In this document: piece after piece, positions 1-64,000 of the stretch
How the letters are laid out: each line of letters starts with the position of its first letter
How positions within the stretch are numbered: position 1 is the stretch's first letter
Source: a virus
Taxonomy: Duplodnaviria; Caudoviricetes
Length of the DNA: 64,000 bases
Strand: one strand, 5' to 3'
Virus record (IMG/VR): IMGVR_UViG_3300049141_000098
Location: 64,001-128,000 of that record
Translations under genes and position numbers: made by a program
The notes under the pieces: model-generated
What the model was told of the DNA's origin: nothing
Databases searched by the model: none
Seen by the model: the letters and a program-made list of their open reading frames with translations, nothing else

Positions 1-124
1 CGGCGGCGGTACTGAGGGCCTTGCTGCGTATGGAGGTCGATGCATGGGCGTCAGTCGGCGTGAGGGCCAGGGTGACGCCCATGCCGATCGCAGCCGAGAC
101 GGTGAACTTGGTGACCTTTTTCAT
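1..124 (-). CDS. 5' part of a secreted protein (possibly NlpC/P60-like), runs off window
   Basis: ATG at 124 after a GGAG RBS gives MKKVTKFTVSAAIGMGVTLALTPTDAHASTSIRSKALSTAA, a Sec signal peptide with an AHA cleavage motif. The family guess is weak. Confidence 0.5.
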   Translation of the reverse strand, partial: MKKVTKFTVSAAIGMGVTLALTPTDAHASTSIRSKALSTAA

Positions 125-257
125 GACGATCTCCGTTTCTTCGAAAGCCCCGACGATAGCCGGGGCTCTCTTACCTTTCCGAAGTTCTTTCCTGAGTTCG
201 CCATGGAATCCAAAGCGAAACAGGGGAGTTGACCAATCTCGGCGACCTACGGACGGG

Positions 258-737
258 TCACCACTTCATCCCGGTTGGGCAGAAACTGACCGGGATTGCG
301 GCATCTCGCGCCTGCTTCACGCAGTCGGCGGTGCCGTGGGAGGGGTGCTTGCCGGGCGGGCAGGAGCGTTTGGCCTTCCGGCAGGGCTTTGCCCAGGCCA
401 GCACCCTGTCGGGATGGGCTTGGATCATCTGGCCGTTACGGAGAAAGCCCGCCCTCCGTCCGTCCCGACTCCAGTCGGCAGGGAAGGGGACTTGGTGTAC
501 GCCGTCCCCCTCATGCCCCATGGCCCACTCATCGACGAGGTGGTCAAGCCCCTGCGAAGCCATGCCGTTGAAGACCACCAAGTGGTCGTAGCGAATACGG
601 AGACGGTCGAGCGGCGTCCAGACCGACCGTCGGTCCCACCAATCACGCGACCCGGTGACGGCGATCCACAGGATGCTCTGCGGATTCGGGGAGTTGAGAA
701 TCAACTTCCGTGCCTGTTGGGCTTCTTGAAGTAGCAC
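258..737 (-). CDS. SLOG-superfamily protein (DUF2493/YspA-like)
   Basis: Motifs IAVTGSRDW, NGMASQGLD, PADW..DGRRAGFLRNGQM and HGTADC match DUF2493-type SLOG proteins; RBS GAAAGGGA. Confidence 0.75.
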   Translation of the reverse strand: MLLQEAQQARKLILNSPNPQSILWIAVTGSRDWWDRRSVWTPLDRLRIRYDHLVVFNGMASQGLDHLVDEWAMGHEGDGVHQVPFPADWSRDGRRAGFLRNGQMIQAHPDRVLAWAKPCRKAKRSCPPGKHPSHGTADCVKQARDAAIPVSFCPTGMKW

Positions 738-752
738 AGCCCTCCCTTTCGT

Positions 753-797
753 GGCCTAGGCCGAGCATACCCTGCGGCCTACCCGTTTAGGTAGGCC
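753..797 (-). promoter_or_regulatory. promoter with GGCCTAGGCC operator and GGCCTAC-N8-GTAGGCC repeat
   Basis: On the minus strand TATGCT (-10) lies immediately before GGCCTAGGCC (753-762), then the RBS of the SLOG gene. Confidence 0.55.
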
Positions 798-967
798 ACT
801 TTCCGATGTCCGTTTCGCCCGTTTCAGAACGATCGCGAATCGGTCGAAGCTGCACAAACCACCCGAGACGACCACCCTTTGCCCGTATTGCGCTGATTCG
901 ACGTCCGAAGTAACCCTTCGTCAGAGGTCGACCCTCTTCATGCGGTCCGTTTCATACCTTTCGTTCC

Positions 968-1079
968 CTACCCTTCGGTAGCTTCTCTTCCAGAGTTCGC
1001 TGAGCTTCCAACGTTCTTCGCGTTACCTCCGGGTAGCTTCTCGGCACTTCCAGGTGGAAGTGAAGCTACCGATCGGTAG
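968..1079. repeat. three copies of YTACC-N4-GGTAGCTTC
   Basis: Copies at 968-985 and 1023-1040 (direct) and 1062-1079 (inverted), in a noncoding gap. Confidence 0.75.
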
Positions 1080-1091
1080 TCGCGTGAGCCG

Positions 1092-1116
1092 AAAAAGCCC
1101 ACCCCGAAGGGTGGGC
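1092..1116 (-). terminator. intrinsic terminator
   Basis: GCCCACC-N6-GGTGGGC hairpin followed by TTTTT on the minus strand. Confidence 0.7.
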
Positions 1117-1120
1117 GTCT

Positions 1121-1415
1121 TCAGTCGGCAGGGATCCAGCGCGGGATGACCCTTGGATGCACCGCGACTCTCCGCGTCTCAGGTGCAGCTCCGTCCTGGC
1201 TTCTGAGGATGTTCCCTGTATGCGAATCCCGCGCGAAGAGGTCCAGATGGACACGGTTCCCTTCGCGAGTCAGCTTGGTGTCGAGGGGGGGCGTCTGCCG
1301 CCTTGATGCCGCAAGACTCCAACATGGCAACGGCCTCTGCCCTCCGCCTCTCGCGAAGCGACCAGGCGAGCCCAGAGACTTGAGCCCGAAGTCTGGTTCT
1401 CGCATCGTTCCTCAT
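1121..1415 (-). pseudogene. small hypothetical gene split by +1 frameshift in a 7-G run
   Basis: ATG 1415 frame (MRNDARTRL..ADAP) joins the frame ending at 1121 (LDTKLTREG..WIPAD) if one G of 1285-1291 is removed. Confidence 0.45.
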
Positions 1416-1437
1416 CTCGCTCCTCACACAAGTCGCG

Positions 1438-1851
1438 TCAGTACAGGGGGTCGACCTCGCTGCCGTCCGGCCAGATGAGGCGTGCCCTCTCTTCACGTAC
1501 TCCTTCGGAGTCGGACACGACCCTGCCGACGTACCCCACTCTCTCGATGTCGTACAGGACCATCTGACCCGTCACGGTGTGCCCGGCGCACTCAGCGCGC
1601 AGATCCTCCACGTTTTCCAGCAAGTTGGAGGGATCGTACGGAGAGGCCATCCATGGCACGACGCGATCGCAGGTGATGACGGTCCGCACGCCCTCATCGT
1701 CATCGAACTCCTCTGCGGTCACCTGGAGGACGACATCCGTGATCTCCGTTCCGCCCTGGTCGGAGTGCAGGAACCGGCTGTTCTTGATCTCGGCCCACTT
1801 CAGCGGCGGGTCTATGTGGAACTCACCCCGTACGGCAATCTTCAACCCCAT
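1438..1851 (-). CDS. hypothetical phage protein
   Basis: 137 aa, AGGAGG RBS, GC3-rich codons. Confidence 0.7.
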   Translation of the reverse strand: MGLKIAVRGEFHIDPPLKWAEIKNSRFLHSDQGGTEITDVVLQVTAEEFDDDEGVRTVITCDRVVPWMASPYDPSNLLENVEDLRAECAGHTVTGQMVLYDIERVGYVGRVVSDSEGVREERARLIWPDGSEVDPLY

Positions 1852-1930
1852 GCTCAGCCCCCTCCTTCAGTAATGACGACAGCAGGCCGCCGCCCCAGTC
1901 TGCCTGGGGAGGCGGCCTGCTGATGTTGGG

Positions 1931-2530
1931 TCAGCCCTCGGTGCACGCCGGGAACTGCTCCCGCACCTGATCCGAGCAGTGGATGTAATCGACCTTGCGC
2001 ACATCCTGCTCGAACAGTCCGTCACCGTTGCGGACGAACACCTCGTACTCGGTCTCGCACCCCTCGGGTCGCTTGGACTCCTTCGGCGGCACGATCCTGG
2101 TCACGCGCTTGGGCTTGGCGGGCTTCTTCGAGAGCTGGACGCCACTCTTATGGACATCGCCGTTCGGTCGCGCGGTCGAGGCTGCTGGGGCCTTGCTCGT
2201 GCGATGGGGCAGCGGAGCCTCCGTCTTCCTGCTCGGGGGCTTGCTGGCGGCGACATTCCCTCCGCCTCCGCCCTGCTGAGCGCTGCTGGCTCCAGATTCC
2301 GAGCTGGAGCCAGAGGTCTTACTCCTACTACCGGAAGATCCCTTTCCCTTTCCCGCCGGGAAGGCGGCCGGTTCCAGGGCCAGATCCTCTCCGCATTCGT
2401 AGTCCGTCTGGACGGCCTCGACGACTCCGGAAACCTCGTACTCGTACTTCTTGTCGGAGTCCTGGCATCCGAATGCACCGAGGGCCAGGATCACGATTCC
2501 AGTCGCAGTGGCGACCAAGTTCTTGTTCAC
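1931..2530 (-). CDS. lipoprotein with Ser/Gly/Lys-rich linker
   Basis: GTG start, signal peptide with lipobox LGAFGC. Confidence 0.65.
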   Translation of the reverse strand: MNKNLVATATGIVILALGAFGCQDSDKKYEYEVSGVVEAVQTDYECGEDLALEPAAFPAGKGKGSSGSRSKTSGSSSESGASSAQQGGGGGNVAASKPPSRKTEAPLPHRTSKAPAASTARPNGDVHKSGVQLSKKPAKPKRVTRIVPPKESKRPEGCETEYEVFVRNGDGLFEQDVRKVDYIHCSDQVREQFPACTEG

Positions 2531-2638
2531 GTTCAATCCCCTTTCCAGTAACCAGTATTGCATGAAAACGGTCAGATGTCAGCCGGAAAGATCGTAGATT
2601 CGTGCGAAGCTATCTTCCGTGAACGGAAGGAGAAAGCC

Positions 2639-3724
2639 TTGTCTACGCCGATGAGCGCAGCAACTTTCATATCGATTCTCAAAAAGGAGGGCGTGAGGGT
2701 CGTCGAAGAGGGTTCCTGGGAGACCCACAATCGGAACTCTAAGGGACCCTGGGGCCCCGTGTACGGCGTCGTGATTCATCACACCGTAACCAAGGGGACA
2801 CGCAACACCGTCGACATCATTCAGGATGGCCACGGCTCGCTGCCAGGGCCCCTGTCTCAGGGGATGATCGCAAAGGATGGCCGGGTCTATCTGGTGGGCT
2901 ACGGTCGCGCCAACCATGCGGGCCTCGGCGACCCGGACGTTCTCTCCGCCGTCATAGCAGAACGAGATCTGCCCGTTGATAACGAAGCAAGCGTCGATGG
3001 GAATCGGCACTTCTTCGGATTTGAGTGCGAAAACCTCGGCGACGGCAAAGACCCCTGGCCAGCGGCCCAGCTCGAAGCGATCGAGCGAGTCTCCGCTGCG
3101 ATCTGCCGCCACTACGGATGGAACGAGCGCAGCGTTATCGGCCACCTGGAGTGGCAGCCCGGCAAGGTCGACCCAAAGGGCTTCACCATGGATGCGATGC
3201 GTAATCGCGTCCGGGCTCGTCTCGCCTCATCGCCCGACAAGCCGACACCTCCGCCGTCCAACGGCACCACCTACACCGTGAAGCCCGGCGACACGCTATC
3301 CGGGATTGCGAAGTCCCTCGGCGTCACCACCGAGGCCCTGTTCGCAGCGAACAAGGACCGCCTCAAGGACCCGGACGAAATCTCTATCGGCCAGGAGCTG
3401 GTCATCCCCACCGGCAAGCCACTGCCGAAGCCGAAGAAGCCGAAGGTCGACCTGTCCAAGCTCGTCGAAGCCGCACTGAAGAACCCCTCATCCCCGGGAA
3501 CGCCGGTCACGTACAGCGGCGTGAAGACGGTCGAGGCGGCACTGGTGGACGAGGGGCTGCTGGCGAAGAAGTACTACGACGGCCACTTCGGCGACGCGAC
3601 CATCCAGGCGTACCAGAGGTGGCAGAAGCGCTGCGGCTACTCGGGGGGCGCCGCAGACGGAATCCCCGGCAAGGAGTCCCTCACGAAGCTGGGCAAGAAG
3701 CACGGCTTCGACGTTGTCGCCTGA
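2639..3724 (+). CDS. endolysin: N-acetylmuramoyl-L-alanine amidase + LysM + peptidoglycan-binding domain
   Basis: VVIHHT, NHAG, GFECEN and IGHLEW..GKVDP amidase motifs; TYTVKPGDTLSGIA LysM; DGHFG..T..AYQRWQ and ADGIPG PG-binding domain. TTG start after AAGGAG. Confidence 0.9.
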   Translation: MSTPMSAATFISILKKEGVRVVEEGSWETHNRNSKGPWGPVYGVVIHHTVTKGTRNTVDIIQDGHGSLPGPLSQGMIAKDGRVYLVGYGRANHAGLGDPDVLSAVIAERDLPVDNEASVDGNRHFFGFECENLGDGKDPWPAAQLEAIERVSAAICRHYGWNERSVIGHLEWQPGKVDPKGFTMDAMRNRVRARLASSPDKPTPPPSNGTTYTVKPGDTLSGIAKSLGVTTEALFAANKDRLKDPDEISIGQELVIPTGKPLPKPKKPKVDLSKLVEAALKNPSSPGTPVTYSGVKTVEAALVDEGLLAKKYYDGHFGDATIQAYQRWQKRCGYSGGAADGIPGKESLTKLGKKHGFDVVA

Positions 3725-3739
3725 TCAGGAGGTATAGCA

Positions 3740-4117
3740 ATGCGAGTGTTCGGTCGCGAGCCGGTCTACATCCTCGCCGCCATCGCCGTCACCCTGAAGC
3801 TGGGGGCGGCGTACGGCCTCGATGTCTCGGACACCGAACAGGGCGCCATCATGGCGTTCCTGAGCCTGGTCGTTGCAGTCATCAACGCAATCGTGCTGCG
3901 TACTGGTGCGGTCGGTGCTGCCATCGTCAACCTGGCACAGGGTGGACTGGCCCTTTTCCTCGCCTTCGGCCTGGAAATGCCCGCCGAAACCCAGGCCCTC
4001 TGGATGCTGGCTGTCGAGGCCCTGGTCGCGTTCTTCGTCCACAAGGAAGTCACCGCCCCCGTCTCGGTCCTGCCGATCGAGGAGAGGTCGCCAGCCGCGC
4101 TCACCAAGGCGGCCTGA
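3740..4117 (+). CDS. holin
   Basis: 125-aa multi-TM protein directly after the endolysin; FGREP start as in actinophage holins. Confidence 0.7.
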   Translation: MRVFGREPVYILAAIAVTLKLGAAYGLDVSDTEQGAIMAFLSLVVAVINAIVLRTGAVGAAIVNLAQGGLALFLAFGLEMPAETQALWMLAVEALVAFFVHKEVTAPVSVLPIEERSPAALTKAA

Positions 4118-4214
4118 CGGACATGGCGGCCCGGTTGGGGTACACGACCTCCGGGCCGCCCTCTTGTGTCCCGTCCGACCATCAGGGCCCCTCGGGCCCC
4201 ACCGGGGGTGAAAC

Positions 4215-4568
4215 GTGAGCGTAGACGAGCCGTCCCTGGGGGAACTTGGGCGACTCATTCGGGCGTTGCGCGACGACGTCCGCGACGACATGGCCCAAAT
4301 CAATCAGCGCCTGGATAAGTTGGTGTCGGCGGACGTTTACGCCGTGGAGAAGGCGGCCATGGCCAAGGAGATCACCGACCTGACCAAGACCGTGCAGCAA
4401 CTGGCGGCCAAGCAGGAGCAGGACGTGAGGGCGATCGCTGACCAGCGCATACAGGACGTCAACCGGGTCACTCAGACGCGGAGATGGATCGTAGCCAGCG
4501 TCATCATCCCCATTCTCGGCTTCGTCGTCCCCATCATTCTGTTTCTTGCGTCAGGAGGCGGATCGTGA
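4215..4568 (+). CDS. lysis-cassette membrane protein (coiled coil, C-terminal TM)
   Basis: EPSLGELGRLI N-terminus and a single C-terminal TM helix, typical of actinophage lysis modules. Confidence 0.7.
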   Translation: MSVDEPSLGELGRLIRALRDDVRDDMAQINQRLDKLVSADVYAVEKAAMAKEITDLTKTVQQLAAKQEQDVRAIADQRIQDVNRVTQTRRWIVASVIIPILGFVVPIILFLASGGGS

Positions 4569-5287
4569 AGCCCGTCGTGAAGTCGGGTGCCAGGGTTGAG
4601 GCGCGAAAGCGGCGCAGGCGCGGCAACGTGATTGCCGGTGTAGCGATCCTCTTCGGAGCCGCAACGCTGGCAGCCGTCGTCACCGGGTTCTTGATCCTGT
4701 CCCAGAATCTGTCGGACGCCCATCGAGATAACGCCCTGCTCGCCGAGCAGGTCAAGTCGATGGGCGGAACACCCGTCGCCGGACCAAAGGGGGACACGGG
4801 CGCCGCTGGCCTGGTCGGCCCCTCAGGCCCGCCGGGGCCCTCCGGAGCCCCGGGTTCGCCAGGGAAGGCGGCGCCCACGATCACGCCGAGCCCCGGCCCC
4901 ACCGGACCGCCAGGACCGTCGGGGGTAGCGGGTGAACCCGGCGCTGACTCCACGGTTCCTGGCCCAACGGGGCCGGTTGGGCCAGCAGGCCAGGATGCGA
5001 CTGGAGCGCCGGGAAAGGATGGCGAAAACGGTCAGGATGGCCAGAATGGCTCACCCCCGTCGGAATGGACATATCAGGACCCCCAGGGGAACACGTACCG
5101 CTGCACTCCGGTCGACGACTTCGACCCGGACAACCCCCGGTACCGCTGCGTCCTGACCAGCACACCATCGCCGACCTCATCCCCTCCGGCCAGCGACCCG
5201 AGCCCCACCTACGAGACCTCGCCGGAGGCCTCGCCATCCCCAAGCGAGGCCTTCCTGGTGTCCCTCCTGGACGGTCTCGGCGGATGA
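4565..5287 (+). CDS. membrane-anchored collagen-like protein
   Basis: Basic N-terminus, TM helix and long G-X-Y repeats; GTG overlaps the upstream stop. Confidence 0.75.
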   Translation: MKPVVKSGARVEARKRRRRGNVIAGVAILFGAATLAAVVTGFLILSQNLSDAHRDNALLAEQVKSMGGTPVAGPKGDTGAAGLVGPSGPPGPSGAPGSPGKAAPTITPSPGPTGPPGPSGVAGEPGADSTVPGPTGPVGPAGQDATGAPGKDGENGQDGQNGSPPSEWTYQDPQGNTYRCTPVDDFDPDNPRYRCVLTSTPSPTSSPPASDPSPTYETSPEASPSPSEAFLVSLLDGLGG

Positions 5288-5437
5288 CGAGCCTCGCGAA
5301 GCCCGTCCTTTCGTGTGTTGATGAGCAAGTCTCGCGCCGGTTCAGCTTGTTCTTCAAGCAGCCGAGGTGATTGGCTGGTCCCTCCCCGGGTCCTGTGATA
5401 CAGCAGGGCCCGGGTTGAGACTCGGAAAGGGACCTCC

Positions 5438-6334
5438 ATGACCGCACCCAAGCTCGTTGGGCCCAGGCAGGGCGAACGGGCGACAGAGACGCGCATCTAC
5501 GCCGTCGGCGCCCTCAAGGGCGGAACCGGCAAGACCAGGTTGGCCATGCTCATCGCCCTGATTCTGCGCGTCGTCTTCGGCTACCGCGTCGTCGTCTTCG
5601 ACGCGGACTCAGGCTCGCAGACCTCCTCGAATTGGCCCGTGAAGGCCAAGCTGCGCGAGTATGCCTGGGACATCGAGGTGATCCGCCACCCCTTCGACAC
5701 GCTCGACAAGGAGATCGACAAGATCCGCGAGCGAGGAGACGTCGACTTCATCATCGTGGACGTCGGTGGCGGTAACGTCGCAGCCTTCCAGGCGGCCGTC
5801 AAGCGAGCACACAAACTGCTCGTGCCTCTGTGCCCCGACGAGGGCGACCTGGAGCAGGCCCCCAAGACGCGTGACGCGGCTCTGATGGCGGCCAGCCGGA
5901 ACCCGTTCGGCTGTCAGATGTACTACGTCCTTTCACGCTGCGGCAACGACCGCGACAAGATCGACAGCCGGTCAGTCCTGCTGGACGTGCCCGAAACCGA
6001 CGAGGATGGGCCGTATCCGCTGCTCGACACCGACATCCCGTCCCTGGTGGCGTACAAGCGGGCCTTCGGGCGTATCCCGCAGATGAAGGGGTCCTCTACA
6101 GATCCGGACTGCCCTCGGTGGAAAGACCTCGTGGGCTTTGTCCCGATGATGCTGGAGACGGAGATTCTCACCGTCGAACAGGTTCTCTCCAGCGGCCTGA
6201 TGACCAAGCGGGAAGTGGCCGCACATGCACCCATGCTGCTCGCTGGGGAGGTCATCACGGATGAACAGGCGCTGGAGCTTGGCCTGATGACAGAAGGCGA
6301 GTTGGCCGCCCTCCAGGAAGAAGTGGTCTCCTGA
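5438..6334 (+). CDS. parA: ParA-family partition ATPase
   Basis: Deviant Walker A LKGGTGKT, VVFDADSGSQ, and Walker B IIVDVGG. Confidence 0.9.
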   Translation: MTAPKLVGPRQGERATETRIYAVGALKGGTGKTRLAMLIALILRVVFGYRVVVFDADSGSQTSSNWPVKAKLREYAWDIEVIRHPFDTLDKEIDKIRERGDVDFIIVDVGGGNVAAFQAAVKRAHKLLVPLCPDEGDLEQAPKTRDAALMAASRNPFGCQMYYVLSRCGNDRDKIDSRSVLLDVPETDEDGPYPLLDTDIPSLVAYKRAFGRIPQMKGSSTDPDCPRWKDLVGFVPMMLETEILTVEQVLSSGLMTKREVAAHAPMLLAGEVITDEQALELGLMTEGELAALQEEVVS

Positions 6335-7245
6335 TGAAGAAGGGACAGGTCATCGGGGGCGCCACGGCAAACGGCACTAAGCGGCGCGGCATGCTGCCCC
6401 CCTCCGGTGAGGGGCCGATCGAAGTGACGCGCGAAGTGGTGGACAGCTCCACGGACGTGGAGCCGTCGGCGACCACGCTACCGGCACAGGCCTCGGCGCA
6501 GACTCCCTCGCCGACACTGGCCGACCTCGTACCAGCCACTGTACGAGACATACTGACGGCAGATCTGCCGGAGTCGGGCGAGCCCGCCGAGGTCATCGTC
6601 GCCTGCGAGAAGCGGCTCTACGCGGCGAACAGCTTGCTCGAAGCGATGCAGAAGAAGACCCTCGACACCTACTTCGAGTACGCGGGTCCGGCGGTCCGGC
6701 TAGCTTGGGCGACCGAGTCGTGGCGAGCCTGCAAGGATCCCGATACCGGCAAGGACTGCCGCTCCTGGTCGGCGTGGCTGCGCATCGTGAAGGTGTCCCG
6801 GCAGCATGCATACCGGATGACCAAAGAAGAGCCGATCCGCGAGGCGCTGTCCGGCCTTGACATCGGCAAGCTGGGAGTCCGGCAGATCGACGTCCTCTCG
6901 CCGGTCCTGACCAACTTCGGCCAGAAGGCGGTTCGTGAAGTCTGGGTGACCGCCATGGGCTGGGGAGACACCAGCGCCCCCTCTCTCCTCAAGGTCCGCA
7001 GACAGCAGGGATACGAACCGAACAAGCAGATCTCGGAGGGCGAGGAGGACGCGTCAGGACGGGGTTCGGATCTTCCTGTGCTGCGCTTCCAGGCAAAGCC
7101 GGGCACCTTCGATGCCCAGCGGGTGCGCGAGGTGGCCCGAGCCCAGCCGGACATCGCCCTACTGGTAGCCAAGGAGATCTTCGCCGAACTGGGAGTAGAG
7201 GTAGGCGACGAACCTGTATCGCGCGATACAACTCCAGCGAACTGA
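6334..7245 (+). CDS. ParB-like centromere-binding partner (non-canonical)
   Basis: Translationally coupled to parA; putative HTH (WSAWLRIVKVSRQHAYRM); followed by palindromic repeats. No clear ParB/Srx N-domain. Confidence 0.6.
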   Translation: MKKGQVIGGATANGTKRRGMLPPSGEGPIEVTREVVDSSTDVEPSATTLPAQASAQTPSPTLADLVPATVRDILTADLPESGEPAEVIVACEKRLYAANSLLEAMQKKTLDTYFEYAGPAVRLAWATESWRACKDPDTGKDCRSWSAWLRIVKVSRQHAYRMTKEEPIREALSGLDIGKLGVRQIDVLSPVLTNFGQKAVREVWVTAMGWGDTSAPSLLKVRRQQGYEPNKQISEGEEDASGRGSDLPVLRFQAKPGTFDAQRVREVARAQPDIALLVAKEIFAELGVEVGDEPVSRDTTPAN

Positions 7246-7267
7246 ACCTGTATCGCGCGATACAACT
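7211..7267. repeat. two direct copies of AACCTGTATCGCGCGATACAACT (parS-like)
   Basis: Identical 23-mers at 7211-7233 and 7245-7267, core palindrome TGTATCGCGCGATACA. Confidence 0.85.
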
Positions 7268-7269
7268 TT

Positions 7270-7297
7270 GAGGGGCGGGTCAGATGACCCGCCCCTC
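7270..7297. terminator. bidirectional hairpin terminator
   Basis: GAGGGGCGGGTCA/TGACCCGCCCCTC inverted repeat between convergent genes. Confidence 0.75.
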
Positions 7298-7305
7298 TTC
7301 GTGTC

Positions 7306-7836
7306 TCAGTTCTGGCCCGACCTCATGCGAATGAGGCTGTCAACGACTTCCGCCCACGGGCCCTCCATGGATCGAGGTCCGTAGTACCCCCAGTGGCTGA
7401 TGGTCTGGCGAGTGCAGAGCACCTCGGGCCCGTTCCAGTACATCAAGGGGCGCCCGTCAGAAGCGACCGCCTCGATGCCGTGAGAGCGAAGCCAGGCGGC
7501 GACACTCTCCTGATCCAGACGAATCGACTGGGCCACCACGGAGAACCCTGCACTCAGCAGAGCGCGAACCCCTTCGATGGCACCAGGGACCGGAGGTCCA
7601 TACATGCGCCCTTCCTGCCACCCCTTCGTCCTCTGGTGCAGCCCGCCGCGCGTCTTGCTTCCATCCACCTTGACCAGGACAGTCTTCCGCGTCTGCTCCT
7701 CCGCAGGAAGTTGGCCCCACAGGCCCACGGCGGCGCTGTGCAGCTCTGCGGCGAGCTGGGCTACCTCCGCTTCATTCAGGCTGTCTTGTCGCTTCCGCGC
7801 GCCCTGTAGGGACGCGATCAGGCGGTCCAGGTTCAC
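7306..7836 (-). CDS. degenerate HAD-like hydrolase
   Basis: VLVKVDG (DxD altered to KxD), PPVPGAIEGVRALLSAGFSVV and WLRSHGI resemble phage HAD proteins. Confidence 0.45.
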   Translation of the reverse strand: MNLDRLIASLQGARKRQDSLNEAEVAQLAAELHSAAVGLWGQLPAEEQTRKTVLVKVDGSKTRGGLHQRTKGWQEGRMYGPPVPGAIEGVRALLSAGFSVVAQSIRLDQESVAAWLRSHGIEAVASDGRPLMYWNGPEVLCTRQTISHWGYYGPRSMEGPWAEVVDSLIRMRSGQN

Positions 7837-7882
7837 ACTCCACCCCTTCTTCGTTGTCGGTGACCCACCGGTCTTGCGGCCG

Positions 7883-7906
7883 AAGTTGTATCGCGCGATA
7901 CGACTT
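7883..7906. repeat. parS-like palindrome copy 3
   Basis: AAGTTGTATCGCGCGATACGACTT, one mismatch. Confidence 0.8.
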
Positions 7907-7912
7907 GAGGGC

Positions 7913-9091
7913 CTACCAGTCCCAGTCACCCTCCCTCGCCTGCTGCGCTTCCCGCTCGCGGATCTCTTTGGCCTTCGTCGAGCCGAGGTTGGACAGCTTC
8001 ACATCGCGGTGACTGGACGGATCCCCCTGTTGCGGATCCACGGGAACGACCTGGGTCACCGGTTCCTCGCCTTCGCCGAGCTGGTCGAGTTTGGTCCAAT
8101 ACGGATCGACCCAGACGATTTCCCCACGCTTTCGCCCCGGCCCCACCCAGACCGTCTTCGTGTGGCCGACACGATGCTGCGGGCCGTACTCAACTCCAGA
8201 GGGGATCGAGACACCGTCACGGGTCCGGCCAACCGTCCGACTCTTCGCCGCGTGCAACTTGGGGCCGATATACCAGCCCACCCTGACGTAGTGCGGCTCC
8301 CGAGGCGGGGCCTGGCGTCGCTTGCCTCTATTCGGCGCAGGCGGCGGCTTCTCGATGTCGGCGTTCTTGCAGCACAGATAAGAAAGCAGGGTCAGTGCAC
8401 CGGGAAGGATCTGCTTGATGAGCTTCCGGCTGTCCTTCGTGCCGTCTGCCACGCCATGCCACTGATAGCTTCCCGCGATCATGTCATCCAACGTGAACGC
8501 TTCGTCCATCGATGGGAGCGGGAAGACCGGGGTGAGGATGTCGTGGTACGTCGGGGCATTCGGTTCCGTGTCAATCCAGGGGACGATGCATAGCCCTTCG
8601 GACCGTTCATCCGTCGTCGCACAGAACGCCCGGCCGACTCGGCCGGTGAGGAAGTATGCCCTGATCAACCCTTGAATCCCGGAAGAGAAGTTCACCGGCC
8701 ACGGGTGCGGCAGCGGAATCATGGGATTGATATGACGGATGCGGGAGAAGATACTGCCGGGCAGTTTTCCCTTCAGGTCCGAGCGGTAGAGGCTGTTCGC
8801 CATCTCCGGGTGCACGTCGTAGGCCACACGGCCTTCACGGCGCCACAAGTCAACGACGGCATGGCTGGCCGCACGGTCGAGCATCGTGGATACAGCCTCG
8901 AATCCAACGGCGTGCTCCAGGTTCATGTCCCAGACCGGATCGATCCCCCTTCTCATCCGGATGGCATTCTCCATGCCGCCAGGAGCCTTGTTCAGGTCCG
9001 CCCCGATCTGGTTGGTCAGATCCAGAATCCGCTCGACCGCCTGGTTCGCTTCACTGGCTCGACGGATCCGCGTAGATGGCTTCTTCCCCAT
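7913..9091 (-). CDS. AcrVA2/FinQ-like family protein (putative)
   Basis: LLSYLCCKNADI, VGWYIGPKL and PQHRVGHTKTVWVGPG..IVWVDP follow the motif order recalled for AcrVA2/FinQ homologues. Confidence 0.5.
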   Translation of the reverse strand: MGKKPSTRIRRASEANQAVERILDLTNQIGADLNKAPGGMENAIRMRRGIDPVWDMNLEHAVGFEAVSTMLDRAASHAVVDLWRREGRVAYDVHPEMANSLYRSDLKGKLPGSIFSRIRHINPMIPLPHPWPVNFSSGIQGLIRAYFLTGRVGRAFCATTDERSEGLCIVPWIDTEPNAPTYHDILTPVFPLPSMDEAFTLDDMIAGSYQWHGVADGTKDSRKLIKQILPGALTLLSYLCCKNADIEKPPPAPNRGKRRQAPPREPHYVRVGWYIGPKLHAAKSRTVGRTRDGVSIPSGVEYGPQHRVGHTKTVWVGPGRKRGEIVWVDPYWTKLDQLGEGEEPVTQVVPVDPQQGDPSSHRDVKLSNLGSTKAKEIREREAQQAREGDWDW

Positions 9092-9121
9092 GTCGCCTCC
9101 CCCTTTCCTGGCCTCATCCTC

Positions 9122-9151
9122 TCGAAGTTGTATCGCGCGATACAACTTCGA
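9122..9151. repeat. parS-like palindrome copy 4 (perfect 30 bp)
   Basis: TCGAAGTTGTATCGC|GCGATACAACTTCGA, immediately followed by hairpin 9151-9174. Confidence 0.85.
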
Positions 9152-9191
9152 AGGGCGGCCCGAAGGCCGCCCTTGCGCCATCGTCTTTCGA

Positions 9192-9536
9192 TCAGAGGAC
9201 CCGGCTGTACGCCACCCCGTCGCCATCGACTCCGAAGGTGACGCCGTCGGGCTCCGAGCAGTCTCCCTCGCAGGCCGTGCCACAGCGCCAGCAGTCCGCA
9301 GTCGCCTCGGCGCATGCACGCACGATCAGGAAGTGAGGCACGTTCGGACCGAAGGCGACGGTGTATCCCGGATTCCCCGGACCGCCAGCGACAGTGAGGA
9401 GGCTAGCTCCGTTCGCCCCGATGACTTCCCACTTGGCGTCACGTCGCTTGAAGACCTGAGGGGACGATGTGTCCTCGAACCACCCGTGGGACTCGGTCAG
9501 ATCCTCCGCTACGTTCTCGCGCATGTTCCAGTTCAC
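9192..9536 (-). CDS. hypothetical protein
   Basis: 114 aa, coupled to neighbours, C-terminal Cys cluster. Confidence 0.6.
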   Translation of the reverse strand: MNWNMRENVAEDLTESHGWFEDTSSPQVFKRRDAKWEVIGANGASLLTVAGGPGNPGYTVAFGPNVPHFLIVRACAEATADCWRCGTACEGDCSEPDGVTFGVDGDGVAYSRVL

Positions 9537-9745
9537 CCATCCTCCTTCGCGGCGAGACGGCGGTCCAGAAGGTCGTTGATGCCCTCGTGGTAATCCGATT
9601 CGGCTTCCACGTCCCGAACGAGAGCAGCCTCTCGGGCCAGCGCCACGTTCGCGATGAGCGCCCGATCGACGCTGTCTCCCCGCTCTCCTCGGGGGCCGTT
9701 CACGATCTCATAAACCGACGGGCTGGGATTCCTGTCGAGACTCAC
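9533..9745 (-). CDS. hypothetical protein
   Basis: 70 aa with overlapping start and stop codons. Confidence 0.55.
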   Translation of the reverse strand: MSLDRNPSPSVYEIVNGPRGERGDSVDRALIANVALAREAALVRDVEAESDYHEGINDLLDRRLAAKEDG

Positions 9746-10392
9746 CAGGCCTCACCATCCACCATCTGCTGGAGGTCGCCCAGGAGGTCTGGGTTGACGA
9801 TCTCCAGGATCTGGGCGACCTCGAAGGGCTCGACAGCTTTCCAGAGGATTTCGCGCGCCTTGCCGTAGCGGGCGAGGCGCCCCGCGTTTCCGTCGGGGAG
9901 CTTGGCCGCGCGGTCGACTCGGCTGTTGTGGGCGTTGTCGGCGATCTTCAGCAGCGTCGCCTCGCGATCCTGTGAGATCTTGCAGATGCGGTCCATGTAG
10001 TTCTCGCCGGGCACCTTGGAGACCAGCTCGACGATCCGCACCACCCGGCTCTCGATACCAGCCCCCCGCAGACCTTCGGCGGTCCACTCGGTGTCCTCGA
10101 TCACGTCGTGCAGCAGGCCCGCCATCTGGAGCCGGGTGCTGAACGGCTCCAGACCGGCAGCCACCGCGCGCACGTGCTCGATGTAGGGCACCCCACCCTT
10201 GTCCATTTGCCCCTCGTGCGCCTTCTCGGCGAACTGGTCGACCTCGATGAGCGAGGCCATCTTCTGTGCCACGGTCTCGATGTCGAAGCCGAAGTTGACG
10301 TCGGGGCAAGCGTCATAAATCTCTTCGCGGACCTGCTCCTCGTTGATTCCGTCAGCGGCCTCGACTCGCATCAGAACTTCGTAGACCTTCAC
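9742..10392 (-). CDS. HD-domain protein, RelA/SpoT (small alarmone hydrolase)-like
   Basis: AHEGQMDKGGVPYIEH, AGLLHDVIEDT and LKIADNAHN are RSH-type HD motifs. Confidence 0.85.
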   Translation of the reverse strand: MKVYEVLMRVEAADGINEEQVREEIYDACPDVNFGFDIETVAQKMASLIEVDQFAEKAHEGQMDKGGVPYIEHVRAVAAGLEPFSTRLQMAGLLHDVIEDTEWTAEGLRGAGIESRVVRIVELVSKVPGENYMDRICKISQDREATLLKIADNAHNSRVDRAAKLPDGNAGRLARYGKAREILWKAVEPFEVAQILEIVNPDLLGDLQQMVDGEAW

Positions 10393-10814
10393 GCTTCTCT
10401 TTCCCTTTCCGTTTCACACACGTGCTCTTCCGTGACCCTGTTCAGCTCAGCGAAGTCGACATCCTCAGGCGACCTGAGCAGAGTGGTATCGCACCGTTGG
10501 CAGACGAGGGCGATACGCTTCGCGTAAAGCCAGAACTGAGGCACCTCGTTCACGTCGTCGTTTCCGACCACTCCCTTGCGCGACAAGGGGTCCGCAACGA
10601 CTGGAGGTGCGTTCTCCTTCAGCTCCAGAAGCCCCTCAGTCGCCAAGATGGCCCACGCTCTATCGATATTGATGCGGGTCATCCCGTAAACCTGCGCAAT
10701 GTACCGGGCTGGTTCGAGGTGAATTCCGGGCTCAAGCTCACCAGACAGGATCTTCTCCCGGTATACATTCGCCAGGGCTTCCCACTTCGGAACTTGGGGG
10801 TTCAAGTTGGACAC
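10389..10814 (-). CDS. GntR-like wHTH protein with C-terminal Cys/His motif
   Basis: KWEALANVYREKILSGELEPG..IAQVYGMTRINIDRAWAILATEGLL. Confidence 0.7.
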   Translation of the reverse strand: MSNLNPQVPKWEALANVYREKILSGELEPGIHLEPARYIAQVYGMTRINIDRAWAILATEGLLELKENAPPVVADPLSRKGVVGNDDVNEVPQFWLYAKRIALVCQRCDTTLLRSPEDVDFAELNRVTEEHVCETEREREA

Positions 10815-10831
10815 GTTTTCTTCCCCTTCCG

Positions 10832-11140
10832 TCAGGGCCGAGACATCGGTACGTTCAGAGCCAGCTCGGCGCAGTACCAGGCGAACTTGGTGGAGTAGTC
10901 CGAGTGACCGGCCGCCTGCCGGTCCGCCTGCTCCACCAGGATCAGCGGAATCGGACTGTGTTCGGACTTCGCTCGGAAGTCGTTGATCTCTTGGTGCATG
11001 ACGCCCCGCTCGTAGGCGGCCCACGCCATCTCGGGGGCGCCATCCGGCCCCGTGGTCAGCTCGTCGCGCTGCGGGCGCTGCTTCTGCGCTTCCGCGAGGA
11101 CCCCCTTGAATCGGGCAGCCAGCAGGCTCAGGTTGTTCAC
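10832..11140 (-). CDS. hypothetical protein
   Basis: GTG after an AAGAGGAG RBS, about 102 aa. Confidence 0.6.
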   Translation of the reverse strand: MNNLSLLAARFKGVLAEAQKQRPQRDELTTGPDGAPEMAWAAYERGVMHQEINDFRAKSEHSPIPLILVEQADRQAAGHSDYSTKFAWYCAELALNVPMSRP

Positions 11141-11166
11141 GTCTCCTCTTTCCGTTCGAACAGATG

Positions 11167-11574
11167 TCAACTCTTCAGCTTCCTCACCGCTTCAGCGATG
11201 TCCCCATCCAAGGTGTAGGCATGTCGTCGGTAACCCGACATGGAACCGAACGGAAACCAGTACTTCCTAGGCAAGTGCCTTTTGGCCGCCGCGCCGACGC
11301 TGTTGGTGATACCGGACAGAGTGTGCGAAGCGCCTGGTGGGATTTCCAAAGCTTCCATGACCTGATCCTTGGTCATGGTGTACTGGTCGGCATGAGACAA
11401 AAGGACCACCATCTGGTCACCCGGCTTCTTCATGGCTGCCAGCCAATGAGTCAGATGTTTGCGCATAAGGGCTCCATCTCCTGGCTCGCCTGAAGCTCCA
11501 TAAATGGCGCGGAGCTGCTGGAGGACGTCTTCGTAGCGGTCAACCGCTGTGTCGAATTCAATGCTGTGCCTCAT
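11167..11574 (-). CDS. hypothetical protein (possible wHTH)
   Basis: 135 aa, coupled to the helicase stop codon. Confidence 0.6.
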   Translation of the reverse strand: MRHSIEFDTAVDRYEDVLQQLRAIYGASGEPGDGALMRKHLTHWLAAMKKPGDQMVVLLSHADQYTMTKDQVMEALEIPPGASHTLSGITNSVGAAAKRHLPRKYWFPFGSMSGYRRHAYTLDGDIAEAVRKLKS

Positions 11575-13307
11575 GCCGCCTCTTCATCCTTTTTCACGTC
11601 GTCCATGTAGATCGAGCCCATGCGGGCTCGCTTCTTCAGGTTGTTCAGGTACACCTTGTCGTCGATGGTGCCCTCGGTGACGAGGCGCCATCGCTGGACT
11701 GGGGACGTCTGACCAGGCCGATGTAGGCGCCCTTCAGCCTGTTGGTTCATGACCTCGTCCTCCGTGCATGACGCGATCACTTCGCAGCGGCACGCGTGCT
11801 TGAGCCAGTCCACTCCGGTCGAGAGCGACTGGAGCTGAGCTATGAGGACGCGCCACTGCGTGCCGAACCCGCCCTCGATCTTCCGACGCTTGGCGTCCGT
11901 GGTGCTCGACGTCCAGGACACTGCCTTGGATCCCAGCTTCTTCTCTGCCATCCGGGCCCACTTCGCCGAGTGGGTCCACACGAGGAGAGGCTCGCCCTCC
12001 GGCAGGTCCGCGAGGATATCCTTGATGGCCTCCAGCTTGGGCTGCTCAGCCGCCTCCTCGTAGGAGATGTCCGGGTCTTCGAGGGTGATGTCCTCAGACT
12101 CGATCCCCTGCTTCAGCTTTTCCTGCTTCTTCAGCATCCGGAGGAACTGAGACTCCAGTAGATGTCGCTCCCCCCGGGCCAGCTTGCTGTTGTGGACGCG
12201 AACGAAGTCTCCCCAGGCAGAACTCTCGCGGGGCCGACTGTCCTGATACTCCTTCCACGCCTCCAGAATCCCCCTTTCGGCCCGCGAGAGCCTGTAAGAG
12301 ACGCGCTTGACGTCTTCCTCGGCCTTGAGGGTCCCCAGGGCCGCCTGACGAAGCCTGATGCGCTGCTCGATCGGAAGAGGAGTGGCCACTGGCTGATCAC
12401 TCAGCCACGCCAGACACTGCTCCTCGAAGTCCAGGTACTGCTCTTCCTGCCCCGGCGCCATCGGCACCGTCACGATCCGCTCAACAACCGGCGGAAGCTG
12501 GTCGTACACCTCCTCGGTCCGGAAGCGGACGACCGCAGGGATGTCGCTCCATACGCTGCCAGGCCGTCGCTCTGCCCCGATCTTGCGCACAGGAGCCGGA
12601 GCCCCGCGCACCACTTCTTCCTTGACGTGGAAGTGCTCGTAGATCCAGTCCCACCGATTGGCATACTTGTCGGGCCACAGGGTGTTCAGGACAGCCCACA
12701 ACCCTTCGGGGCTATTGCCGCCGGGTGTAGCTGACAGTCCGAGCTTCTGAGCCGCCTTGATGAGCTTCAAGACGTGATACGGGACACCCTGGTGGTTGCA
12801 GGCGCGGTGCACCTCGTCGAGTATCGCCACATCCCAGGTGCCGGTCCTAGTCCACGGAGGCACATAGCCCTTGGATATCGCTGCCCGCACGGCCGCCATG
12901 GTGACCTTTGGCTTGCTGCGATTGGCGTTCCTGCCTCGGGATCCCCCGCGCCGGACCTCGTCCGGCACAGCGCCGTGCATGGCCTCCCAGCCGATGATGT
13001 AGACCCCTGGGCGCTTCTTGGTCATGAGCGCCCACGTCTCGGGGTCCTTGAGGGGCGTGCCGACTACGTGGACCAGCTTCTTCGTCTGGAGGGAGGGGTA
13101 CTGCTCGATGAAAGTGGTCTCCCACTGCCGGAGTGTGGTGATCGGGGCGACAACAAGAATGCGGGGCGCTCCGCCGAGCACCGGCTTCACGGACCGGCAT
13201 GCCGCAACGCTGATGAGCGTCTTGCCAGCCCCGAGGCCAGAGGCGTTGAGCCCGCCTTCGGCCAGGATCTCGACGGCCTCTTCCTGGTAGGGCCGGAGCA
13301 CCTTCAT
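11571..13307 (-). CDS. SNF2/SF2 helicase
   Basis: LRPYQ Q-motif, GLGAGKT Walker A, ILDEVH, LSATP and QAEGRLHRPGQ motif VI. Confidence 0.9.
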   Translation of the reverse strand: MKVLRPYQEEAVEILAEGGLNASGLGAGKTLISVAACRSVKPVLGGAPRILVVAPITTLRQWETTFIEQYPSLQTKKLVHVVGTPLKDPETWALMTKKRPGVYIIGWEAMHGAVPDEVRRGGSRGRNANRSKPKVTMAAVRAAISKGYVPPWTRTGTWDVAILDEVHRACNHQGVPYHVLKLIKAAQKLGLSATPGGNSPEGLWAVLNTLWPDKYANRWDWIYEHFHVKEEVVRGAPAPVRKIGAERRPGSVWSDIPAVVRFRTEEVYDQLPPVVERIVTVPMAPGQEEQYLDFEEQCLAWLSDQPVATPLPIEQRIRLRQAALGTLKAEEDVKRVSYRLSRAERGILEAWKEYQDSRPRESSAWGDFVRVHNSKLARGERHLLESQFLRMLKKQEKLKQGIESEDITLEDPDISYEEAAEQPKLEAIKDILADLPEGEPLLVWTHSAKWARMAEKKLGSKAVSWTSSTTDAKRRKIEGGFGTQWRVLIAQLQSLSTGVDWLKHACRCEVIASCTEDEVMNQQAEGRLHRPGQTSPVQRWRLVTEGTIDDKVYLNNLKKRARMGSIYMDDVKKDEEAA

Positions 13308-13766
13308 GTTGCCTTCTCCTCGAACGATGAGACGCGGTAGCCGGTGGTCAGTCGCCGATCTGAATCGGCTCGTACGCCGGACTGCTGTTCGTCATGGCCT
13401 TCACGTATTGATCCAGGTTGGTGAGGGCACTCTTCCTCTCCCCCAGACGGTCAGAGGAGACCTCTTCCGCCACGCGAGTCACCCACCTCTGAGTCACCCA
13501 GCCGTACCGGACGCCCCCTCGGCGTCGGGGATTTCAAAGGTCCAGCCGATCAGGCTGCTCCCCACCCAGCGGACCGCACGGAACTCGCGGGCTGTGGGGT
13601 GCTTCTCGAAGACCGCGTCCTCGTGTGTCACGCTTCTTCCCTTCCCGTTTCGATTTCCCGTCCAGTCGCCCGATGCTGGGCGACCGTTCCCATGGCCTCT
13701 TGCAACCAGTCCGGCCCCCAGATCTCGGCGGGCCAAGGCGGGTGGCTAGCCATGCCCGATCTCTGC

Positions 13767-13943
13767 TCAGTCACCGGTGATCACCGTGGTCCCCAGCTCG
13801 TCCAGCTTTCCCTCAAGGAACTGGATGGCCCCCTGCGTTTTGAGGGCGTCGTCCATGGACCGAGGCGTCTCCGCCTTCGCGTCAGACAGGAGGTCGCGCA
13901 GGACAGCCATGCGCGTGCTGCGGTCTATGTGCTCACCCGTCAT
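13767..13943 (-). CDS. hypothetical protein
   Basis: 58 aa in a coupled gene run. Confidence 0.5.
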   Translation of the reverse strand: MTGEHIDRSTRMAVLRDLLSDAKAETPRSMDDALKTQGAIQFLEGKLDELGTTVITGD

Positions 13944-14272
13944 GCCTTCTTCTTCTTTCGCGGCTTGGGCCCCATGGATACCATCCGATTGGTTGACCCG
14001 AGGATGAATGGCGTCCACTGCCAGTCGCAGGCCGGGCAGGAGATGGTGTCACCACTTTGAACTCCCTGCCGCACTCGCCCGCAACAAGGCGTCCACATGC
14101 GGAACTTCTTCAGGCTGGAGCCCCAGGGACGAAAACAGAAGGCGCCGCAGTCGATAACAATGCCGACTTTCCTGCATTCGTCGGGGTGGTTGCCTGCGTA
14201 CACGCAGTCCATGTCGGGCGGCAAATCATCTGCCGTCGGCTTGTCCAGCAGGCATTCAAGGTTGTCAACCAC
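13940..14272 (-). CDS. Cys-rich (Zn-finger) hypothetical protein
   Basis: Several CxxC pairs and a basic tail. Confidence 0.6.
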   Translation of the reverse strand: MVDNLECLLDKPTADDLPPDMDCVYAGNHPDECRKVGIVIDCGAFCFRPWGSSLKKFRMWTPCCGRVRQGVQSGDTISCPACDWQWTPFILGSTNRMVSMGPKPRKKKKA

Positions 14273-14328
14273 TGTTTGACCTCTGCCTTCAGTGCCTGCC
14301 CACGTGAGGTGGGCAGGCGGATTGCTTC

Positions 14329-14529
14329 CTATCCGGCTGCGCTGACGACTTGCCTGACCATATCGAGCACCCCCTGTCCGAAGGCCGTGGGTGCTACGAG
14401 CAGGCCGAGGATCAGCACGATGGCGACGGTCAGCAGTTCGTCGTTCCGGCTGCGGGCCTCGGTCCGTCGTCGTAATCGGACGACGACGACAACTGCGAGT
14501 AGAACCGCGAGATCGATCTGAAGATTCAC
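14329..14529 (-). CDS. small membrane protein
   Basis: Two hydrophobic helices around an Arg-rich loop. Confidence 0.55.
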   Translation of the reverse strand: MNLQIDLAVLLAVVVVVRLRRRTEARSRNDELLTVAIVLILGLLVAPTAFGQGVLDMVRQVVSAAG

Positions 14530-14815
14530 GCTACTTCCCCCCTATCTCGAACGTCGGGCTATCGAAGCCCGACGAGCTTCACCCTGCTGGGGGAAAGGTA
14601 GTGCGCAGGGTGATCGAATCCCAGATCGCATCCGAGGCAGGAGCGCAGTCCGATGAACCAGTGTGGCGACGGGAGTGGTGAGGTTGAAGCGGCAGTCTTG
14701 AGACTCTCACTGTGGGCCTTCTCCGGTTCGCCGCACAGCTCGAAATCCGTCTCCGTGTACCGACTCGGCACCCCGTAGATGCAGGACGTGAGGCCTCGGA
14801 AGGCGTGATCCCGGA

Positions 14816-15295
14816 TCACCGGTGCTTCACCTCACGGATGTCGAGAGCTCCGCCGTTGCGGAGCAGAGAAGCGTGCAGGTGCTGCGAGCAGATCTCAGTC
14901 ACTCTGGCTTCGCCGTCGTACTGGTACGCCATGACCCACTCAGCCCGCTCGTCGCAGGTCAAGCTGTTCTTGCAGTCGGCGTTGAGTGGGCGGCAGGTCA
15001 GGGCGGGTGCCCCTTCTGCGACTTCTCTCCAGTCCGGGACGACCCGGTAGACGGGATAGACCTCGATGGCCTTCATCTCATCCTGGCCGCACCAGGGGTC
15101 ATGGAGGCCCAGACCGAGATCCGACTGCTCGAAGACGAGGCTCCAGAACCGACCCTCGTCCTTGATGACGACCTGATGCAGGGAGAAGTCTTCCCCGTGT
15201 CGCACCTCTTCGCTGTGCACCACGACCCGACTCAGGTAGGGAGTTGTGACGTGGTGGCCCTCCAGCCATTCGCGAGAGAAGAGCCGCTCGCTCAT
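14816..15295 (-). CDS. hypothetical protein
   Basis: 159 aa, GGAGG RBS, C-terminal Cys motif. Confidence 0.6.
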   Translation of the reverse strand: MSERLFSREWLEGHHVTTPYLSRVVVHSEEVRHGEDFSLHQVVIKDEGRFWSLVFEQSDLGLGLHDPWCGQDEMKAIEVYPVYRVVPDWREVAEGAPALTCRPLNADCKNSLTCDERAEWVMAYQYDGEARVTEICSQHLHASLLRNGGALDIREVKHR

Positions 15296-15537
15296 CGCGA
15301 CACCTCCCGCAGGGTGCTGGCCAGCCAGTTGATCCCCCAACGCAGCATCGGGATCCGCATGGAGAGGTCTCCGAGGATGAGCAAGGACCCCATGGCCAGG
15401 AGACCGATGGCGAGGGAGTCGACGGTGGCGCCGACGACTCCGCAGATGGTTGCGATGGCCAGGATGCCGACATCATGGGCGACGAGGCGCTGGTCAAGAC
15501 GGGTGTCTTTCACGTTTCTTCTCCCCTTTCCGCTCCG

Positions 15538-15882
15538 TCAGAGGACGGAGAAGAGCCCGTCCTCGGGCTCCTTTTCCCTTTCGGGCTGTTCCATGGCGAA
15601 CATGGCCATTTGATCCTGGTGGCCGCCCGGTTGCTCTCCACCTCGGTCGATCAGCTCCCAGTGAGATGCCGGATCGCTGAGGCCAAGACGGGCGGCCAGC
15701 CATGCCCGCAGCCCGGGTACCTGCTCCAGGGTCCACAGCGGCCGGTTGCCCTTGGGTCCCAGTACGCCAACGGGGAGAGGGAAGTGCGCGGTGGGGCTGT
15801 TAGACCAGCCGACCACTTCGTTCCACTTCACACCGAGGAACCGCGCCACGTCACTTGCGTCTAGGTATCGAACGACCCGCAT
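15538..15882 (-). CDS. HTH DNA-binding protein (candidate regulator)
   Basis: YLDASDVARFLGVKWNEVVGW is a MerR/excisionase-type HTH; its own promoter carries the GGCCTAGGCC motif. Confidence 0.7.
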   Translation of the reverse strand: MRVVRYLDASDVARFLGVKWNEVVGWSNSPTAHFPLPVGVLGPKGNRPLWTLEQVPGLRAWLAARLGLSDPASHWELIDRGGEQPGGHQDQMAMFAMEQPEREKEPEDGLFSVL

Positions 15883-15900
15883 GGCATTCCCTCCCTGTAC

Positions 15901-15927
15901 GGCCTAGGCCAGTCTAGCACGTAGGCC
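15901..15927 (-). promoter_or_regulatory. promoter: -10 TAGACT abutting GGCCTAGGCC, plus GGCCTAC half-site
   Basis: Minus strand reads GGCCTACGTGC-TAGACT-GGCCTAGGCC, then RBS GGGAGGG and ATG 15882. Confidence 0.65.
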
Positions 15928-16003
15928 GCCGCCGTGAGTCAACTACGTTGCTGGTTACCGATGTTCTGGCACTTCGATGGGGCTGCGATGACCGCCCGGC
16001 CCT

Positions 16004-16315
16004 TCACTTCCTCCGCCTTGCCACGTCCCAGAAGCTGTTCCAGCGGTCCCACCACAGGGACCGGTTCTTGCGACTGCCATGGTGTGTGCTGTGACCCCAG
16101 CGCCGGGTGCACCGCGCACAATGCAGCCATCCACACGATTCGATCCGCTTCAGAGCAGGACGGAAGAAGTGACGAGGGTCGGCCCACTCTCCGACCGTTT
16201 CGACATGTTCTCCCTGTGGGCGCCCGCAGCCATTCAGGGCGCAGGAAGCCAGATCTGGGGGCACAAGTCCGCTGTCGTTCCGGAACCAGTGATCCTGAAT
16301 GATCTTCGGTTTCAC
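16004..16315 (-). CDS. Cys/His-rich hypothetical protein
   Basis: GTG after AAAGGAGAGG; CxxxxC and CxxC motifs. Confidence 0.55.
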   Translation of the reverse strand: MKPKIIQDHWFRNDSGLVPPDLASCALNGCGRPQGEHVETVGEWADPRHFFRPALKRIESCGWLHCARCTRRWGHSTHHGSRKNRSLWWDRWNSFWDVARRRK

Positions 16316-16410
16316 TCCCTCTCCTTTCAACTGCACCAATTCTAACGTGAAATGGACACTAAAAACGAGAAGGCCCCTTCCCCAGGAAGGAGCCTTCTCG
16401 TCATGTTGGG

Positions 16411-18018
16411 TTATGTCATCCACGGCCACTTCTCGGCGAACCCGGCCTCCAGCGTCAGGATCTGCTGGAAGACCGAGTCGGTCAGCCCGGCGAACTCGAA
16501 CCGGTTCTTGACCCGCGAGTCGATCGCCGTCTTGGAGTTGCCGCCGATGTTTACGCCGTACACCTTCGTGCCGCTCGGCACCGGCACCGTCTCCGCGCGG
16601 GCGTAAAGGCCCTCGCCGTTGGTCAGCATCACTCCCCGGGGGTCCGTGAAGCACTGCATGTCGCTGATCACGAAGATCCGGTCGTGCCCCGTGAACGTCC
16701 GCCGGATGGCTCCCGTCATCTGGGTTCCGTGCCCGACCTCACCGATGCGGCGGATAAAGCCCTGGGCCGCAGACAGAACACCCTGACCCACCTTGACGTC
16801 GTGCTTGAACACGCCGTCGGCGAAGCCGTACAGCTCGACCTGGCCCGGGTTGCGCTGAGCCAGGATGGAGCCGAAGACCGATGCCGCCATGGCTGGAGTG
16901 ACCTTCGACTTCGCCGAGTAGCCCATGCCATCCATCGACGCCGAGGTGTCGACCAGGACCAGCGTGCGCCCCGGCAGCTCCGGCACCGACTTCAGCGAGA
17001 AGTTGAGGGCCTCCTCCAGTGCACCCTTCCAGCGATCGCTCGGCGCCTCCAGGTAGGCGGACAGGAACCGATACGGGAGCTGCCGGGACTTGGCCACCTC
17101 CACCGGGTCCGCGATACGCGTCGCGAGCTTGTTGGCCGTGGCGTACGAGATGCCCGCCTCGTCCATCTTGCGCAGGTTTCGGATGGCTGCCATGTACGGC
17201 AGGTGCGGAGCCATGGCCTCCCACAGTGCCTCCTCCCCGACCCGCGCCTTCAGCTCGGACGACGCGTTCTCCCACGTAAGACCGAAGTCGTGGAATGCCG
17301 AGCCGTCGCGGAGCGAGGCCAGCTTCTGCTGGTCAGAGAACTCGTCGTACCACCGCTTGCGGGCGGCGATCATCGGCACCGTGCCGACATTGCCGTCCTT
17401 GTGGCCGCGCTCGTCGAGCAGGTACTTCCACAGCGCCTCCTGCTCGGAGTCGCGCGGCTTCGGGTGGACTAGGTTGATGACGTCGGCAAAGCGCATGCCG
17501 CGCGCCCCCGAGTCCCACTTCAGGGCGTTGCGGGCGGTGTACAGGCGGCGCATCGCCATCGCCAGGCCCTTCTTGATCGGCTTTGGCAGGATGCCCTCGA
17601 AGGTGCCGAGCCAGTACGCAGCGAACTCGCCGACCTCGTCGGCCCGCTGGATCACGGCGTCCACCAGTTCGGCGTTGCCGTCGTACTGACCGGCCTCCAG
17701 GCGGCGGTGCACGGTGTGCGCGGCGCCCGTGAGGGAGGCGGTGCGGATGTTGGCTTCGGACCGCAGCCACGGCAGCATGCCGCGCAGCCACGGCCAGTCG
17801 GCGACAGCGACGCCCTCAATGAGCCCGTTGTAGCGGGCGTCACGGGCGTCGCCCTTCTCGTAGAAGGTGTCCTGGCCGACGAAGTTAACGGTGGCGAGGT
17901 TGAACAGTTCGCCCTTCTCCGGGAGCGAGTAGCCGGTGCCGCCCTCGTGGTTCACGGAGGTGCCGGTGACCGGAGCCTTCGCCTTCGGTGGGGTCGTCTT
18001 GGTGTTGAAGCGGGCCAT
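16411..18018 (-). CDS. rsr: Ro60/Rsr TROVE-domain RNA-binding protein with C-terminal vWA
   Basis: NHEGGTGY, DTFYE, LRSEANIRT, DVINLVHPKP, MAAIRNLRKM, SRQLPYRFLSAY and MIDAS VLVDTSASM motifs. Confidence 0.92.
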   Translation of the reverse strand: MARFNTKTTPPKAKAPVTGTSVNHEGGTGYSLPEKGELFNLATVNFVGQDTFYEKGDARDARYNGLIEGVAVADWPWLRGMLPWLRSEANIRTASLTGAAHTVHRRLEAGQYDGNAELVDAVIQRADEVGEFAAYWLGTFEGILPKPIKKGLAMAMRRLYTARNALKWDSGARGMRFADVINLVHPKPRDSEQEALWKYLLDERGHKDGNVGTVPMIAARKRWYDEFSDQQKLASLRDGSAFHDFGLTWENASSELKARVGEEALWEAMAPHLPYMAAIRNLRKMDEAGISYATANKLATRIADPVEVAKSRQLPYRFLSAYLEAPSDRWKGALEEALNFSLKSVPELPGRTLVLVDTSASMDGMGYSAKSKVTPAMAASVFGSILAQRNPGQVELYGFADGVFKHDVKVGQGVLSAAQGFIRRIGEVGHGTQMTGAIRRTFTGHDRIFVISDMQCFTDPRGVMLTNGEGLYARAETVPVPSGTKVYGVNIGGNSKTAIDSRVKNRFEFAGLTDSVFQQILTLEAGFAEKWPWMT

Positions 18019-18098
18019 GTCTCAGTTCTCCTTTCCGGCCGGGATGACCGGTCCGTTCGCCGCCACTTGACGTCAAGGGCGCGGCGGTATTCCTCGAT

Positions 18099-18133
18099 CA
18101 AAAAAAAATGCCCCCTCCGGGTGGAGGGGGCGT
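18099..18133 (-). terminator. intrinsic terminator after the Y-RNA cluster
   Basis: GCCCCCTCC/GGAGGGGGC hairpin followed by a run of T on the minus strand. Confidence 0.75.
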
Positions 18134-18137
18134 CTCA

Positions 18138-18307
18138 TGTACGCAGGCAGACCGGCTGGTTAACCAAACCGCACCAGTGACATTTTGTCTCTTGCTCTGC
18201 CAACTGAGCTACCGGAGCTTTTCAGCAACGGATTGGATTCGAACCAACGACCTAGAGATTACCGGAAGTAACTGATACTTACACACCAGCCGGTTTGTCT
18301 GCGTACA
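18138..18307 (-). ncRNA. yrlA: YrlA-like Y RNA 1 (permuted tRNA-like domain)
   Basis: Long terminal stem; GGTGTG-N7-AGTTACTTC; T-loop GGTTCGAATCC (18235-18245) precedes D-arm TAGCTCAGTTGGCAGAGC (18194-18211); 3' TGGTTAACC; adjacent to rsr. Confidence 0.85.
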
Positions 18308-18323
18308 CCATCACAGTGATTCT

Positions 18324-18463
18324 GGGGCCGTCCGGTTAACCAAGTCGCAACGGGAACGTTAGCGTGCTGCCGTTACACTACCGGGCTTTCGCCGTCGCCG
18401 GATTTGAACCGGACTACTCACTCCAGAGGTGAAGTAACCGTCACTATCACACCGAACGACTCC
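18324..18463 (-). ncRNA. YrlA-like Y RNA 2
   Basis: Stem GTCGTTCGGT/ACCGGACGGC; GGTTACTTC; T-loop GGTTCAAATCC; GAAA-capped acceptor-like stem; D-like TAGTGTAACGGCAGCAC; TGGTTAACC. Confidence 0.8.
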
Positions 18464-18480
18464 AGAGCCACTGTGAAGTT

Positions 18481-18558
18481 GACACCCCCGGTTAACCAGA
18501 GCGGCTACGGCATGTGTCCTTTTGCAGAAGAAGTAACCGTTGCCTTCACACCGGGTGC
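18481..18558 (-). ncRNA. minimal Y RNA 3 (no tRNA-like domain)
   Basis: CACCCGGT/ACCGGGGGTG stem with the same GGTGTG..GGTTACTTC and TGGTTAACC motifs; about 78 nt. Confidence 0.75.
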
Positions 18559-18574
18559 TAAGAAAAACACTACG

Positions 18575-18700
18575 GGAACCTGCGACAGGATCGCAACCTA
18601 TTTGGACAACGGGAGCGAAACTCCTCGAAGGAATGAGCCCGCAAGGAGCCGCCCAGCAATCCGTCCATCGTCGAGCAGGAAGCAATAGGGGCAGGTCGCG
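18575..18700. ncRNA. candidate structured RNA of unknown class
   Basis: Nested stems ACCTGC/GCAGGT, CCTATT/AATAGG and TGGAC..CGG/CCGTCCA, with inner hairpins GGAG-CGAAA-CTCC and CC-GCAA-GG. Confidence 0.4.
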
Positions 18701-18812
18701 ACACGTGGCGTCGCCGATGCCGGACGTCCTGCCAGAGGCGACATGTCGACTTTGATTCACTGGAAAACAGCGAAGGGGCCCCGAAGGGCCCCTCGTGTGC
18801 TGAAGGACTGGA

Positions 18813-18962
18813 TCAGCCCTTGTTGTTGCCGCCGTGCTGCGGAGAAGGCACCACCCCGTTGCCTCCGCAGGGCTTGCAGGGCGCGCTGTTGACATCGCCC
18901 GACGCCGGGTTCACGGTCTGGGTCTCTCCGGTGCCGTTACACGGCTTGTGCTGCTCAGCCAT
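18813..18962 (-). CDS. small DnaJ-type Zn-finger peptide
   Basis: 49 aa with PCNGTG and CKPCGGNG motifs; GGAGAG RBS. Confidence 0.55.
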   Translation of the reverse strand: MAEQHKPCNGTGETQTVNPASGDVNSAPCKPCGGNGVVPSPQHGGNNKG

Positions 18963-19149
18963 TGCTCTCCTCATACTCCATCTCGGCCTTCTGGGCGCGG
19001 TACGCGTCCAGCTCCTCCGAGGAGAGGAAGGTGTTGCCGTCCTCAATCGCGATGAAATCGCTCACCCTTCTCTCCCTTCCGTTTCATGCACACGCTTGCA
19101 AGTTCAGCGTCTGCATGGATTCACAGGTTTCTATTTCACCCTGCCGAAG

Positions 19150-19220
19150 AGCCCGCGACGGGAGTTGAACCCGCACCCCCACCTGCGATAAGTGGTGCGC
19201 TACCGTTACGCTACGCGGGC
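19150..19220 (-). tRNA. atypical tRNA (Arg-UCG-like, non-canonical anticodon loop)
   Basis: Acceptor GCCCGCG/CGCGGGC, D arm, T-loop TTCAACT; anticodon loop TATCGCA has A33 and C37; no CCA. Confidence 0.65.
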
Positions 19221-19385
19221 TCCCTCGCTCGAAAGCGAGGAAGTCGGGATCCGTGAAACGAGGGGGCCCATTCCCTCGTGCGCCTGTTCACGGAACCCTC
19301 TATAGATGGCATCGCCCGCCGCACCGTGTTAACCAGGTGAGCGGGCGAAGAAGCCAGGCCGGAAGCTGTATTGCGTTCGGCCTAG

Positions 19386-19459
19386 TTGGTGGAGGGGGCT
19401 TTGAACCCCCGACCTCGTCCTTATGAGGGACGCGCTCTGTCCGACTGAGCTATCCACCA
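19386..19459 (-). tRNA. tRNA with CAU anticodon (elongator Met or Ile2)
   Basis: Acceptor TGGTGGA/TCCACCA, anticodon arm CGTCC-CTCATAA-GGACG, T arm GGGGG-TTCAAAG-CCCCC, discriminator A, no CCA, no initiator GGG/CCC stem. Confidence 0.88.
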
Positions 19460-19561
19460 ACGTCGCGTCGGGCGGTTCAGAGGGCCAGCCCATCGTCGAC
19501 TTTTGCGCCAAGGAGGGTCTCGTCAACCTTGGTGCGGTAGTTCCGGAATCACCGGAACTAG

Positions 19562-19597
19562 TTAAAACTTTACGGCTACTGGATGGCCTAGGTCAAG
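19562..19597 (-). promoter_or_regulatory. promoter of tRNA cluster with operator overlapping -35
   Basis: TTGACC-18 bp-TAAAGT; GACCTAGGCCA overlaps the -35. Confidence 0.65.
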
Positions 19598-19645
19598 TGC
19601 CTGCGCTCAAATCCCTGGAGACACCCCTCCACCTTCACCTCACCG

Positions 19646-20947
19646 TCAGGCGACAAGCCGGAAGCGATCACCTTCTGCATGCAGCAGGCCCTCACGAGAG
19701 AACGAGCGGAGGAAGCGATCTGCCTGCACCCTTCCGCACCCCGTGTGGGACGTGAGGAGATCCGGCGTCCACAGGGCGCCGGGCTGGGACTGGAGAGCCT
19801 TGAGGGCGACGTCCCGAGGCCAGCGTCCACGGCCGTGGTCCGGGTAGGCCAGCAGTGGGACCATCTCGTTCGTCACGGTCCACGTGTGGATCAAGTTGCG
19901 GTTGTGGGTGTTGAGATAGCCGTATCCACGGAATCGCTTCCCTCGGGGGAGCTTGTGTGGTTCGACGCCGGACCCGTTGCCCAGGACGACGGTGGTGTTC
20001 TCGCTGCCGTTGACGCGGAGGCAGAAGCGGTAGTCGAAGTTGGCTCGAATCTCAGACGTGATGCCCTTGCCGTCGCCGGACACGAGTGGATTCTGCGTCA
20101 TCCACATGATGATCACTTCACGCGTGCGCCCCTGCGACGACAGCTCTCGCAGCTTCTGCATGACGGACTTCTCCGGCCCATCCAAAGCCTCGTCGGCATC
20201 CTGGAACTTGCGCCTATTGCGTGCCTTGTCATGGTTCTCCACTGCGGAGAGGACCACCTGCCCCTCGTCGATCACATACAGAAGCCGAGGTCCGAGTTCC
20301 GGTGTCCACATGCCCAAGTGCTCCTTCTCCAGGATCACCCGCCTGCGGTCCATCTCCTCCCAGGCGCTCTCGATGCCTTCAACGATCGACTCGTCAGAAA
20401 CGAAGGTAGGACATACTCCACGCCAGATCGTGGACTCTTCTCCCTTGCCGTCGAGAAACCCTGCCAGCCTCTCGTCCGGATGCACGACCGCCCGAGCCAT
20501 CAGCGACCGGGTGGACCAGCTCTTGCCGGACCCGGAAGTTCCGCCGACCAGCAAACGCTCATGCCGTGGGACGTCGACCTCCTCGCCCGTGACCGTATCC
20601 CTGCCCAGCGTGGTGATGTCCGGATGCCAGAGCATGTCCAGCTCGTCGGTGATGTACCGCGTACGCACCGAGAAGAGAACTTTGGCAGCACGCCCCCCTG
20701 GGGTGAGGTCGGTCAGGTCGTGGTCGTAGACATCGAGCATGGTTCGCAGGACTGCGTGCTTCTTCTCCAGATCCTCCAGAGCCCACTGGCCATCCAGGGT
20801 CAGTTCCGCGACCACGCCGGATTCGGTAAGTTCAGCGCTCGCAAGCTTCGTGTCGACGATCCTGCGTCGCCCGCACTGCCGGTCCCACCAGTCGGTGTCT
20901 CGCAGCAGGTCAAGCAGGCGCTGCTCTTCGTCAGTTGGCACCAGCAT
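19646..20947 (-). CDS. FtsK/TraB-like P-loop ATPase with C-terminal wHTH
   Basis: VGGTSGSGKS, YVIDEGQ, SQGRTREV.IMWMTQNP and IRANFDYRFCLRV; no N-terminal TM seen. Confidence 0.85.
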   Translation of the reverse strand: MLVPTDEEQRLLDLLRDTDWWDRQCGRRRIVDTKLASAELTESGVVAELTLDGQWALEDLEKKHAVLRTMLDVYDHDLTDLTPGGRAAKVLFSVRTRYITDELDMLWHPDITTLGRDTVTGEEVDVPRHERLLVGGTSGSGKSWSTRSLMARAVVHPDERLAGFLDGKGEESTIWRGVCPTFVSDESIVEGIESAWEEMDRRRVILEKEHLGMWTPELGPRLLYVIDEGQVVLSAVENHDKARNRRKFQDADEALDGPEKSVMQKLRELSSQGRTREVIIMWMTQNPLVSGDGKGITSEIRANFDYRFCLRVNGSENTTVVLGNGSGVEPHKLPRGKRFRGYGYLNTHNRNLIHTWTVTNEMVPLLAYPDHGRGRWPRDVALKALQSQPGALWTPDLLTSHTGCGRVQADRFLRSFSREGLLHAEGDRFRLVA

Positions 20948-21352
20948 TGCGCGTCCCAACGTGCAGATCGAAGAGGGGATTCAGGTCGAGAGGAAACAGC
21001 GCTCCGTCACTGAAACTGACGTAGATCTTGGTCGCCGGAACGGCAGAGCAGATCCGCCCAGCCTCCTCCAGGGAGATCGGGTACCTCTCGTCCACGTCTG
21101 GGCGCCCCAAGCCCCACACGGCGAGCAGTTCGCGAGGGCCCGGTGAGCCGAGTTCGACCCAGGCATTGTGCGGAGAGGTGGACAAGACGCAGTCCCCACC
21201 GAGGGGGTCAGCGCTCAGAGTTCTGCCATTGCGGCGCACGGGTGCTGCGTAGTACCGGTACATCCGGACTCCCTCCTTCTCTCACTCTTTGGGGGTACAC
21301 AAAAGGCCGGACCCGGGGTGGGGGACCCGGGACCGGCCTGCTCGTGTGGCGG

Positions 21353-21829
21353 TCAGGCCGCCGTGGTGGCCGCGCTGCCGTAGCTGACGGAACGCTCGTC
21401 GGAGCCGTCCGTGTCCGACTCGTCGTCATCCTCGATCTCGACCTCCATGAGGTCGTCGGCCGTCTCGGCGGCGTCCAGCTCGGCGATCATCGAACGGACG
21501 TCATCCTCGGAGAGGCTGGTCTCCGCCACCTTGACGACGGGGAACGGGTCGACGCCCGCCAGGCGGGCCTTCTCGACGAGCGGCTTGATGACGTTGTCGC
21601 GGTACGAGTTCTTCAGGGAGACCGCCCAGGTCTCGCCGTTCTGGACCGCCTTCTCGAAGGCGACCTCGGTGGGCTTGACCAGGTCCTCGTCCTTGACGCT
21701 GCGGCCCGGGTTGTCGAGGGCGACGCTCATCTGGAGCAGGACGAACTGCTGGATGTCGGCGTCGGCGGCACCGACGAAGCGGGTCTTGGCGTTCTTCACC
21801 AGGGAGCGGGAGGTCTGCGCGAGGGACAC
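21353..21829 (-). CDS. hypothetical protein with acidic C-terminus
   Basis: Strongly biased C/G-ending codons, GGAAAAG RBS, D/E-rich tail. Confidence 0.7.
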   Translation of the reverse strand: MSLAQTSRSLVKNAKTRFVGAADADIQQFVLLQMSVALDNPGRSVKDEDLVKPTEVAFEKAVQNGETWAVSLKNSYRDNVIKPLVEKARLAGVDPFPVVKVAETSLSEDDVRSMIAELDAAETADDLMEVEIEDDDESDTDGSDERSVSYGSAATTAA

Positions 21830-21909
21830 GATTCTTTTCCTTTCCGTCAACAGCTTTCAGAATGCTCGCTGTTCGATGAGAACAGCATAGCATCTTTTGG
21901 CCTGGGCCA

Positions 21910-22269
21910 CTACTTCCCCCCGTCACCCTTCGGCAGTTTCCTGATGGTCGCCTGTGTCGGATCCGACGAGTTCGCGAACCCGTTCAGGCGAGGGGAGGCG
22001 TTGAACTTCACCGCCTTGCGCGGCGGCACGTCGATGGCTTCCCCGGTGTGCGGATTCCGGGCCCGGCGCCCCCGCTTCTCGATGAGTTCCACGCTGCCGA
22101 AATTCGTGATGGACACAGAGCCGCCCGTGGCGACGGTGCGGGCCATGATCTCGAAAACGTTCTCCACCGCCTCGTAGGCCACGGTTCGAGCCAGGCCCAT
22201 GCGCTCCGCCAGGCAGTCCGCCAGTTTCACCTTGTTCAGGCTCGGCGGGGGGGTTTCGGTCTTCGCCAC
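21910..22269 (-). CDS. hup: HU/IHF-family DNA-binding protein
   Basis: LNKVKLADCLAE, VSITNFGSVE and RRARNPHTGEAIDVPPRKAVKFNAS. Confidence 0.92.
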   Translation of the reverse strand: MAKTETPPPSLNKVKLADCLAERMGLARTVAYEAVENVFEIMARTVATGGSVSITNFGSVELIEKRGRRARNPHTGEAIDVPPRKAVKFNASPRLNGFANSSDPTQATIRKLPKGDGGK

Positions 22270-22729
22270 GTGTGGCTCCTCTCCTCAACTATGGCTATCT
22301 TAACAGCTGTTGTTCGTCAACTTCCCCAAAGGGTGACGTTTGGTGACGGTCACGCTGAGTTCAGGAAGAACAAGGCTACGTCCGGCCCCAGTTCAGCATT
22401 GCACTAATCCTGATAAAAATCAGGCCACAAAGAAAGAGGCCCGGCGAAACCGGGCCCCTCTGTCGTGTACGAGTGATGCTTGAACCCTCAGCGAGGCAGC
22501 CTCGGGATCCGGAACTTGTGGCTTCGCGCTCTCTCGACGGACTCCTCGCTGCGCGGGACCGCCGTCTCCTGCGGTCGCGACGGATCGAAGTTGCGCAGCG
22601 CCTCCTCGGTACTCCCGGATGCAGGCGTCGACTTACTGGCCGAGCGACGACTCTTCGACTTGGCCGCATCGCTCGCCGACGGACCCTTCCAGCCCTTCTC
22701 CCGAAGCCGTGCAGCCTTCTCGTGGTCGT

Positions 22730-23113
22730 TCACTTCTGGCTTCCCCTCTCGATGTTCAGTGGCAGTGAGGCCGACAGGACGGTCTTCTCGGTCAGGTCTC
22801 CAGCCGCGAAGGGCCGCTGGAGGCTGTAGAGGATGGCGTGACTGGCGGATCGAACGGCCCCGGAGGGAACCTCCAGGGCTCCGATGACGTACAGGGATCC
22901 GGTGATGAGCGTGATGTTGGCGTCCTCGACGGTCACGGATCCGTCGATGAGCGGCGGGACCTTGCCATCCGGGTACGTCGTGAACTCGGCGCCCTGCTTG
23001 AGGAGGATGTCTTCGACCTCCCTGCGCCCGTCCAGGTCCGGATGATGCAGGAAGACCCCGAGCCGGGATCCGTCATCGGAGAGGCTGGTGGTCAGGTCGA
23101 CTTCTTCGCTCAC
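22730..23113 (-). CDS. hypothetical protein
   Basis: 127 aa in a coupled run of small leftward genes (22488-23758). Confidence 0.55.
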   Translation of the reverse strand: MSEEVDLTTSLSDDGSRLGVFLHHPDLDGRREVEDILLKQGAEFTTYPDGKVPPLIDGSVTVEDANITLITGSLYVIGALEVPSGAVRSASHAILYSLQRPFAAGDLTEKTVLSASLPLNIERGSQK

Positions 23114-23491
23114 TGGGCGCCCGCCATGTTGTCGCGGTCGAGCACTGCACCCTCGGCGAGGCGATAGCCCCCGAGCAGCGTCAGTGCGGCAGCCAGCGTG
23201 AGACACGCCCAAGCCCGAGTCTTCTTCACGTTTGCTTCTCCTTCCGTCTCGTTTTGTGGCGTTTCAGGAACCGCTCCATGGCGGTGCGTAGCACCAATGC
23301 GGCAGCAAGAAGTGCCAGGTGAAAGAAGTGGACCTGGGTCGCGATAACGACCCAGGTCCACATCGACATCACCGCCGTTGCCGCCAGCAGATGGGTGGCG
23401 ACAGCTCTCACGGAGCCCCTCGCTTATTCCCGGGCTCACCTCCGGCCGAGATCGTCACGTACGGCGGGAGGTTTTGAACCGGGGAGCTGTA

Positions 23492-23758
23492 TCAGACGGT
23501 CGCCAACTGGGGCTTGTCGTCCCGGGCGAGTAGCGCCGTGACTTCCTCGGCCCAGGGCTGGCGCCGCTTGACGGCCCTCTTGAGGCGGTTGTTCAGAGCC
23601 CTGAGCATGAGGGAGTCGTTGTAGGAGTACTGTCCGGCGACTTCCTTCACCAGGTCCGCGAAGTTCGCGGCGGCCTCGGGTGAGAGGTGGAGGGACAGGA
23701 CTGTCGCCGCATCGCTGAAGCCCATGGGCTTGCTCTTCTTGTGTCGGCCGTTATGCAC
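23492..23758 (-). CDS. hypothetical protein
   Basis: 88 aa after an AAAGGAG RBS. Confidence 0.55.
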   Translation of the reverse strand: MHNGRHKKSKPMGFSDAATVLSLHLSPEAAANFADLVKEVAGQYSYNDSLMLRALNNRLKRAVKRRQPWAEEVTALLARDDKPQLATV

Positions 23759-23817
23759 CCTTTGATCTCCTTTCCGAGGCCGCCATCCCTGGCGACACGG
23801 ACTACTCTTCCATGAAT

Positions 23818-23838
23818 GGCCTAGGCCGTCAAGTAGCC
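23818..23838. promoter_or_regulatory. GGCCTAGGCC site between divergent genes
   Basis: Plus strand reads GGCCTAGGCC-N5/6-TAGCCT; minus strand has TTGACG overlapping the motif. Confidence 0.55.
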
Positions 23839-23910
23839 TGTAGAAAGGTAGACTTGAGCAGCGGCATCAGGGGGGTTTCTGCCGCCTGGAACCCAACCTC
23901 AGGAGAACTC

Positions 23911-24294
23911 ATGAAGACCCTGTCCGGAGCCCTCGCCGCCGACGGCGTGACGCTCGCCCAGTTCATCTCCGAGGTTCACGGAGACACCCGCACCTTCCAT
24001 GGAACCTTCCACTTCGAGGGCCGCACCCTGGAGCACGTCTGGACGCAACACGTCGACAACGAAGATCTACACCCCTCTGCCGCCAGCGTCCTGGGTCCTG
24101 CCATCCGCTTCTCGCAGACTGCCGAGGCCGCCGACAGCTACGAAGACTGGGCCGGTGACTTCTCCTTCAACCCCGAGGAGTGGATGCCCCGGGAGACCTA
24201 CCTGGAGTGGCTGGCCATCGCGAAGAGGCTGCGTGCTTTCCTCGGCGACGAGCGGTACGAGGGATATAACCCCGACCTGGTGGAGCATGACTGA
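23911..24294 (+). CDS. hypothetical protein
   Basis: AGGAG RBS, 127 aa. Confidence 0.65.
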   Translation: MKTLSGALAADGVTLAQFISEVHGDTRTFHGTFHFEGRTLEHVWTQHVDNEDLHPSAASVLGPAIRFSQTAEAADSYEDWAGDFSFNPEEWMPRETYLEWLAIAKRLRAFLGDERYEGYNPDLVEHD

Positions 24295-24357
24295 CGATCC
24301 TGTACGGGTGGATCCGCAGGGCCGGAAGGACTTTTCGCAGGATGCGAAGGGAGGGAA

Positions 24358-24795
24358 GTGGAGCACACCGAAGTTCCGTCGACGTCTCTGCATGCCCGTC
24401 TGCGGCGCAGGGGCCTCAGGCGCCGCAGGCCTTCGTTCACCTTGGTGCCTGATTGGGTGATGCTCTGTGAGCGCATCAACCCCACCGCCTTCCGCCTCTG
24501 GTGCATCTTGCGGTCGATGCAGTTCGAGGAGGGCCCCGGCATACCACCACTGACTCTGGATCAGGTCTGCTGGCTACTGCCTGGGGTCAACGGCAAACCC
24601 ACCTCGAAGACGCGGGCCAGGGAAGCCCTGGATGCCCTGCTCGCCGAAGGGTTGCTGAGGGATGTCAGCGTCGAGGATACGAGTCGCGCCGGTGCCAGGA
24701 CCTATCTCACCGTGGATGCCCCGCAGAGGGCGATGGGCTGGTCCGGGGCTCGCCGGAAGCTGAGTGGCTACCTCAAGGCCTGGCGCACGAAATAG
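24358..24795 (+). CDS. wHTH protein of replication-initiator N-domain type
   Basis: FTLVPDWVML..INPTAFRLWCIL..AREALDALLAEGLL; paralogous to 41286 and 41748. Confidence 0.65.
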   Translation: MEHTEVPSTSLHARLRRRGLRRRRPSFTLVPDWVMLCERINPTAFRLWCILRSMQFEEGPGIPPLTLDQVCWLLPGVNGKPTSKTRAREALDALLAEGLLRDVSVEDTSRAGARTYLTVDAPQRAMGWSGARRKLSGYLKAWRTK

Positions 24796-24976
24796 GAACG
24801 GCCGCCTTCGATAGGGGGAGGAAGGCGGCCGTTCCGAGCGCGAGCACCGTGGGGGTTGGTGCTCTCATCCCCGGCTCCAGGAGACTTACGAAAAGAGTAC
24901 GGCAGACTCGTCCTCTTTTGGGGAGGATTCGAGTAACAAAAATGCCTTCGGGGATAACCCGTTTCGTGCAGGATCC

Positions 24977-27900
24977 TCAGAAGTACGTAGTGATGATCGC
25001 GATCCCGTTGCCGCCATTGCCCCCCGCCCCCGAGGTGTTGCCGTTGGCTGCGGCCCCTCCGCCGCCGCCTCCGCCGCCGTAAAGGGCACCGTTTGCGCCT
25101 GCCTGCGCGGCTGCCGTGGTGGAACCCGCTCCGCCGCCTCCGCCGCCGCCGGAGGCCCCTGAACCAGCCGTTGCATCAGCAGGGGCTGTGGGGTTGGCGC
25201 CACCGACTACGCCTGCCGCACCGGACTGGTTGGCCACGTTGCCGCCGCCTGCACCGCCGTTCGATGCGGCGTTACCGGAGGTGATTCCTCCGCCAGCACC
25301 TCCACTTCCGCCCGGGAGGACGCCCGGGTTTCCGGCAGCTCCGGCCCCACCTGTCGTCGAAGCATTGCCTCCGGACGGTCCCGTGGAGGTGCCGACGCCG
25401 CCGCCGCCGCCCGCCCCCGCCGTTGCGGTACCGGCTGCGCCTCCGTTGCTCTGCCCCGTGCGGGCGTAAGAGCCGAAGCTGCTCGCACCTCCTACGCCGC
25501 CCGCAGCACCGTCGGTGTCGTCGGTCGCTCGGGCAGCTCCACCCGCTCCACCGGTGCCGACGGTCACAGCGACGGTGGCCGTGAGCAACGAGGCCTGGAT
25601 CTGAGCCTGGAACGCGCCACCACCTGCCCCTCCTCCGCCGCCGCAGCGCACGGTTCCTGCCGCCCCTCGGCGACCTGAGCCGCCGCCCCCACCACCCGAG
25701 ATCAGATGCACGAGAACCATGGTGGCCCCTGCGGGCTTGGTCCAGGTACCGGACGCGGTGAAGACCTGCACGTCTGGGGTTCGCGAGAGCGGGCCTACCC
25801 TGCCGTCGGCCTGGCGTGCCTTCAGAATGCCGCCTTCGGAGTAGAGGATCACCCCGGCGGTGGGATTGGTGGTCGGGGCGGTTGCCACGTCCTTCATGCT
25901 GATCACGGCCCCGGAGGAACCGCCGAGATCGGCGGACGTCGTCCCGAGCTGGATGGGTGAAGTGAAGAAGGCGATCGCACGGTGGACAGAGGAGCCGTTG
26001 GCCACGACCTCAAAGCGAGGGTTGCCTGCGGAGTCCTGAAGCATGAGGAGCTGCTGCGCAATGGCGGAGTTCGCTTTGACGAACAAGCCAACGGTGCCGT
26101 CGTCGTTCTGGACTATCTCCAGTTTGCCGTTGGGGTTCCCAGCGATAGGTGTGCCCAGGCCCAGGCGCCCGTTGGCACGCAGGACGAGGTCTTCCCGGCC
26201 GGGGTTGTTGCGGAAGACCGCGAGGCTTCCCGTGGTGGGGGTGCCGGTGGCCGTGACGAAGAGCCCCTGGGCGGCCGTGCCCAGTTCGCTTCCATCGGGC
26301 GCCTTCGAGGACAGATCGAGCGACAGGATCGCCGCAGCCCCGTCACCCGTGGCAGTACCGCTGCCGTTGATGTGGGAGATCTTCAGCGTGCCGCGATCTT
26401 TCTCCCGGCCGCTGATCTGAACGGCCGACATGCCCGGGTTGTCACTGATCGCGTTGATCGCGCTGTTGGTCGTGCCGGAGGTGGCCGCCATGTAGGCAGT
26501 GAGCGCATGGGCGCCGCTCGTCGCCGTCGACTTGGCGAACAGGGCCTGGATGCCCGCCACGTCCACGCGCAGTTGCCCGGTGAGGGTGGCGCCTGCGGTG
26601 GTCACGACCGGATCTCCGGCGGCCCCTCCTCCCTTGTTACTGCGTACGAGAGTGCCGGGTGCGTTCAGATCCAGGGCGCCGACGGCGAGGGATCCCTTGG
26701 TGATGAGGATGTTCCCGATGATGGAGTTGTCGCCGGAGCCGCCGATGGATTCCTCGCGGATCAGGGACCGTGCCGCTCCGACCGCCGTGGCCGAGGCGAT
26801 CGAGTTGGCCTCGATGAGGTTGCCGGTGGCCGCCCATTCCAAGTGGATGCCGGAGTAGGCACCTGCCGTGCCGATCTCGCCGACCCCAAAGATGGTGTTG
26901 CTGGTGATGACGCAGTTGCTGGCCGCGATGAACACGGCGTCACCGCCGACACCGTCGAAGTTGCAGGAGCTGATCTTCGTGGCCGAGCAGTCCTGGATGC
27001 GGACGGCGGGCATCGAGTTTCCGCCGTTGACGAAGTTGCAGCCCAAGACAGTCTGCGTCCCGGCCTGGTCATAGATGCCTGCGCCCTGGGCGGTTGCTCC
27101 GCCGAGGTACTGAAAGTCGCAGGAGATGATGAAGTTCTCGTCGTTGCTCTGCGTTCGGATGCCCCGGCCTGCACCTGGGCTGGTCATCGCGTTGTCGAAG
27201 AGGCACTGGAGAACGTGGTTGTTGTGGCCGAAAGCGTTGTCGGCCTGAGGGCCGAGGTAGAGGCCGGTGTCGTAGCAGGCGGTCAGGTGCAGGTGGTTGA
27301 AGACGCACTCGACGGCGCCCGGGGCCCAGATGCCGCCGCCTGCGGTCTGGTGAGTGTGGTTGCCGTCGATGGTGAAGTCGGAGAACAGGGCGCGGGTCTC
27401 ACCGGGTCCGGCAAAGGTGATGGCGTAGACGTTTGCGTTGTCGGCGACCTTCAATACGGTGCCCCACCCCGAACCCACCAGGCCTAGGCCGACGCCATTG
27501 GGTATGGAGAGAGTGGCCCCCAGGTTGAAGGTGCCGTCGAGCAGGCGGACCTTGCCCTTGCCGGGGGCCGCGTTCACCTCGTCGATGGCCGACTGGATCA
27601 CGAGATGGTCGTTCGTCCCTGTGCAGACCAGGTCGGCGTTGCGGCTGGAGCGTGAGTCCGAGGCGGCGATCACGATCTCGGAGGTGGGCGCCTGGGTGCG
27701 GGTGAGCGTCGCCGTGGTGCCGGTGGCGTAGGTGACGTTCGCGCCGAGCTTCAGGGTCTCGTTGGCCCCGGCGTCATGCAGGGCTTCGGTGGCCGCGTGC
27801 AGATAGGCGTTGTCGATCTGCACGTGATCGCAGTTGTTGAAGCTGCCACCGCAGTCCGGGGAGTTCACCGCCGTACCGTCGTCGTCGACTCCGGGGAAGT

Positions 27901-29026
27901 TGACCCAGTCACCGATGACGATCGGCATGGACGTGTTGAGTCCGGCGACGCCCGCGTATCCGCCGCCTCCTGCTCCGCCGTTGCGCCCGTCGCGGCGTGT
28001 CGACAGGTCCGAGATGACCAGTGGGGCGTTGGTTCCCACGACGTCGACAAAGACTCCGTTGAAGCCGTTGCGGTCGGTGGAGCATGCGCTCATCAGTGCG
28101 CCACCGGCTCCGGCGCCGAGACCCCAGTCGCCCGTGAAGTAGAAGCCGTTGTTGCCGTTCCACTCGGCTCGGCAGCCGATCACCTGCGAGTTCGCGGCGT
28201 TGCCGAGCATGAAGCCGTTGGACCAGTTGCCGATGGCCTGACAGTCGATCATGGTCAGGTCGACCGGCCGGTCCCCGTAGAAACCATGGGCGTGGTTGTT
28301 GTCCAGCATGACCCGCGTCATGCGCCACGAGTAGGGGGCGATGTTGCCTTCCAGGCCGCAGTAGATGCCCGAGTTCGGGAAGCGCCGGATGGTCAGGTCA
28401 CGCAGGCCGACGTTGAGGATGTTGCCCTTGGCCTGGATGCCGTCGACCCCAGCGGTCAGATTCGACCCGTCCAGCGTGAGGCCGATGACGCGCTGCTCGC
28501 CGCTGATCGCGGCATACCCTCCTGCTGCCTGATCCAGGAAGCGGATGGCTGCGACGCCAGTGAACGTGGACATGGGCTTGATCACCACACCGGGTTCGGT
28601 CAGCCCCGTGAAGGTCATCAGGTCCGCCCGCTGCCCCATGAGGGTCTTGCCGGGCGGAACGACGATCGGTGAGTTGATGGCGTACGGCCGCGCGGGGAGC
28701 ATCACGACGGCCCCCGCCGGAGAGCTGTTCAGCAGCGCGTTGATCGCTGGTGCGTCGTCGGTGCCGTCGGCCTTCACGCCGTGATCGAGGGCGTTGTAGA
28801 CCAGCGAGTCCTGGGCCATGTACAGGTCGTCGGCCGTGGCCTGGTCGAGGGCGCCGAGCGATTCGGCATCCAGGACGATGTGTCCTGTCTCCTCGTTGAC
28901 CGACAGGACGACGCCGCCGGATGCGCTGAGGTTGCCGTCGACCGTCAGGTCTCCCCTGGTGCGTACGCTCCGGGAAGTGGTCAACACCCCTTTGATGTAC
29001 TTGAGATCTATATCCTGGAGTGCCAC
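24977..29026 (-). CDS. tail spike or fibre: two pectate-lyase-like beta-helix domains, hyaluronidase-like segment, Gly-rich C-terminus
   Basis: DHGVKADGTDDAPAIN and NDHLVIQSAID beta-helix starts; many N/G parallel beta-helix repeats; SAVQISGREKDRGTLKISH..GTAAQGLFV. Confidence 0.75.
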   Translation of the reverse strand: MALQDIDLKYIKGVLTTSRSVRTRGDLTVDGNLSASGGVVLSVNEETGHIVLDAESLGALDQATADDLYMAQDSLVYNALDHGVKADGTDDAPAINALLNSSPAGAVVMLPARPYAINSPIVVPPGKTLMGQRADLMTFTGLTEPGVVIKPMSTFTGVAAIRFLDQAAGGYAAISGEQRVIGLTLDGSNLTAGVDGIQAKGNILNVGLRDLTIRRFPNSGIYCGLEGNIAPYSWRMTRVMLDNNHAHGFYGDRPVDLTMIDCQAIGNWSNGFMLGNAANSQVIGCRAEWNGNNGFYFTGDWGLGAGAGGALMSACSTDRNGFNGVFVDVVGTNAPLVISDLSTRRDGRNGGAGGGGYAGVAGLNTSMPIVIGDWVNFPGVDDDGTAVNSPDCGGSFNNCDHVQIDNAYLHAATEALHDAGANETLKLGANVTYATGTTATLTRTQAPTSEIVIAASDSRSSRNADLVCTGTNDHLVIQSAIDEVNAAPGKGKVRLLDGTFNLGATLSIPNGVGLGLVGSGWGTVLKVADNANVYAITFAGPGETRALFSDFTIDGNHTHQTAGGGIWAPGAVECVFNHLHLTACYDTGLYLGPQADNAFGHNNHVLQCLFDNAMTSPGAGRGIRTQSNDENFIISCDFQYLGGATAQGAGIYDQAGTQTVLGCNFVNGGNSMPAVRIQDCSATKISSCNFDGVGGDAVFIAASNCVITSNTIFGVGEIGTAGAYSGIHLEWAATGNLIEANSIASATAVGAARSLIREESIGGSGDNSIIGNILITKGSLAVGALDLNAPGTLVRSNKGGGAAGDPVVTTAGATLTGQLRVDVAGIQALFAKSTATSGAHALTAYMAATSGTTNSAINAISDNPGMSAVQISGREKDRGTLKISHINGSGTATGDGAAAILSLDLSSKAPDGSELGTAAQGLFVTATGTPTTGSLAVFRNNPGREDLVLRANGRLGLGTPIAGNPNGKLEIVQNDDGTVGLFVKANSAIAQQLLMLQDSAGNPRFEVVANGSSVHRAIAFFTSPIQLGTTSADLGGSSGAVISMKDVATAPTTNPTAGVILYSEGGILKARQADGRVGPLSRTPDVQVFTASGTWTKPAGATMVLVHLISGGGGGGSGRRGAAGTVRCGGGGGAGGGAFQAQIQASLLTATVAVTVGTGGAGGAARATDDTDGAAGGVGGASSFGSYARTGQSNGGAAGTATAGAGGGGGVGTSTGPSGGNASTTGGAGAAGNPGVLPGGSGGAGGGITSGNAASNGGAGGGNVANQSGAAGVVGGANPTAPADATAGSGASGGGGGGGAGSTTAAAQAGANGALYGGGGGGGGAAANGNTSGAGGNGGNGIAIITTYF

Positions 29027-29038
29027 GACTTGCCTCCC

Positions 29039-32000
29039 CTAGCTGTACAGCCTGAGTACGTCACCGACGGGCAGAACGGGGATGTTGCGCGCCTTTATCG
29101 CATCCATGATCGCGTTGAAGTCTGTCTGCGAACATTGGTTTGTGGTGGTCACCGCACCCGTGACGATCTCGTGGAATGTCAGAATCGTCCACGAGCCGTC
29201 CAACTGGCATCGGTCGAGTGCACCACCGGCACCGATGAGATTCGCCGGAAGACCCTTCGCTGACGCTCCGGCAAGGGCTCCGATTCCCGTGATGGAGCGC
29301 ATGCGGAGTGGCATCGCCGGAGGGAAGGTCTCCAGGTTGTCGGCGGAGGATATGCCGCGTCCTGAGGAGAAGTACCTGCAAGTCATCCCCTCAATTGAGA
29401 CCCCGTCGGTGGTCTGTGAGAACCATCCTCCGGGGTAAGCGAAGGAGTCCCCCCTGAAGCCGTTGTTCACCATCCACGCACGCATGCGCCGGATGTCGGT
29501 CTCTACCACCTCGGCTGTCAGCGTGTGGTATTTCGCATTGTGGTTGGCGGATCCGTAGGCGTGCCCAGCGACCTCCCAACCCGACAGATTCTCCACGGAC
29601 TTGAGCTGCGAGAGGTCCAGGTACTGGTTGGCGCCTATGTTCTCCGCAATGGTGTACAGGGTGCCCCGGTATCCCAGTGTGTCCATTTTGGGACGCCCAA
29701 GAGTGTACGGACTGGCGTACGAGTCATCAAAGGTGATGCTGACGACACCCTCGGGGAAAGTTTCAGTCGTGTCATTGATGAATTCGACCGCCTGGAGATG
29801 AACCGTCACCGGGTTAGCGGTGTTGTCATCAACGACCTGGAACATAAAGTCCGTGAAGCCGGAGGTGGCACTCGGAGCGCCGGTGGAGGAGATTGAGTAG
29901 GACCCGGTAGCCGATCGGACATCGGCCCAACTCAGGGTCATGGTGACCCATTCACCGCTCAATACCTGATTTTCGGCGATTGCTGCGTGAGTATGCAGTC
30001 GCCAGTTGAAAGTGTTCGCTACTGTCGAGCTTCCGAGGATCACGTTGATTTGATTCAGGTGCGTCACGTCCGACACACGGAAGACCAGCCGGATCGCCTT
30101 GCCGGTCAAATCGGGCAGTGCGCTCGCGAGGCGGCGAATGTTGGCAACTGCCCCTGTTCCTGTCGTGGTGATACGGAAACTCTGCGTCCCTTTGCAAAAT
30201 ACGGCCGTGTCGTTCGCGTTCGACGATCCGATGCCGGATCCACTGGCGCTCCAGCCGTGGCCGGTCTGGAAGATCTGCGACCAGGAGGCAGGACGCCAGG
30301 CGGGCAGTCGTGTGGCGGGGGTGGTCGCCTGAAACAGGAGCTGGCTCGCGGAGACCTTGCCGCCTGCATCCAGTGACGCAACGCCGCCGTTCGCACCTTT
30401 TTCCGCCTCGGGGATGGCGCCCACATTGGCCGCGTCGAGGGTGACATCGGGGCCTTCCTCCCCGTTCACCGTCCATACGGCTGGCGACCCGGGCGTGGAG
30501 GTGTCGGATATCAGACCCACGGCGTCCAGAGCCTGCAAGAGGCTCGTCAGGGCGTCGCCGGTGGAGCGGTCACCAACCACCTCCTGCTGGTCGACCGGGG
30601 TCGCGCCGTGGAAGCCAAGCTGGTTCGCCTCGCCGTCCAGGGTGTGCACGGCGGCGCCGGAGGAGGTGCCGGAGAAAACCCACTTACCCACGGCGTGAGC
30701 GAGCTGAGTGGCAGCCTCCAGTCGGAGGTAGGTGCGCTGAGTCCCCGCGAGGTTGACCAATTCATAGACCGACAGATGCAGGTCGGCGCCGGACCCTTCG
30801 AGGTCGAGCGCCCCACCGGACTGGCGCAGCCGAAATGATTTCGAATCCTCCTGACCCACCAACAGGTCGGTCCCGAGGAACGCGAGAACTCCTGTAGCGA
30901 TCCTGCGCAGCTCGGCGTCTGGCGGGGCGGAACCATCACCCCACTGCTGCGTGCCGTCGGACAGCCTGCGAAAACGATCCTGGGTGTCGGTCGTGACCCG
31001 GGAGTACTGAGCGAGATTGTCGGCCTCAGCCATGCGCGTGCCGATGGCGCCGGTGAACTCGGCTCCGGCGAGCTGGGCATACTCGCTGAGGTCGACGTTG
31101 CCGCCTCCCCCGCCCGCTCCCCCGCCGCTGCCGAACTTGCCTGCCTTGACAATTTTCGCCTGAGCCTTGTCGGCGAGGTCGGTGGCTGCCGCCTCGGCCG
31201 CGAGGTAGCCGAGGAGCACGGCATTGCCGGGAAGGGTGGGGTTGAGTGCGAACGATGCTGTGCCGATCCCCGCGATGGCGTCATCCAGCGTGCCGAAGGT
31301 CTGCTGGCCGTACTGGAGGACGTGGATCTCGGCGCCGTTGCTGGTGGGGAACATCCAGAGCTGGTGCAGGACCGACTCGGTGCTTCCGACGGGCGTGAGG
31401 ACGCCGTTGTTGTCGTAGTGGCCGACATCGACCGTCGCCGTCGCCGCAGAGGGGACGATTTCCGAGTTGCGCAGGACGTGCACCCAGGAGGCCGGGGTGG
31501 CGCCGATGGTGGAGACGATGTTCGGGTTGTTGGTCTGGACCGTGCCATCGAAGTGGTTCCAGCCCCGGCTGAACACCTGGCCCGGGGCGCAGTTGAGCGT
31601 CAGGGATCCGGGGACAGGGGTGATGTCGTTGCCCGTGAGAGCGAAGGCGCCGAGCGCGTCGAGCAGGTCGTAGAGCTGATTGACCGGCTGTTCGACCACA
31701 GTGGCCAGCGACTGGGTCAGAAAAATCGTGCCGCCCTCCTGGGCGACCATTCCGAGCACCAGGAAGTTGCGTCGATCCTCCGGGGAGGGTCGGGCGGCCT
31801 GCTGGTACACCGTTCCGTCGGCGTCCATGAGCAGCCAGGTGATAGCTCGCGTCTGGGATACGGAGTCCAGCTCGACGGTTGTGACGGTGGAGGTGCTGAT
31901 CTCGGTGATAGTCACCGGAGAGGTCAGATAGTCAACGATGTAGCCGTGCAATGGGCTCACGTCGACTGCCAGCGGATTGCTCTCGTTCGGATTGATGTCA

Positions 32001-32728
32001 CCGCCGGAGACGATGCCGGTATCCAGCCCGCCACTCAGGCCTGGATCCCCCTTGGGTCCTTCTGGGCCGACCAGGGACTGAAGCCACTCTTCCTGTGTCC
32101 CCTGGAAGCCGTTGTCCACGGCAACCTGGTACGCCGAGTCACCCTCAGGGCCAGGACCACCCGGCGCCCCAGGAGTTCCGGGTTCACCGGGTGCACCGGG
32201 AGTTCCGGGCGGTCCGACCAGGGAAGCGAGCCACTCTTCCTCGCTTCCCTCAAATCCGTTCTCGACAGCGACTTCGTACGCCGAGTCACCCGCCGGGCCC
32301 TGCTCCCCCTGGCCTGGCGGCCCAGGGGGGCCAGGCTGCCCCCTGGGACCGGGCACCGGTACATACTCAATGCCACAGAGATCTACGGACAGGTAGTCGG
32401 TAATGTCGAGCGGGCTGTCCCCTGTGGGTACGACCAGATACTGCGTACCCCAGGATCCTCCAACGTACTGTCGCAGGCGCCACAGTCGACCTTCGTCCGG
32501 AAGGACGCCGACAACATCAGTGCATACGACATCCTCAGCGAATGAGCCGTTTGCATCGAGGTTGACTCGGCCGCCGCCGATCAGGATCTGATTTCCCGTC
32601 TGGTCGGTCCAGCGATCCGGAACCGGCTCGAAGATGACGTAATGCTCGCCATGCGTTCCGTCATACGGCTCTCCGGTCACGGGATTGACATACTTCCCTA
32701 CGACGGTTCGCTCTGTAGGCAGCGGCAT
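29039..32728 (-). CDS. minor tail protein with collagen repeats and C-terminal polysaccharide deacetylase (NodB) domain
   Basis: G-X-Y repeats with duplicated SAY(E/Q)VAV.NGF.G..EEWL.SL; VSITFDD, WEVAGH, FAYPGG and ILTFHEI. Confidence 0.8.
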   Translation of the reverse strand: MPLPTERTVVGKYVNPVTGEPYDGTHGEHYVIFEPVPDRWTDQTGNQILIGGGRVNLDANGSFAEDVVCTDVVGVLPDEGRLWRLRQYVGGSWGTQYLVVPTGDSPLDITDYLSVDLCGIEYVPVPGPRGQPGPPGPPGQGEQGPAGDSAYEVAVENGFEGSEEEWLASLVGPPGTPGAPGEPGTPGAPGGPGPEGDSAYQVAVDNGFQGTQEEWLQSLVGPEGPKGDPGLSGGLDTGIVSGGDINPNESNPLAVDVSPLHGYIVDYLTSPVTITEISTSTVTTVELDSVSQTRAITWLLMDADGTVYQQAARPSPEDRRNFLVLGMVAQEGGTIFLTQSLATVVEQPVNQLYDLLDALGAFALTGNDITPVPGSLTLNCAPGQVFSRGWNHFDGTVQTNNPNIVSTIGATPASWVHVLRNSEIVPSAATATVDVGHYDNNGVLTPVGSTESVLHQLWMFPTSNGAEIHVLQYGQQTFGTLDDAIAGIGTASFALNPTLPGNAVLLGYLAAEAAATDLADKAQAKIVKAGKFGSGGGAGGGGGNVDLSEYAQLAGAEFTGAIGTRMAEADNLAQYSRVTTDTQDRFRRLSDGTQQWGDGSAPPDAELRRIATGVLAFLGTDLLVGQEDSKSFRLRQSGGALDLEGSGADLHLSVYELVNLAGTQRTYLRLEAATQLAHAVGKWVFSGTSSGAAVHTLDGEANQLGFHGATPVDQQEVVGDRSTGDALTSLLQALDAVGLISDTSTPGSPAVWTVNGEEGPDVTLDAANVGAIPEAEKGANGGVASLDAGGKVSASQLLFQATTPATRLPAWRPASWSQIFQTGHGWSASGSGIGSSNANDTAVFCKGTQSFRITTTGTGAVANIRRLASALPDLTGKAIRLVFRVSDVTHLNQINVILGSSTVANTFNWRLHTHAAIAENQVLSGEWVTMTLSWADVRSATGSYSISSTGAPSATSGFTDFMFQVVDDNTANPVTVHLQAVEFINDTTETFPEGVVSITFDDSYASPYTLGRPKMDTLGYRGTLYTIAENIGANQYLDLSQLKSVENLSGWEVAGHAYGSANHNAKYHTLTAEVVETDIRRMRAWMVNNGFRGDSFAYPGGWFSQTTDGVSIEGMTCRYFSSGRGISSADNLETFPPAMPLRMRSITGIGALAGASAKGLPANLIGAGGALDRCQLDGSWTILTFHEIVTGAVTTTNQCSQTDFNAIMDAIKARNIPVLPVGDVLRLYS

Positions 32729-32990
32729 CCAAGCCTCCTCTCCCAATGGGAGCAGCGTAGATGCTGATGAGGCCCTTATGGATCACAACAAAGGGCGGCG
32801 GTCGCCCCCTCGGAAAGAACGACCGCCTGTACTGCCCACGTTCAGCATAATGAGGAAATCGAAAACCCTCTGACGCAGACTCCATGGGCGCTGAATGGAG
32901 TTCTGCCTGCGGCAGAGGGTTCCTTCACCTTCACGACGACAGGAAGGTGCGGCAATCATAGCGGCCATGCCGCTACTTGACGGTGAACTC

Positions 32991-34085
32991 CTACAGCATG
33001 ACGAGGAGCTTCGTGCCGGGGATCAGCTTGCGGTTGACACTGGTCGATTGCACGAAGATCGTGTACTTGTCGTTGTGGCCCGGCTTGACCGTGACCTCCG
33101 TGTCCGGCAGGCCAAGGAGCTGACGCGCCGCCGGGCCCGTGAAGACCTTGCCGGTCTTGCGGCCGGTGACTGGGTCCTTCTCCGCGATGGCGAGCTGCTT
33201 GTTGCCCTGGACCCTCTCCCTCTTGGACAGCTCGTAGAAGGCGCAGCCCGTCTTGTACGGATGACCAGAGGCGTTGACGAAGTCGCGGATCTGCATCTGC
33301 TGGTCGACGGGGATGAGGATGTACTTGCCGGTGTCCAGAGCGTCGAGGTTGGCCTTCACGTCGGTGGTGCTCAGATCCTGGCCCATCGCAAAGAGACTCC
33401 GGGTGCCGCGCACGCCCTGCTCACGACCCCGCAGGAAGCTCGTAGCTGCCGTCTTGACGGTGCCGATGGCCTCCTCGACGCCCTGATCGGAGTCGGCGTC
33501 CCAGATGGCGATGTTGCCCGCTGGAAAGCCATACTCCTGCGCGGTGCGCTTGGCCAGGGAGTTCGGGACCATGATGGCTGATGTCCAGTTGTCGGGCAGT
33601 TCGTTCATGGCGACCTGAATCCGGTCAAGCCACTTACGCAGAACGGCCCGACCTCGACCGCCGTACATCCTGGTGTGCATCTCGCCAGTCTCCGAGCGGC
33701 CGGAGGCGTTCTCCTCGCCGTCGGTGACGACGACCTGGAGGAAGGAGTGCTCGCCGTACTTCTGCGAGATTTCGCTAGCCAGGTCATCGAGGGACCTGAC
33801 GGCCGCTTCAATGAGGGCCGTGGCGCCCCTGTTGACCCTGTACAGGCCACGCATGGACGGCAGGTGCTTCACGTCCATGTCCCAGACCAGGTTCTCCACC
33901 TCATGGTCGAAGGCGTACAGCGAGATGCGAGTCTCGTGGCCGAGCCGGTCGGACTCTTCCTGAAGTCCCTTCACGAACTCATCCACGACCGTGATGAGCT
34001 GGTCCTCGTGCTTGTGCATCGAGGCTGATTTGTCCACTACGAGCGAGACGTGATTGACCTTGTGCTTGATGCGGTTACCGGTCAT
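32991..34085 (-). CDS. von Willebrand factor A domain protein
   Basis: VVDKSASM MIDAS, GATAL and VVTDGEEN motifs. Confidence 0.85.
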   Translation of the reverse strand: MTGNRIKHKVNHVSLVVDKSASMHKHEDQLITVVDEFVKGLQEESDRLGHETRISLYAFDHEVENLVWDMDVKHLPSMRGLYRVNRGATALIEAAVRSLDDLASEISQKYGEHSFLQVVVTDGEENASGRSETGEMHTRMYGGRGRAVLRKWLDRIQVAMNELPDNWTSAIMVPNSLAKRTAQEYGFPAGNIAIWDADSDQGVEEAIGTVKTAATSFLRGREQGVRGTRSLFAMGQDLSTTDVKANLDALDTGKYILIPVDQQMQIRDFVNASGHPYKTGCAFYELSKRERVQGNKQLAIAEKDPVTGRKTGKVFTGPAARQLLGLPDTEVTVKPGHNDKYTIFVQSTSVNRKLIPGTKLLVML

Positions 34086-34227
34086 GCCACAACCCCTTTT
34101 CCGGTGCTCCTCCAGCGATGTTTCCACTGTATCGGGGACCACTGACAATCGCCCTGACCTGCGCATTTGCACATGGCGGAGCCCTGCCGTCGGCGTGGAC
34201 GACAGGGCTCTGGAACCGCTCAGGACT

Positions 34228-34638
34228 TCAGGGGAAAACCACTTTCTGAGGATCCTCTCCGGGTGAGCACGCCACTGCCCGCTGCGTGTTGGCGATCTCC
34301 AGGTCGCCGCGCGCACTGATCACCAAGGGGTCTCCGCACCCGAACCCGTTGACCACCCAGCCGACGATGGGGTGCACGCCCGTTCGCCCCACCTCGCGAG
34401 TCACGAGGTGCCAGCCTTCGGGGGCGGGAAGGACGGTCAGGACCTTCGAGTGCTTCACCTCGTCATCGTCGAGGTGAGAGAAGCCAGGCAGTTCGGCGGC
34501 CTTCTTCAGCCGCCCCTCAGACCAGTCGACGGTCAAAGCGAACCCTTCGTCGTCCCATCCCAGCACCGGCCGGGACTCCTGACGACCGCCCTCCACGTTG
34601 TAGACCGCGCACAGTTCGGGCCCACTGTTGCCGTACAT
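34228..34638 (-). CDS. hypothetical protein (two similar RPVLGW/HPIVGW half-domains)
   Basis: 136 aa with an internal repeat. Confidence 0.6.
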   Translation of the reverse strand: MYGNSGPELCAVYNVEGGRQESRPVLGWDDEGFALTVDWSEGRLKKAAELPGFSHLDDDEVKHSKVLTVLPAPEGWHLVTREVGRTGVHPIVGWVVNGFGCGDPLVISARGDLEIANTQRAVACSPGEDPQKVVFP

Positions 34639-34655
34639 GTTCCACCCCCATTTCT

Positions 34656-35366
34656 TCACGAGTGATACGTGTACAACACCGGCCTGAGCTGTCGCCAGAC
34701 GTCTGGTGAGGTGAACAGCTCGCCCCACTCACAGACCCAGCGGATCACATCGGGAACCAGCGGCACAATGAGCTGCTCGGCCTCGGCGTGATCCGCGAGG
34801 CCGAACCCCAGCCCCTGAGCCACCTTGTCGAGCACCGCAGCCCGGTCCGCCTCCGTCACGCCGTCCTTCAGCGGTTCATTGACGAGCCTGCGCCAGACGC
34901 GCACGACGTCGGCCTGCTTGCCCGTAATCTGCTCGCCTGTCCAGGCATCCATCCAGAGGCCTTCATAGGGGTGGATGCCGCCGATGGTGGACTCCACGCG
35001 ATAGTCGGTGAACTTCCCCCGGATCGCCTCCTCCTGATAGTCGATCGGGTCGTCGTAGCGATGCCACCGGGGCTCACTGGCCGGGCGCACCACCAGGACA
35101 TTGGGCAACCCGAACTCACCCTCCCAGGTCACCGCCTTGTGAGCCTCGCTGGATTCGTTACTCTTCAGCGCCTGCCGTTCCACGGCGGCATCCAGATTGC
35201 CCGGGTACCGCTCGGCCAGCCACTGATCAAAGCTCAGCTCGACCTCTTCGAGGGACCGGTCGAGCAGGAAGCTCTCAGTATTGATACGCGAGTCGGTGAT
35301 TCGGTGGCCCTCGTGGGCCACGTCCGTCAGCCCGTAGCCCATCACCTTGTGAATGCGGGTACTCAT
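34656..35366 (-). CDS. hypothetical protein
   Basis: 236 aa, AAAGGAG RBS. Confidence 0.7.
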   Translation of the reverse strand: MSTRIHKVMGYGLTDVAHEGHRITDSRINTESFLLDRSLEEVELSFDQWLAERYPGNLDAAVERQALKSNESSEAHKAVTWEGEFGLPNVLVVRPASEPRWHRYDDPIDYQEEAIRGKFTDYRVESTIGGIHPYEGLWMDAWTGEQITGKQADVVRVWRRLVNEPLKDGVTEADRAAVLDKVAQGLGFGLADHAEAEQLIVPLVPDVIRWVCEWGELFTSPDVWRQLRPVLYTYHS

Positions 35367-35429
35367 CGTCTCTTCTCCTTTCCGAAATCCGCGAGCCGCT
35401 CGACATAGCGGCCGGGCGGCCCTCTCTAC

Positions 35430-35873
35430 TCACCGTGTCGCCATATAGGCGGCGACACCCTCCATGAGGTGATGCGCCGACTGGTCCATCAGGTACGCCC
35501 CGCCGAGAGGGCCGCCCATTTCGTAGAACGGCATCTTTTTCGTGGCGTTGGCCGCTTTCTGAACGGGCCAGCGCCGGTCGATCACGTAGTGAGTCGCCCC
35601 CGACAGGGCGAGCGCACAGGCCATGCTGCGACCCCGCAGGCCAAGCCCGAGAGCCCGGTTGCCCGCGAGAAGCACGAGGGCTTGCGTGACGGTGTACGAG
35701 GCGACATGGCCCGCGAGAGCCCGGTGGCCTTCGAGACCGGGCTTCGCCTTGTGCTGGGCCTGATGATCGGTCTGGATCCAGTGGTCGGCGACGTCGGCCG
35801 CGATCCGGAACAAAGCATAGGCGGCAGAGAACCGGGCGGCACGTGACGAAATCATGGGATCCCTTTCGGTCAA
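35430..35873 (-). CDS. DUF3307-like membrane protein
   Basis: DVADHWIQT..Q, GH..SY, THYVIDRR and MDQSAH motifs. Confidence 0.65.
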   Translation of the reverse strand: MTERDPMISSRAARFSAAYALFRIAADVADHWIQTDHQAQHKAKPGLEGHRALAGHVASYTVTQALVLLAGNRALGLGLRGRSMACALALSGATHYVIDRRWPVQKAANATKKMPFYEMGGPLGGAYLMDQSAHHLMEGVAAYMATR

Positions 35874-35877
35874 GCCG

Positions 35878-36524
35878 TCAGATCAGGGTGATGCCACTTG
35901 AATCGAAGCGAGAGAGGTACCCCGCCTTCTCCAGTACGTCCAGATCAGCCGTCTGTACCACTCCACCGCTGTATCCGCTTGCTCCGTAGGCGTACGACGT
36001 GAGGGCGATGAGCAACGCCAGAGGACGCCCCTCAATCCCGTCGCGCACGGCCGCCCTGTACAGACGACTGATCCCCTTCAGGGGGTCCTTCTCGTCCAGG
36101 AGGTGAACCTGGTCGACAATCTCATGCCCTTGAGTGCTCACGCTTCCGTCTCCCCTCCGAAGACCGCGATCTTTTCGCGGCTGTTGATTGAGCCTCGCAC
36201 CGATGGGCGAGGCTCAGCGTCCAGGACTGGACGGTACGGCGGTGCCGTGGGTCACAGGATGAAAACCTCGTGCGGCTTGGGCCGCTGAACCATGCCGCAG
36301 GCGACCAGGTAGTCCAAGTCTTCCTCCGACACGTAGTTGAGGAGGCCCGCAGGGCCCCGACCCTGCGCCACGTGCATCATGACGGCCAGCGCACGGACCG
36401 CGTTGGCGCTGACTCCCTTGTGGATCGCCGCCTCGATGATGCGATCCAGCGGCGTCTTCTTCGGGACACTGTCGTCCAGGATGAGAACGCGTGTGACTCC
36501 GGCCCGCGCAGGAACCTCGCTCAT
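35878..36524 (-). CDS. two related small wHTH-like proteins (35878-36141, 36252-36524)
   Basis: Both carry a D/TPL..I...A...G.....L..L......DL..L...G pattern. Confidence 0.45.
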
Positions 36525-36631
36525 GATCTTCCCCTCTCCGAACTGCGATCTTTTCGCAGAAACTGGATCAAGCCTCGCAGGAATCCGCGATGCACGATGC
36601 ACAGCAGTGGGCATCGAGAGGGTGGGGTCCG

Positions 36632-37141
36632 TCACCCCCTGCGGGCGGGCAGCTTCAGGACCGGCATTGAAGGCACTTCCGTCAGGTCCACGGCTTGGCC
36701 CACATCACCCTCGTGGGACATCAGGGGGTTCATGGACCAGACCAGTTCGTAGTCGGCTTCCGTGAGGAGCCCGACCCACACGTGCCCGGCATCCTGGGCC
36801 GTGGCCGTCCAGGACGGCACCGTACTTCCCCAGGACGCTGTGAATTCGAGCCCCAGCATCCCGCGAGGTCCGGTTTTCGAGCCGGGGGCTACTCCCCTCA
36901 GGATTACCGTGACGCCGCCGTCGAGGATCTCGCACTCCCCCGCCGCACGTCCGATGTCGGGTTCACCGTGGGTGAGATTCGCTGGTGATGCACCATGCAG
37001 CCGGAACGCGAGATCCAAGGCCTCCATGGTGTCGGTGTCGCCCGCTCGCATGAACAGCAGGGCCGCCTTGCTGCCGTCGGGGTACGTGAACACCCCGTTG
37101 CTCACCCTGACGTTGCTGCTTTGCTGCACCTGAATCTCCAC
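36632..37141 (-). CDS. hypothetical protein
   Basis: GTG after AAAGGAGAAGG, 169 aa. Confidence 0.6.
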   Translation of the reverse strand: MEIQVQQSSNVRVSNGVFTYPDGSKAALLFMRAGDTDTMEALDLAFRLHGASPANLTHGEPDIGRAAGECEILDGGVTVILRGVAPGSKTGPRGMLGLEFTASWGSTVPSWTATAQDAGHVWVGLLTEADYELVWSMNPLMSHEGDVGQAVDLTEVPSMPVLKLPARRG

Positions 37142-37308
37142 TTCCTTCTCCTTTCCGTGAATCCTCTGACGTGATCCGACGCAACCCTGAGGGGAACCGG
37201 CTTCACTCTGGATGGCTCGACGGTATCGCGAAGCGCTTCCCGGAACCGAGAGAAGTACGGAGCGGGCGGATGCATTGCAGGAGGCACAGACCCCGTGCAA
37301 TGCATCTT

Positions 37309-37899
37309 TCAGGAACCCGTCACCAGCTCAGGACTGAACGCATCCAGCTTGCCGTCGGTGGCGCGGTGACGCCTCGCGGCAGCCGCCAGTTCCCAGCCTC
37401 GATCCGTCAGGCCGAAGCGGGCCCACGGCATCAGTCGACCTTCGACGTGGCCGGTCAGCAGATCCGCCGGGCTGGGGTCGTACAGGGCATGGCCGTCAGG
37501 ACGCAGGTAAGACTGACCGGTCGGACTGATCGGCGGCATCTCGACGGTCACGAGCCCCGCATCCACCAGGTCCATCAGAGCGTCACCCATGCAGCACCCG
37601 AAGAGTGTGATTGAGCCTCCGTCCGGTGCCTTGAGGCGCAGCCCGTACTGATCGGCGGCGTCTTCCGAGGGCACGGTTTCGTACGGATTCCGCTCAGCCC
37701 ACAGCATCGGCCAGCTCCGGCGCGACAGTGTCAACTGGCTCCAGTCGATACGGCCATGATTGTCGGTGACCCGATTCTCGACGTACACGAGGAGCGACCA
37801 GTGGTCCCTCCCCCAGCGATCCATCGATATCGGAGTGCGCCCGACCCGGTCGCGCCACTGCGGCGCACCGCTGAAGATTTTGTCCAGCACGAAGGACAT
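37309..37899 (-). CDS. hypothetical protein
   Basis: 196 aa; WGRDHWSLLVYVE motif. Confidence 0.65.
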   Translation of the reverse strand: MSFVLDKIFSGAPQWRDRVGRTPISMDRWGRDHWSLLVYVENRVTDNHGRIDWSQLTLSRRSWPMLWAERNPYETVPSEDAADQYGLRLKAPDGGSITLFGCCMGDALMDLVDAGLVTVEMPPISPTGQSYLRPDGHALYDPSPADLLTGHVEGRLMPWARFGLTDRGWELAAAARRHRATDGKLDAFSPELVTGS

Positions 37900-37931
37900 C
37901 GCAGTTCCCCCACTCAGTTTTCGGATTCCCC

Positions 37932-38468
37932 TCAACCCGAGAGCTGATCATCTACCGCTCGCGCGACATCTATCAGATGTCCGAAGATAAAGCACGCGAA
38001 GTCGTCGCAGGTGTCTCGGTTGTGACTTCTGATCAGCTCTGGATAATCCTTGCTCATGGCGGCGATATGCGCCAGCGCACGGGACAGTGCCCGTGCGGCA
38101 TCCGGCCCGAGAACCCCCGCCAGGTCACCGGCTTCCCCGCCCATGCCGTTCAGCATGCCGTCGCGGTACGCCGTCGCAGCCGGATAGCACCGGTAGTACT
38201 CGCTCTCGCGCAGATCTCGGGACACTGCATCGGCGCGGGAGGCCAGCGCCTGAGAAGCCCGCCTTGCCGCCTCAGCGTTCTCCGCCGCGTCGTTCTCGAA
38301 GACCACCCCGTGGTGATCGGCTTCGTGGATGGAGATCTCGGTGTTCATCTCAGCCACGTCGATCGTCTGACGGCCGAAGTTCTTCACGATGCCCCGCGTT
38401 CCACCCTTGCCGCAGGTGCGGCACAGGAGGAGCTGGCCAGCCACCTCGTAGCGGCTCAGGTCAGCCAC
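37932..38468 (-). CDS. hypothetical protein
   Basis: 178 aa, CxxC near the N-terminus. Confidence 0.6.
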   Translation of the reverse strand: MADLSRYEVAGQLLLCRTCGKGGTRGIVKNFGRQTIDVAEMNTEISIHEADHHGVVFENDAAENAEAARRASQALASRADAVSRDLRESEYYRCYPAATAYRDGMLNGMGGEAGDLAGVLGPDAARALSRALAHIAAMSKDYPELIRSHNRDTCDDFACFIFGHLIDVARAVDDQLSG

Positions 38469-38847
38469 AGGGGGCCTCCGTAGGCATGCGAACCTGGACT
38501 TCCCAGTACGTGTAGCCGGGGTTCCAGCCGATGCTCGGGATCCCCCTCTTCCAGCATGACTCGACTGTCACGGGGACATCGTCCAGCGCGATCAGACCGT
38601 CGATGATGAAGGTGACGGCCGGATCATCCTGCGTCACGCACTCGGCCAGAAGGGGCACTTGGACTGCCGATCCGTCTGGATATGTCACGGAGTACACGAA
38701 ATGGATCTGATCTGCGTGCCAGTCAAGGGCACCTTCGCCTCGCCACCCGAACACTCCGTGCAGTTCTTCCGGAATCTGCTTCAGGATCCACTCGGGCGGC
38801 ATCGGGAACCGGCTCCGCATCGGCAGGTCAAGACTGGTCATCCGCAT
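38461..38847 (-). CDS. hypothetical protein
   Basis: 128 aa, coupled to neighbours. Confidence 0.55.
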   Translation of the reverse strand: MRMTSLDLPMRSRFPMPPEWILKQIPEELHGVFGWRGEGALDWHADQIHFVYSVTYPDGSAVQVPLLAECVTQDDPAVTFIIDGLIALDDVPVTVESCWKRGIPSIGWNPGYTYWEVQVRMPTEAPCG

Positions 38848-39181
38848 CCCTCTCATCGTGCGCCGAGCAGTTGTGTGCGCATCCCGCACACATGCAGCGA
38901 CAGATGTTCGGCTTCGTCTCGTAACCGGGACACCGGCCTTCGGCGATGCGGGCGGCGGCTTCGCCCCAGTAGCAAATGTCATGCCAGTCATGGGACTGAG
39001 ATGCCTCGTCCAAGATCATCTCGCGTCGGTCATTGACCTTCTCGTAGATGTCGCAACACACCAGTTCGGCTCGGATGCGGAAGGCGATCCCAGTCTGAAG
39101 CTCATCCGGGTTCTCTCCAGCCGAAGGGTGAGAGTCGTGATGAGCCAGGGTGTTCAGCCAACGATCGATAGGGCGCCTCAC
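38828..39181 (-). CDS. hypothetical Cys-rich protein
   Basis: 117 aa with C-terminal CRCMCAGCAHNC. Confidence 0.55.
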   Translation of the reverse strand: MRRPIDRWLNTLAHHDSHPSAGENPDELQTGIAFRIRAELVCCDIYEKVNDRREMILDEASQSHDWHDICYWGEAAARIAEGRCPGYETKPNICRCMCAGCAHNCSAHDERDADDQS

Positions 39182-39729
39182 TTCTCATCCTCCTGAGATG
39201 TGGTGCCGTTCTTCTTGGTCAACAACCGGATGCCATCACCCTTGTCACGCGGAATCAGATGAAGATGAAGATGCATGACCTCCTGGCCCGCTTCCGTGCC
39301 GCACGTACTGAGGACGTTCATCGCGCGCAGCGAGAATCGCATCAGCTCGGCTGCCCGGCGCGCCGTAAGGGCAAAGACCTCGGGATCCTCCCTGAAGTCC
39401 TGGACATGCACCTTCGGGACGATCAGCGCATGCCCCTCGGTCACCGGACTGAGCGGCGTGAAGGCCACGGCGTCGGGCCAGAAGTCCGGTCGGACGATCC
39501 ACTCGACCGGCGCGTCTCCGGCGATGATGTCGCAGAACACACAGGGCTTCGAAGCGAGCGGTTCCATGAACGAAATCTCGGCCTCGCACCCCTGACACAT
39601 GGCGGACCCCAAGTTGAGGAAGTCTCCCGGGTAGAACGGAATGGCTGGGCGGTTCAGCTCCCACCAGCACGTCAGGCAGAACCAGTTGTCGTCGAGAGTC
39701 CGGTAGGCGACCGGCTTCTCGGGCTTCAC
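39178..39729 (-). CDS. HIT-family hydrolase with extra N-terminal Zn-finger
   Basis: CVFCDII, PVTEGHALIVPKVH and QEVMHLHLHLIPR (HxHxH triad). Confidence 0.88.
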   Translation of the reverse strand: MKPEKPVAYRTLDDNWFCLTCWWELNRPAIPFYPGDFLNLGSAMCQGCEAEISFMEPLASKPCVFCDIIAGDAPVEWIVRPDFWPDAVAFTPLSPVTEGHALIVPKVHVQDFREDPEVFALTARRAAELMRFSLRAMNVLSTCGTEAGQEVMHLHLHLIPRDKGDGIRLLTKKNGTTSQEDEK

Positions 39730-39980
39730 GTGCCGTCCACCCCGCAGCCGGGGCAAACCAGGTTCTGGCCGTCGTTGATCCAGGTCCACTGGGTCTCATC
39801 GGCCCGCAGGCAGTTCTCTGGAAGGTACGGCCACGGCTCGCCACTCGGATTCGCGATGACCTCACGGCCCGGTACTGGGAGATGCCCGTACCCGAGCATC
39901 GCACGGACCTCGGAGCTGGGGATGTCCTTGATGGCCACCCGCTGAAAGTTGTACTCGACGATCTCGTTCGGATTGATCAC
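39726..39980 (-). CDS. hypothetical protein
   Basis: 84 aa ending in LVCPGCGVDGT. Confidence 0.55.
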   Translation of the reverse strand: MINPNEIVEYNFQRVAIKDIPSSEVRAMLGYGHLPVPGREVIANPSGEPWPYLPENCLRADETQWTWINDGQNLVCPGCGVDGT

Positions 39981-40959
39981 GGCCCGCCGTCCCCTTGATC
40001 GGAAAAGGGTTCTCAACTGACACCCTTTTCCCTCCTTTCCGTGAACACAATTCTATCACGGGGAGGTTGAGGGTTCGGGGAGCTTTTCAGGGCACACACT
40101 CCCTCACCCCGATACGTGACCGGCGCGAGGGAGTGTGTGCCGAAGCGCATCCGCCCGACAGAGAAGTCGCGGCGGCACCACCGGCGTGGAACCGGCCGCA
40201 TCGAAGCCGCTGCGAGCGCCCGCTCCTCCCCGGCGACTTCAACAATAGCCTAGGCCACCCGAGTTGAAGTCCGGAATCACGAACTGAACGGCCAAGAGTC
40301 CCCGGCGGTACGGCACAGGTACACGCGCGAGGCATGCACCGGAATCCCGGGAAACGACGATGCCATCGACGCCTTCCAGGCACCCATGGCGGCCTCTGCT
40401 GCCGCATCCTCCGCAGCGGCCTGCGCGGTGTTCTCGGACAACGGGAACTGCGCGTCGAGGTTGGTCTCCACCGTACCGCCGGACTCGTCGTACAGCCACA
40501 GCGAGTACTTCACCGCGTACGCACCAGAAGGAACAGACACCACTACCCCCGCAAATCGGATAGATACGCCAGCTTCTGACGCATCGCCAGCACGTCGTCG
40601 ATCACGTCTCGCCCGGCAGTGAGAGCCGCAGACCGATATCGGGGCAAGCCACCACCCTGCCGTCCGGCCGACCACCGGCCCGCAAGATGCGGCCGAAGGT
40701 TGACAAGATCATTTCAGCGTAGCGGTGTCCTCCTCCGAGCACGGCGCGCAGCGTCGGGCTCCTAAGAAGCTAAGCCATCGCGGAGCGATGGCGAAACCGC
40801 AGAGGAGGCTGACTGTTGGCACGCGCGGGAGGGCGGGGCCGCAGCCCACCGGTACCCACCGTCGGGGCGCGCCTGATGACGAGACGTGTACAGGCTCGCT
40901 GCGGCGGCGCCCGTACAACAGGAGGATTCTTACCTTTCTTGCGTCGGGGGATACTTCAT

Positions 40960-41260
40960 CCACGCAGGTCAGGGGTTTGCCGAGCGTGCACAGATGTGAA
41001 ACGGGGTTGCACCTGGAGCGTCGAAGGGTTTTACATCTGTGTACCTGGGTTGCACTTTAAAGTGAAGGGTGATTGGGCATAAAACGGGACGTGTTGCCTT
41101 CCCCAAGAACCCTGCCAAAAGGGACGTATAGCACTCGCAGGCCAGCGTTGCGGAACGTGTGAGTCCGCTTCGTTGGGGGTAATCGCAACGGACAGACCCA
41201 TGCACTTGACTGAGCGGATCGTCGCCAACCTGCACCGAAAATAGGTGCGTTGTGTTAGCG
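40960..41260. other. candidate replication origin or regulatory region
   Basis: Lower-GC noncoding stretch with an inverted repeat (40988-41002/41028-41042) and GGGTTGCAC direct repeats (41004, 41047), just upstream of the replication operon. Confidence 0.4.
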
Positions 41261-41285
41261 TTATTTGCACGGAAAGGAGACGCTC

Positions 41286-41675
41286 ATGGGTGGATACCTC
41301 GGAAACACCATCAGCATCGAGCGGATGGGCGAGTTCCGCGATGCCTGCGCTGCGACCTCTGTCTCAGACTGGGTGGTGATGCTCGACCTCCCGCCGCAGG
41401 CCCTCGTTCTCTACATGCGGATGTGCCATCTGGCCGGGGTTGAGGACGCACAGCGAGTTCGTGTGACGCTGACCCACGATGAGGCGAACACGCTCTCTGG
41501 GGGCGATGGAGAAGCTGCGCTGAACGACCTGCTCACCGTGGGTGCTGTCACGAAGGTGGCGACCTACAGGAGCGGCAAGGCGCGCTACGAGATCCAGGAC
41601 TTCCCGCCGCACATCAGGGCGACGCTGAGCGAATACCGCCAGGCCGGGGGGCTGCCGGTCGTCTCGCTCGGCTGA
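41286..41675 (+). CDS. wHTH protein, initiator N-domain paralogue
   Basis: DWVVMLDLPPQALVLYMRM..ALNDLLTVGAV. Confidence 0.65.
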   Translation: MGGYLGNTISIERMGEFRDACAATSVSDWVVMLDLPPQALVLYMRMCHLAGVEDAQRVRVTLTHDEANTLSGGDGEAALNDLLTVGAVTKVATYRSGKARYEIQDFPPHIRATLSEYRQAGGLPVVSLG

Positions 41676-41747
41676 ACAAAAAGCAAGGGGCCCCGCTGGC
41701 ACGGGACCCCTCAATCACAACGAACTCATTAGGGATGGTACGAAGTC

Positions 41748-42761
41748 ATGGGCGAGAAGGCAACGTTTCACCTCGGTGATGACTGGGTGGCCCTGTTGGA
41801 GCTGAAGCCCGCAGCGCGCACCGTCTACGGGATTCTTCGGTGCAACGCAGCCTTCGGACGGGCTGGCGTGGCCACCCACACGGTGCATGTGACCAGCTCA
41901 TGGTTCACGGAGATGACGCAGCACTGGAAGAGTCCACTCACGCCGCCAACCGTCCGGCGCGGCCTGAACGAGCTGATCGAGAAGGGCGTGCTGCTGCGGC
42001 TGAACGACCCTCAGGACGGCTCCGGCTTCGTCCTCGCCTTCGTTACCGATCCCGGCCAGCAGTACGACGGCCCCGTCAACGGCTTCGAGCATGCGAAGAA
42101 GGTCTCCAAGAGGTGCGGCACCCGGGCGTACTACGTGCGACGGGATGAGGTTCCGGGGATTCCGTCGGTGACTGGCGTGCGCCGGGACAAGGGCCGGAGC
42201 CGCAAGGTTCCCGCCCCTGCCCCCCGGCAGAGCATCGGCGCCGATGAACCGGACTTCGAGGAAGCAGACTTCAATGAATTCGACGATCCGGACTTCGGCA
42301 TGGAACCCCCGCAGGGGGGCGACGGTCCTGCCGAGGTGAAGCTGGACCCCCTGGATGCCGAAGCGGAGGCGCTCGCCGAGGCCCTGGAACGCAAGACGGC
42401 GCGGTTGAACGTGACTGGTCATCGCCTGACGCGGGATCAGTGTCGCATCGTGGCTCGTGAATGCGCTCCAGCTCTTGCACTGGGATGGGACCCGGCTGCG
42501 CTGGCGCAGCGTATGGTCAGCCAGATGGGCCCGAAGATCCACAGTCCACTCCTGTTCCTGCCGAAGAAGGCGGTGGAACTGGGCGCCCCTCCGGTGTCGC
42601 AGCCGTTCCCTGTCCAGACCCGCCGCGAGGTGCCCAAGCCGGAGCAGCCCGCCGCCCCCACGCCGGAGGAGGCTGCCAGCGGCGTGGCCGGACCCGGCAT
42701 GCAGAAGCTCCACGAGTTCCTGACTGGACGTCGTGCCAAGAATCCGGGGAACAAGGACTGA
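41748..42761 (+). CDS. phage replication initiator (wHTH N-domain, acidic linker, helical C-domain)
   Basis: DWVALLELKPAARTVYGIL..TVRRGLNELIEKG; directly upstream of dnaB. Confidence 0.7.
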   Translation: MGEKATFHLGDDWVALLELKPAARTVYGILRCNAAFGRAGVATHTVHVTSSWFTEMTQHWKSPLTPPTVRRGLNELIEKGVLLRLNDPQDGSGFVLAFVTDPGQQYDGPVNGFEHAKKVSKRCGTRAYYVRRDEVPGIPSVTGVRRDKGRSRKVPAPAPRQSIGADEPDFEEADFNEFDDPDFGMEPPQGGDGPAEVKLDPLDAEAEALAEALERKTARLNVTGHRLTRDQCRIVARECAPALALGWDPAALAQRMVSQMGPKIHSPLLFLPKKAVELGAPPVSQPFPVQTRREVPKPEQPAAPTPEEAASGVAGPGMQKLHEFLTGRRAKNPGNKD

Positions 42762-42787
42762 CACTGGCCTAGGCCATGCGGTAGTGT
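42758..42787 (+). promoter_or_regulatory. promoter of dnaB with GGCCTAGGCC in the spacer
   Basis: CTGACA-18 bp-TAGTGT; motif at 42766-42775. Confidence 0.65.
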
Positions 42788-42849
42788 CGATGGCGCCGCC
42801 CTCAACACTGAAGCGGTTGCCTTGAGTTGAACCAAAGCTGGGAGATGAA

Positions 42850-44256
42850 GTGCAAGAGGCCACCAGCATCCTGGACGCACTGGTCAACCGGAAGGCCGAG
42901 CGCGAGGTCCTCGGTGCTCTCATCGTCTCGGAAGGACACGATCTCGACTGTCGTGATGGAGTACTGAACGCGCTCATCGGCTACGACGACAAGGTGTTCA
43001 CCACTGCTGCGCACAAGGTGATCTACACGGCCATCCGGGCGCAGCATCTGGAGAACCAGCCCACGGATGTTACCGGTGTCGCGTCAAAGCTTCGCGAGAT
43101 GGGCGAGCTGACCACTGAGACCTCTGAGTTGCTCTACAGCATGATGTCCGAGGCAGCCTACCCGGCTAACGCGGAAGACACCGCTCTTGGCATCCTCGGG
43201 CTGTATCAGCGTCGGGAGCTGGGGCGCGTCCTCTCCGAGTGTTCGAAGGATGTGCTGGTCGGGCCCGGCTCCTACGAGGAGATCGCGGCCGACGTCTCGA
43301 TGTCGGTGTCTGCCGTCGTGGACCAGTCGGTCAAGGAAGAGAGCATCATCGACGGCGCGACGGGTCTCGGAGAGACTGTCGGCCAGCTACTCGGATGGAC
43401 CGAAACGCCTCCGAAGGGACTGTCCACCGGGTTCGCCCGGCTGGACGAAATCACTGGCGGCCTGCGCCGGAAGCAGATGTGGATCTGCGCGGGGCGCCCC
43501 GGCCAGGGAAAGACCGTTCTGGGAATCCAGATAGCCCGGCACGTGGTGCGCTTCGAGGGTGTCTCGGTGCTCGTCATCTCGATGGAGATGCCGAAGGCTG
43601 AGCTGTTCAGCCGGGTCATCTCCTCCGAGTGCAACATCCGCCACAAGAAGGTGATGTCCGGCGCGCTCACCAAGGAGGAGCAGCAGAGGGTCGTCGAGCA
43701 CTGGGAAGCGGAGGGGAGGCGGCAGGAGGAGGGTGGCGCCGTCTTCATCGTGGACGACGAGGGCCCGCAGAAGGTCGGGGAGATCTTCCTCAAGGCCCGC
43801 AAGGCGATCAGGGAGCACAACGTCGGCCTCGTGGTCGTCGACTACATCCAGGAGGGGAAGGCAGACCGCCCGACCTTCAACAACACCGAAGAAGTCACTG
43901 AGGTCTCCAAGGGACTCCGGGCCCTGGCCCGCAAGCTGAACATCCCCGTCCTCGCACTGGCCCAGCTCAACCGCGCCGTTTCTGACCGGGCGGACAGCCG
44001 TCCCCGTATCAGTGACCTCAAGCAGAGCGGTCAGATCGAGCAGGACGGCAACGTGATCGTCCTCATCGACAACCCGTCCGCGTCGGACAACAACAACGAA
44101 GGCGTCGACAACTCGGCGGTCTTGATCGTCGGCAAGAACAGGAACGGCAAGAACAACGTCGATGTCGACGTTGAGTTCGACGGTGATTTTGCCCGATTTA
44201 TCGATGGCGAGGCGATCGCAAACCTTGCACAAACCGGTGGGGTGACCGGTTTGTAA
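42850..44256 (+). CDS. dnaB: replicative DNA helicase
   Basis: EREVLGAL N-domain, GRPGQGKT, SMEM, VVDYIQ, LAQLNRA, DLKQSGQIEQD and GKNRNG. Confidence 0.95.
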   Translation: MQEATSILDALVNRKAEREVLGALIVSEGHDLDCRDGVLNALIGYDDKVFTTAAHKVIYTAIRAQHLENQPTDVTGVASKLREMGELTTETSELLYSMMSEAAYPANAEDTALGILGLYQRRELGRVLSECSKDVLVGPGSYEEIAADVSMSVSAVVDQSVKEESIIDGATGLGETVGQLLGWTETPPKGLSTGFARLDEITGGLRRKQMWICAGRPGQGKTVLGIQIARHVVRFEGVSVLVISMEMPKAELFSRVISSECNIRHKKVMSGALTKEEQQRVVEHWEAEGRRQEEGGAVFIVDDEGPQKVGEIFLKARKAIREHNVGLVVVDYIQEGKADRPTFNNTEEVTEVSKGLRALARKLNIPVLALAQLNRAVSDRADSRPRISDLKQSGQIEQDGNVIVLIDNPSASDNNNEGVDNSAVLIVGKNRNGKNNVDVDVEFDGDFARFIDGEAIANLAQTGGVTGL

Positions 44257-44281
44257 ACGATTCGGAAGGGTGGGGTGAGCG

Positions 44282-44725
44282 GTGATTGCAGGGGATTTTC
44301 TGACGGTTGACGACCTTGGTCCACTGGGAAGGCTCGTCGATCCCGGCGAGTTGAGGGTCCTGGAACCGAGGGATATCGAGGAAGTCCGGCGGGAGCGGGC
44401 CTGGGTTGGCGAGAAGTACACGGAGGCCGCCCGGCGCGCGGACGCCTACCGCAGACGCATCCGCCGAGGCGGCCTGCTCGGGGAACATGCCGATGAGCTG
44501 CGCGAATGCTTCAGGGCGTGGACCATCGAGGCGGCCAAGCTGTCGCTTTGCGGCCGATGGCTCGCTAGTATCGAACACATGCTCGACAAGGGTGAACAGC
44601 AGGTCATGAAGACCCCCCAGGGCTTCGTGTGGGGTTCGATACCACAAGTGACGGAAGTTGTTCAACGGGTGATCAAAGCCACGGATGATGAGATAATCGG
44701 TGGCGTTGTCTTTCGGGCCAGATAG
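44282..44725 (+). CDS. hypothetical protein
   Basis: 147 aa, co-oriented in the replication operon. Confidence 0.55.
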   Translation: MIAGDFLTVDDLGPLGRLVDPGELRVLEPRDIEEVRRERAWVGEKYTEAARRADAYRRRIRRGGLLGEHADELRECFRAWTIEAAKLSLCGRWLASIEHMLDKGEQQVMKTPQGFVWGSIPQVTEVVQRVIKATDDEIIGGVVFRAR

Positions 44726-44885
44726 GTTCGGTTGCGCATGGCCGGGTGTCTGTCGTGAGACGGATTGCCTGGCCTCTTTTCACCCTTTCGAGGGACGGAT
44801 GGAGGGCGATTTTCGGGGGATGGGGAGTCATCAGGACGTGTCTTCTGGCCAAGCCCGATACGGCCCGTAGCGCTGGTAGTGCAAG

Positions 44886-44917
44886 TGGCCCAGGCCATGT
44901 AGTAGCCTGGCCTGGGC
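44886..44917 (+). promoter_or_regulatory. two variant operator copies flanking -10 TAGCCT
   Basis: TGGCCCAGGCCA-TGTAG-TAGCC-TGGCCTGGGC; the arms form a perfect 10-bp inverted repeat. Confidence 0.5.
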
Positions 44918-44959
44918 GGGAGTTGATGATCGAGTCCCGCCTTCGGAAAGGGTGAAGAG

Positions 44960-45523
44960 ATGAAGATCGTCATGGGGCCCATCACGAGGATGCGCCCTGG
45001 GTGGGGCCTGGAGAAGGGCAAGATGGCCGTCCTCGTCACGAACGACTCGGGCGGGCGGCCGGAGGTACTGGCTGCACAGATCCTGTTCGGCGCAGCCATG
45101 CAGGGGGCCCGGGTTCTGATGCTTCTTCCGCTCGATCGGGAGACTGACGGAACCTGGGAAGCGATGATCAACCTCATGGCCGACGGCAACGCCAAGTTGG
45201 CAGCACAGGCACTGCGAAGCCTCCCGATCTCGCTCCACGCCTGCGGCACCGGCTGGGAAAAAGTTGGCCGAGCCGATCTGGTGTTTGCTCCCGGCCTCAA
45301 TTCACAGGAGATGCGACGGCTGAGCGCACGTACCGAAGCACCGATTCTCGCTGTCGGCAGCGAGTTTGACTGCCAATCACCGAACCGGCCCGTCGAGGTC
45401 ATTCGCGTGGGCGGCGACACCCTCCTGCTCGATTCGGAGGGGTTTGAGATTCCAGTCGTTTACGACCCGAGTGGACCCATCTACAGGGTCCGGCATGATG
45501 AGCCTTGCAGCGCCCTGTCATGA
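44960..45523 (+). CDS. degenerate DnaB/RecA-like domain (no Walker A Lys)
   Basis: GLEKGKMAVLVTNDSGGRPEVLAAQIL...GARVLML aligns by eye to GLRRKQMWICAGRPGQGKTVLGIQIA...GVSVLVI of the neighbouring DnaB. Confidence 0.45.
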   Translation: MKIVMGPITRMRPGWGLEKGKMAVLVTNDSGGRPEVLAAQILFGAAMQGARVLMLLPLDRETDGTWEAMINLMADGNAKLAAQALRSLPISLHACGTGWEKVGRADLVFAPGLNSQEMRRLSARTEAPILAVGSEFDCQSPNRPVEVIRVGGDTLLLDSEGFEIPVVYDPSGPIYRVRHDEPCSALS

Positions 45524-45555
45524 ACGAGGCGTAGGCGTCTGGCGGTGAGGAAGGT

Positions 45556-47109
45556 GTGGGGATGACCCAAGGGTCAGGGCTTCGGAACGTTCTTGCTGCA
45601 TTGGACAAGAAGGGGTCTCGCGTGACCCCGCGCGGGGGGTATTACGTCGCCCAGTGCCCTGCCCATGACGATCGGATGGCTTCTCTCAGCGTCTCCCAGG
45701 GGGAGAGCAAGGCGATCCTCAACTGCCACGCGGGTTGCTCCTACGAGGATGTCCGCATCGCTCTCGATCTGCCGAAAACTGCCACCTTCGACAATGAAGG
45801 CAAGGGGAACCGGGGCGGGGGGCTCGCGGCCGACCTGTGGATGCCCTGCCAGGCGAAGAAGAGGGAGTCGGGCGACCCCGAGCCCTGCTCGGGGCACAAG
45901 GCGGCCGAGTACCGGTACACCGACGAGGACGGCAACCTGCTCTATGCGGTAGCCCGCTGCTCCCGCAAGGGCGACGGATGTCCCCAGCCCTTCGCTCAGT
46001 GGGTCCCCGACTCCTCGAAGAGGTTCGGCAAGAGGTGGGGGCTGCCGAGCGGAGTCCGCCGTGTTCTGTACGACCTGCCCCGCGTTATCCAGGCAGCGAA
46101 GGCTGGAAAGCGCATCTGGCTCTTGGAGGGCGAGAAGGACGTCGAGCGGATGAAGGCCGACTTCCCCGACGAAGTCGCCACCACCGCGATGTCCGGCGCA
46201 GGGAAGAGCAAGTGGCGCATGGAGTACACCCGGTGCTTCATGGGGGCCTCCGAACTCATCATCGTCGCCGACTGTGACAAGCCGGGCTTGGAGTATGCCG
46301 AAGAGATCCACAGTCACGCGAGCAAGGTCGTCGAGCGGGTCAAGGTCGTGTGCACGCCCCTCATGGAGGACGGCGCCGACTTCAGCGACCACCGCAACTA
46401 CGGCTTTGGGCTGGACGAGTTCGAGATCGTGCCGTTCGAGGCGATTGAGTATCGCCCCCGGATGGTCATCGAAGTCGAAGAACACCACCGGGCAGAACCG
46501 ATCCTCTTCTCAGGGTTCGACCAGGCGAAACTGGAAGGCGCCCTACTGGGGTCGATGGTCAAGTACGGCCTGCACTACGACATCAGTGAGGCAGACGTCC
46601 GCTCCAGCGACAGGCTGCGCATCGCGGTCAGCGCGATCAGCAAGATCGCCTCCCGGGGTGGGGTCATCACCCCGGAGACCGTGGCCGTCGAGGTCGAGAA
46701 TATGGGCCAAGGGGCGTACGAGCCGGTCCTCGCGTTCCTGCTGGGGCTGGAGCGGAGCGCCTTCAGTGATACCGAGAAGCCGAAGAAGGCTGCCCGGATC
46801 CTGCGCGGCCGGAGCATAAGGGAAGGCGTCGTGCTCGCCTGCCGAGTCATCGAGAGCCACGCCCAGAACGAACGCTGGGAGATCGATCAGGTACTGACCC
46901 AGATGCGCAACATGGCCGACCGCAACATGGAGGAGTACGCCAAGCTGGCCTACTCCGGCAGTTCCAGCCCGGCCGAGGACGCGTTCACGGGGGACATCGT
47001 CGAAGAGGTTGCGCGCGAAGAGGGCATTGCTACGAATTCCACCACGGGTATCGTGCGCGAGCTGCGCCCTGCGGTGGCGCGACGTGAGACGGTGGTGCGA
47101 AGCGGCTGA
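45556..47109 (+). CDS. DNA primase (CHC2-type Zn finger + TOPRIM) with DnaB-N-like C-terminus
   Basis: AQCPAHDD..SLSV..LNCHAGC, EYRYTDEDG, VLYDLP, LEGEKDVE and IVADCDKPG motifs. Confidence 0.88.
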   Translation: MGMTQGSGLRNVLAALDKKGSRVTPRGGYYVAQCPAHDDRMASLSVSQGESKAILNCHAGCSYEDVRIALDLPKTATFDNEGKGNRGGGLAADLWMPCQAKKRESGDPEPCSGHKAAEYRYTDEDGNLLYAVARCSRKGDGCPQPFAQWVPDSSKRFGKRWGLPSGVRRVLYDLPRVIQAAKAGKRIWLLEGEKDVERMKADFPDEVATTAMSGAGKSKWRMEYTRCFMGASELIIVADCDKPGLEYAEEIHSHASKVVERVKVVCTPLMEDGADFSDHRNYGFGLDEFEIVPFEAIEYRPRMVIEVEEHHRAEPILFSGFDQAKLEGALLGSMVKYGLHYDISEADVRSSDRLRIAVSAISKIASRGGVITPETVAVEVENMGQGAYEPVLAFLLGLERSAFSDTEKPKKAARILRGRSIREGVVLACRVIESHAQNERWEIDQVLTQMRNMADRNMEEYAKLAYSGSSSPAEDAFTGDIVEEVAREEGIATNSTTGIVRELRPAVARRETVVRSG

Positions 47110-47134
47110 CACGGCCTAGGCCATTTGCTAGGCT
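47106..47134 (+). promoter_or_regulatory. promoter with GGCCTAGGCC in the spacer
   Basis: CTGACA-17 bp-TAGGCT; motif at 47113-47122. Confidence 0.7.
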
Positions 47135-47195
47135 CGGTCGCAGAAGAAACAGAGCCCCGGCGCGCGATGCCGGGGCTTGGGGAAGGAGAAAGACC

Positions 47196-47423
47196 GTGGC
47201 ATACCCCGAACGGGAGACATACCGGGACACATGGTGGGAGGCGCGCCTCAAGGAGGCCGACACCCCCCAGAAGAAGGTCACCGTACTTCAGGGCAAGATC
47301 CTCGCCGACATCTCCAAGCTGCCCGAGCGACACCGGGACGCGGCTCGCGAACTGGCCGCGCACGTGCTGGAGGGACTCGTGGATGAGATCCAGATCAAGG
47401 TCGCCGAGGAGGCCTGGGCATGA
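47196..47423 (+). CDS. hypothetical protein
   Basis: GTG after AAGGAG, 75 aa. Confidence 0.6.
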   Translation: MAYPERETYRDTWWEARLKEADTPQKKVTVLQGKILADISKLPERHRDAARELAAHVLEGLVDEIQIKVAEEAWA

Positions 47424-47767
47424 TTCGTGTGTCTGCCCGGCATCTCGATCTGCACGCACTGGACCACGAAGAGGAGATTCGCATCCTCGCCGGAACCACC
47501 AGCGTCCAGATCTTCTCGGACGAGCACGCTGGGGACATCTCCATGAACGTCAGGCCGACGGGATCCGGAGACCGGTGGATCGAGCAGGGCGGCGCGAAGA
47601 ACCGCTGGCTGAACCTGGCCTCGCTCATGCCGCTACGCATGTACTGGCTCACCGCCCACCGAACCGACCCGGCCGACCGCAGCAGCGTGGTGATCCAGTT
47701 CCGGGATATCACGCCCGGGGTGTCAAATCCCGACCAGATGATGAGTGGAGCGACCCGCTGTCAGTAG
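47420..47767 (+). CDS. hypothetical protein
   Basis: 115 aa, coupled to the upstream gene. Confidence 0.6.
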   Translation: MIRVSARHLDLHALDHEEEIRILAGTTSVQIFSDEHAGDISMNVRPTGSGDRWIEQGGAKNRWLNLASLMPLRMYWLTAHRTDPADRSSVVIQFRDITPGVSNPDQMMSGATRCQ

Positions 47768-47831
47768 GCGGTGGAAGACTGGCGCGGTGGCCGTAGTCGC
47801 CGCGCATCCCCACTACTTCCTGGAGTCAGCT

Positions 47832-48218
47832 ATGTCTGCCAAGTCCGGAGCCCTGCTCATCACACCTAACGGCGACATTGTGGAGATCGACCTCCCTGCG
47901 GAGGGGCGGGACCGCATGGTCGTGCTGTACGCGGTGTTGCGATGCACGGAGTACGACGTCGTGCGCGTGTCGAGCAGCCTCGATATGTGGATCGACGGCG
48001 AGTACCTGTACAACCACCCCGACGAGCCCAACATCCCGGCCACCTTGTTCCTGACCCACTTCGGCGATGTCACCCAGATGATTTGCGGACCCGTCCTGAT
48101 CACCGGAGGGGCCGACGCCGAGGGGGACACACTGCCCCTCAGCCGACACCAGCTTCTCGCCGTACTCACCAAGCTGGCTGACGGAGCAGAGGACCTGCGC
48201 AGGCGGTTCGGAGTGTAG
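47832..48218 (+). CDS. DUF3846-like protein
   Basis: LLITPNG, LDMWIDGEYL, NIPAT and ICGPVLITGG..EGDTLPL. Confidence 0.7.
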   Translation: MSAKSGALLITPNGDIVEIDLPAEGRDRMVVLYAVLRCTEYDVVRVSSSLDMWIDGEYLYNHPDEPNIPATLFLTHFGDVTQMICGPVLITGGADAEGDTLPLSRHQLLAVLTKLADGAEDLRRRFGV

Positions 48219-48892
48219 AAGTATGGCGGAATCGGTCCGCCGAATCGCGGGGGATGTGGAGCAAGAAAGCAACCGGGCGGGGCAGGCAGGGAAGAGCGCG
48301 CCGGATACGACCGTGGGTTGGGGGCTGACCAGTTCGGCTGTGCCGGTGCCAGCGGACAGACCGGCTACACCTGCGTACCCCCGCCCGGTCCCCCTGCGGA
48401 GACTGGGCGCAACGGAAAGACTGCTCCCGGAAAGGAGATGAGAAGTGAATGAATGGTCCGCAACCGACGACATCCTCACCGACGGCACGATCGTCATGAA
48501 GAACGAGCGGTGGGTCCGATGGGTCTGAGCGACCGGGACTACCGGCTGTCGATGTTCACCAGCAGGCGGGCCCGAGAGGAGGGGCGCAACGACGGCTTGC
48601 GATCACTGCTGGTGCACCGCCTGCGCGACGCGTCCAAGGCCGTGCTACGCATCCCCCTCAAGCGCAACCTCGCCAGGGCGGACGACGCGTCCGACTACAG
48701 CGTCTACTGCGAACCCTGTGACGCCTGGTTCGTGCTCGACGACTGGGGTGAAGAGGTTCGCCACAAGAAGTGCGGGCGGCTCTACGCGCTGGAGTTCGCC
48801 GTCTTCTCACTGGTCGAAGAGCCGCCAGAGAAATGACGCAGAAGCCACGACAGCCACCCAGCAAGTCGTTACCCCAGTCGAGGAGACCCTCC

Positions 48893-49234
48893 ATGGATAC
48901 CAGCAAAGCCGAGCCCATCCCCTGGAGCGCCGACGAGTTCGAGGTCGGCGACAAGTTCGCCATCCCGCCGCAGCGCGCCAAGGTGTACACCATCAAGGAA
49001 CGCGCCGAGCGGCGCGGCTTCATCGAGTTCAAGGCCACCCTCTGGAGCGAGATCGACCAGGAGGAATGGGGAGACTTCAGCCTCACATTCCCGGCCGACT
49101 TCCCTCTGTCTGCCCGACGCCGGATCCGCACGATCGTCGCTCCATGCATGATCTGCGGAGAGCCAGGTAAGCACGAGCTGGATACCGCCTACTCCACGTA
49201 CAACAACGGCGTGTGCGGCAAGCACGGGGAGTAG
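48893..49234 (+). CDS. hypothetical protein with C-terminal Zn-finger
   Basis: GGAG RBS; CMIC..VCGKH. Confidence 0.6.
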   Translation: MDTSKAEPIPWSADEFEVGDKFAIPPQRAKVYTIKERAERRGFIEFKATLWSEIDQEEWGDFSLTFPADFPLSARRRIRTIVAPCMICGEPGKHELDTAYSTYNNGVCGKHGE

Positions 49235-49271
49235 AGATGGGTAGGACCGCAATCAAGAACGACGGGTGGGC

Positions 49272-49583
49272 GTGGTGACGGCACCGAACAGGCCCGCGTT
49301 CCCCCTGGTCATCCGGAAGGGGGCCGTATGGTGCTGGGAGCCTCTCAACCCCGCTGAGCGGTGCGAGATCGAAGTGCTCTCTGCGGAATGGACCGGCCAG
49401 GAGTGGTACATCGAAATCCAGGCACTGGAGGATGCCGGTCACATGTGGACCGGCATGCGAAATTGGTACGAGCTGAACTGGTTCGTCGAAGCCTCCGTGC
49501 TCGTGAGCGAACCGAGAGGGGCTGCTCACGACACCAGCAGTCAGGCGATGGCGACGATTGAAGTTGCGTACAGATACGAGTGA
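49272..49583 (+). CDS. hypothetical protein (SH3-like beta fold?)
   Basis: About 103 aa, Trp-rich. Confidence 0.5.
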   Translation: MVTAPNRPAFPLVIRKGAVWCWEPLNPAERCEIEVLSAEWTGQEWYIEIQALEDAGHMWTGMRNWYELNWFVEASVLVSEPRGAAHDTSSQAMATIEVAYRYE

Positions 49584-49646
49584 ACCGAACTCGCGCATCG
49601 TCGGCGCCCTCGGCCTACTACGTCAGCTCTCAGGGAAGGGGGCACG

Positions 49647-50003
49647 GTGAACAGCGAAAAGATGAGTGACGCCGAACGCGCCGCGATACTTCGAGGCGTG
49701 GAGCGCAGGGAGACCGAGCGGGCGAAGGCCAAGGCGCCCGCAGAGCGCGACCTGATGGAAGCCCTGCTGGCGGCCGACGTACCATTCGAGCGCGCGGTAT
49801 CTCTGGTCGCCGACTCGAACCGTCAGGCCACCCTAGGGACGCAGGCGCAATACGCCGACCTCATCCGGGAGAGTCAGATGCCTCAGTTCCCCAGGGATTC
49901 TGAGGTGTACCGCCGACTCGGAATGATCGCCGACATGCTCGATCCGATGATCGAAGGCGATCCCTGGAAGTTCGGCACGCCGGATGGTCACGCTTCCAGG
50001 TAG
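49647..50003 (+). CDS. hypothetical protein
   Basis: 118 aa, last of the rightward run. Confidence 0.55.
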   Translation: MNSEKMSDAERAAILRGVERRETERAKAKAPAERDLMEALLAADVPFERAVSLVADSNRQATLGTQAQYADLIRESQMPQFPRDSEVYRRLGMIADMLDPMIEGDPWKFGTPDGHASR

Positions 50004-50239
50004 GCGATGATGATGACCGAACCGAGGACGGTGGTCGTGTAGAGCACACGGACACCGTCCTCTTGGTATTCACGCAGCGGCGTTCGTCCGACCAGATCCC
50101 CCAGCCACGGGTTGACCGCAAGGGCCACGATGGCCCGGTCGGCCGCAACCGTTTCCGGTAGAGAGAGCTTCTGGATTTGCTTGTGGGCGATCTCGGTGAA
50201 GACCACCTGAGCCCGGCGGGGCCCGTGCTTAGGCGACAC
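49988..50239 (-). CDS. RelE/ParE-like toxin
   Basis: 83 aa: VVFTEIAHKQIQKL..ALAVNPWLG..LREYQEDGVRVLY..VIIIAY. Confidence 0.6.
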   Translation of the reverse strand: MSPKHGPRRAQVVFTEIAHKQIQKLSLPETVAADRAIVALAVNPWLGDLVGRTPLREYQEDGVRVLYTTTVLGSVIIIAYLEA

Positions 50240-50459
50240 GCGACCCCGCCACGTTCACTCCGAGGGACCGGTAGTGCGCATCGCGCACCTCTTCCCACGG
50301 CGTGCACTCCGAGACGTCGGGAAGCCCGTGCTCGGCATAATGATCCAGAACATCCGCCAGCGTGACGTCACCGTCAGCCCGCCTGGACTCGGCGGCCTGG
50401 CGGAGGGCCGTGATCTCCTCGGCGTCGAACCCCTCATCGGGCTGCGGTACGTCAACCAT
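50229..50459 (-). CDS. putative antitoxin
   Basis: 76-aa acidic protein upstream of and overlapping the toxin. Confidence 0.5.
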   Translation of the reverse strand: MVDVPQPDEGFDAEEITALRQAAESRRADGDVTLADVLDHYAEHGLPDVSECTPWEEVRDAHYRSLGVNVAGSRVA

Positions 50460-50558
50460 GCTGATCCTCCGGCGAACATTCCGAAACGACAGGGAACTTC
50501 ACGGTAGCGCGAACATCGAGATCCTCGCACCCGCTTGAAGTCACGACTCCCCGACCCG

Positions 50559-51029
50559 TCAGTACTCCGGCTCAGGCTCCTCCTGCACCGGGCCCAAAGG
50601 ATCACGGTCGTAGCCCTCGAAGGAGTCGTCGTAGTCGTCATCGACTTCGTCCGGCCCCTCGTCCTCTTCGTCGTAGTACCCCTCGTCATACGAGTCGTCG
50701 TCCTCTTCGAAGGGGCCCTCGGCGAAGTTGGCGTGCCGCCAGCCCGTACACGAGGTCTCACAGCCGCACCCCTTGGCGCACTCTGGGCAGATCATCTCCA
50801 GAGACCAGCCACACGTCTTGCAGAGCACCTGATACCTGGGCTCCGTCTTGATGACGTGCAGGGCGGAGGCGTACGTCGTGACGTCCTGGTAGTGCGTGAT
50901 GGCATCCACGAGCATGTCCCGGTCCTCGTGAGCGAGGATCTTCAGGGCGTCGTGGCGCTTGAGACGCACCGGATCGACACTGTTCTGCAAGGCCGCCACA
51001 GCGATGGCGCGGGCGTGGTTCGCGGTCAC
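50559..51029 (-). CDS. hypothetical protein with Cys cluster and D/E-rich tail
   Basis: GTG after AAGGAG; CKTC..CPECAKGCGC..C; acidic C-terminus. Confidence 0.6.
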   Translation of the reverse strand: MTANHARAIAVAALQNSVDPVRLKRHDALKILAHEDRDMLVDAITHYQDVTTYASALHVIKTEPRYQVLCKTCGWSLEMICPECAKGCGCETSCTGWRHANFAEGPFEEDDDSYDEGYYDEEDEGPDEVDDDYDDSFEGYDRDPLGPVQEEPEPEY

Positions 51030-51228
51030 GGCAGACTCCTTCTGCGCACGATCCCATGACTCGCTGCGCGAAGGCGTCAGCGTGCTGAATAAAAGTGGGA
51101 GATGGTCCGATGCGTAGCACCCCTCGGAGACCCGTTCCGTCATGGGCGGAACGTTCCGGGACCTGGACCTGGCCCACGACCCACTGGCCGCATATCCAAT
51201 ATAGCGCACTAGCTACGGAGTTGAGGGG

Positions 51229-52086
51229 CTATGTGGCCATCTTCTGCAACGGCGCGAAGGGCGAGACCGACAGGGCGACCATGTCCGGGGTGACCCGAGC
51301 TGGGAGTTCTGGAGCGTCCGGATCCGGGCAGAGGCGGGCCAGGTCAACGGCCTGCTTCAGGATGGTGCGCACTGATGTCTGCGGATCCAGTCGATGCCCC
51401 CGGTAGGTGACCAGCAAGGGACCCCGGTCCTTGTGGCTATCTGGCCCCTTCCAGGTGCGCAGCGGTACGTAGGCCTTCACCTGATCACGGATCTCATCAG
51501 GGAGGGCGTATCGCTGCAAGCCCCCGCCGCGCTGCCAGACAGTGGCAAGCATTCGCCCGCTCTGCTCGTAGGTCACGCCGTCCAGGTTGATCTCGCAGAC
51601 CTGCCGGGACCGCAAGCCGGACAGCAACAGGTAGACCAGCAGCCGGTCGCGCTCGGCGTAGTCGTCTTCGAGCTGATCGGCTCCCCAGCGGATGAGGTGT
51701 ACCTCCCCCTCGGTGAGGCGGGGAGGAGGGGTGCCGAGGTGGGCCTTGCCGCTCAGGCGGGGGTCGACTGGGTTGTGCAGGGCGTGCTTGAAGTGGACGG
51801 CGTAGGCGTAGAAGGAGCCGACGGCCGAGACTCGTAGCGCCCGCACCCGGGGTGCGCCGCCTCGCATGTCGAGCCAGGTCTTGATGTGGGACGGCTCCGC
51901 GCTCCAGGTTCCGATCTTCACCGTGTCCTCGATGAAGTCGATCCAGTCGGCCACATGTTCGGCGTACCGCTCCGGGCTGGTGCCTCGCAGGTGTCCACCG
52001 CGCCTGCCACGGCGGTCGCGAGGGGCGGGCGCGGTGGGGTTCTTCGGATCACCGATCCATTTCTTCAGCACAACGCGGGGATCCAT
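51229..52086 (-). CDS. tyrosine-recombinase-like protein lacking C-terminal catalytic motifs
   Basis: SAM-like core-binding region (RALRVSAVGSFYAY) and RDRLLVYLL.SGLRSRQV are present; HxxR and the Tyr nucleophile are absent (VTPDMVALS). Confidence 0.7.
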   Translation of the reverse strand: MDPRVVLKKWIGDPKNPTAPAPRDRRGRRGGHLRGTSPERYAEHVADWIDFIEDTVKIGTWSAEPSHIKTWLDMRGGAPRVRALRVSAVGSFYAYAVHFKHALHNPVDPRLSGKAHLGTPPPRLTEGEVHLIRWGADQLEDDYAERDRLLVYLLLSGLRSRQVCEINLDGVTYEQSGRMLATVWQRGGGLQRYALPDEIRDQVKAYVPLRTWKGPDSHKDRGPLLVTYRGHRLDPQTSVRTILKQAVDLARLCPDPDAPELPARVTPDMVALSVSPFAPLQKMAT

Positions 52087-52314
52087 GCCGACATCTTGCC
52101 TTGAGTTGATTCATAACCGCACCAGGGTGTGCTTGAGATGGCACCGCAACCAGTCCGGACCGGATACCCTGGAGGCGCGCCCCGGTCCACTGCGGGTGCT
52201 CCAACCAGCGAGAGCGGTCTTCCGTCTCACTTGCGACCCCAGTTGGCGCTGGACATGGTCCGAGACGGAGGCCGCTTTCGTCTGCCCATAGCTTGCTGTA
52301 GGGGTGGGCTGAGG

Positions 52315-52797
52315 TCAGTGCCTACGGCCGGTTTCGGCACCAAGGGGTGCCACGTACAGGGGGCCACCCTGCCCGCCCGGCCGGTGGATCATGCCGTGGC
52401 GAATGAGATGGTCGACGACTTCCTTGTGGGTGGCCTTATCGCAGACGTAGGTCTCGGTGAAGGCGGTGCGCGGAGGGAACTGATCGCCCGGCTTGAGGCG
52501 CCCCAGATTGATGTGCAGCAGCACGTCGGCCAGCACCTCAGCGGTCGACCGGAGGTTCGCGCGATGCAGGGAGCCCTTGTGGACTCGCAGCACCCCCTCG
52601 GGCCGGTAGCGGGGAAGCTCGTCCTCCGTCAGCCCGAACTTCAGGGCTACCTCCGCCCGCTGTTCAGGCGTCGAGGTGGCCGCCAGCTCCTGCATGATGG
52701 CGCGCCTGATGTCGCCGAGTGCTTCCCGGTAGGCCCGGGAGAGGGCCGCGAGCTGAGTCACTTCGGTCAGGGTGTACGCCTTGGGGTTGGTGCTCAC
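52315..52797 (-). CDS. protein with C-terminal GntR-like wHTH
   Basis: VLADVLLHINLGRLKPGDQFP...VVDHLIRHGMI. Confidence 0.6.
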   Translation of the reverse strand: MSTNPKAYTLTEVTQLAALSRAYREALGDIRRAIMQELAATSTPEQRAEVALKFGLTEDELPRYRPEGVLRVHKGSLHRANLRSTAEVLADVLLHINLGRLKPGDQFPPRTAFTETYVCDKATHKEVVDHLIRHGMIHRPGGQGGPLYVAPLGAETGRRH

Positions 52798-53330
52798 CGG
52801 TTCTCCTCCGTCACTGCACGGCGAGGCCCCATCAGGCGGTCGCCGAGGGTGTCCGCGAAGGGGAAGGTTGGCGTCGGGACGACCGGGGGTCGTTTGGGCC
52901 GGATGCCGAGCACCAATCGGGCGGCATCGATCGCCTCGCGATCCGACTTGCCGTGCAGGATGAGCCGGACGCTCTCCTGGGAGAAGGTGTTCGCCAGAGT
53001 CATTCGCACAGGCCCGGCCAGTTTCCGCAGCGTCGGTGAATCCTGGTCGGCCTCTTCTGGGGAGCGGCACGCATCGGCTGCACGGCACAGCAGGATCACT
53101 TCGTTCGCTTCGTCTAGGTAGTTCCTGACGTACAACTTCCCCGGTTCTCCGTCAAGCTGGAAGAGCAGCTCGCAGCGGGTGAGCTTCTCCAGGGCGAAGC
53201 CGATGGTCGTGGCGGAGGCTTCGTATCCCCGGGCGAGGTCTTTGCGGTGGAGGAGCTGCTGTCCTGGGGTCAGCTTCCCCAGAACGATGGCGCTCGCCAG
53301 GTCCAGGGCGATGTCGTTCGCGGTGGCCAT
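52794..53330 (-). CDS. GntR-like wHTH regulator
   Basis: IALDLASAIVLGKLTPGQQL..DLARGYEASATTIGFALEKL. Confidence 0.7.
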   Translation of the reverse strand: MATANDIALDLASAIVLGKLTPGQQLLHRKDLARGYEASATTIGFALEKLTRCELLFQLDGEPGKLYVRNYLDEANEVILLCRAADACRSPEEADQDSPTLRKLAGPVRMTLANTFSQESVRLILHGKSDREAIDAARLVLGIRPKRPPVVPTPTFPFADTLGDRLMGPRRAVTEENR

Positions 53331-53352
53331 TCCTTGGTCATCCGTTCTCCCG

Positions 53353-53961
53353 CTAGGGCAGGGTGCTCCATCCGCCGCAGGTGCGGCACGAGATCGATAC
53401 GGGGACGTCGGTCTTGTCTGCCTGGTCGAGGATGTGGCTGATCTCGTCTCGGGTGGCGATCTTGCCGACCCAGCCGTTTCTGCCGTCGACCACGGGGATC
53501 CGGGGGCAGGTGTCGCGGTGGACGCTCACGCGTTGAAGTTGGGTGCCGTCTGAGCGCATGGCGAGCTTGAGTGCCAGGACGTGATCACGGTCGGGCGAGG
53601 AGTCTCCGGGGCGCGCAGCCACCACCTTGAGGGGATCGGGATTCACCGTCAGCCGCCTGTCGCTCTCGTGCAGTCCTCGTTCGATCAGCCGGGATAGGTC
53701 GGCTCGTCGAGGTGCACAGTTGGTGGTCGCTTCGTCCGGCTCCTCGCATTCAGGGGCGCCGCTGGTCAGTCGTCGCACGGGGATGCCAAGAGCGACAGCG
53801 AGGCGGTCCAGCTCGGCCAGTGTCACGGCGGCGTGAGTACCGGTCTCGATGCGGATCACAGTCGGCAGTGAGAGTTCGGCGCGGTCGGCGAGCTGCCGCT
53901 GGTCGAGTCCGGCGCGTTCGCGTTCCGTCCGAAGCCGCTCCCCCACGGGTGCGAGATCCAT
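53353..53961 (-). CDS. XRE-family HTH regulator
   Basis: GERLRTERERAGLDQRQLADRAELSLPTVIRIETG. Confidence 0.85.
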   Translation of the reverse strand: MDLAPVGERLRTERERAGLDQRQLADRAELSLPTVIRIETGTHAAVTLAELDRLAVALGIPVRRLTSGAPECEEPDEATTNCAPRRADLSRLIERGLHESDRRLTVNPDPLKVVAARPGDSSPDRDHVLALKLAMRSDGTQLQRVSVHRDTCPRIPVVDGRNGWVGKIATRDEISHILDQADKTDVPVSISCRTCGGWSTLP

Positions 53962-53995
53962 CCAACTCCCCTTTCCGAACCTGGATTCACCCTAC

Positions 53996-54135
53996 TCGAC
54001 ATCGACTTTGTACAAAAGGAGCTGCCTCCACCAGGTGAGAGGTGGGGGTTGACGTCACACGGAAAGTGCGGGGCGGCGCCGCGCGCGACATCCCCTAGTG
54101 GGTGGTGGTCTCCTTTTGTGCAAAGTCGATGTCGA
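53996..54135. repeat. 26-bp inverted repeat pair with 88-bp spacer
   Basis: TCGACATCGACTTTGTACAAAAGGAG (53996-54021) versus CTCCTTTTGTGCAAAGTCGATGTCGA (54110-54135); one mismatch. Confidence 0.85.
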
Positions 54136-54265
54136 AGAGGCTTTCATCAAGGCGCACTTCATTGACGTGACGTTCATGAGGGGCGATTGGGAGAACTGAC
54201 ATCCTTGGCGGAAACACCATCCAAGGAGTCCACTCCCCGCCCCGGCGCCGCCTAGCCTGCCGCGC

Positions 54266-54607
54266 GTGATCCACTTCCACGGCTACGCCTACACCGGCCA
54301 CGGCTACACCGACTCCGAGATCCACGCAGGCCGGGCCCCCTCCCGCTACCTGCCCATCGAAGTCGACTGCACCTCCGGCCCCGACCGGCACCTCGCCACC
54401 CTCAATGACGCCATGACCTGGCTGGAGGCGGAGCTGACCCGCCACGAGCCCCTCGACGCCGAAGCCTTCCCCGTAAAGGTGCGCCTGGAGTACTCCCGCA
54501 GCCGACTCCAGCAGAGCGCGGGCGCGATCGTCGTGTACGGCTACTGGTCACGGGCCGGACAGTACGTCGCACGCCGCATCCTCCCCTGCGCTCACTGCCC
54601 GAACTAG
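54266..54607 (+). CDS. hypothetical protein
   Basis: 113 aa, C-rich codon pattern, divergent from the XRE gene. Confidence 0.6.
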   Translation: MIHFHGYAYTGHGYTDSEIHAGRAPSRYLPIEVDCTSGPDRHLATLNDAMTWLEAELTRHEPLDAEAFPVKVRLEYSRSRLQQSAGAIVVYGYWSRAGQYVARRILPCAHCPN

Positions 54608-54987
54608 GCCTCCCGTCGGTCCTCCAGACGCGGCACCCCGGCTGCTTGGTGATCGGCCCGGTCAGCGGCGGCCAGCAGCATCATCGCCAGCCGCCGCGCA
54701 TCCGGTGTGTACATCGGCACGAAGTCCTCCCCGGGCGCCATCGACTCCGGCGTGGAGATGTACACCATGCCGTTCGCCGTTTCCTCGTTGTCGAGCGTGC
54801 GCACCACCCACACCAGATCCCGAGTGCCGTACGGCCGGGGCATTTCCCGCAGGTCCCACTCATGACCAGGCCACTCATGATCCGGACCGTTGATCCTCGT
54901 CGGCTTCGGAGACTCCCCCACCTGAGCCATCGCGGTCAGCCTGCGCAGCTCCCGGCGGATGTCCCCCAGCGTCACGTCGTCGTCCAT
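54604..54987 (-). CDS. hypothetical protein
   Basis: 127 aa, convergent with the previous gene. Confidence 0.6.
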   Translation of the reverse strand: MDDDVTLGDIRRELRRLTAMAQVGESPKPTRINGPDHEWPGHEWDLREMPRPYGTRDLVWVVRTLDNEETANGMVYISTPESMAPGEDFVPMYTPDARRLAMMLLAAADRADHQAAGVPRLEDRREA

Positions 54988-55294
54988 GGGCACAACATAG
55001 CCCGAGTGGCCTGAGCCACCGAAAGCCCGCCACAGCGAGAGGGTGCGACAGGCGGGCTGGCGCGCGTGTGCTTCGAGCCAGCCCCACCCGCCCCAGCCAC
55101 GCCTGCTGTCGCGTCCCCCTCCCCCGCCACGATGCTCGTGTCACCGTCCGGTTCCTCCTCGGTGTACACCCCGAGGACCGCAGCGCTTGCGCGAGGACCG
55201 CAGGGCTGCCCGTACGACGCCGCGCCTTCCGCTCCCTCCTGAAAGTGCACTAAGAGGAGCGCACGGTCTACAGCGCTCTGACCTGCGGAAACAC

Positions 55295-55426
55295 ACTCAC
55301 GGATCATGCAACCGGAGACGATTCATCATGCAATGCGGGACGGTTCATCATGCAATTGCAGACCGCTCATGATGCAACGAGAGACCGTTCAAGATGCAGC
55401 GAGAGACGCTTCACTGTTACTGAGAG
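55295..55426 (+). repeat. iteron-like array of 5-6 tandem 22-bp repeats
   Basis: Units start at 55295, 55317, 55339, 55361, 55383 and 55405; consensus GACSGTTCATCATGCAAYGMGA. Confidence 0.85.
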
Positions 55427-55654
55427 GAACAGTGTTGTGCGCTGAGATGCAGTTCACCGCGCCGTGGTCGAGTCACTCGGGGGGGCGGGCTTCGGCTGCC
55501 ACAAGAAGACGGTTCGGCGTGCGGGATGTGGTCGAGATTCGCCCAGGAGGGGGAGAAAACTGCACGACAGCGTGGGACTGTTGTTGTGAGGAACAGTGAT
55601 ATGCAATCATCCCCGCGTCCACTGTTCCCCAGGGGAAAGGTCCGGCTTGCTGAC

Positions 55655-56140
55655 ATGTCAGCAAACCCCGCTCCGAGGCGGCGCTTCGCCGACCCCGCGA
55701 CGGGTGAGGTCCACGAGTACGTCGATCTGGACGGCGACCGTCGCCCGCCTGCCTACAACTTTCCGGGAGGTTTCACCGCAGTAAGCAACAGAACCGGCCT
55801 GCAAATCCTGTCCAAGGAGAGCGGTCTGACGCCATCAGACCGGGACGTGCTCGCACTCCACGTGCACGGTCCGGAACGGCGAGGAGACGTGCTCCGCTGG
55901 CCTCGCGCGAAGATGTCCGATTTCCTCGGAATCAGCGCCCGCACCGTAGCGACCGCGATCAAGCGCCTGACCAAGGCCGGGTATCTGATCGAGGCTGAAA
56001 AGCACGGGCGTGTCATCTACTACAAGGTCAGCCCGCACCACGCCTCACGGGTAGGCGGTGAGCAGCAGCGGCAAGACGCGGCAGCGCACCGGATCCCCGT
56101 CGTTCCCGGCACTCCACAGAAGAAAGGTCGGACAGCATGA
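55655..56140 (+). CDS. wHTH protein, plasmid Rep (RepL-like) candidate
   Basis: DPATGEVHEY N-terminus; RAKMSDFLGISARTVATAIKRLTKAGYL wHTH and YKVSPH. Confidence 0.6.
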   Translation: MSANPAPRRRFADPATGEVHEYVDLDGDRRPPAYNFPGGFTAVSNRTGLQILSKESGLTPSDRDVLALHVHGPERRGDVLRWPRAKMSDFLGISARTVATAIKRLTKAGYLIEAEKHGRVIYYKVSPHHASRVGGEQQRQDAAAHRIPVVPGTPQKKGRTA

Positions 56141-56463
56141 GCGCACCGCTTGTCTCGGAAGGCGTCGAGCCCAAGGTGCTGCGCAAGGCAATGGGGCTGC
56201 CGCATCCCCAGATGCGGATCGTCCTGTTCTACCTCACGACCGAGAAGGACCCGGACTTCAACGACGCCGTGGTCATGACGGGCGAGAGGATCGCCGAAGA
56301 GATCGGCATGAACCGGCCTCTTCTGTCCAGGACGATTCCGCGCCTTCTGGAGGCGGGCTGGCTTCAGGTCGCCTCCCGGCACGGCAACGTCCGCTACTAC
56401 GGGCTCGGTCCTGAGGCCGAGCCCAAGCCGAACAACGTGGTGCCGCTCCGGCGCACCGCGTGA
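56137..56463 (+). CDS. MarR-like wHTH protein
   Basis: GERIAEEIGMNRPLLSRTIPRLLEAGWL..GNVRYYGL. Confidence 0.7.
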   Translation: MSAPLVSEGVEPKVLRKAMGLPHPQMRIVLFYLTTEKDPDFNDAVVMTGERIAEEIGMNRPLLSRTIPRLLEAGWLQVASRHGNVRYYGLGPEAEPKPNNVVPLRRTA

Positions 56464-56644
56464 ACAACACTGTGGGGCACGGCGTTGCATCTTGCTGTGC
56501 CCCACAGCAACAGCGTGGTGCAGTGCATCCCGGTCACTGTTCCTGAAGGGAACAGAATCGTGCAGATCCCGGATCGGCAGGCTAGTCAGGCACCCGGATG
56601 TTGAGCTGGAAGCTGCATGGGGTCCTGAGTCATCAATGCCTCCT

Positions 56645-57127
56645 TCAGTGCCCTGCGATCAGATGGTCGCGGCTGCCCGGGGCGCCGATCGCTTCTCGGT
56701 GAGCCAGGGCTTCGCGGAGCAGACGCCGCACGGTGTCCGGCATGTCCTCGGCGTACATCTCGGACAGCACGGCGATCTGGTTGTGCATCCGGGCGGGCGC
56801 AGTGGTGATCAGCCGTTCACCGATCCGGGGGCGGCCACCCTTCGGACGCTCGAAGTACCGCTGTACCGCTTCTGGATAGTTGTTCTCCTTCAGCCAGGCG
56901 TGTGCCTCCTGGTCTGACAGCAGGGTGTAGGTGCTGCGATCCGGATTGGCGACGACAAACCGATTAAGGACCCAGAAGCCATCGTCGGTCAGGTAGAGCT
57001 CCTCAGGGAGGGCGTAGCTGCCCTCGGGTTGCTCATTGCCTTCGAACTTCTCGGCATTGTCACTCTCGAACCATCCGCCGAACGTCGAGCCGTCGGAGCG
57101 GGTTCCGGTGTAGATGACGCGAGCCAT
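56645..57127 (-). CDS. unknown-domain paralogue 1 fused to a ribbon-helix-helix-like C-terminus
   Basis: FESDNAEKF..EELYLTDDGFWV..EAHAWL..NY, followed by GGRPRIG..PDTVRRLLREAL. Confidence 0.7.
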   Translation of the reverse strand: MARVIYTGTRSDGSTFGGWFESDNAEKFEGNEQPEGSYALPEELYLTDDGFWVLNRFVVANPDRSTYTLLSDQEAHAWLKENNYPEAVQRYFERPKGGRPRIGERLITTAPARMHNQIAVLSEMYAEDMPDTVRRLLREALAHREAIGAPGSRDHLIAGH

Positions 57128-57158
57128 CAGGGTCTCCTTGCCTTGATCGGAATTGTCG

Positions 57159-57467
57159 TCAGGTCAGCAGGCGGGACAGGGCCTCGACGTAGTCGTGCTG
57201 CTTGAGCCAGTCGCGTGCGTCAGCCCGACTGATTGAGGTGTACGTGCTGGTGTCTCCGACTTCTGACCCGTTGCGCGAGTTGAGGACCACCGTGTTCTTG
57301 ATCCACGTACCATCGTCGGTCCTGTACAGATCTTCCTTCGCGGTTCTGGAGCTGCCGTCAGGCAGCGGGCAGAACGAGCCCTTGAATCGATCTGCGGCGT
57401 CGGTCTCAAACACCTCGGAGTGCAGTGAACCGTCTGATGCGACGGCGAGGTAGGCGACGATGGCCAT
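57159..57467 (-). CDS. unknown-domain paralogue 2
   Basis: FETDAADRF..EDLYRTDDGTWI..DARDWL..DY. Confidence 0.7.
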   Translation of the reverse strand: MAIVAYLAVASDGSLHSEVFETDAADRFKGSFCPLPDGSSRTAKEDLYRTDDGTWIKNTVVLNSRNGSEVGDTSTYTSISRADARDWLKQHDYVEALSRLLT

Positions 57468-57504
57468 GCTGATTTCTCCCTGGATTTCGGAGTCGGGGAC
57501 GACG

Positions 57505-57787
57505 TCAGGTGAAGTAGCGCTTGACTGCGACGGTGTAGCCGTTGTCCTCCAGCCAGGTGCGAGCGGCGTCGGGATCGACCTGCCTGCCCAGGAACCCCGG
57601 CGATCCGATCTCGGCCGTACCGATGACCCACTGGCCATCGTTCGTCAGGAAGAGGTAGAGGTCGCACATGACGCCCTTGGCCCTGACTTCGGTGGAGTCG
57701 CACACGAACTTCTCGGCAGTCTCCGTGTCGAAGAGCCCGTCAGGTCCGCTGAGGTCGAGCGGGCGGATAGTAGGCGACGAGATTCAT
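57505..57787 (-). pseudogene. unknown-domain paralogue 3 with +1 frameshift near codon 8
   Basis: ATG 57787 (MNLVAYYP) and the downstream frame (LDLSGPDGLFDTETAEKF..LYLFLTNDGQWV..AARTWL..GY) join if one C near 57760 is removed. Confidence 0.6.
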
Positions 57788-57803
57788 CACCGTATGCCCC
57801 CTT

Positions 57804-57856
57804 GGGTTTACGTTACTTAAACCAAGCATGTCACAAGGTTTGAGTGATGTAAACCC
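57804..57856. repeat. AT-rich 20-bp imperfect inverted repeat with 13-nt loop
   Basis: GGGTTTACGTTACTTAAACC / GGTTTGAGTGATGTAAACCC; all three mismatches are G-T on the plus strand. Confidence 0.75.
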
Positions 57857-57960
57857 TCCCCGTAGTGAAGAGGCTGTCGATCAGGTGGAGTTGGCGGCAC
57901 TCAAGGCGACGCGACGAAACTTGCTGTATAACGGAAGCGGTATAAGATAACGTTGACGTT

Positions 57961-58230
57961 ATGAGGATGCTACGCAAGGCCAGCCAGACAGGGGTCGGAG
58001 ACCCCGAACGAGACCTGTCCTATGAGATCGCTGAGCAGGTCTTCGATCTGCGTGCCGAGCAGGGACTGACTCAAGGCCAGCTCGCCGAACGGGTCGGCAC
58101 CAAGCAACCCGCCATCTCTGGAGTGGAAAGCGCCGTCAAGCTGCCCACCCTGGGCCTGCTCTTGCGTATCGCGGCAGCGCTGGACCGGCGCCTCGTCGTG
58201 CGTTTCGAACCTCGGAAAGGTGAAGAATGA
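57961..58230 (+). CDS. XRE-family HTH regulator
   Basis: LRAEQGLTQGQLAERVGTKQPAISGVES..PTLGLLLRIAAAL. Confidence 0.85.
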   Translation: MRMLRKASQTGVGDPERDLSYEIAEQVFDLRAEQGLTQGQLAERVGTKQPAISGVESAVKLPTLGLLLRIAAALDRRLVVRFEPRKGEE

Positions 58231-58763
58231 ACCGTCGAGCACGCTTCGTGCACCTGATCCACGAACGGGCCAGCGGCCTTGTTCACCGAGCAGACCGGAT
58301 CTTCATTGCGGTGGTGCTGCTGTCCGGAGTACCCGCCTTTGTCCCTGCGACCCGACTCAGTACCTCGATCGGACTCGCACTCTCCCTATTGGTGATCGCG
58401 ACCCTTCTCTTCAAGAGACAGCACGGTGCCAGGCTGTGTGAGCAGTGCGTCACCGAGTTCACGATCAACGCCCCCGAGCACGCCGCACAGCATCGGCGGC
58501 GCTTTCGCCTCTTCCATACGGTGACCCCGTTCTACCTGATGCTGCTTCCCGTTGCGGTCGCGCCCCTCTTGGAGGCCCCCTGGAGTGGTGTCGCCTATCT
58601 GCCTGTCGTCGTCGGTCAGGTACTTCTCGCGCTGGTGACGCGTTTCCATGGGGCCTATCAGCCCTGGTGCCCCTACTGCCGACGAGACGACGGCGGTGGC
58701 GACGAGACGGAGCCCGCTCCGGACCCCAGCGGTGGTCACGGCCGACCGCTGCCGGTGACGTGA
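58227..58763 (+). CDS. membrane protein with Cys/His motifs
   Basis: Four TM segments; H..LCEQC and HGAYQPWCPYC. Confidence 0.7.
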   Translation: MNRRARFVHLIHERASGLVHRADRIFIAVVLLSGVPAFVPATRLSTSIGLALSLLVIATLLFKRQHGARLCEQCVTEFTINAPEHAAQHRRRFRLFHTVTPFYLMLLPVAVAPLLEAPWSGVAYLPVVVGQVLLALVTRFHGAYQPWCPYCRRDDGGGDETEPAPDPSGGHGRPLPVT

Positions 58764-59093
58764 GCCGAGGCCGTTCCCGCGTTATGCAGCGCCCGAGCAC
58801 TTCGCTCGGGTGCTGCACTATTCTCGCTGAAAACTGTTGCCAGATCACAGAGTTCATCTGCTACGGTGGAACCACCGCACCAGCTCGGTGCCCACGCCCG
58901 GTTCAGCCGGGATCGGTCGAGAGCTGAGGCAGGCCCACCGGACCCAGACCTTCACAGCCGCCATCACGCCCCGTTCAGCGGGGAAGATCGCAAGGGGCTA
59001 CAGGTCAGGCCATCCAGGTGGGAGACCTGACCACTCCTGATCTGCTCGGCCGTATCAACGCATACCGCCCGGCAGAAGAAACGGCATCCAACG

Positions 59094-61385
59094 ATGTCCA
59101 ACACTCTTGAGCCCAGCAGTTTCATCGATTCCGCCTCGTTTGTTCTGCCACCCAAGGTGGCCAAGCTTGACGCGGTGCGCAAGCTCATCCCCCGCCTGAT
59201 GGAAGTGACCGGCCTCGGCGAGACGGCCGCGACCACCATCGCCCACTCCGTCGTCGACCCGACCGCCGTACGGACCGCCCTCGCCGAACCGCTGCCCGGC
59301 CTGACGGCGCACCGCCACTCCCATCTCCAGGTGATTCCGGCCCGGGTGTGGACCCCGTGGCTCACGCCTCCCGCTGACGACATCGCCCGCTACAGCACTC
59401 AGAAGACCCTCCCCATCGCGGACCCCTCTGTGCCGAGGACACCGACCCTCGAAGAGAGCCGTGACGGACTGACGTTGAGCTGGGCGACCGCCGCCGACCG
59501 GGACTGGCACCTGAAGGACAACCGGAAGATCTACGCTCAGGACATCTACCGGGACTCGTTGCGGATCTTCCCCGAGAAGGGCGGCATCATCACCCCGCTC
59601 GTGCTGGCGCCGCAGACGGAGCACTTCCAGGACGGTGGGGAGGCGCTGAGTCTGCTGCGCATCGCCGACGGCCGTTACCGCTACTACGGCGTGCTGGACC
59701 TGCTGGAGCGGTATGCCGACCTCGAACAGGCCGCATTGGACGGCCACTTCGGGCCCGGCGTCATCACTCCTGAGACCTTCCGCGCCGCCCTCGGCCGCGA
59801 CCGTATCGCTTTCAGCAAGGTCATCAACGCCGTCCGGGACGCCTGCATCCGGATCGGATATGGCGAGGACCGCCAGCAGTACATCGGCGTGCACTACCTC
59901 GCCAGCATCCTGAGCCTGCCCGCCTACATTGCTGTGGGCACCGTAGACCCGGTCACCAGTGAGGTCCGCTCCATGGGCACCGACCGGGGCTACCCGGCGG
60001 GTGTCGGTTACACCCTCGGCCACGGTGTCGGCGCCTGGCACACGGGCAATCCCGCTCGCGTTGTGGTTACCGGCCAGCGGGAGTTCAATGGCCTGCTGCT
60101 GCCGGAGGCCTCGGTCGACACCGGCCTGATCGACGTCGCCACCAAGCGGCTACGCGTTCGGGGTGTCAACAAGAGCGTGATCGAAGCCGGTGAGAGGGGA
60201 CGCCTTGGCGCCGCCGCCCGGTTCGTATGGTGGTGCAGGGCCATCGGGCAGCTCGGGGGTACACCGGCCACCGCAGTGGCCGCCTTCGCCCGGCACACCG
60301 TCAGCGAGGGGCCATGGCCGCAGACCATCTCCCAGGCTCTGCTGGCCTGTGCCTCGCATCTGATGGAGGAGGATCGCGACGTCGTCTATCCTGCCGGGGA
60401 TCACCGTGACGCTGAGAGCGGCCCCGACTCCCTGTGGCTGCTGGTAGCCGACGCCAGGAACCTGACCCCCGTTGCCGCACTCGACGTTCAGGGCTACAAG
60501 CTGCTGGCGCATCCGCGCTGGCGTAACGCCACTCACATCGCCCTGGCTCACCTGGCTCTGATCGGTGCTCTCCCGGCGGAGGATCCTCTGCCGGGGCAGG
60601 TTCTCAACCCGCACCTGCTGTCCGGGGTTGCTCTTGCCTGGGCGAACAACAAGGCCCTGGTCCTGACCCGGGCGGACGGAACCGTCCTCCGGGACGACGA
60701 GGGACGGGTGATCCCCATCGACGGGCGCACTCTGGGGCAGGTCGATCCGCCGTGGATCGACAAGATGCTCTACCAGGGATTCGAGTACATGCAGCCCCCC
60801 ACGGCAGCCAGCCCGATCCCCGGAGCCAGCCACATCTTCAAGATCCGTCATGACGTGGTCTACACGATCCCTTCTGAGCCGCTCGACGAGGATGCCATCG
60901 AGGCGACTCCGGAGGCCTTGGCCAAGGTGGTGCGCCGCTGGTTCCCCGACGCGACCGGCATCGTCCTGACGGACTGGAGCGACAAGTTCATCACCGGCGT
61001 AATGGTCGGCAGCGTGTACGTGCGCCTCTTCGACCGCAGGGGCGAGATGGAGGACGCCCGCAGCCGAGGAGTTTGGTACCCGGAAGGCCGCCCGCCCGGC
61101 ACCAAGGACATCGTCGACTTCGACACCGTCGGGTCCGGCGCCCCGGTGGGCACCCTGTTCGGCGCCGGAGACTGGCTCGTCGACACCGTCAGCAACGGCG
61201 CCGGAGTTGACATGGTCGCCGCCGACGAAGCCTGGTACCAGGAGCTGGACGACGCGATCATCCAGGAGGTCGACGACGCCCTGGAAATCCAGAAGGCGGC
61301 CGACATCAAGGCCGGGGACAAGCCGGATACCCGATGGGAGGTGCCGGTGCTCCGGCTGCCGGAGGTCGGAAAGGGGAAGAGGTGA
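59094..61385 (+). CDS. large hypothetical protein, possible ParB/Srx-like N-domain
   Basis: 763 aa with coding-type GC3; GIITPLVLAP..LRIADGRYR resembles ParB-N. Confidence 0.65.
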   Translation: MSNTLEPSSFIDSASFVLPPKVAKLDAVRKLIPRLMEVTGLGETAATTIAHSVVDPTAVRTALAEPLPGLTAHRHSHLQVIPARVWTPWLTPPADDIARYSTQKTLPIADPSVPRTPTLEESRDGLTLSWATAADRDWHLKDNRKIYAQDIYRDSLRIFPEKGGIITPLVLAPQTEHFQDGGEALSLLRIADGRYRYYGVLDLLERYADLEQAALDGHFGPGVITPETFRAALGRDRIAFSKVINAVRDACIRIGYGEDRQQYIGVHYLASILSLPAYIAVGTVDPVTSEVRSMGTDRGYPAGVGYTLGHGVGAWHTGNPARVVVTGQREFNGLLLPEASVDTGLIDVATKRLRVRGVNKSVIEAGERGRLGAAARFVWWCRAIGQLGGTPATAVAAFARHTVSEGPWPQTISQALLACASHLMEEDRDVVYPAGDHRDAESGPDSLWLLVADARNLTPVAALDVQGYKLLAHPRWRNATHIALAHLALIGALPAEDPLPGQVLNPHLLSGVALAWANNKALVLTRADGTVLRDDEGRVIPIDGRTLGQVDPPWIDKMLYQGFEYMQPPTAASPIPGASHIFKIRHDVVYTIPSEPLDEDAIEATPEALAKVVRRWFPDATGIVLTDWSDKFITGVMVGSVYVRLFDRRGEMEDARSRGVWYPEGRPPGTKDIVDFDTVGSGAPVGTLFGAGDWLVDTVSNGAGVDMVAADEAWYQELDDAIIQEVDDALEIQKAADIKAGDKPDTRWEVPVLRLPEVGKGKR

Positions 61386-61834
61386 CGGGGCGTCCACCCG
61401 GAACCACCCCAAGGCAGGCCAGAGAGGAGTTGCGCGCTGCCGGGTATGAGCCGCTGGAGCCTTACCCCGGCACGGTCCTGGAGCCCTGGCGCGTGCGCTG
61501 CGTTGAATGCGAAGCAGAACGCACCATCACCCTCAACTACATACGCCGAGGGAGGCGCTGCCTCCATAAGGACCCGGACCGCCTCCGGGTTCCGACGGAC
61601 GTGGCAGAGGAGGAGCTGCGCGCGGCAGGTTACAGGCCCCTGGAGCCGTACCCGGGCAGTGTGGGGGCCGGATGGTTGGCGATGTGCCTCACGTGTGGCA
61701 ACCAACGTCGCCCTTCTGTCACGAAAATTCGGCAAGGGCGCCGTTGCGGACACCTCAACATCTATGAACCGCAGCGATTCAGCGGCACAGGGGCTGACAC
61801 CTCTGCGCCGCCTTCGGAAGGAGAAGGAAAGTGA
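61382..61834 (+). CDS. tandem Zn-ribbon repeat protein
   Basis: Two copies of EELRAAGY.PLEPYPG....W...C..C...R.....IR.GRRC.H. Confidence 0.75.
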   Translation: MTGRPPGTTPRQAREELRAAGYEPLEPYPGTVLEPWRVRCVECEAERTITLNYIRRGRRCLHKDPDRLRVPTDVAEEELRAAGYRPLEPYPGSVGAGWLAMCLTCGNQRRPSVTKIRQGRRCGHLNIYEPQRFSGTGADTSAPPSEGEGK

Positions 61835-62361
61835 CCAAGGAAACCCCTCTCGACGAGCCGTGGACCTGTCACGACTGCGGCAAGCAGCAGCAGCTCGTCA
61901 CCCACAACGGCAAGTCGTTCTACAGCAACAGCGGCTGGTACTGGGTGCAGCTCCATCCGGGCGAGAAGCCCGTCTACCTCGACATGGGCTGCTTCAACTC
62001 CTACGACCAGGACTGGCCGGACTACGAAGGTACACACGAGACCTCGGCGTGGCGTGGTGGCGAGTGGGAGGGCATGTGGCTATGGGTGCTGCCCAGCGAC
62101 TACTTCGCCCGTCGCGATGCCTACCGCATCCTGCCCCGTTGGGAAATGGCGGGTGACGGCTGGCGTCTGGTGACTCACGACAACCGAATCCTCGGCTACC
62201 TCAAGGGCTACACGGGCGACGTGCGCAAGAAGGGCATGTACGAGCAGTTGGATGCCGACCGGAATCGGCTGCCCGACAGTGAACCCATGCCCTTCACGTA
62301 CGCCAAGGGTGCGGTCCACGTGTATCTCGGACTCGGCGGTCCGGGGATGGTGCAGCGATGA
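61831..62361 (+). CDS. hypothetical protein
   Basis: 176 aa, Trp/Tyr-rich, N-terminal CxxC. Confidence 0.65.
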   Translation: MTKETPLDEPWTCHDCGKQQQLVTHNGKSFYSNSGWYWVQLHPGEKPVYLDMGCFNSYDQDWPDYEGTHETSAWRGGEWEGMWLWVLPSDYFARRDAYRILPRWEMAGDGWRLVTHDNRILGYLKGYTGDVRKKGMYEQLDADRNRLPDSEPMPFTYAKGAVHVYLGLGGPGMVQR

Positions 62362-62582
62362 CCGGAAGCTGGCATATCCGTCAGCGACTGGCCCCTCTTC
62401 CGCTGATCCCGGCGCCGGTGGCGCTGATGCAGGAGCTGGTGAAGGAGGATGCGTCAACCGACAGGGTTGCGGAGATCCTGGCCGACTACCCGCCGGATGA
62501 GCTGCGGGTGATGGCCGCCAAACTGGCTGAGATGGCCGAGATGGTCAACGACTATGCCGACAAAAGGAAGATGCGGCGATGA
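62358..62582 (+). CDS. hypothetical protein
   Basis: 74 aa, coupled to neighbours. Confidence 0.5.
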   Translation: MTGSWHIRQRLAPLPLIPAPVALMQELVKEDASTDRVAEILADYPPDELRVMAAKLAEMAEMVNDYADKRKMRR

Positions 62583-63142
62583 CGACCAACCAGACTCCGT
62601 ACGCCCCCGGCTGCCCGGTCAAGGGCGAACACTCTCCACTCCCCCACCTGGAAGGTGTCTATCCTGCCATCGGCAGCGTCCCCGACATGTCGAAGGCGAT
62701 CACCGCCTTCATGGTGGACTGCATCCCCTGCGTGGAGCGTCATCGCGGCCTGGCTGGTCAGCACTCGGACTTGGTCCACGAGGCGCTGTGGCTGTGGCTG
62801 GGGACTGTCGCCACGACCCGTGTCGGCATGGGGCTGCCGCCGGTCGCGACCGCCGCCGACATGATGGACGGTCTGTTCGAGAACCTCGTGGCCACCCTGC
62901 CGTCTATCAGCGAGAAGGCCGCCAGTCCCACGCACAAGATCTTCCAAGGCCTCTCCCTGTATGCGGTTGCGGCCCCGGGAGGGCAGGGCAACGTCTGGCA
63001 GCAGGCGGACCTCCAGCGCGCGCTTGACGCGCTGAATGCAGAGCACCGGGAGCTGGTCTGGATCGACGTCATTACCCTGCTCGGCGGCTGGTATCAGGGT
63101 GCAACGCGTGCTCACTGGGAGGCGGAAGGGGTAGAGCCGTGA
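62579..63142 (+). CDS. hypothetical protein
   Basis: 187 aa, coupled to neighbours. Confidence 0.6.
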   Translation: MTTNQTPYAPGCPVKGEHSPLPHLEGVYPAIGSVPDMSKAITAFMVDCIPCVERHRGLAGQHSDLVHEALWLWLGTVATTRVGMGLPPVATAADMMDGLFENLVATLPSISEKAASPTHKIFQGLSLYAVAAPGGQGNVWQQADLQRALDALNAEHRELVWIDVITLLGGWYQGATRAHWEAEGVEP

Positions 63143-64000
63143 CGATCAATCAGCCGTCGCTGGACGTCGCGTCCGAGGAGCTGAACCGAGTCGAGGAGCT
63201 GGTTCGGTATCTCGCCGCCCATGACGGTCGTTTGCCGACCGACGATATGCCTCTGGCGTGGTGGGCGCTCGATGTGCTGGACGGGCCGCGCAGCTCTCCG
63301 GTGCACCGACTTCTGCAAGACATCCCCTTGAGGGATCTCAGTCGCCCATTCTCTCCCGGACGGGCCGCCACCTGGGCGAAGTTCGTCCAGCGCCTGGACC
63401 AGCTCGACTGGATGGAGTATCGGGGTGAAACCCTGGACGACACGGTGACGAAGGATCTCGAAACCTGGGCCCAGTCCGCCGTGGTCCGCTATCTCTCAGG
63501 CAGCATGAAGCCCACCGAGGAGTTGCTGCTGCGCAAGCGGCCGGTGTGGAGCTTCGAGCGACCGCTGTCCGGCAAGCGGCGCAATCAGGCGGCCTGGGGA
63601 ATCGGCCTGCGGGAGGTGAAGGCATTCCACCGAACGCACGGCCACACAGACATCCCCGAGGATCTGATCGTCGAGGGGGTCCCCGTCAGGCTGTGGTGGA
63701 AGCAGGCGCGCGACCGGTACGCCGGAAACGGCCTGAAGCCCCACGATCGCCAGCGCCTGGAGGGCTTGAAGCTCGACCTGCGCAGCGACGGGGAGCTGGC
63801 CAAGGCCGAAAAGCGCAAGGCGGCTGAGGAGCGTCATCGGCAGGCCATGGAGAATCGGCAACGGGCCAAGGAGGGGGTCATCAGGGCCATTGCCGAGCGG
63901 CGAGGGGTGGATGACATTCGCCCGGTCCTGAAGGCCATCCGCTCCTTCGCCGACCAGTACGGGCATACCGGCATTCCCGTCGGCGCCGTCACGGAGGAGG
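63139..64000 (+). CDS. helicase-associated (HA) domain protein, runs off window (absent from ORF track)
   Basis: Open frame from GTG 63139 to the window end; WGIGLREVKAFHRTHGHTDIP..G.PVRLWWKQAR..RQRLEGL, and a second HA start LKAIRSFADQYGHTGIP. Confidence 0.75.
   Translation, partial: MTINQPSLDVASEELNRVEELVRYLAAHDGRLPTDDMPLAWWALDVLDGPRSSPVHRLLQDIPLRDLSRPFSPGRAATWAKFVQRLDQLDWMEYRGETLDDTVTKDLETWAQSAVVRYLSGSMKPTEELLLRKRPVWSFERPLSGKRRNQAAWGIGLREVKAFHRTHGHTDIPEDLIVEGVPVRLWWKQARDRYAGNGLKPHDRQRLEGLKLDLRSDGELAKAEKRKAAEERHRQAMENRQRAKEGVIRAIAERRGVDDIRPVLKAIRSFADQYGHTGIPVGAVTEE

Follow-up and report, generated by a model that had tools for sequence, protein, structure and literature searches.

The question raised by this locus is what the structured DNA immediately upstream of a TROVE gene encodes in a Streptomyces-type phage, and what part it would play together with the product of that gene. 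The stretch of DNA analysed (64 kb, here called the window) belongs to an IMG/VR virus record of 259,646 bp with direct terminal repeats. It has phage structural and lysis genes, encoding minor tail proteins, tail fibre proteins and an endolysin, and the relatives of the phage are plaque-isolated siphoviruses of cluster BM. An earlier note on this DNA had placed the locus on a phage-plasmid, a description whose sole evidence is a ParA-like ATPase gene at 5438-6334 (phrog_164, 7.6e-20, with weak Pfam matches to CbiA and MipZ). This gene is not shared with the BM phages, the adjoining 303-aa ORF has no ParB match, and a megablast search of positions 1-24000 of the window against 72,556 plasmids gave no match; with the terminal repeats and the siphovirus relatives, this leaves the term unsupported.

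The locus is very probably a phage-borne Ro60/Rsr-Y RNA system, working by the mechanism proposed further below. On the minus strand, its elements follow one another in the order candidate promoter, RNA3, RNA2, RNA1, terminator and rsr. By ascending coordinates, the features are:

16411-18018, minus strand: rsr, Ro60/Rsr orthologue of 535 aa, with a TROVE HEAT-repeat ring and a vWA domain
18063-18094, minus strand: remnant of an RNA ligase gene, from alignment with L004, the closest IMG/VR relative
18101-18131, minus strand: intrinsic terminator (stem-loop and U tract) ending the Y RNA transcription unit
18150-18295 (core; about 18309-18137 with flanking duplex), minus strand: Y RNA 1 (RNA1), 3'-most, YrlA-type by covariance and covariation
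18326-18461 (core; about 18476-18312 with flanking duplex), minus strand: Y RNA 2 (RNA2), middle, YrlA-type by covariance model and conservation
18484-18560, minus strand: Y RNA 3 (RNA3), 5'-most, short YrlB/Yrn2-like hairpin, from handle motifs, RNAalifold and co-fold
18567-18596, minus strand: candidate sigma-70/HrdB-type promoter, as read from the sequence

The TROVE gene recognised in the earlier note is a Ro60 gene by both homology and fold. Pfam TROVE (PF05731) matches its product with 56.8 bits (cut-off 23, E = 3e-15), covering residues 248-322 only, and phmmer aligns residues 11-460 with the Ro60 of Thermus phage phiLo (9KOP/9L5Y; 3e-23). VWA_2 reaches 21.2 bits, below its cut-off of 27; the DxSxS motif of the MIDAS reads D357-T-S359-A-S361, with D357, S359 and S361 invariant in 14 homologues and aligned with the phiLo motif. 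In the AlphaFold model (pLDDT 79.9, pTM 0.76), the C-terminal domain has a Rossmann-like beta-alpha fold. A Foldseek search of the PDB with this model places Ro60 structures, including 9KOP, 1YVP and 2NVO, at all of ranks 1-13, with E-values of 1e-11 to 1e-19 and the next match at 1e-3; the TM-scores range from 0.6 to 0.77 (0.68/0.77 for 9KOP, 0.66/0.71 for 2NVO and 0.63 for 1YVP).

The three RNAs upstream of this gene share one element, referred to here as the handle, which in all of them reads GGUGUG-N8-RGUUACUUC on its 5' side and GGUUAACC on the opposite, 3' side. In the DNA, GGTGTG-N7-9-RGTTACTTC matches the minus strand at 18265-18287, 18431-18453 and 18530-18552, where 100 shuffles gave an expectation of 0, and GGTTAACC matches at 18158, 18334 and 18490, with no other match in the 64 kb and 0.14 expected. 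Both motifs are thus where they had been reported, far beyond chance, and neither recurs outside the array in the window. In the predicted handle, a terminal stem leads into a GGUGUG/UUAACC helix, in which one G is bulged; next come a variable helix of 7-9 bp and the single-stranded motif UUACUUC. At the place of the published 5' GNCGAAN0-1G motif, a putative Rsr contact, the RNAs of the window read GGUGUGAAGG, GGUGUGAUAG and GGUGUGUAAG, related to it and not exact, and the equivalent place in RNA3 of phage Satis reads GGUGCGAAGG; the alteration of the published GNCGAA/CGAA motif to GUGUGA in the window counts against the Ro60/Rsr-Y RNA reading. Besides the handle, RNA3 has a middle stem and a small loop; of the 17 pairs in its RNAalifold consensus, 6 show compensatory changes, and most of these lie in the middle stem, which thus covaries. 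The absence of a tRNA domain claimed for it stands, and it is predicted to be a short hairpin of the YrlB/Yrn2 type, for which there is no curated family model for scoring.

In RNA1, the handle is followed by a 5-bp anticodon-like stem, the T arm, an acceptor-like stem closed by GAAA, and the D arm. RNA2 has the same handle and a tRNA-like domain that differs from that of RNA1 and is less canonical. Both modules retain the tRNA elbow, with GG in the D-loop and a UUCRAAU T-loop, as well as the acceptor-like stem, and both are without an anticodon arm. The loops are unlike, as had been claimed: the T-loop is UUCGAAU in RNA1 versus UUCAAAU in RNA2, and the D-loop is AGUUGGCA versus UAACGGCAG. The order of arms, with the T arm before the D arm, is borne out for RNA1 by the alignment with the Rfam YrlA model and for both RNAs by our own covariance model, R1, built solely from RNA1 orthologues. 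With R1, RNA1 scores 154 bits and RNA2 gives a full-length match of 52.8 bits (E of about 1e-10). In the search with the Rfam YrlA model (RF02553) proposed in the earlier note, RNA1 was matched and aligned with 32.1 bits, under the gathering score of 69, and RNA2 was not reported, which counts against the reading. A tRNA-Trp/tRNA-Pro dimer elsewhere in the genome scores practically the same as RNA1 (31.7 bits), so that this model does not discriminate here and is too distant for classing these RNAs. At gathering thresholds, Rfam found the two true tRNAs alone.

RNA1 shows compensatory changes in 19 of its 35 pairs among eight orthologues, and its MFE z-score is -3.1. Folded alone, RNA2 (z = -0.75) and RNA3 (z = -1.2) are no stabler than shuffled sequence, and the support for these two therefore comes from conservation and covariation; RNA2 is kept in the phages Satis, Frankenweenie and JustBecause and in L004-L006. 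In an alignment of 35 YrlA-type units from 22 loci, fitted to R1, 93% of cells are paired versus 33-42% with slid partners, 32 of the 35 pairs have compensatory changes, and none of 500 shuffles reaches the observed values; paired cells amount to 98.8% in the T arm, 95.5% in the acceptor-like stem and 99.3% in the D arm. The covariance alignment of homologous loci suggested in the earlier note thus finds the stems maintained, with compensatory changes. With this strong covariation support, RNA1 and RNA2 are predicted to be YrlA-type circularly permuted tRNA mimics, and homology, fold and covariation together lend good support to a Ro60/Rsr accompanied by three distinct cognate Y RNAs, two of which are permuted tRNA mimics. 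One RNAalifold helix of R1 (helix 6, A5 columns 166-169 with 203-206) is probably wrong, with 71% of its cells paired; the co-fold instead pairs the 7-9 nt preceding UUACUUC with the 3' strand.

The same covariation bears on the reading that the tRNA-like parts are functionless tRNA genes, decayed or rearranged, that remain from the phage tRNA cluster. Genes for tRNA-Arg and tRNA-Met do lie 0.9-1.3 kb upstream of the array, on the same strand, and annotators have called tRNAs at the equivalent sites in four phages (Frankenweenie, JustBecause, GiJojo and VanLee). However, ARAGORN calls no tRNA at the array, the arms are in permuted order with a loop-closed acceptor-like stem and no anticodon arm, and compensatory changes maintain all helices even though the Rsr proteins of the phages compared are only 35-40% identical, which is the opposite of decay. 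This covariation effectively refutes the reading, and we give it practically no credence.

The array appears to be organised as a single transcription unit. The candidate promoter consists of TTGCGA (18596-18591), an 18-nt spacer and TAGTGT (18572-18567), with hexamers and spacing kept in Satis, Frankenweenie and L004 (the -10 being TAATGT or TAGTCT); since it scores under the threshold of a generic scanner, we only infer this promoter. A terminator does separate the array from rsr, as had been noted (18131-18101; stem of 9 bp, 8 of them G-C, closed by a 4-nt loop and followed by a U9 tract), and it is kept in Satis and Frankenweenie. Folding of the 462-nt transcript gives three separate modules plus the terminator, with a z-score of -5.2. 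The cores measure 146, 136 and about 75 nt, and the whole-transcript fold lengthens RNA1 and RNA2 to about 165-175 nt, in agreement with the sizes in the earlier note. YrlA genes are expected within 4 kb of rsr on the same strand; here RNA1 and RNA2, on the minus strand like rsr, precede its start by 132 and 308 nt. Among public sequencing runs, those listed with this stretch are soil-metagenome DNA runs, two of them possibly its source, with no RNA run.

Such a layout could also belong to a leader or attenuator, in which the structured region would mainly exert cis-acting control of rsr, rather than give stable trans-acting RNAs. In its favour, rsr follows the array and terminator directly and on the same strand. 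In Satis, about 25 nt lie between the end of the terminator and the rsr start, with no sign of a separate promoter, so that read-through must supply the rsr mRNA. We nevertheless consider this very improbable: a ligase gene (L004 and JustBecause) or a small ORF (L005) separates the array from rsr, the units of L010 lie downstream of rsr, the homologues in Mycobacterium smegmatis are stable Rsr-bound RNAs, and the Y RNA/tRNA-like architecture, with covariation in every helix, exceeds what an attenuator needs.

The rarity of the array implied by the earlier note does not hold, as rsr is normally accompanied by such an array in related phages and hosts. The order promoter-RNA3-RNA2-RNA1-terminator-rsr is kept in Satis (78% nucleotide identity), in Frankenweenie and JustBecause (37% Rsr identity) and in L004-L006, and arrays of two to five handle-bearing Y RNAs adjoin rsr in Streptomyces and Gordonia phages, in many IMG/VR contigs, and in Streptomyces and Kitasatospora chromosomes. 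A scan of IMG/VR with the handle pattern gave at least 120 stretches; as this pattern has 14 specified bases and many matches may be due to chance, the count was restricted to loci with full-length YrlA-type matches in addition, 21 of 79. The Streptomyces cluster BM phages Satis, JustBecause and Frankenweenie, together with the other actinophages GiJojo, BRock, Neville and VanLee, have arrays that are orthologous or homologous to this one and share its handle and gene order; the copy number varies from two to five, and the handle hexamer differs between phages. The records of these seven phages already carry the annotation 'Ro-like RNA binding protein', with the Y RNAs unannotated or mislabelled as tRNAs or small CDSs. 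Since rows of Y RNAs beside Ro60 are usual, the locus is a good example of a known system rather than a new one.

The literature already holds two or more Y RNAs per species, phage YrlAs (22 phages carry them; PMC4201824) and a Ro60 of phage origin accompanied by a pair of Y-like RNAs. A close parallel to the array itself is M. smegmatis, in which a single precursor, encoded upstream of rsr, is processed into YrlA and YrlB (Chen et al. 2014, RNA 20:1715, PMC4201824). Like the window, this actinobacterial system has several Y RNAs directly upstream of rsr on the same strand, with one permuted tRNA mimic (T arm, acceptor-like stem, D arm), a shorter hairpin and an Rsr-binding motif near the 5' end, and a published probe sequence implies a related UUACCACUUC element. 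The window differs in being phage-borne, in having three RNAs, with two tRNA mimics of unlike bodies, and in the CGAA core, changed to UGAA, UGAU or UGUA; moreover, both strands of its Ro-binding helix are recognisable, as GGUGUG/UUAACC with one bulged G, the latter as in metazoan GGUCCGA/UUGACC. The idea in the earlier note of one Ro protein with interchangeable RNA modules is the standard Y RNA model (Chen 2014, PMC4201824), and the common handle fits it.

The Ro60 of phiLo (9KOP, 9L5Y) is the best sequence and structure match to the Rsr of the window, at about 21-22% identity. It binds two Y-like RNAs (Yrl1 and Yrl2), encoded, as in the window, just upstream of its gene, and forms a complex with host PNPase in vitro (NAR 2025, PMC12135203). 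Neither phage has a PNPase of its own, and the host enzyme has been proposed as the effector for phiLo. Unlike the window, phiLo has two RNAs, not reported as tRNA mimics, and a thermophilic host; its binding and complex formation were seen in vitro, whereas for the window they are predicted. In Salmonella Typhimurium, the rsr-yrlBA-rtcBA locus (Chen 2013; Hughes 2020, PMC7790460) likewise joins Rsr to a tRNA-like YrlA and a short YrlB and is linked to an RNA ligase. There, however, RtcR/sigma-54 controls the ligase, RtcB, and rsr precedes the RNAs; the neighbour in the lineage of the window is an ATP-dependent ligase, present in L004 and JustBecause and lost in the window phage.

This loss is one of two points that appear to be new. 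L004 has 743 bp (1682-2424) that are absent from the window, with flanks identical at 87 of 95 positions in a pairwise alignment, and its 252-aa ORF is identical at 185 of 252 residues to JustBecause gp136, annotated 'RNA ligase'. The remnant at 18063-18094 corresponds to the last 32 nt of the ligase reading frame with a mutated stop codon; the window phage has thus deleted the ligase gene that L004, its closest relative, retains between array and rsr. The slot holds an RNA ligase gene (about 750 bp, in L004 and JustBecause), a small Cys-rich protein gene, or nothing, and in L005 a small ORF. The searches found no PNPase/RNase PH, RtcB, CCA-adding/PolyA_pol family or RNA_ligase Pfam family member in the phage genome, and tblastn with the JustBecause ligase gave no match there, so that any effector must be a host protein. 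An RNA-repair context is also seen around these loci, with the RNA ligase in the slot of L004 and JustBecause and rsr within the tRNA clusters of GiJojo and BRock.

The second point concerns the handle, which is uniform among paralogues within a genome and different between genomes. The hexamer is GGUGUG three times in the window phage and in L004/L005, GGUGCG three times in Satis and L006, GGAGCG three times in Frankenweenie and JustBecause, and GAUGCG four to five times in GiJojo, BRock, Neville and L011. Because RNA1, RNA2 and RNA3 are orthologous across these phages, their handles must have changed in parallel, the pattern expected from one common protein partner; gene conversion between adjacent copies could be an alternative origin of this uniformity.

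Sequence features, a Ro60 fold, RNA structures backed by covariation and a conserved arrangement are what is seen here; from them we infer transcription, processing, Rsr binding, PNPase tethering and a biological role as follows. A transcript of about 460 nt would run from the conserved promoter to the strong terminator and contain three independently folding Y RNAs, probably cut apart at the long flanking duplexes, with rsr probably expressed via terminator read-through. Each RNA would bind the Rsr ring by the common handle; the distal modules differ, two of these being unlike tRNA-elbow mimics and one a short hairpin. The characterised systems suggest, by analogy, two tasks for the RNAs, gating of the Rsr cavity and tethering of Rsr to host enzymes, foremost the 3'-5' exonuclease PNPase. 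This would redirect, during infection, how structured RNA, probably tRNA or rRNA, is degraded or quality-controlled.

Alternatively, along the lines of the earlier note, the two tRNA-like modules, stabilised by Rsr, could mainly serve as competitive inhibitors or decoys against tRNA-targeting nucleases of host defence or against toxins that modify tRNA. This decoy idea, which is not new, was put forward for YrlA by Hughes et al., who state that YrlA is not cut by the Salmonella anticodon nuclease and could inhibit it competitively (PMC7790460), and it agrees with the elbow and acceptor-like stem of both modules, the association of the loci with tRNA genes and, in relatives, an RNA ligase, and the common occurrence of two different tRNA-like bodies per array. 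Yet the handle replaces the anticodon stem-loop, so that nucleases reading the anticodon loop would miss their main determinant; RNA3 has no tRNA-like part, and an anti-defence role is hard to see for the same arrays in the chromosomes of Streptomyces and Kitasatospora. We hold this alternative to be decidedly unlikely. A more speculative proposal, likewise unlikely, sees the row of Y RNAs as an adaptor library for one Rsr ring, with the handle co-evolving with Rsr and each cargo directing either the ring or a partner (ligase or nuclease) at its own target where phage and host contend over tRNA cleavage; the tRNA mimics would then be decoys or sensors of host tRNA-targeting defences, and the array-rsr slot would hold exchangeable effector genes.

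For the specialist, the locus brings confirmation and extension rather than surprise, and it does not answer what bacterial and phage Ro60-Y RNA particles do, above all through the tRNA-like domain. It does point to a workable system, as two cluster BM phages with the same three RNAs, Satis and JustBecause, can be plated on Streptomyces lividans, and JustBecause has the adjacent RNA ligase in addition. The genome-specific, paralogue-uniform handles make Rsr-handle specificity testable by handle swaps between phages, and several 'tRNA' and small CDS calls beside actinophage Ro-like genes should be corrected to Y RNA modules. Among the 10 tRNAs of the phage, none is a convincing one-to-one model for the tRNA-like bodies of RNA1 and RNA2; the D arm of RNA2 is loosely similar to that of the neighbouring tRNA-Arg(tcg).

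The three Y RNAs and the Ro60/Rsr gene (rsr) form a real and well-defined locus, yet one that belongs to an already known category. All its elements lie on the minus strand, in the transcription order promoter, RNA3, RNA2, RNA1, terminator and rsr:

Elements of the locus (all minus strand)
18596-18567: candidate promoter TTGCGA-N18-TAGTGT, read from the sequence
about 18560-18484: RNA3
18461-18326: RNA2
18295-18150: RNA1
18131-18101: intrinsic terminator, 9-bp stem with 8 G-C pairs, U9 tract
16411-18018: rsr, 535-aa product with a TROVE domain

The terminator proposed earlier to separate the array from rsr is present, 83 nt before the rsr start codon. The only true tRNA genes that ARAGORN and Rfam detect are located further upstream, tRNA-Arg(tcg) (19149-19220) and tRNA-Met (19385-19459). 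Between them and the array, a 49-aa ORF (18813-18962, minus strand) with a CxxCxGxG-like motif (CKPCGGNG) is followed by its own terminator (18794-18771).

The rsr product is a Ro60/Rsr orthologue. Its TROVE domain is recognized by Pfam (3e-15; the vWA match is weak), and the best match among solved structures is Ro60 from the Thermus phage phiLo (9KOP, 9L5Y; E 3e-23). With an AlphaFold model built from 14 homologues (pLDDT 79.9, pTM 0.76), the top 13 Foldseek matches in the PDB are all Ro60 structures (phiLo, Xenopus and human Ro60, and Deinococcus Rsr; TM 0.6-0.77), the next rank being eight orders of magnitude weaker, and the MIDAS residues D357, S359 and S361 are invariant in these homologues. 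Homologues occur in 75 phage records, and relatives in GenBank are already labelled "Ro-like RNA binding protein". The third-position GC of rsr (0.91), the highest among the long ORFs of the window (>200 aa; 0.75-0.87 in the others) and matched or surpassed by two short ones (165 and 113 aa), may reflect that the gene came from a high-GC host fairly recently.

All three RNAs share a Ro-type handle, whose 5' motif, GGTGTG-N7-9-RGTTACTTC, has three matches against 0 expected, and whose 3' motif, GGTTAACC, has three against 0.14 expected; the matches are those given in the earlier note, and neither motif is present elsewhere in the 64-kb window. When searched alone with one mismatch tolerated, the nine-base core does not exceed chance, whereas the composite handle does. 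Co-folding of both segments results in a common plan for RNA1-RNA3 and their orthologues: the terminal stem (9 bp or more) is followed by a GGUGYG/UUAACC helix in which one G bulges out, by a helix of 7-9 bp and variable sequence, and by an unpaired UUACUUC. The bulged helix is laid out like the metazoan GGUCCGA/UUGACC. The handle hexamer is the same in all paralogues within a genome and different between genomes, and each RNA is orthologous across BM-like phages (R1, a covariance model trained on eight RNA1 orthologues, scores orthologues at 120-160 bits and paralogues at about 50). Handle substitutions therefore arose in parallel in all copies. Such uniformity would be expected from binding to one co-evolving protein, gene conversion being an alternative source of it. 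This genome-specific but paralogue-uniform handle is a point added by the present analysis.

The bodies of the RNAs differ. In a search with the Rfam model of YrlA, the permuted-tRNA-type Y RNA (RF02553), RNA1 aligns end to end with the T arm ahead of the D arm, so that the proposed permutation holds, but its score of 32 bits falls short of the gathering score (69). RNAalifold on the eight RNA1 orthologues finds compensatory changes at 19 of 35 pairs. The consensus consists of terminal stem, anticodon-like stem (5 bp), T arm, acceptor-like stem (7 positions, capped by a loop) and D arm. Since R1 also finds RNA2 at full length (52.8 bits, E about 1e-10), RNA2 is likewise of the YrlA type, its body differing from that of RNA1, and both R1 and covariation agree with two different permuted tRNA-like domains. 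Among 35 YrlA-type units from 22 loci, in an alignment that had been fitted to R1 itself, 93% of cells are paired (33-42% with slid partners) and double changes affect 32 of the 35 pairs, values attained by 0 of 500 shuffles. RNA3, described earlier as devoid of a tRNA-like domain, indeed has only the handle and a covarying middle stem. Folded as a whole, the 462-nt unit resolves into the terminator and three independent modules (z-score -5.2), and RNA1 and RNA2 are flanked in this predicted fold by duplexes of 20-25 bp that look like processing sites.

The IMG/VR source record (259,646 bp), whose positions 64001-128000 form the window, has terminal repeats, and the window holds tail, lysis and replication genes. 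Of the cultured phages, Satis, Kradal, Quantum and EhyElimayoE (Streptomyces cluster BM) are the closest, with 78% nucleotide identity over the locus, Frankenweenie and JustBecause being more distant. Satis and JustBecause were isolated from plaques and are siphoviruses whose heads are prolate and whose genomes have terminal repeats (PMC6687918); both keep the promoter, the terminator and all three RNAs, the latter without annotation. The "phage-plasmid" status assigned earlier is not supported: the evidence for it is one ParA-like gene not shared with BM phages, and positions 1-24000 of the window gave no DNA match to plasmids. This gene (phrog_164; weak CbiA and MipZ matches), which may serve extrachromosomal maintenance, and the ORF of 303 aa behind it, which matches no family, together span 5438-7245 (plus strand). 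An HD-domain protein at 9742-10392 (minus strand; Pfam HD_4, PHROG metal-dependent phosphohydrolase) is probably the counterpart of the gene that Satis carries at the corresponding position, beside the DNA helicase, under the label 'ppGpp synthesis/degradation protein, SpoT-like'. In five phages, GenBank labels overlapping Y RNA units are probably mis-annotations:

Labels overlapping Y RNA units
Frankenweenie, L002:3406-3496: "tRNA-Pro", 91 nt, overlaps RNA1
JustBecause, L019:335-405: "tRNA-Cys", overlaps RNA2
GiJojo, L020:1269-1343: "tRNA-Arg(cct)", overlaps a YrlA-type unit
VanLee, L022:1204-1275: "tRNA-Arg(tct)", overlaps a YrlA-type unit
Neville, L023:963-1373: three small CDSs, overlap handle units

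A row of Y RNAs beside rsr is the rule, not the exception, and two different YrlA-type units at one locus are common among the compared loci:

Handle units per rsr locus
5: GiJojo
4: BRock, Neville, L009, L011
3: the window, its IMG/VR relatives L004, L005 and L006, Satis, Frankenweenie, JustBecause
2: VanLee, L010
1-3: Streptomyces and Kitasatospora chromosomes (L012-L018)

A handle-pattern scan of IMG/VR followed by R1 added 21 viral loci with full-length matches of the YrlA type, often two or three at a locus. Previously, 355 YrlAs were known from 254 bacteria and 22 phages, each studied species had at least two Y RNAs, and YrlA and YrlB of M. smegmatis were found to be cut from a single precursor encoded upstream of rsr (PMC4201824). 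Jumbo-phage TROVE proteins have been noted as RNA-repair platforms (PMC7824862).

The content of the slot between terminator and rsr appears to vary. The closest relative, L004 (Rsr 86% identical), has an RNA ligase gene (252 aa) there, 185/252 identical to JustBecause gp136 (AYD81305.1); Iyer et al. cite gp136 as a divergent ATP-grasp ligase from an actinophage. Relative to L004, the window has lost 743 bp in a clean deletion, after which the last 32 nt of the ligase gene remain (18094-18063), and this lost RNA ligase is the second point added here. In L005 its place is taken by a small ORF (about 70 aa, Cys-rich; L005:2283-2500), and in Satis and Frankenweenie the slot is empty. Searches of the genome gave no further RNA ligase and no RtcB, CCA-adding enzyme or PNPase.

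The anatomy of the locus and its conservation are shown here; its best-supported reading is an Rsr-Y RNA particle, for which we infer transcription, processing, binding and role. The handle would dock onto the Rsr ring, and the distal modules would gate the ring and tether it to host enzymes, PNPase being, by analogy, the partner with the best precedent: in one phage, Ro60 binds host PNPase as well as two Y-like RNAs from upstream of its gene (PMC12135203). The tRNA-elbow mimics would recruit, or compete for, tRNA-handling proteins. A decoy function of the tRNA-like modules, an idea already published (PMC7790460), is possible, but the modules are missing the anticodon arm and the same arrays occur in host chromosomes. 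As for the particle, its ties to the ligase and to tRNA genes suggest a role in the control of tRNA or rRNA damage during infection.

Elsewhere in the genome, a tRNA-Trp/tRNA-Pro pair (C1:130923-131065) was rejected as a YrlA: its Rfam score (31.7 bits), as high as that of the true RNA1, arises from the T arm of one tRNA and the D arm of the next, the dimeric-tRNA false positive of which Chen et al. warned (PMC4201824). Also outside the window, a permuted tRNA-like module without the Ro handle lies between tRNA-Gln and tRNA-Asn (L024:2796-2880; C1 about 133295-133380), with an anticodon-like stem (AUGGG/CUCAU), a T arm, a 7-bp acceptor-like stem closed by UUCG, and a D arm. Its match to the Y RNA model (31 bits, E about 1e-5) covers the tRNA-like part and, since a loop closes the acceptor stem, is not a tandem-tRNA artefact.
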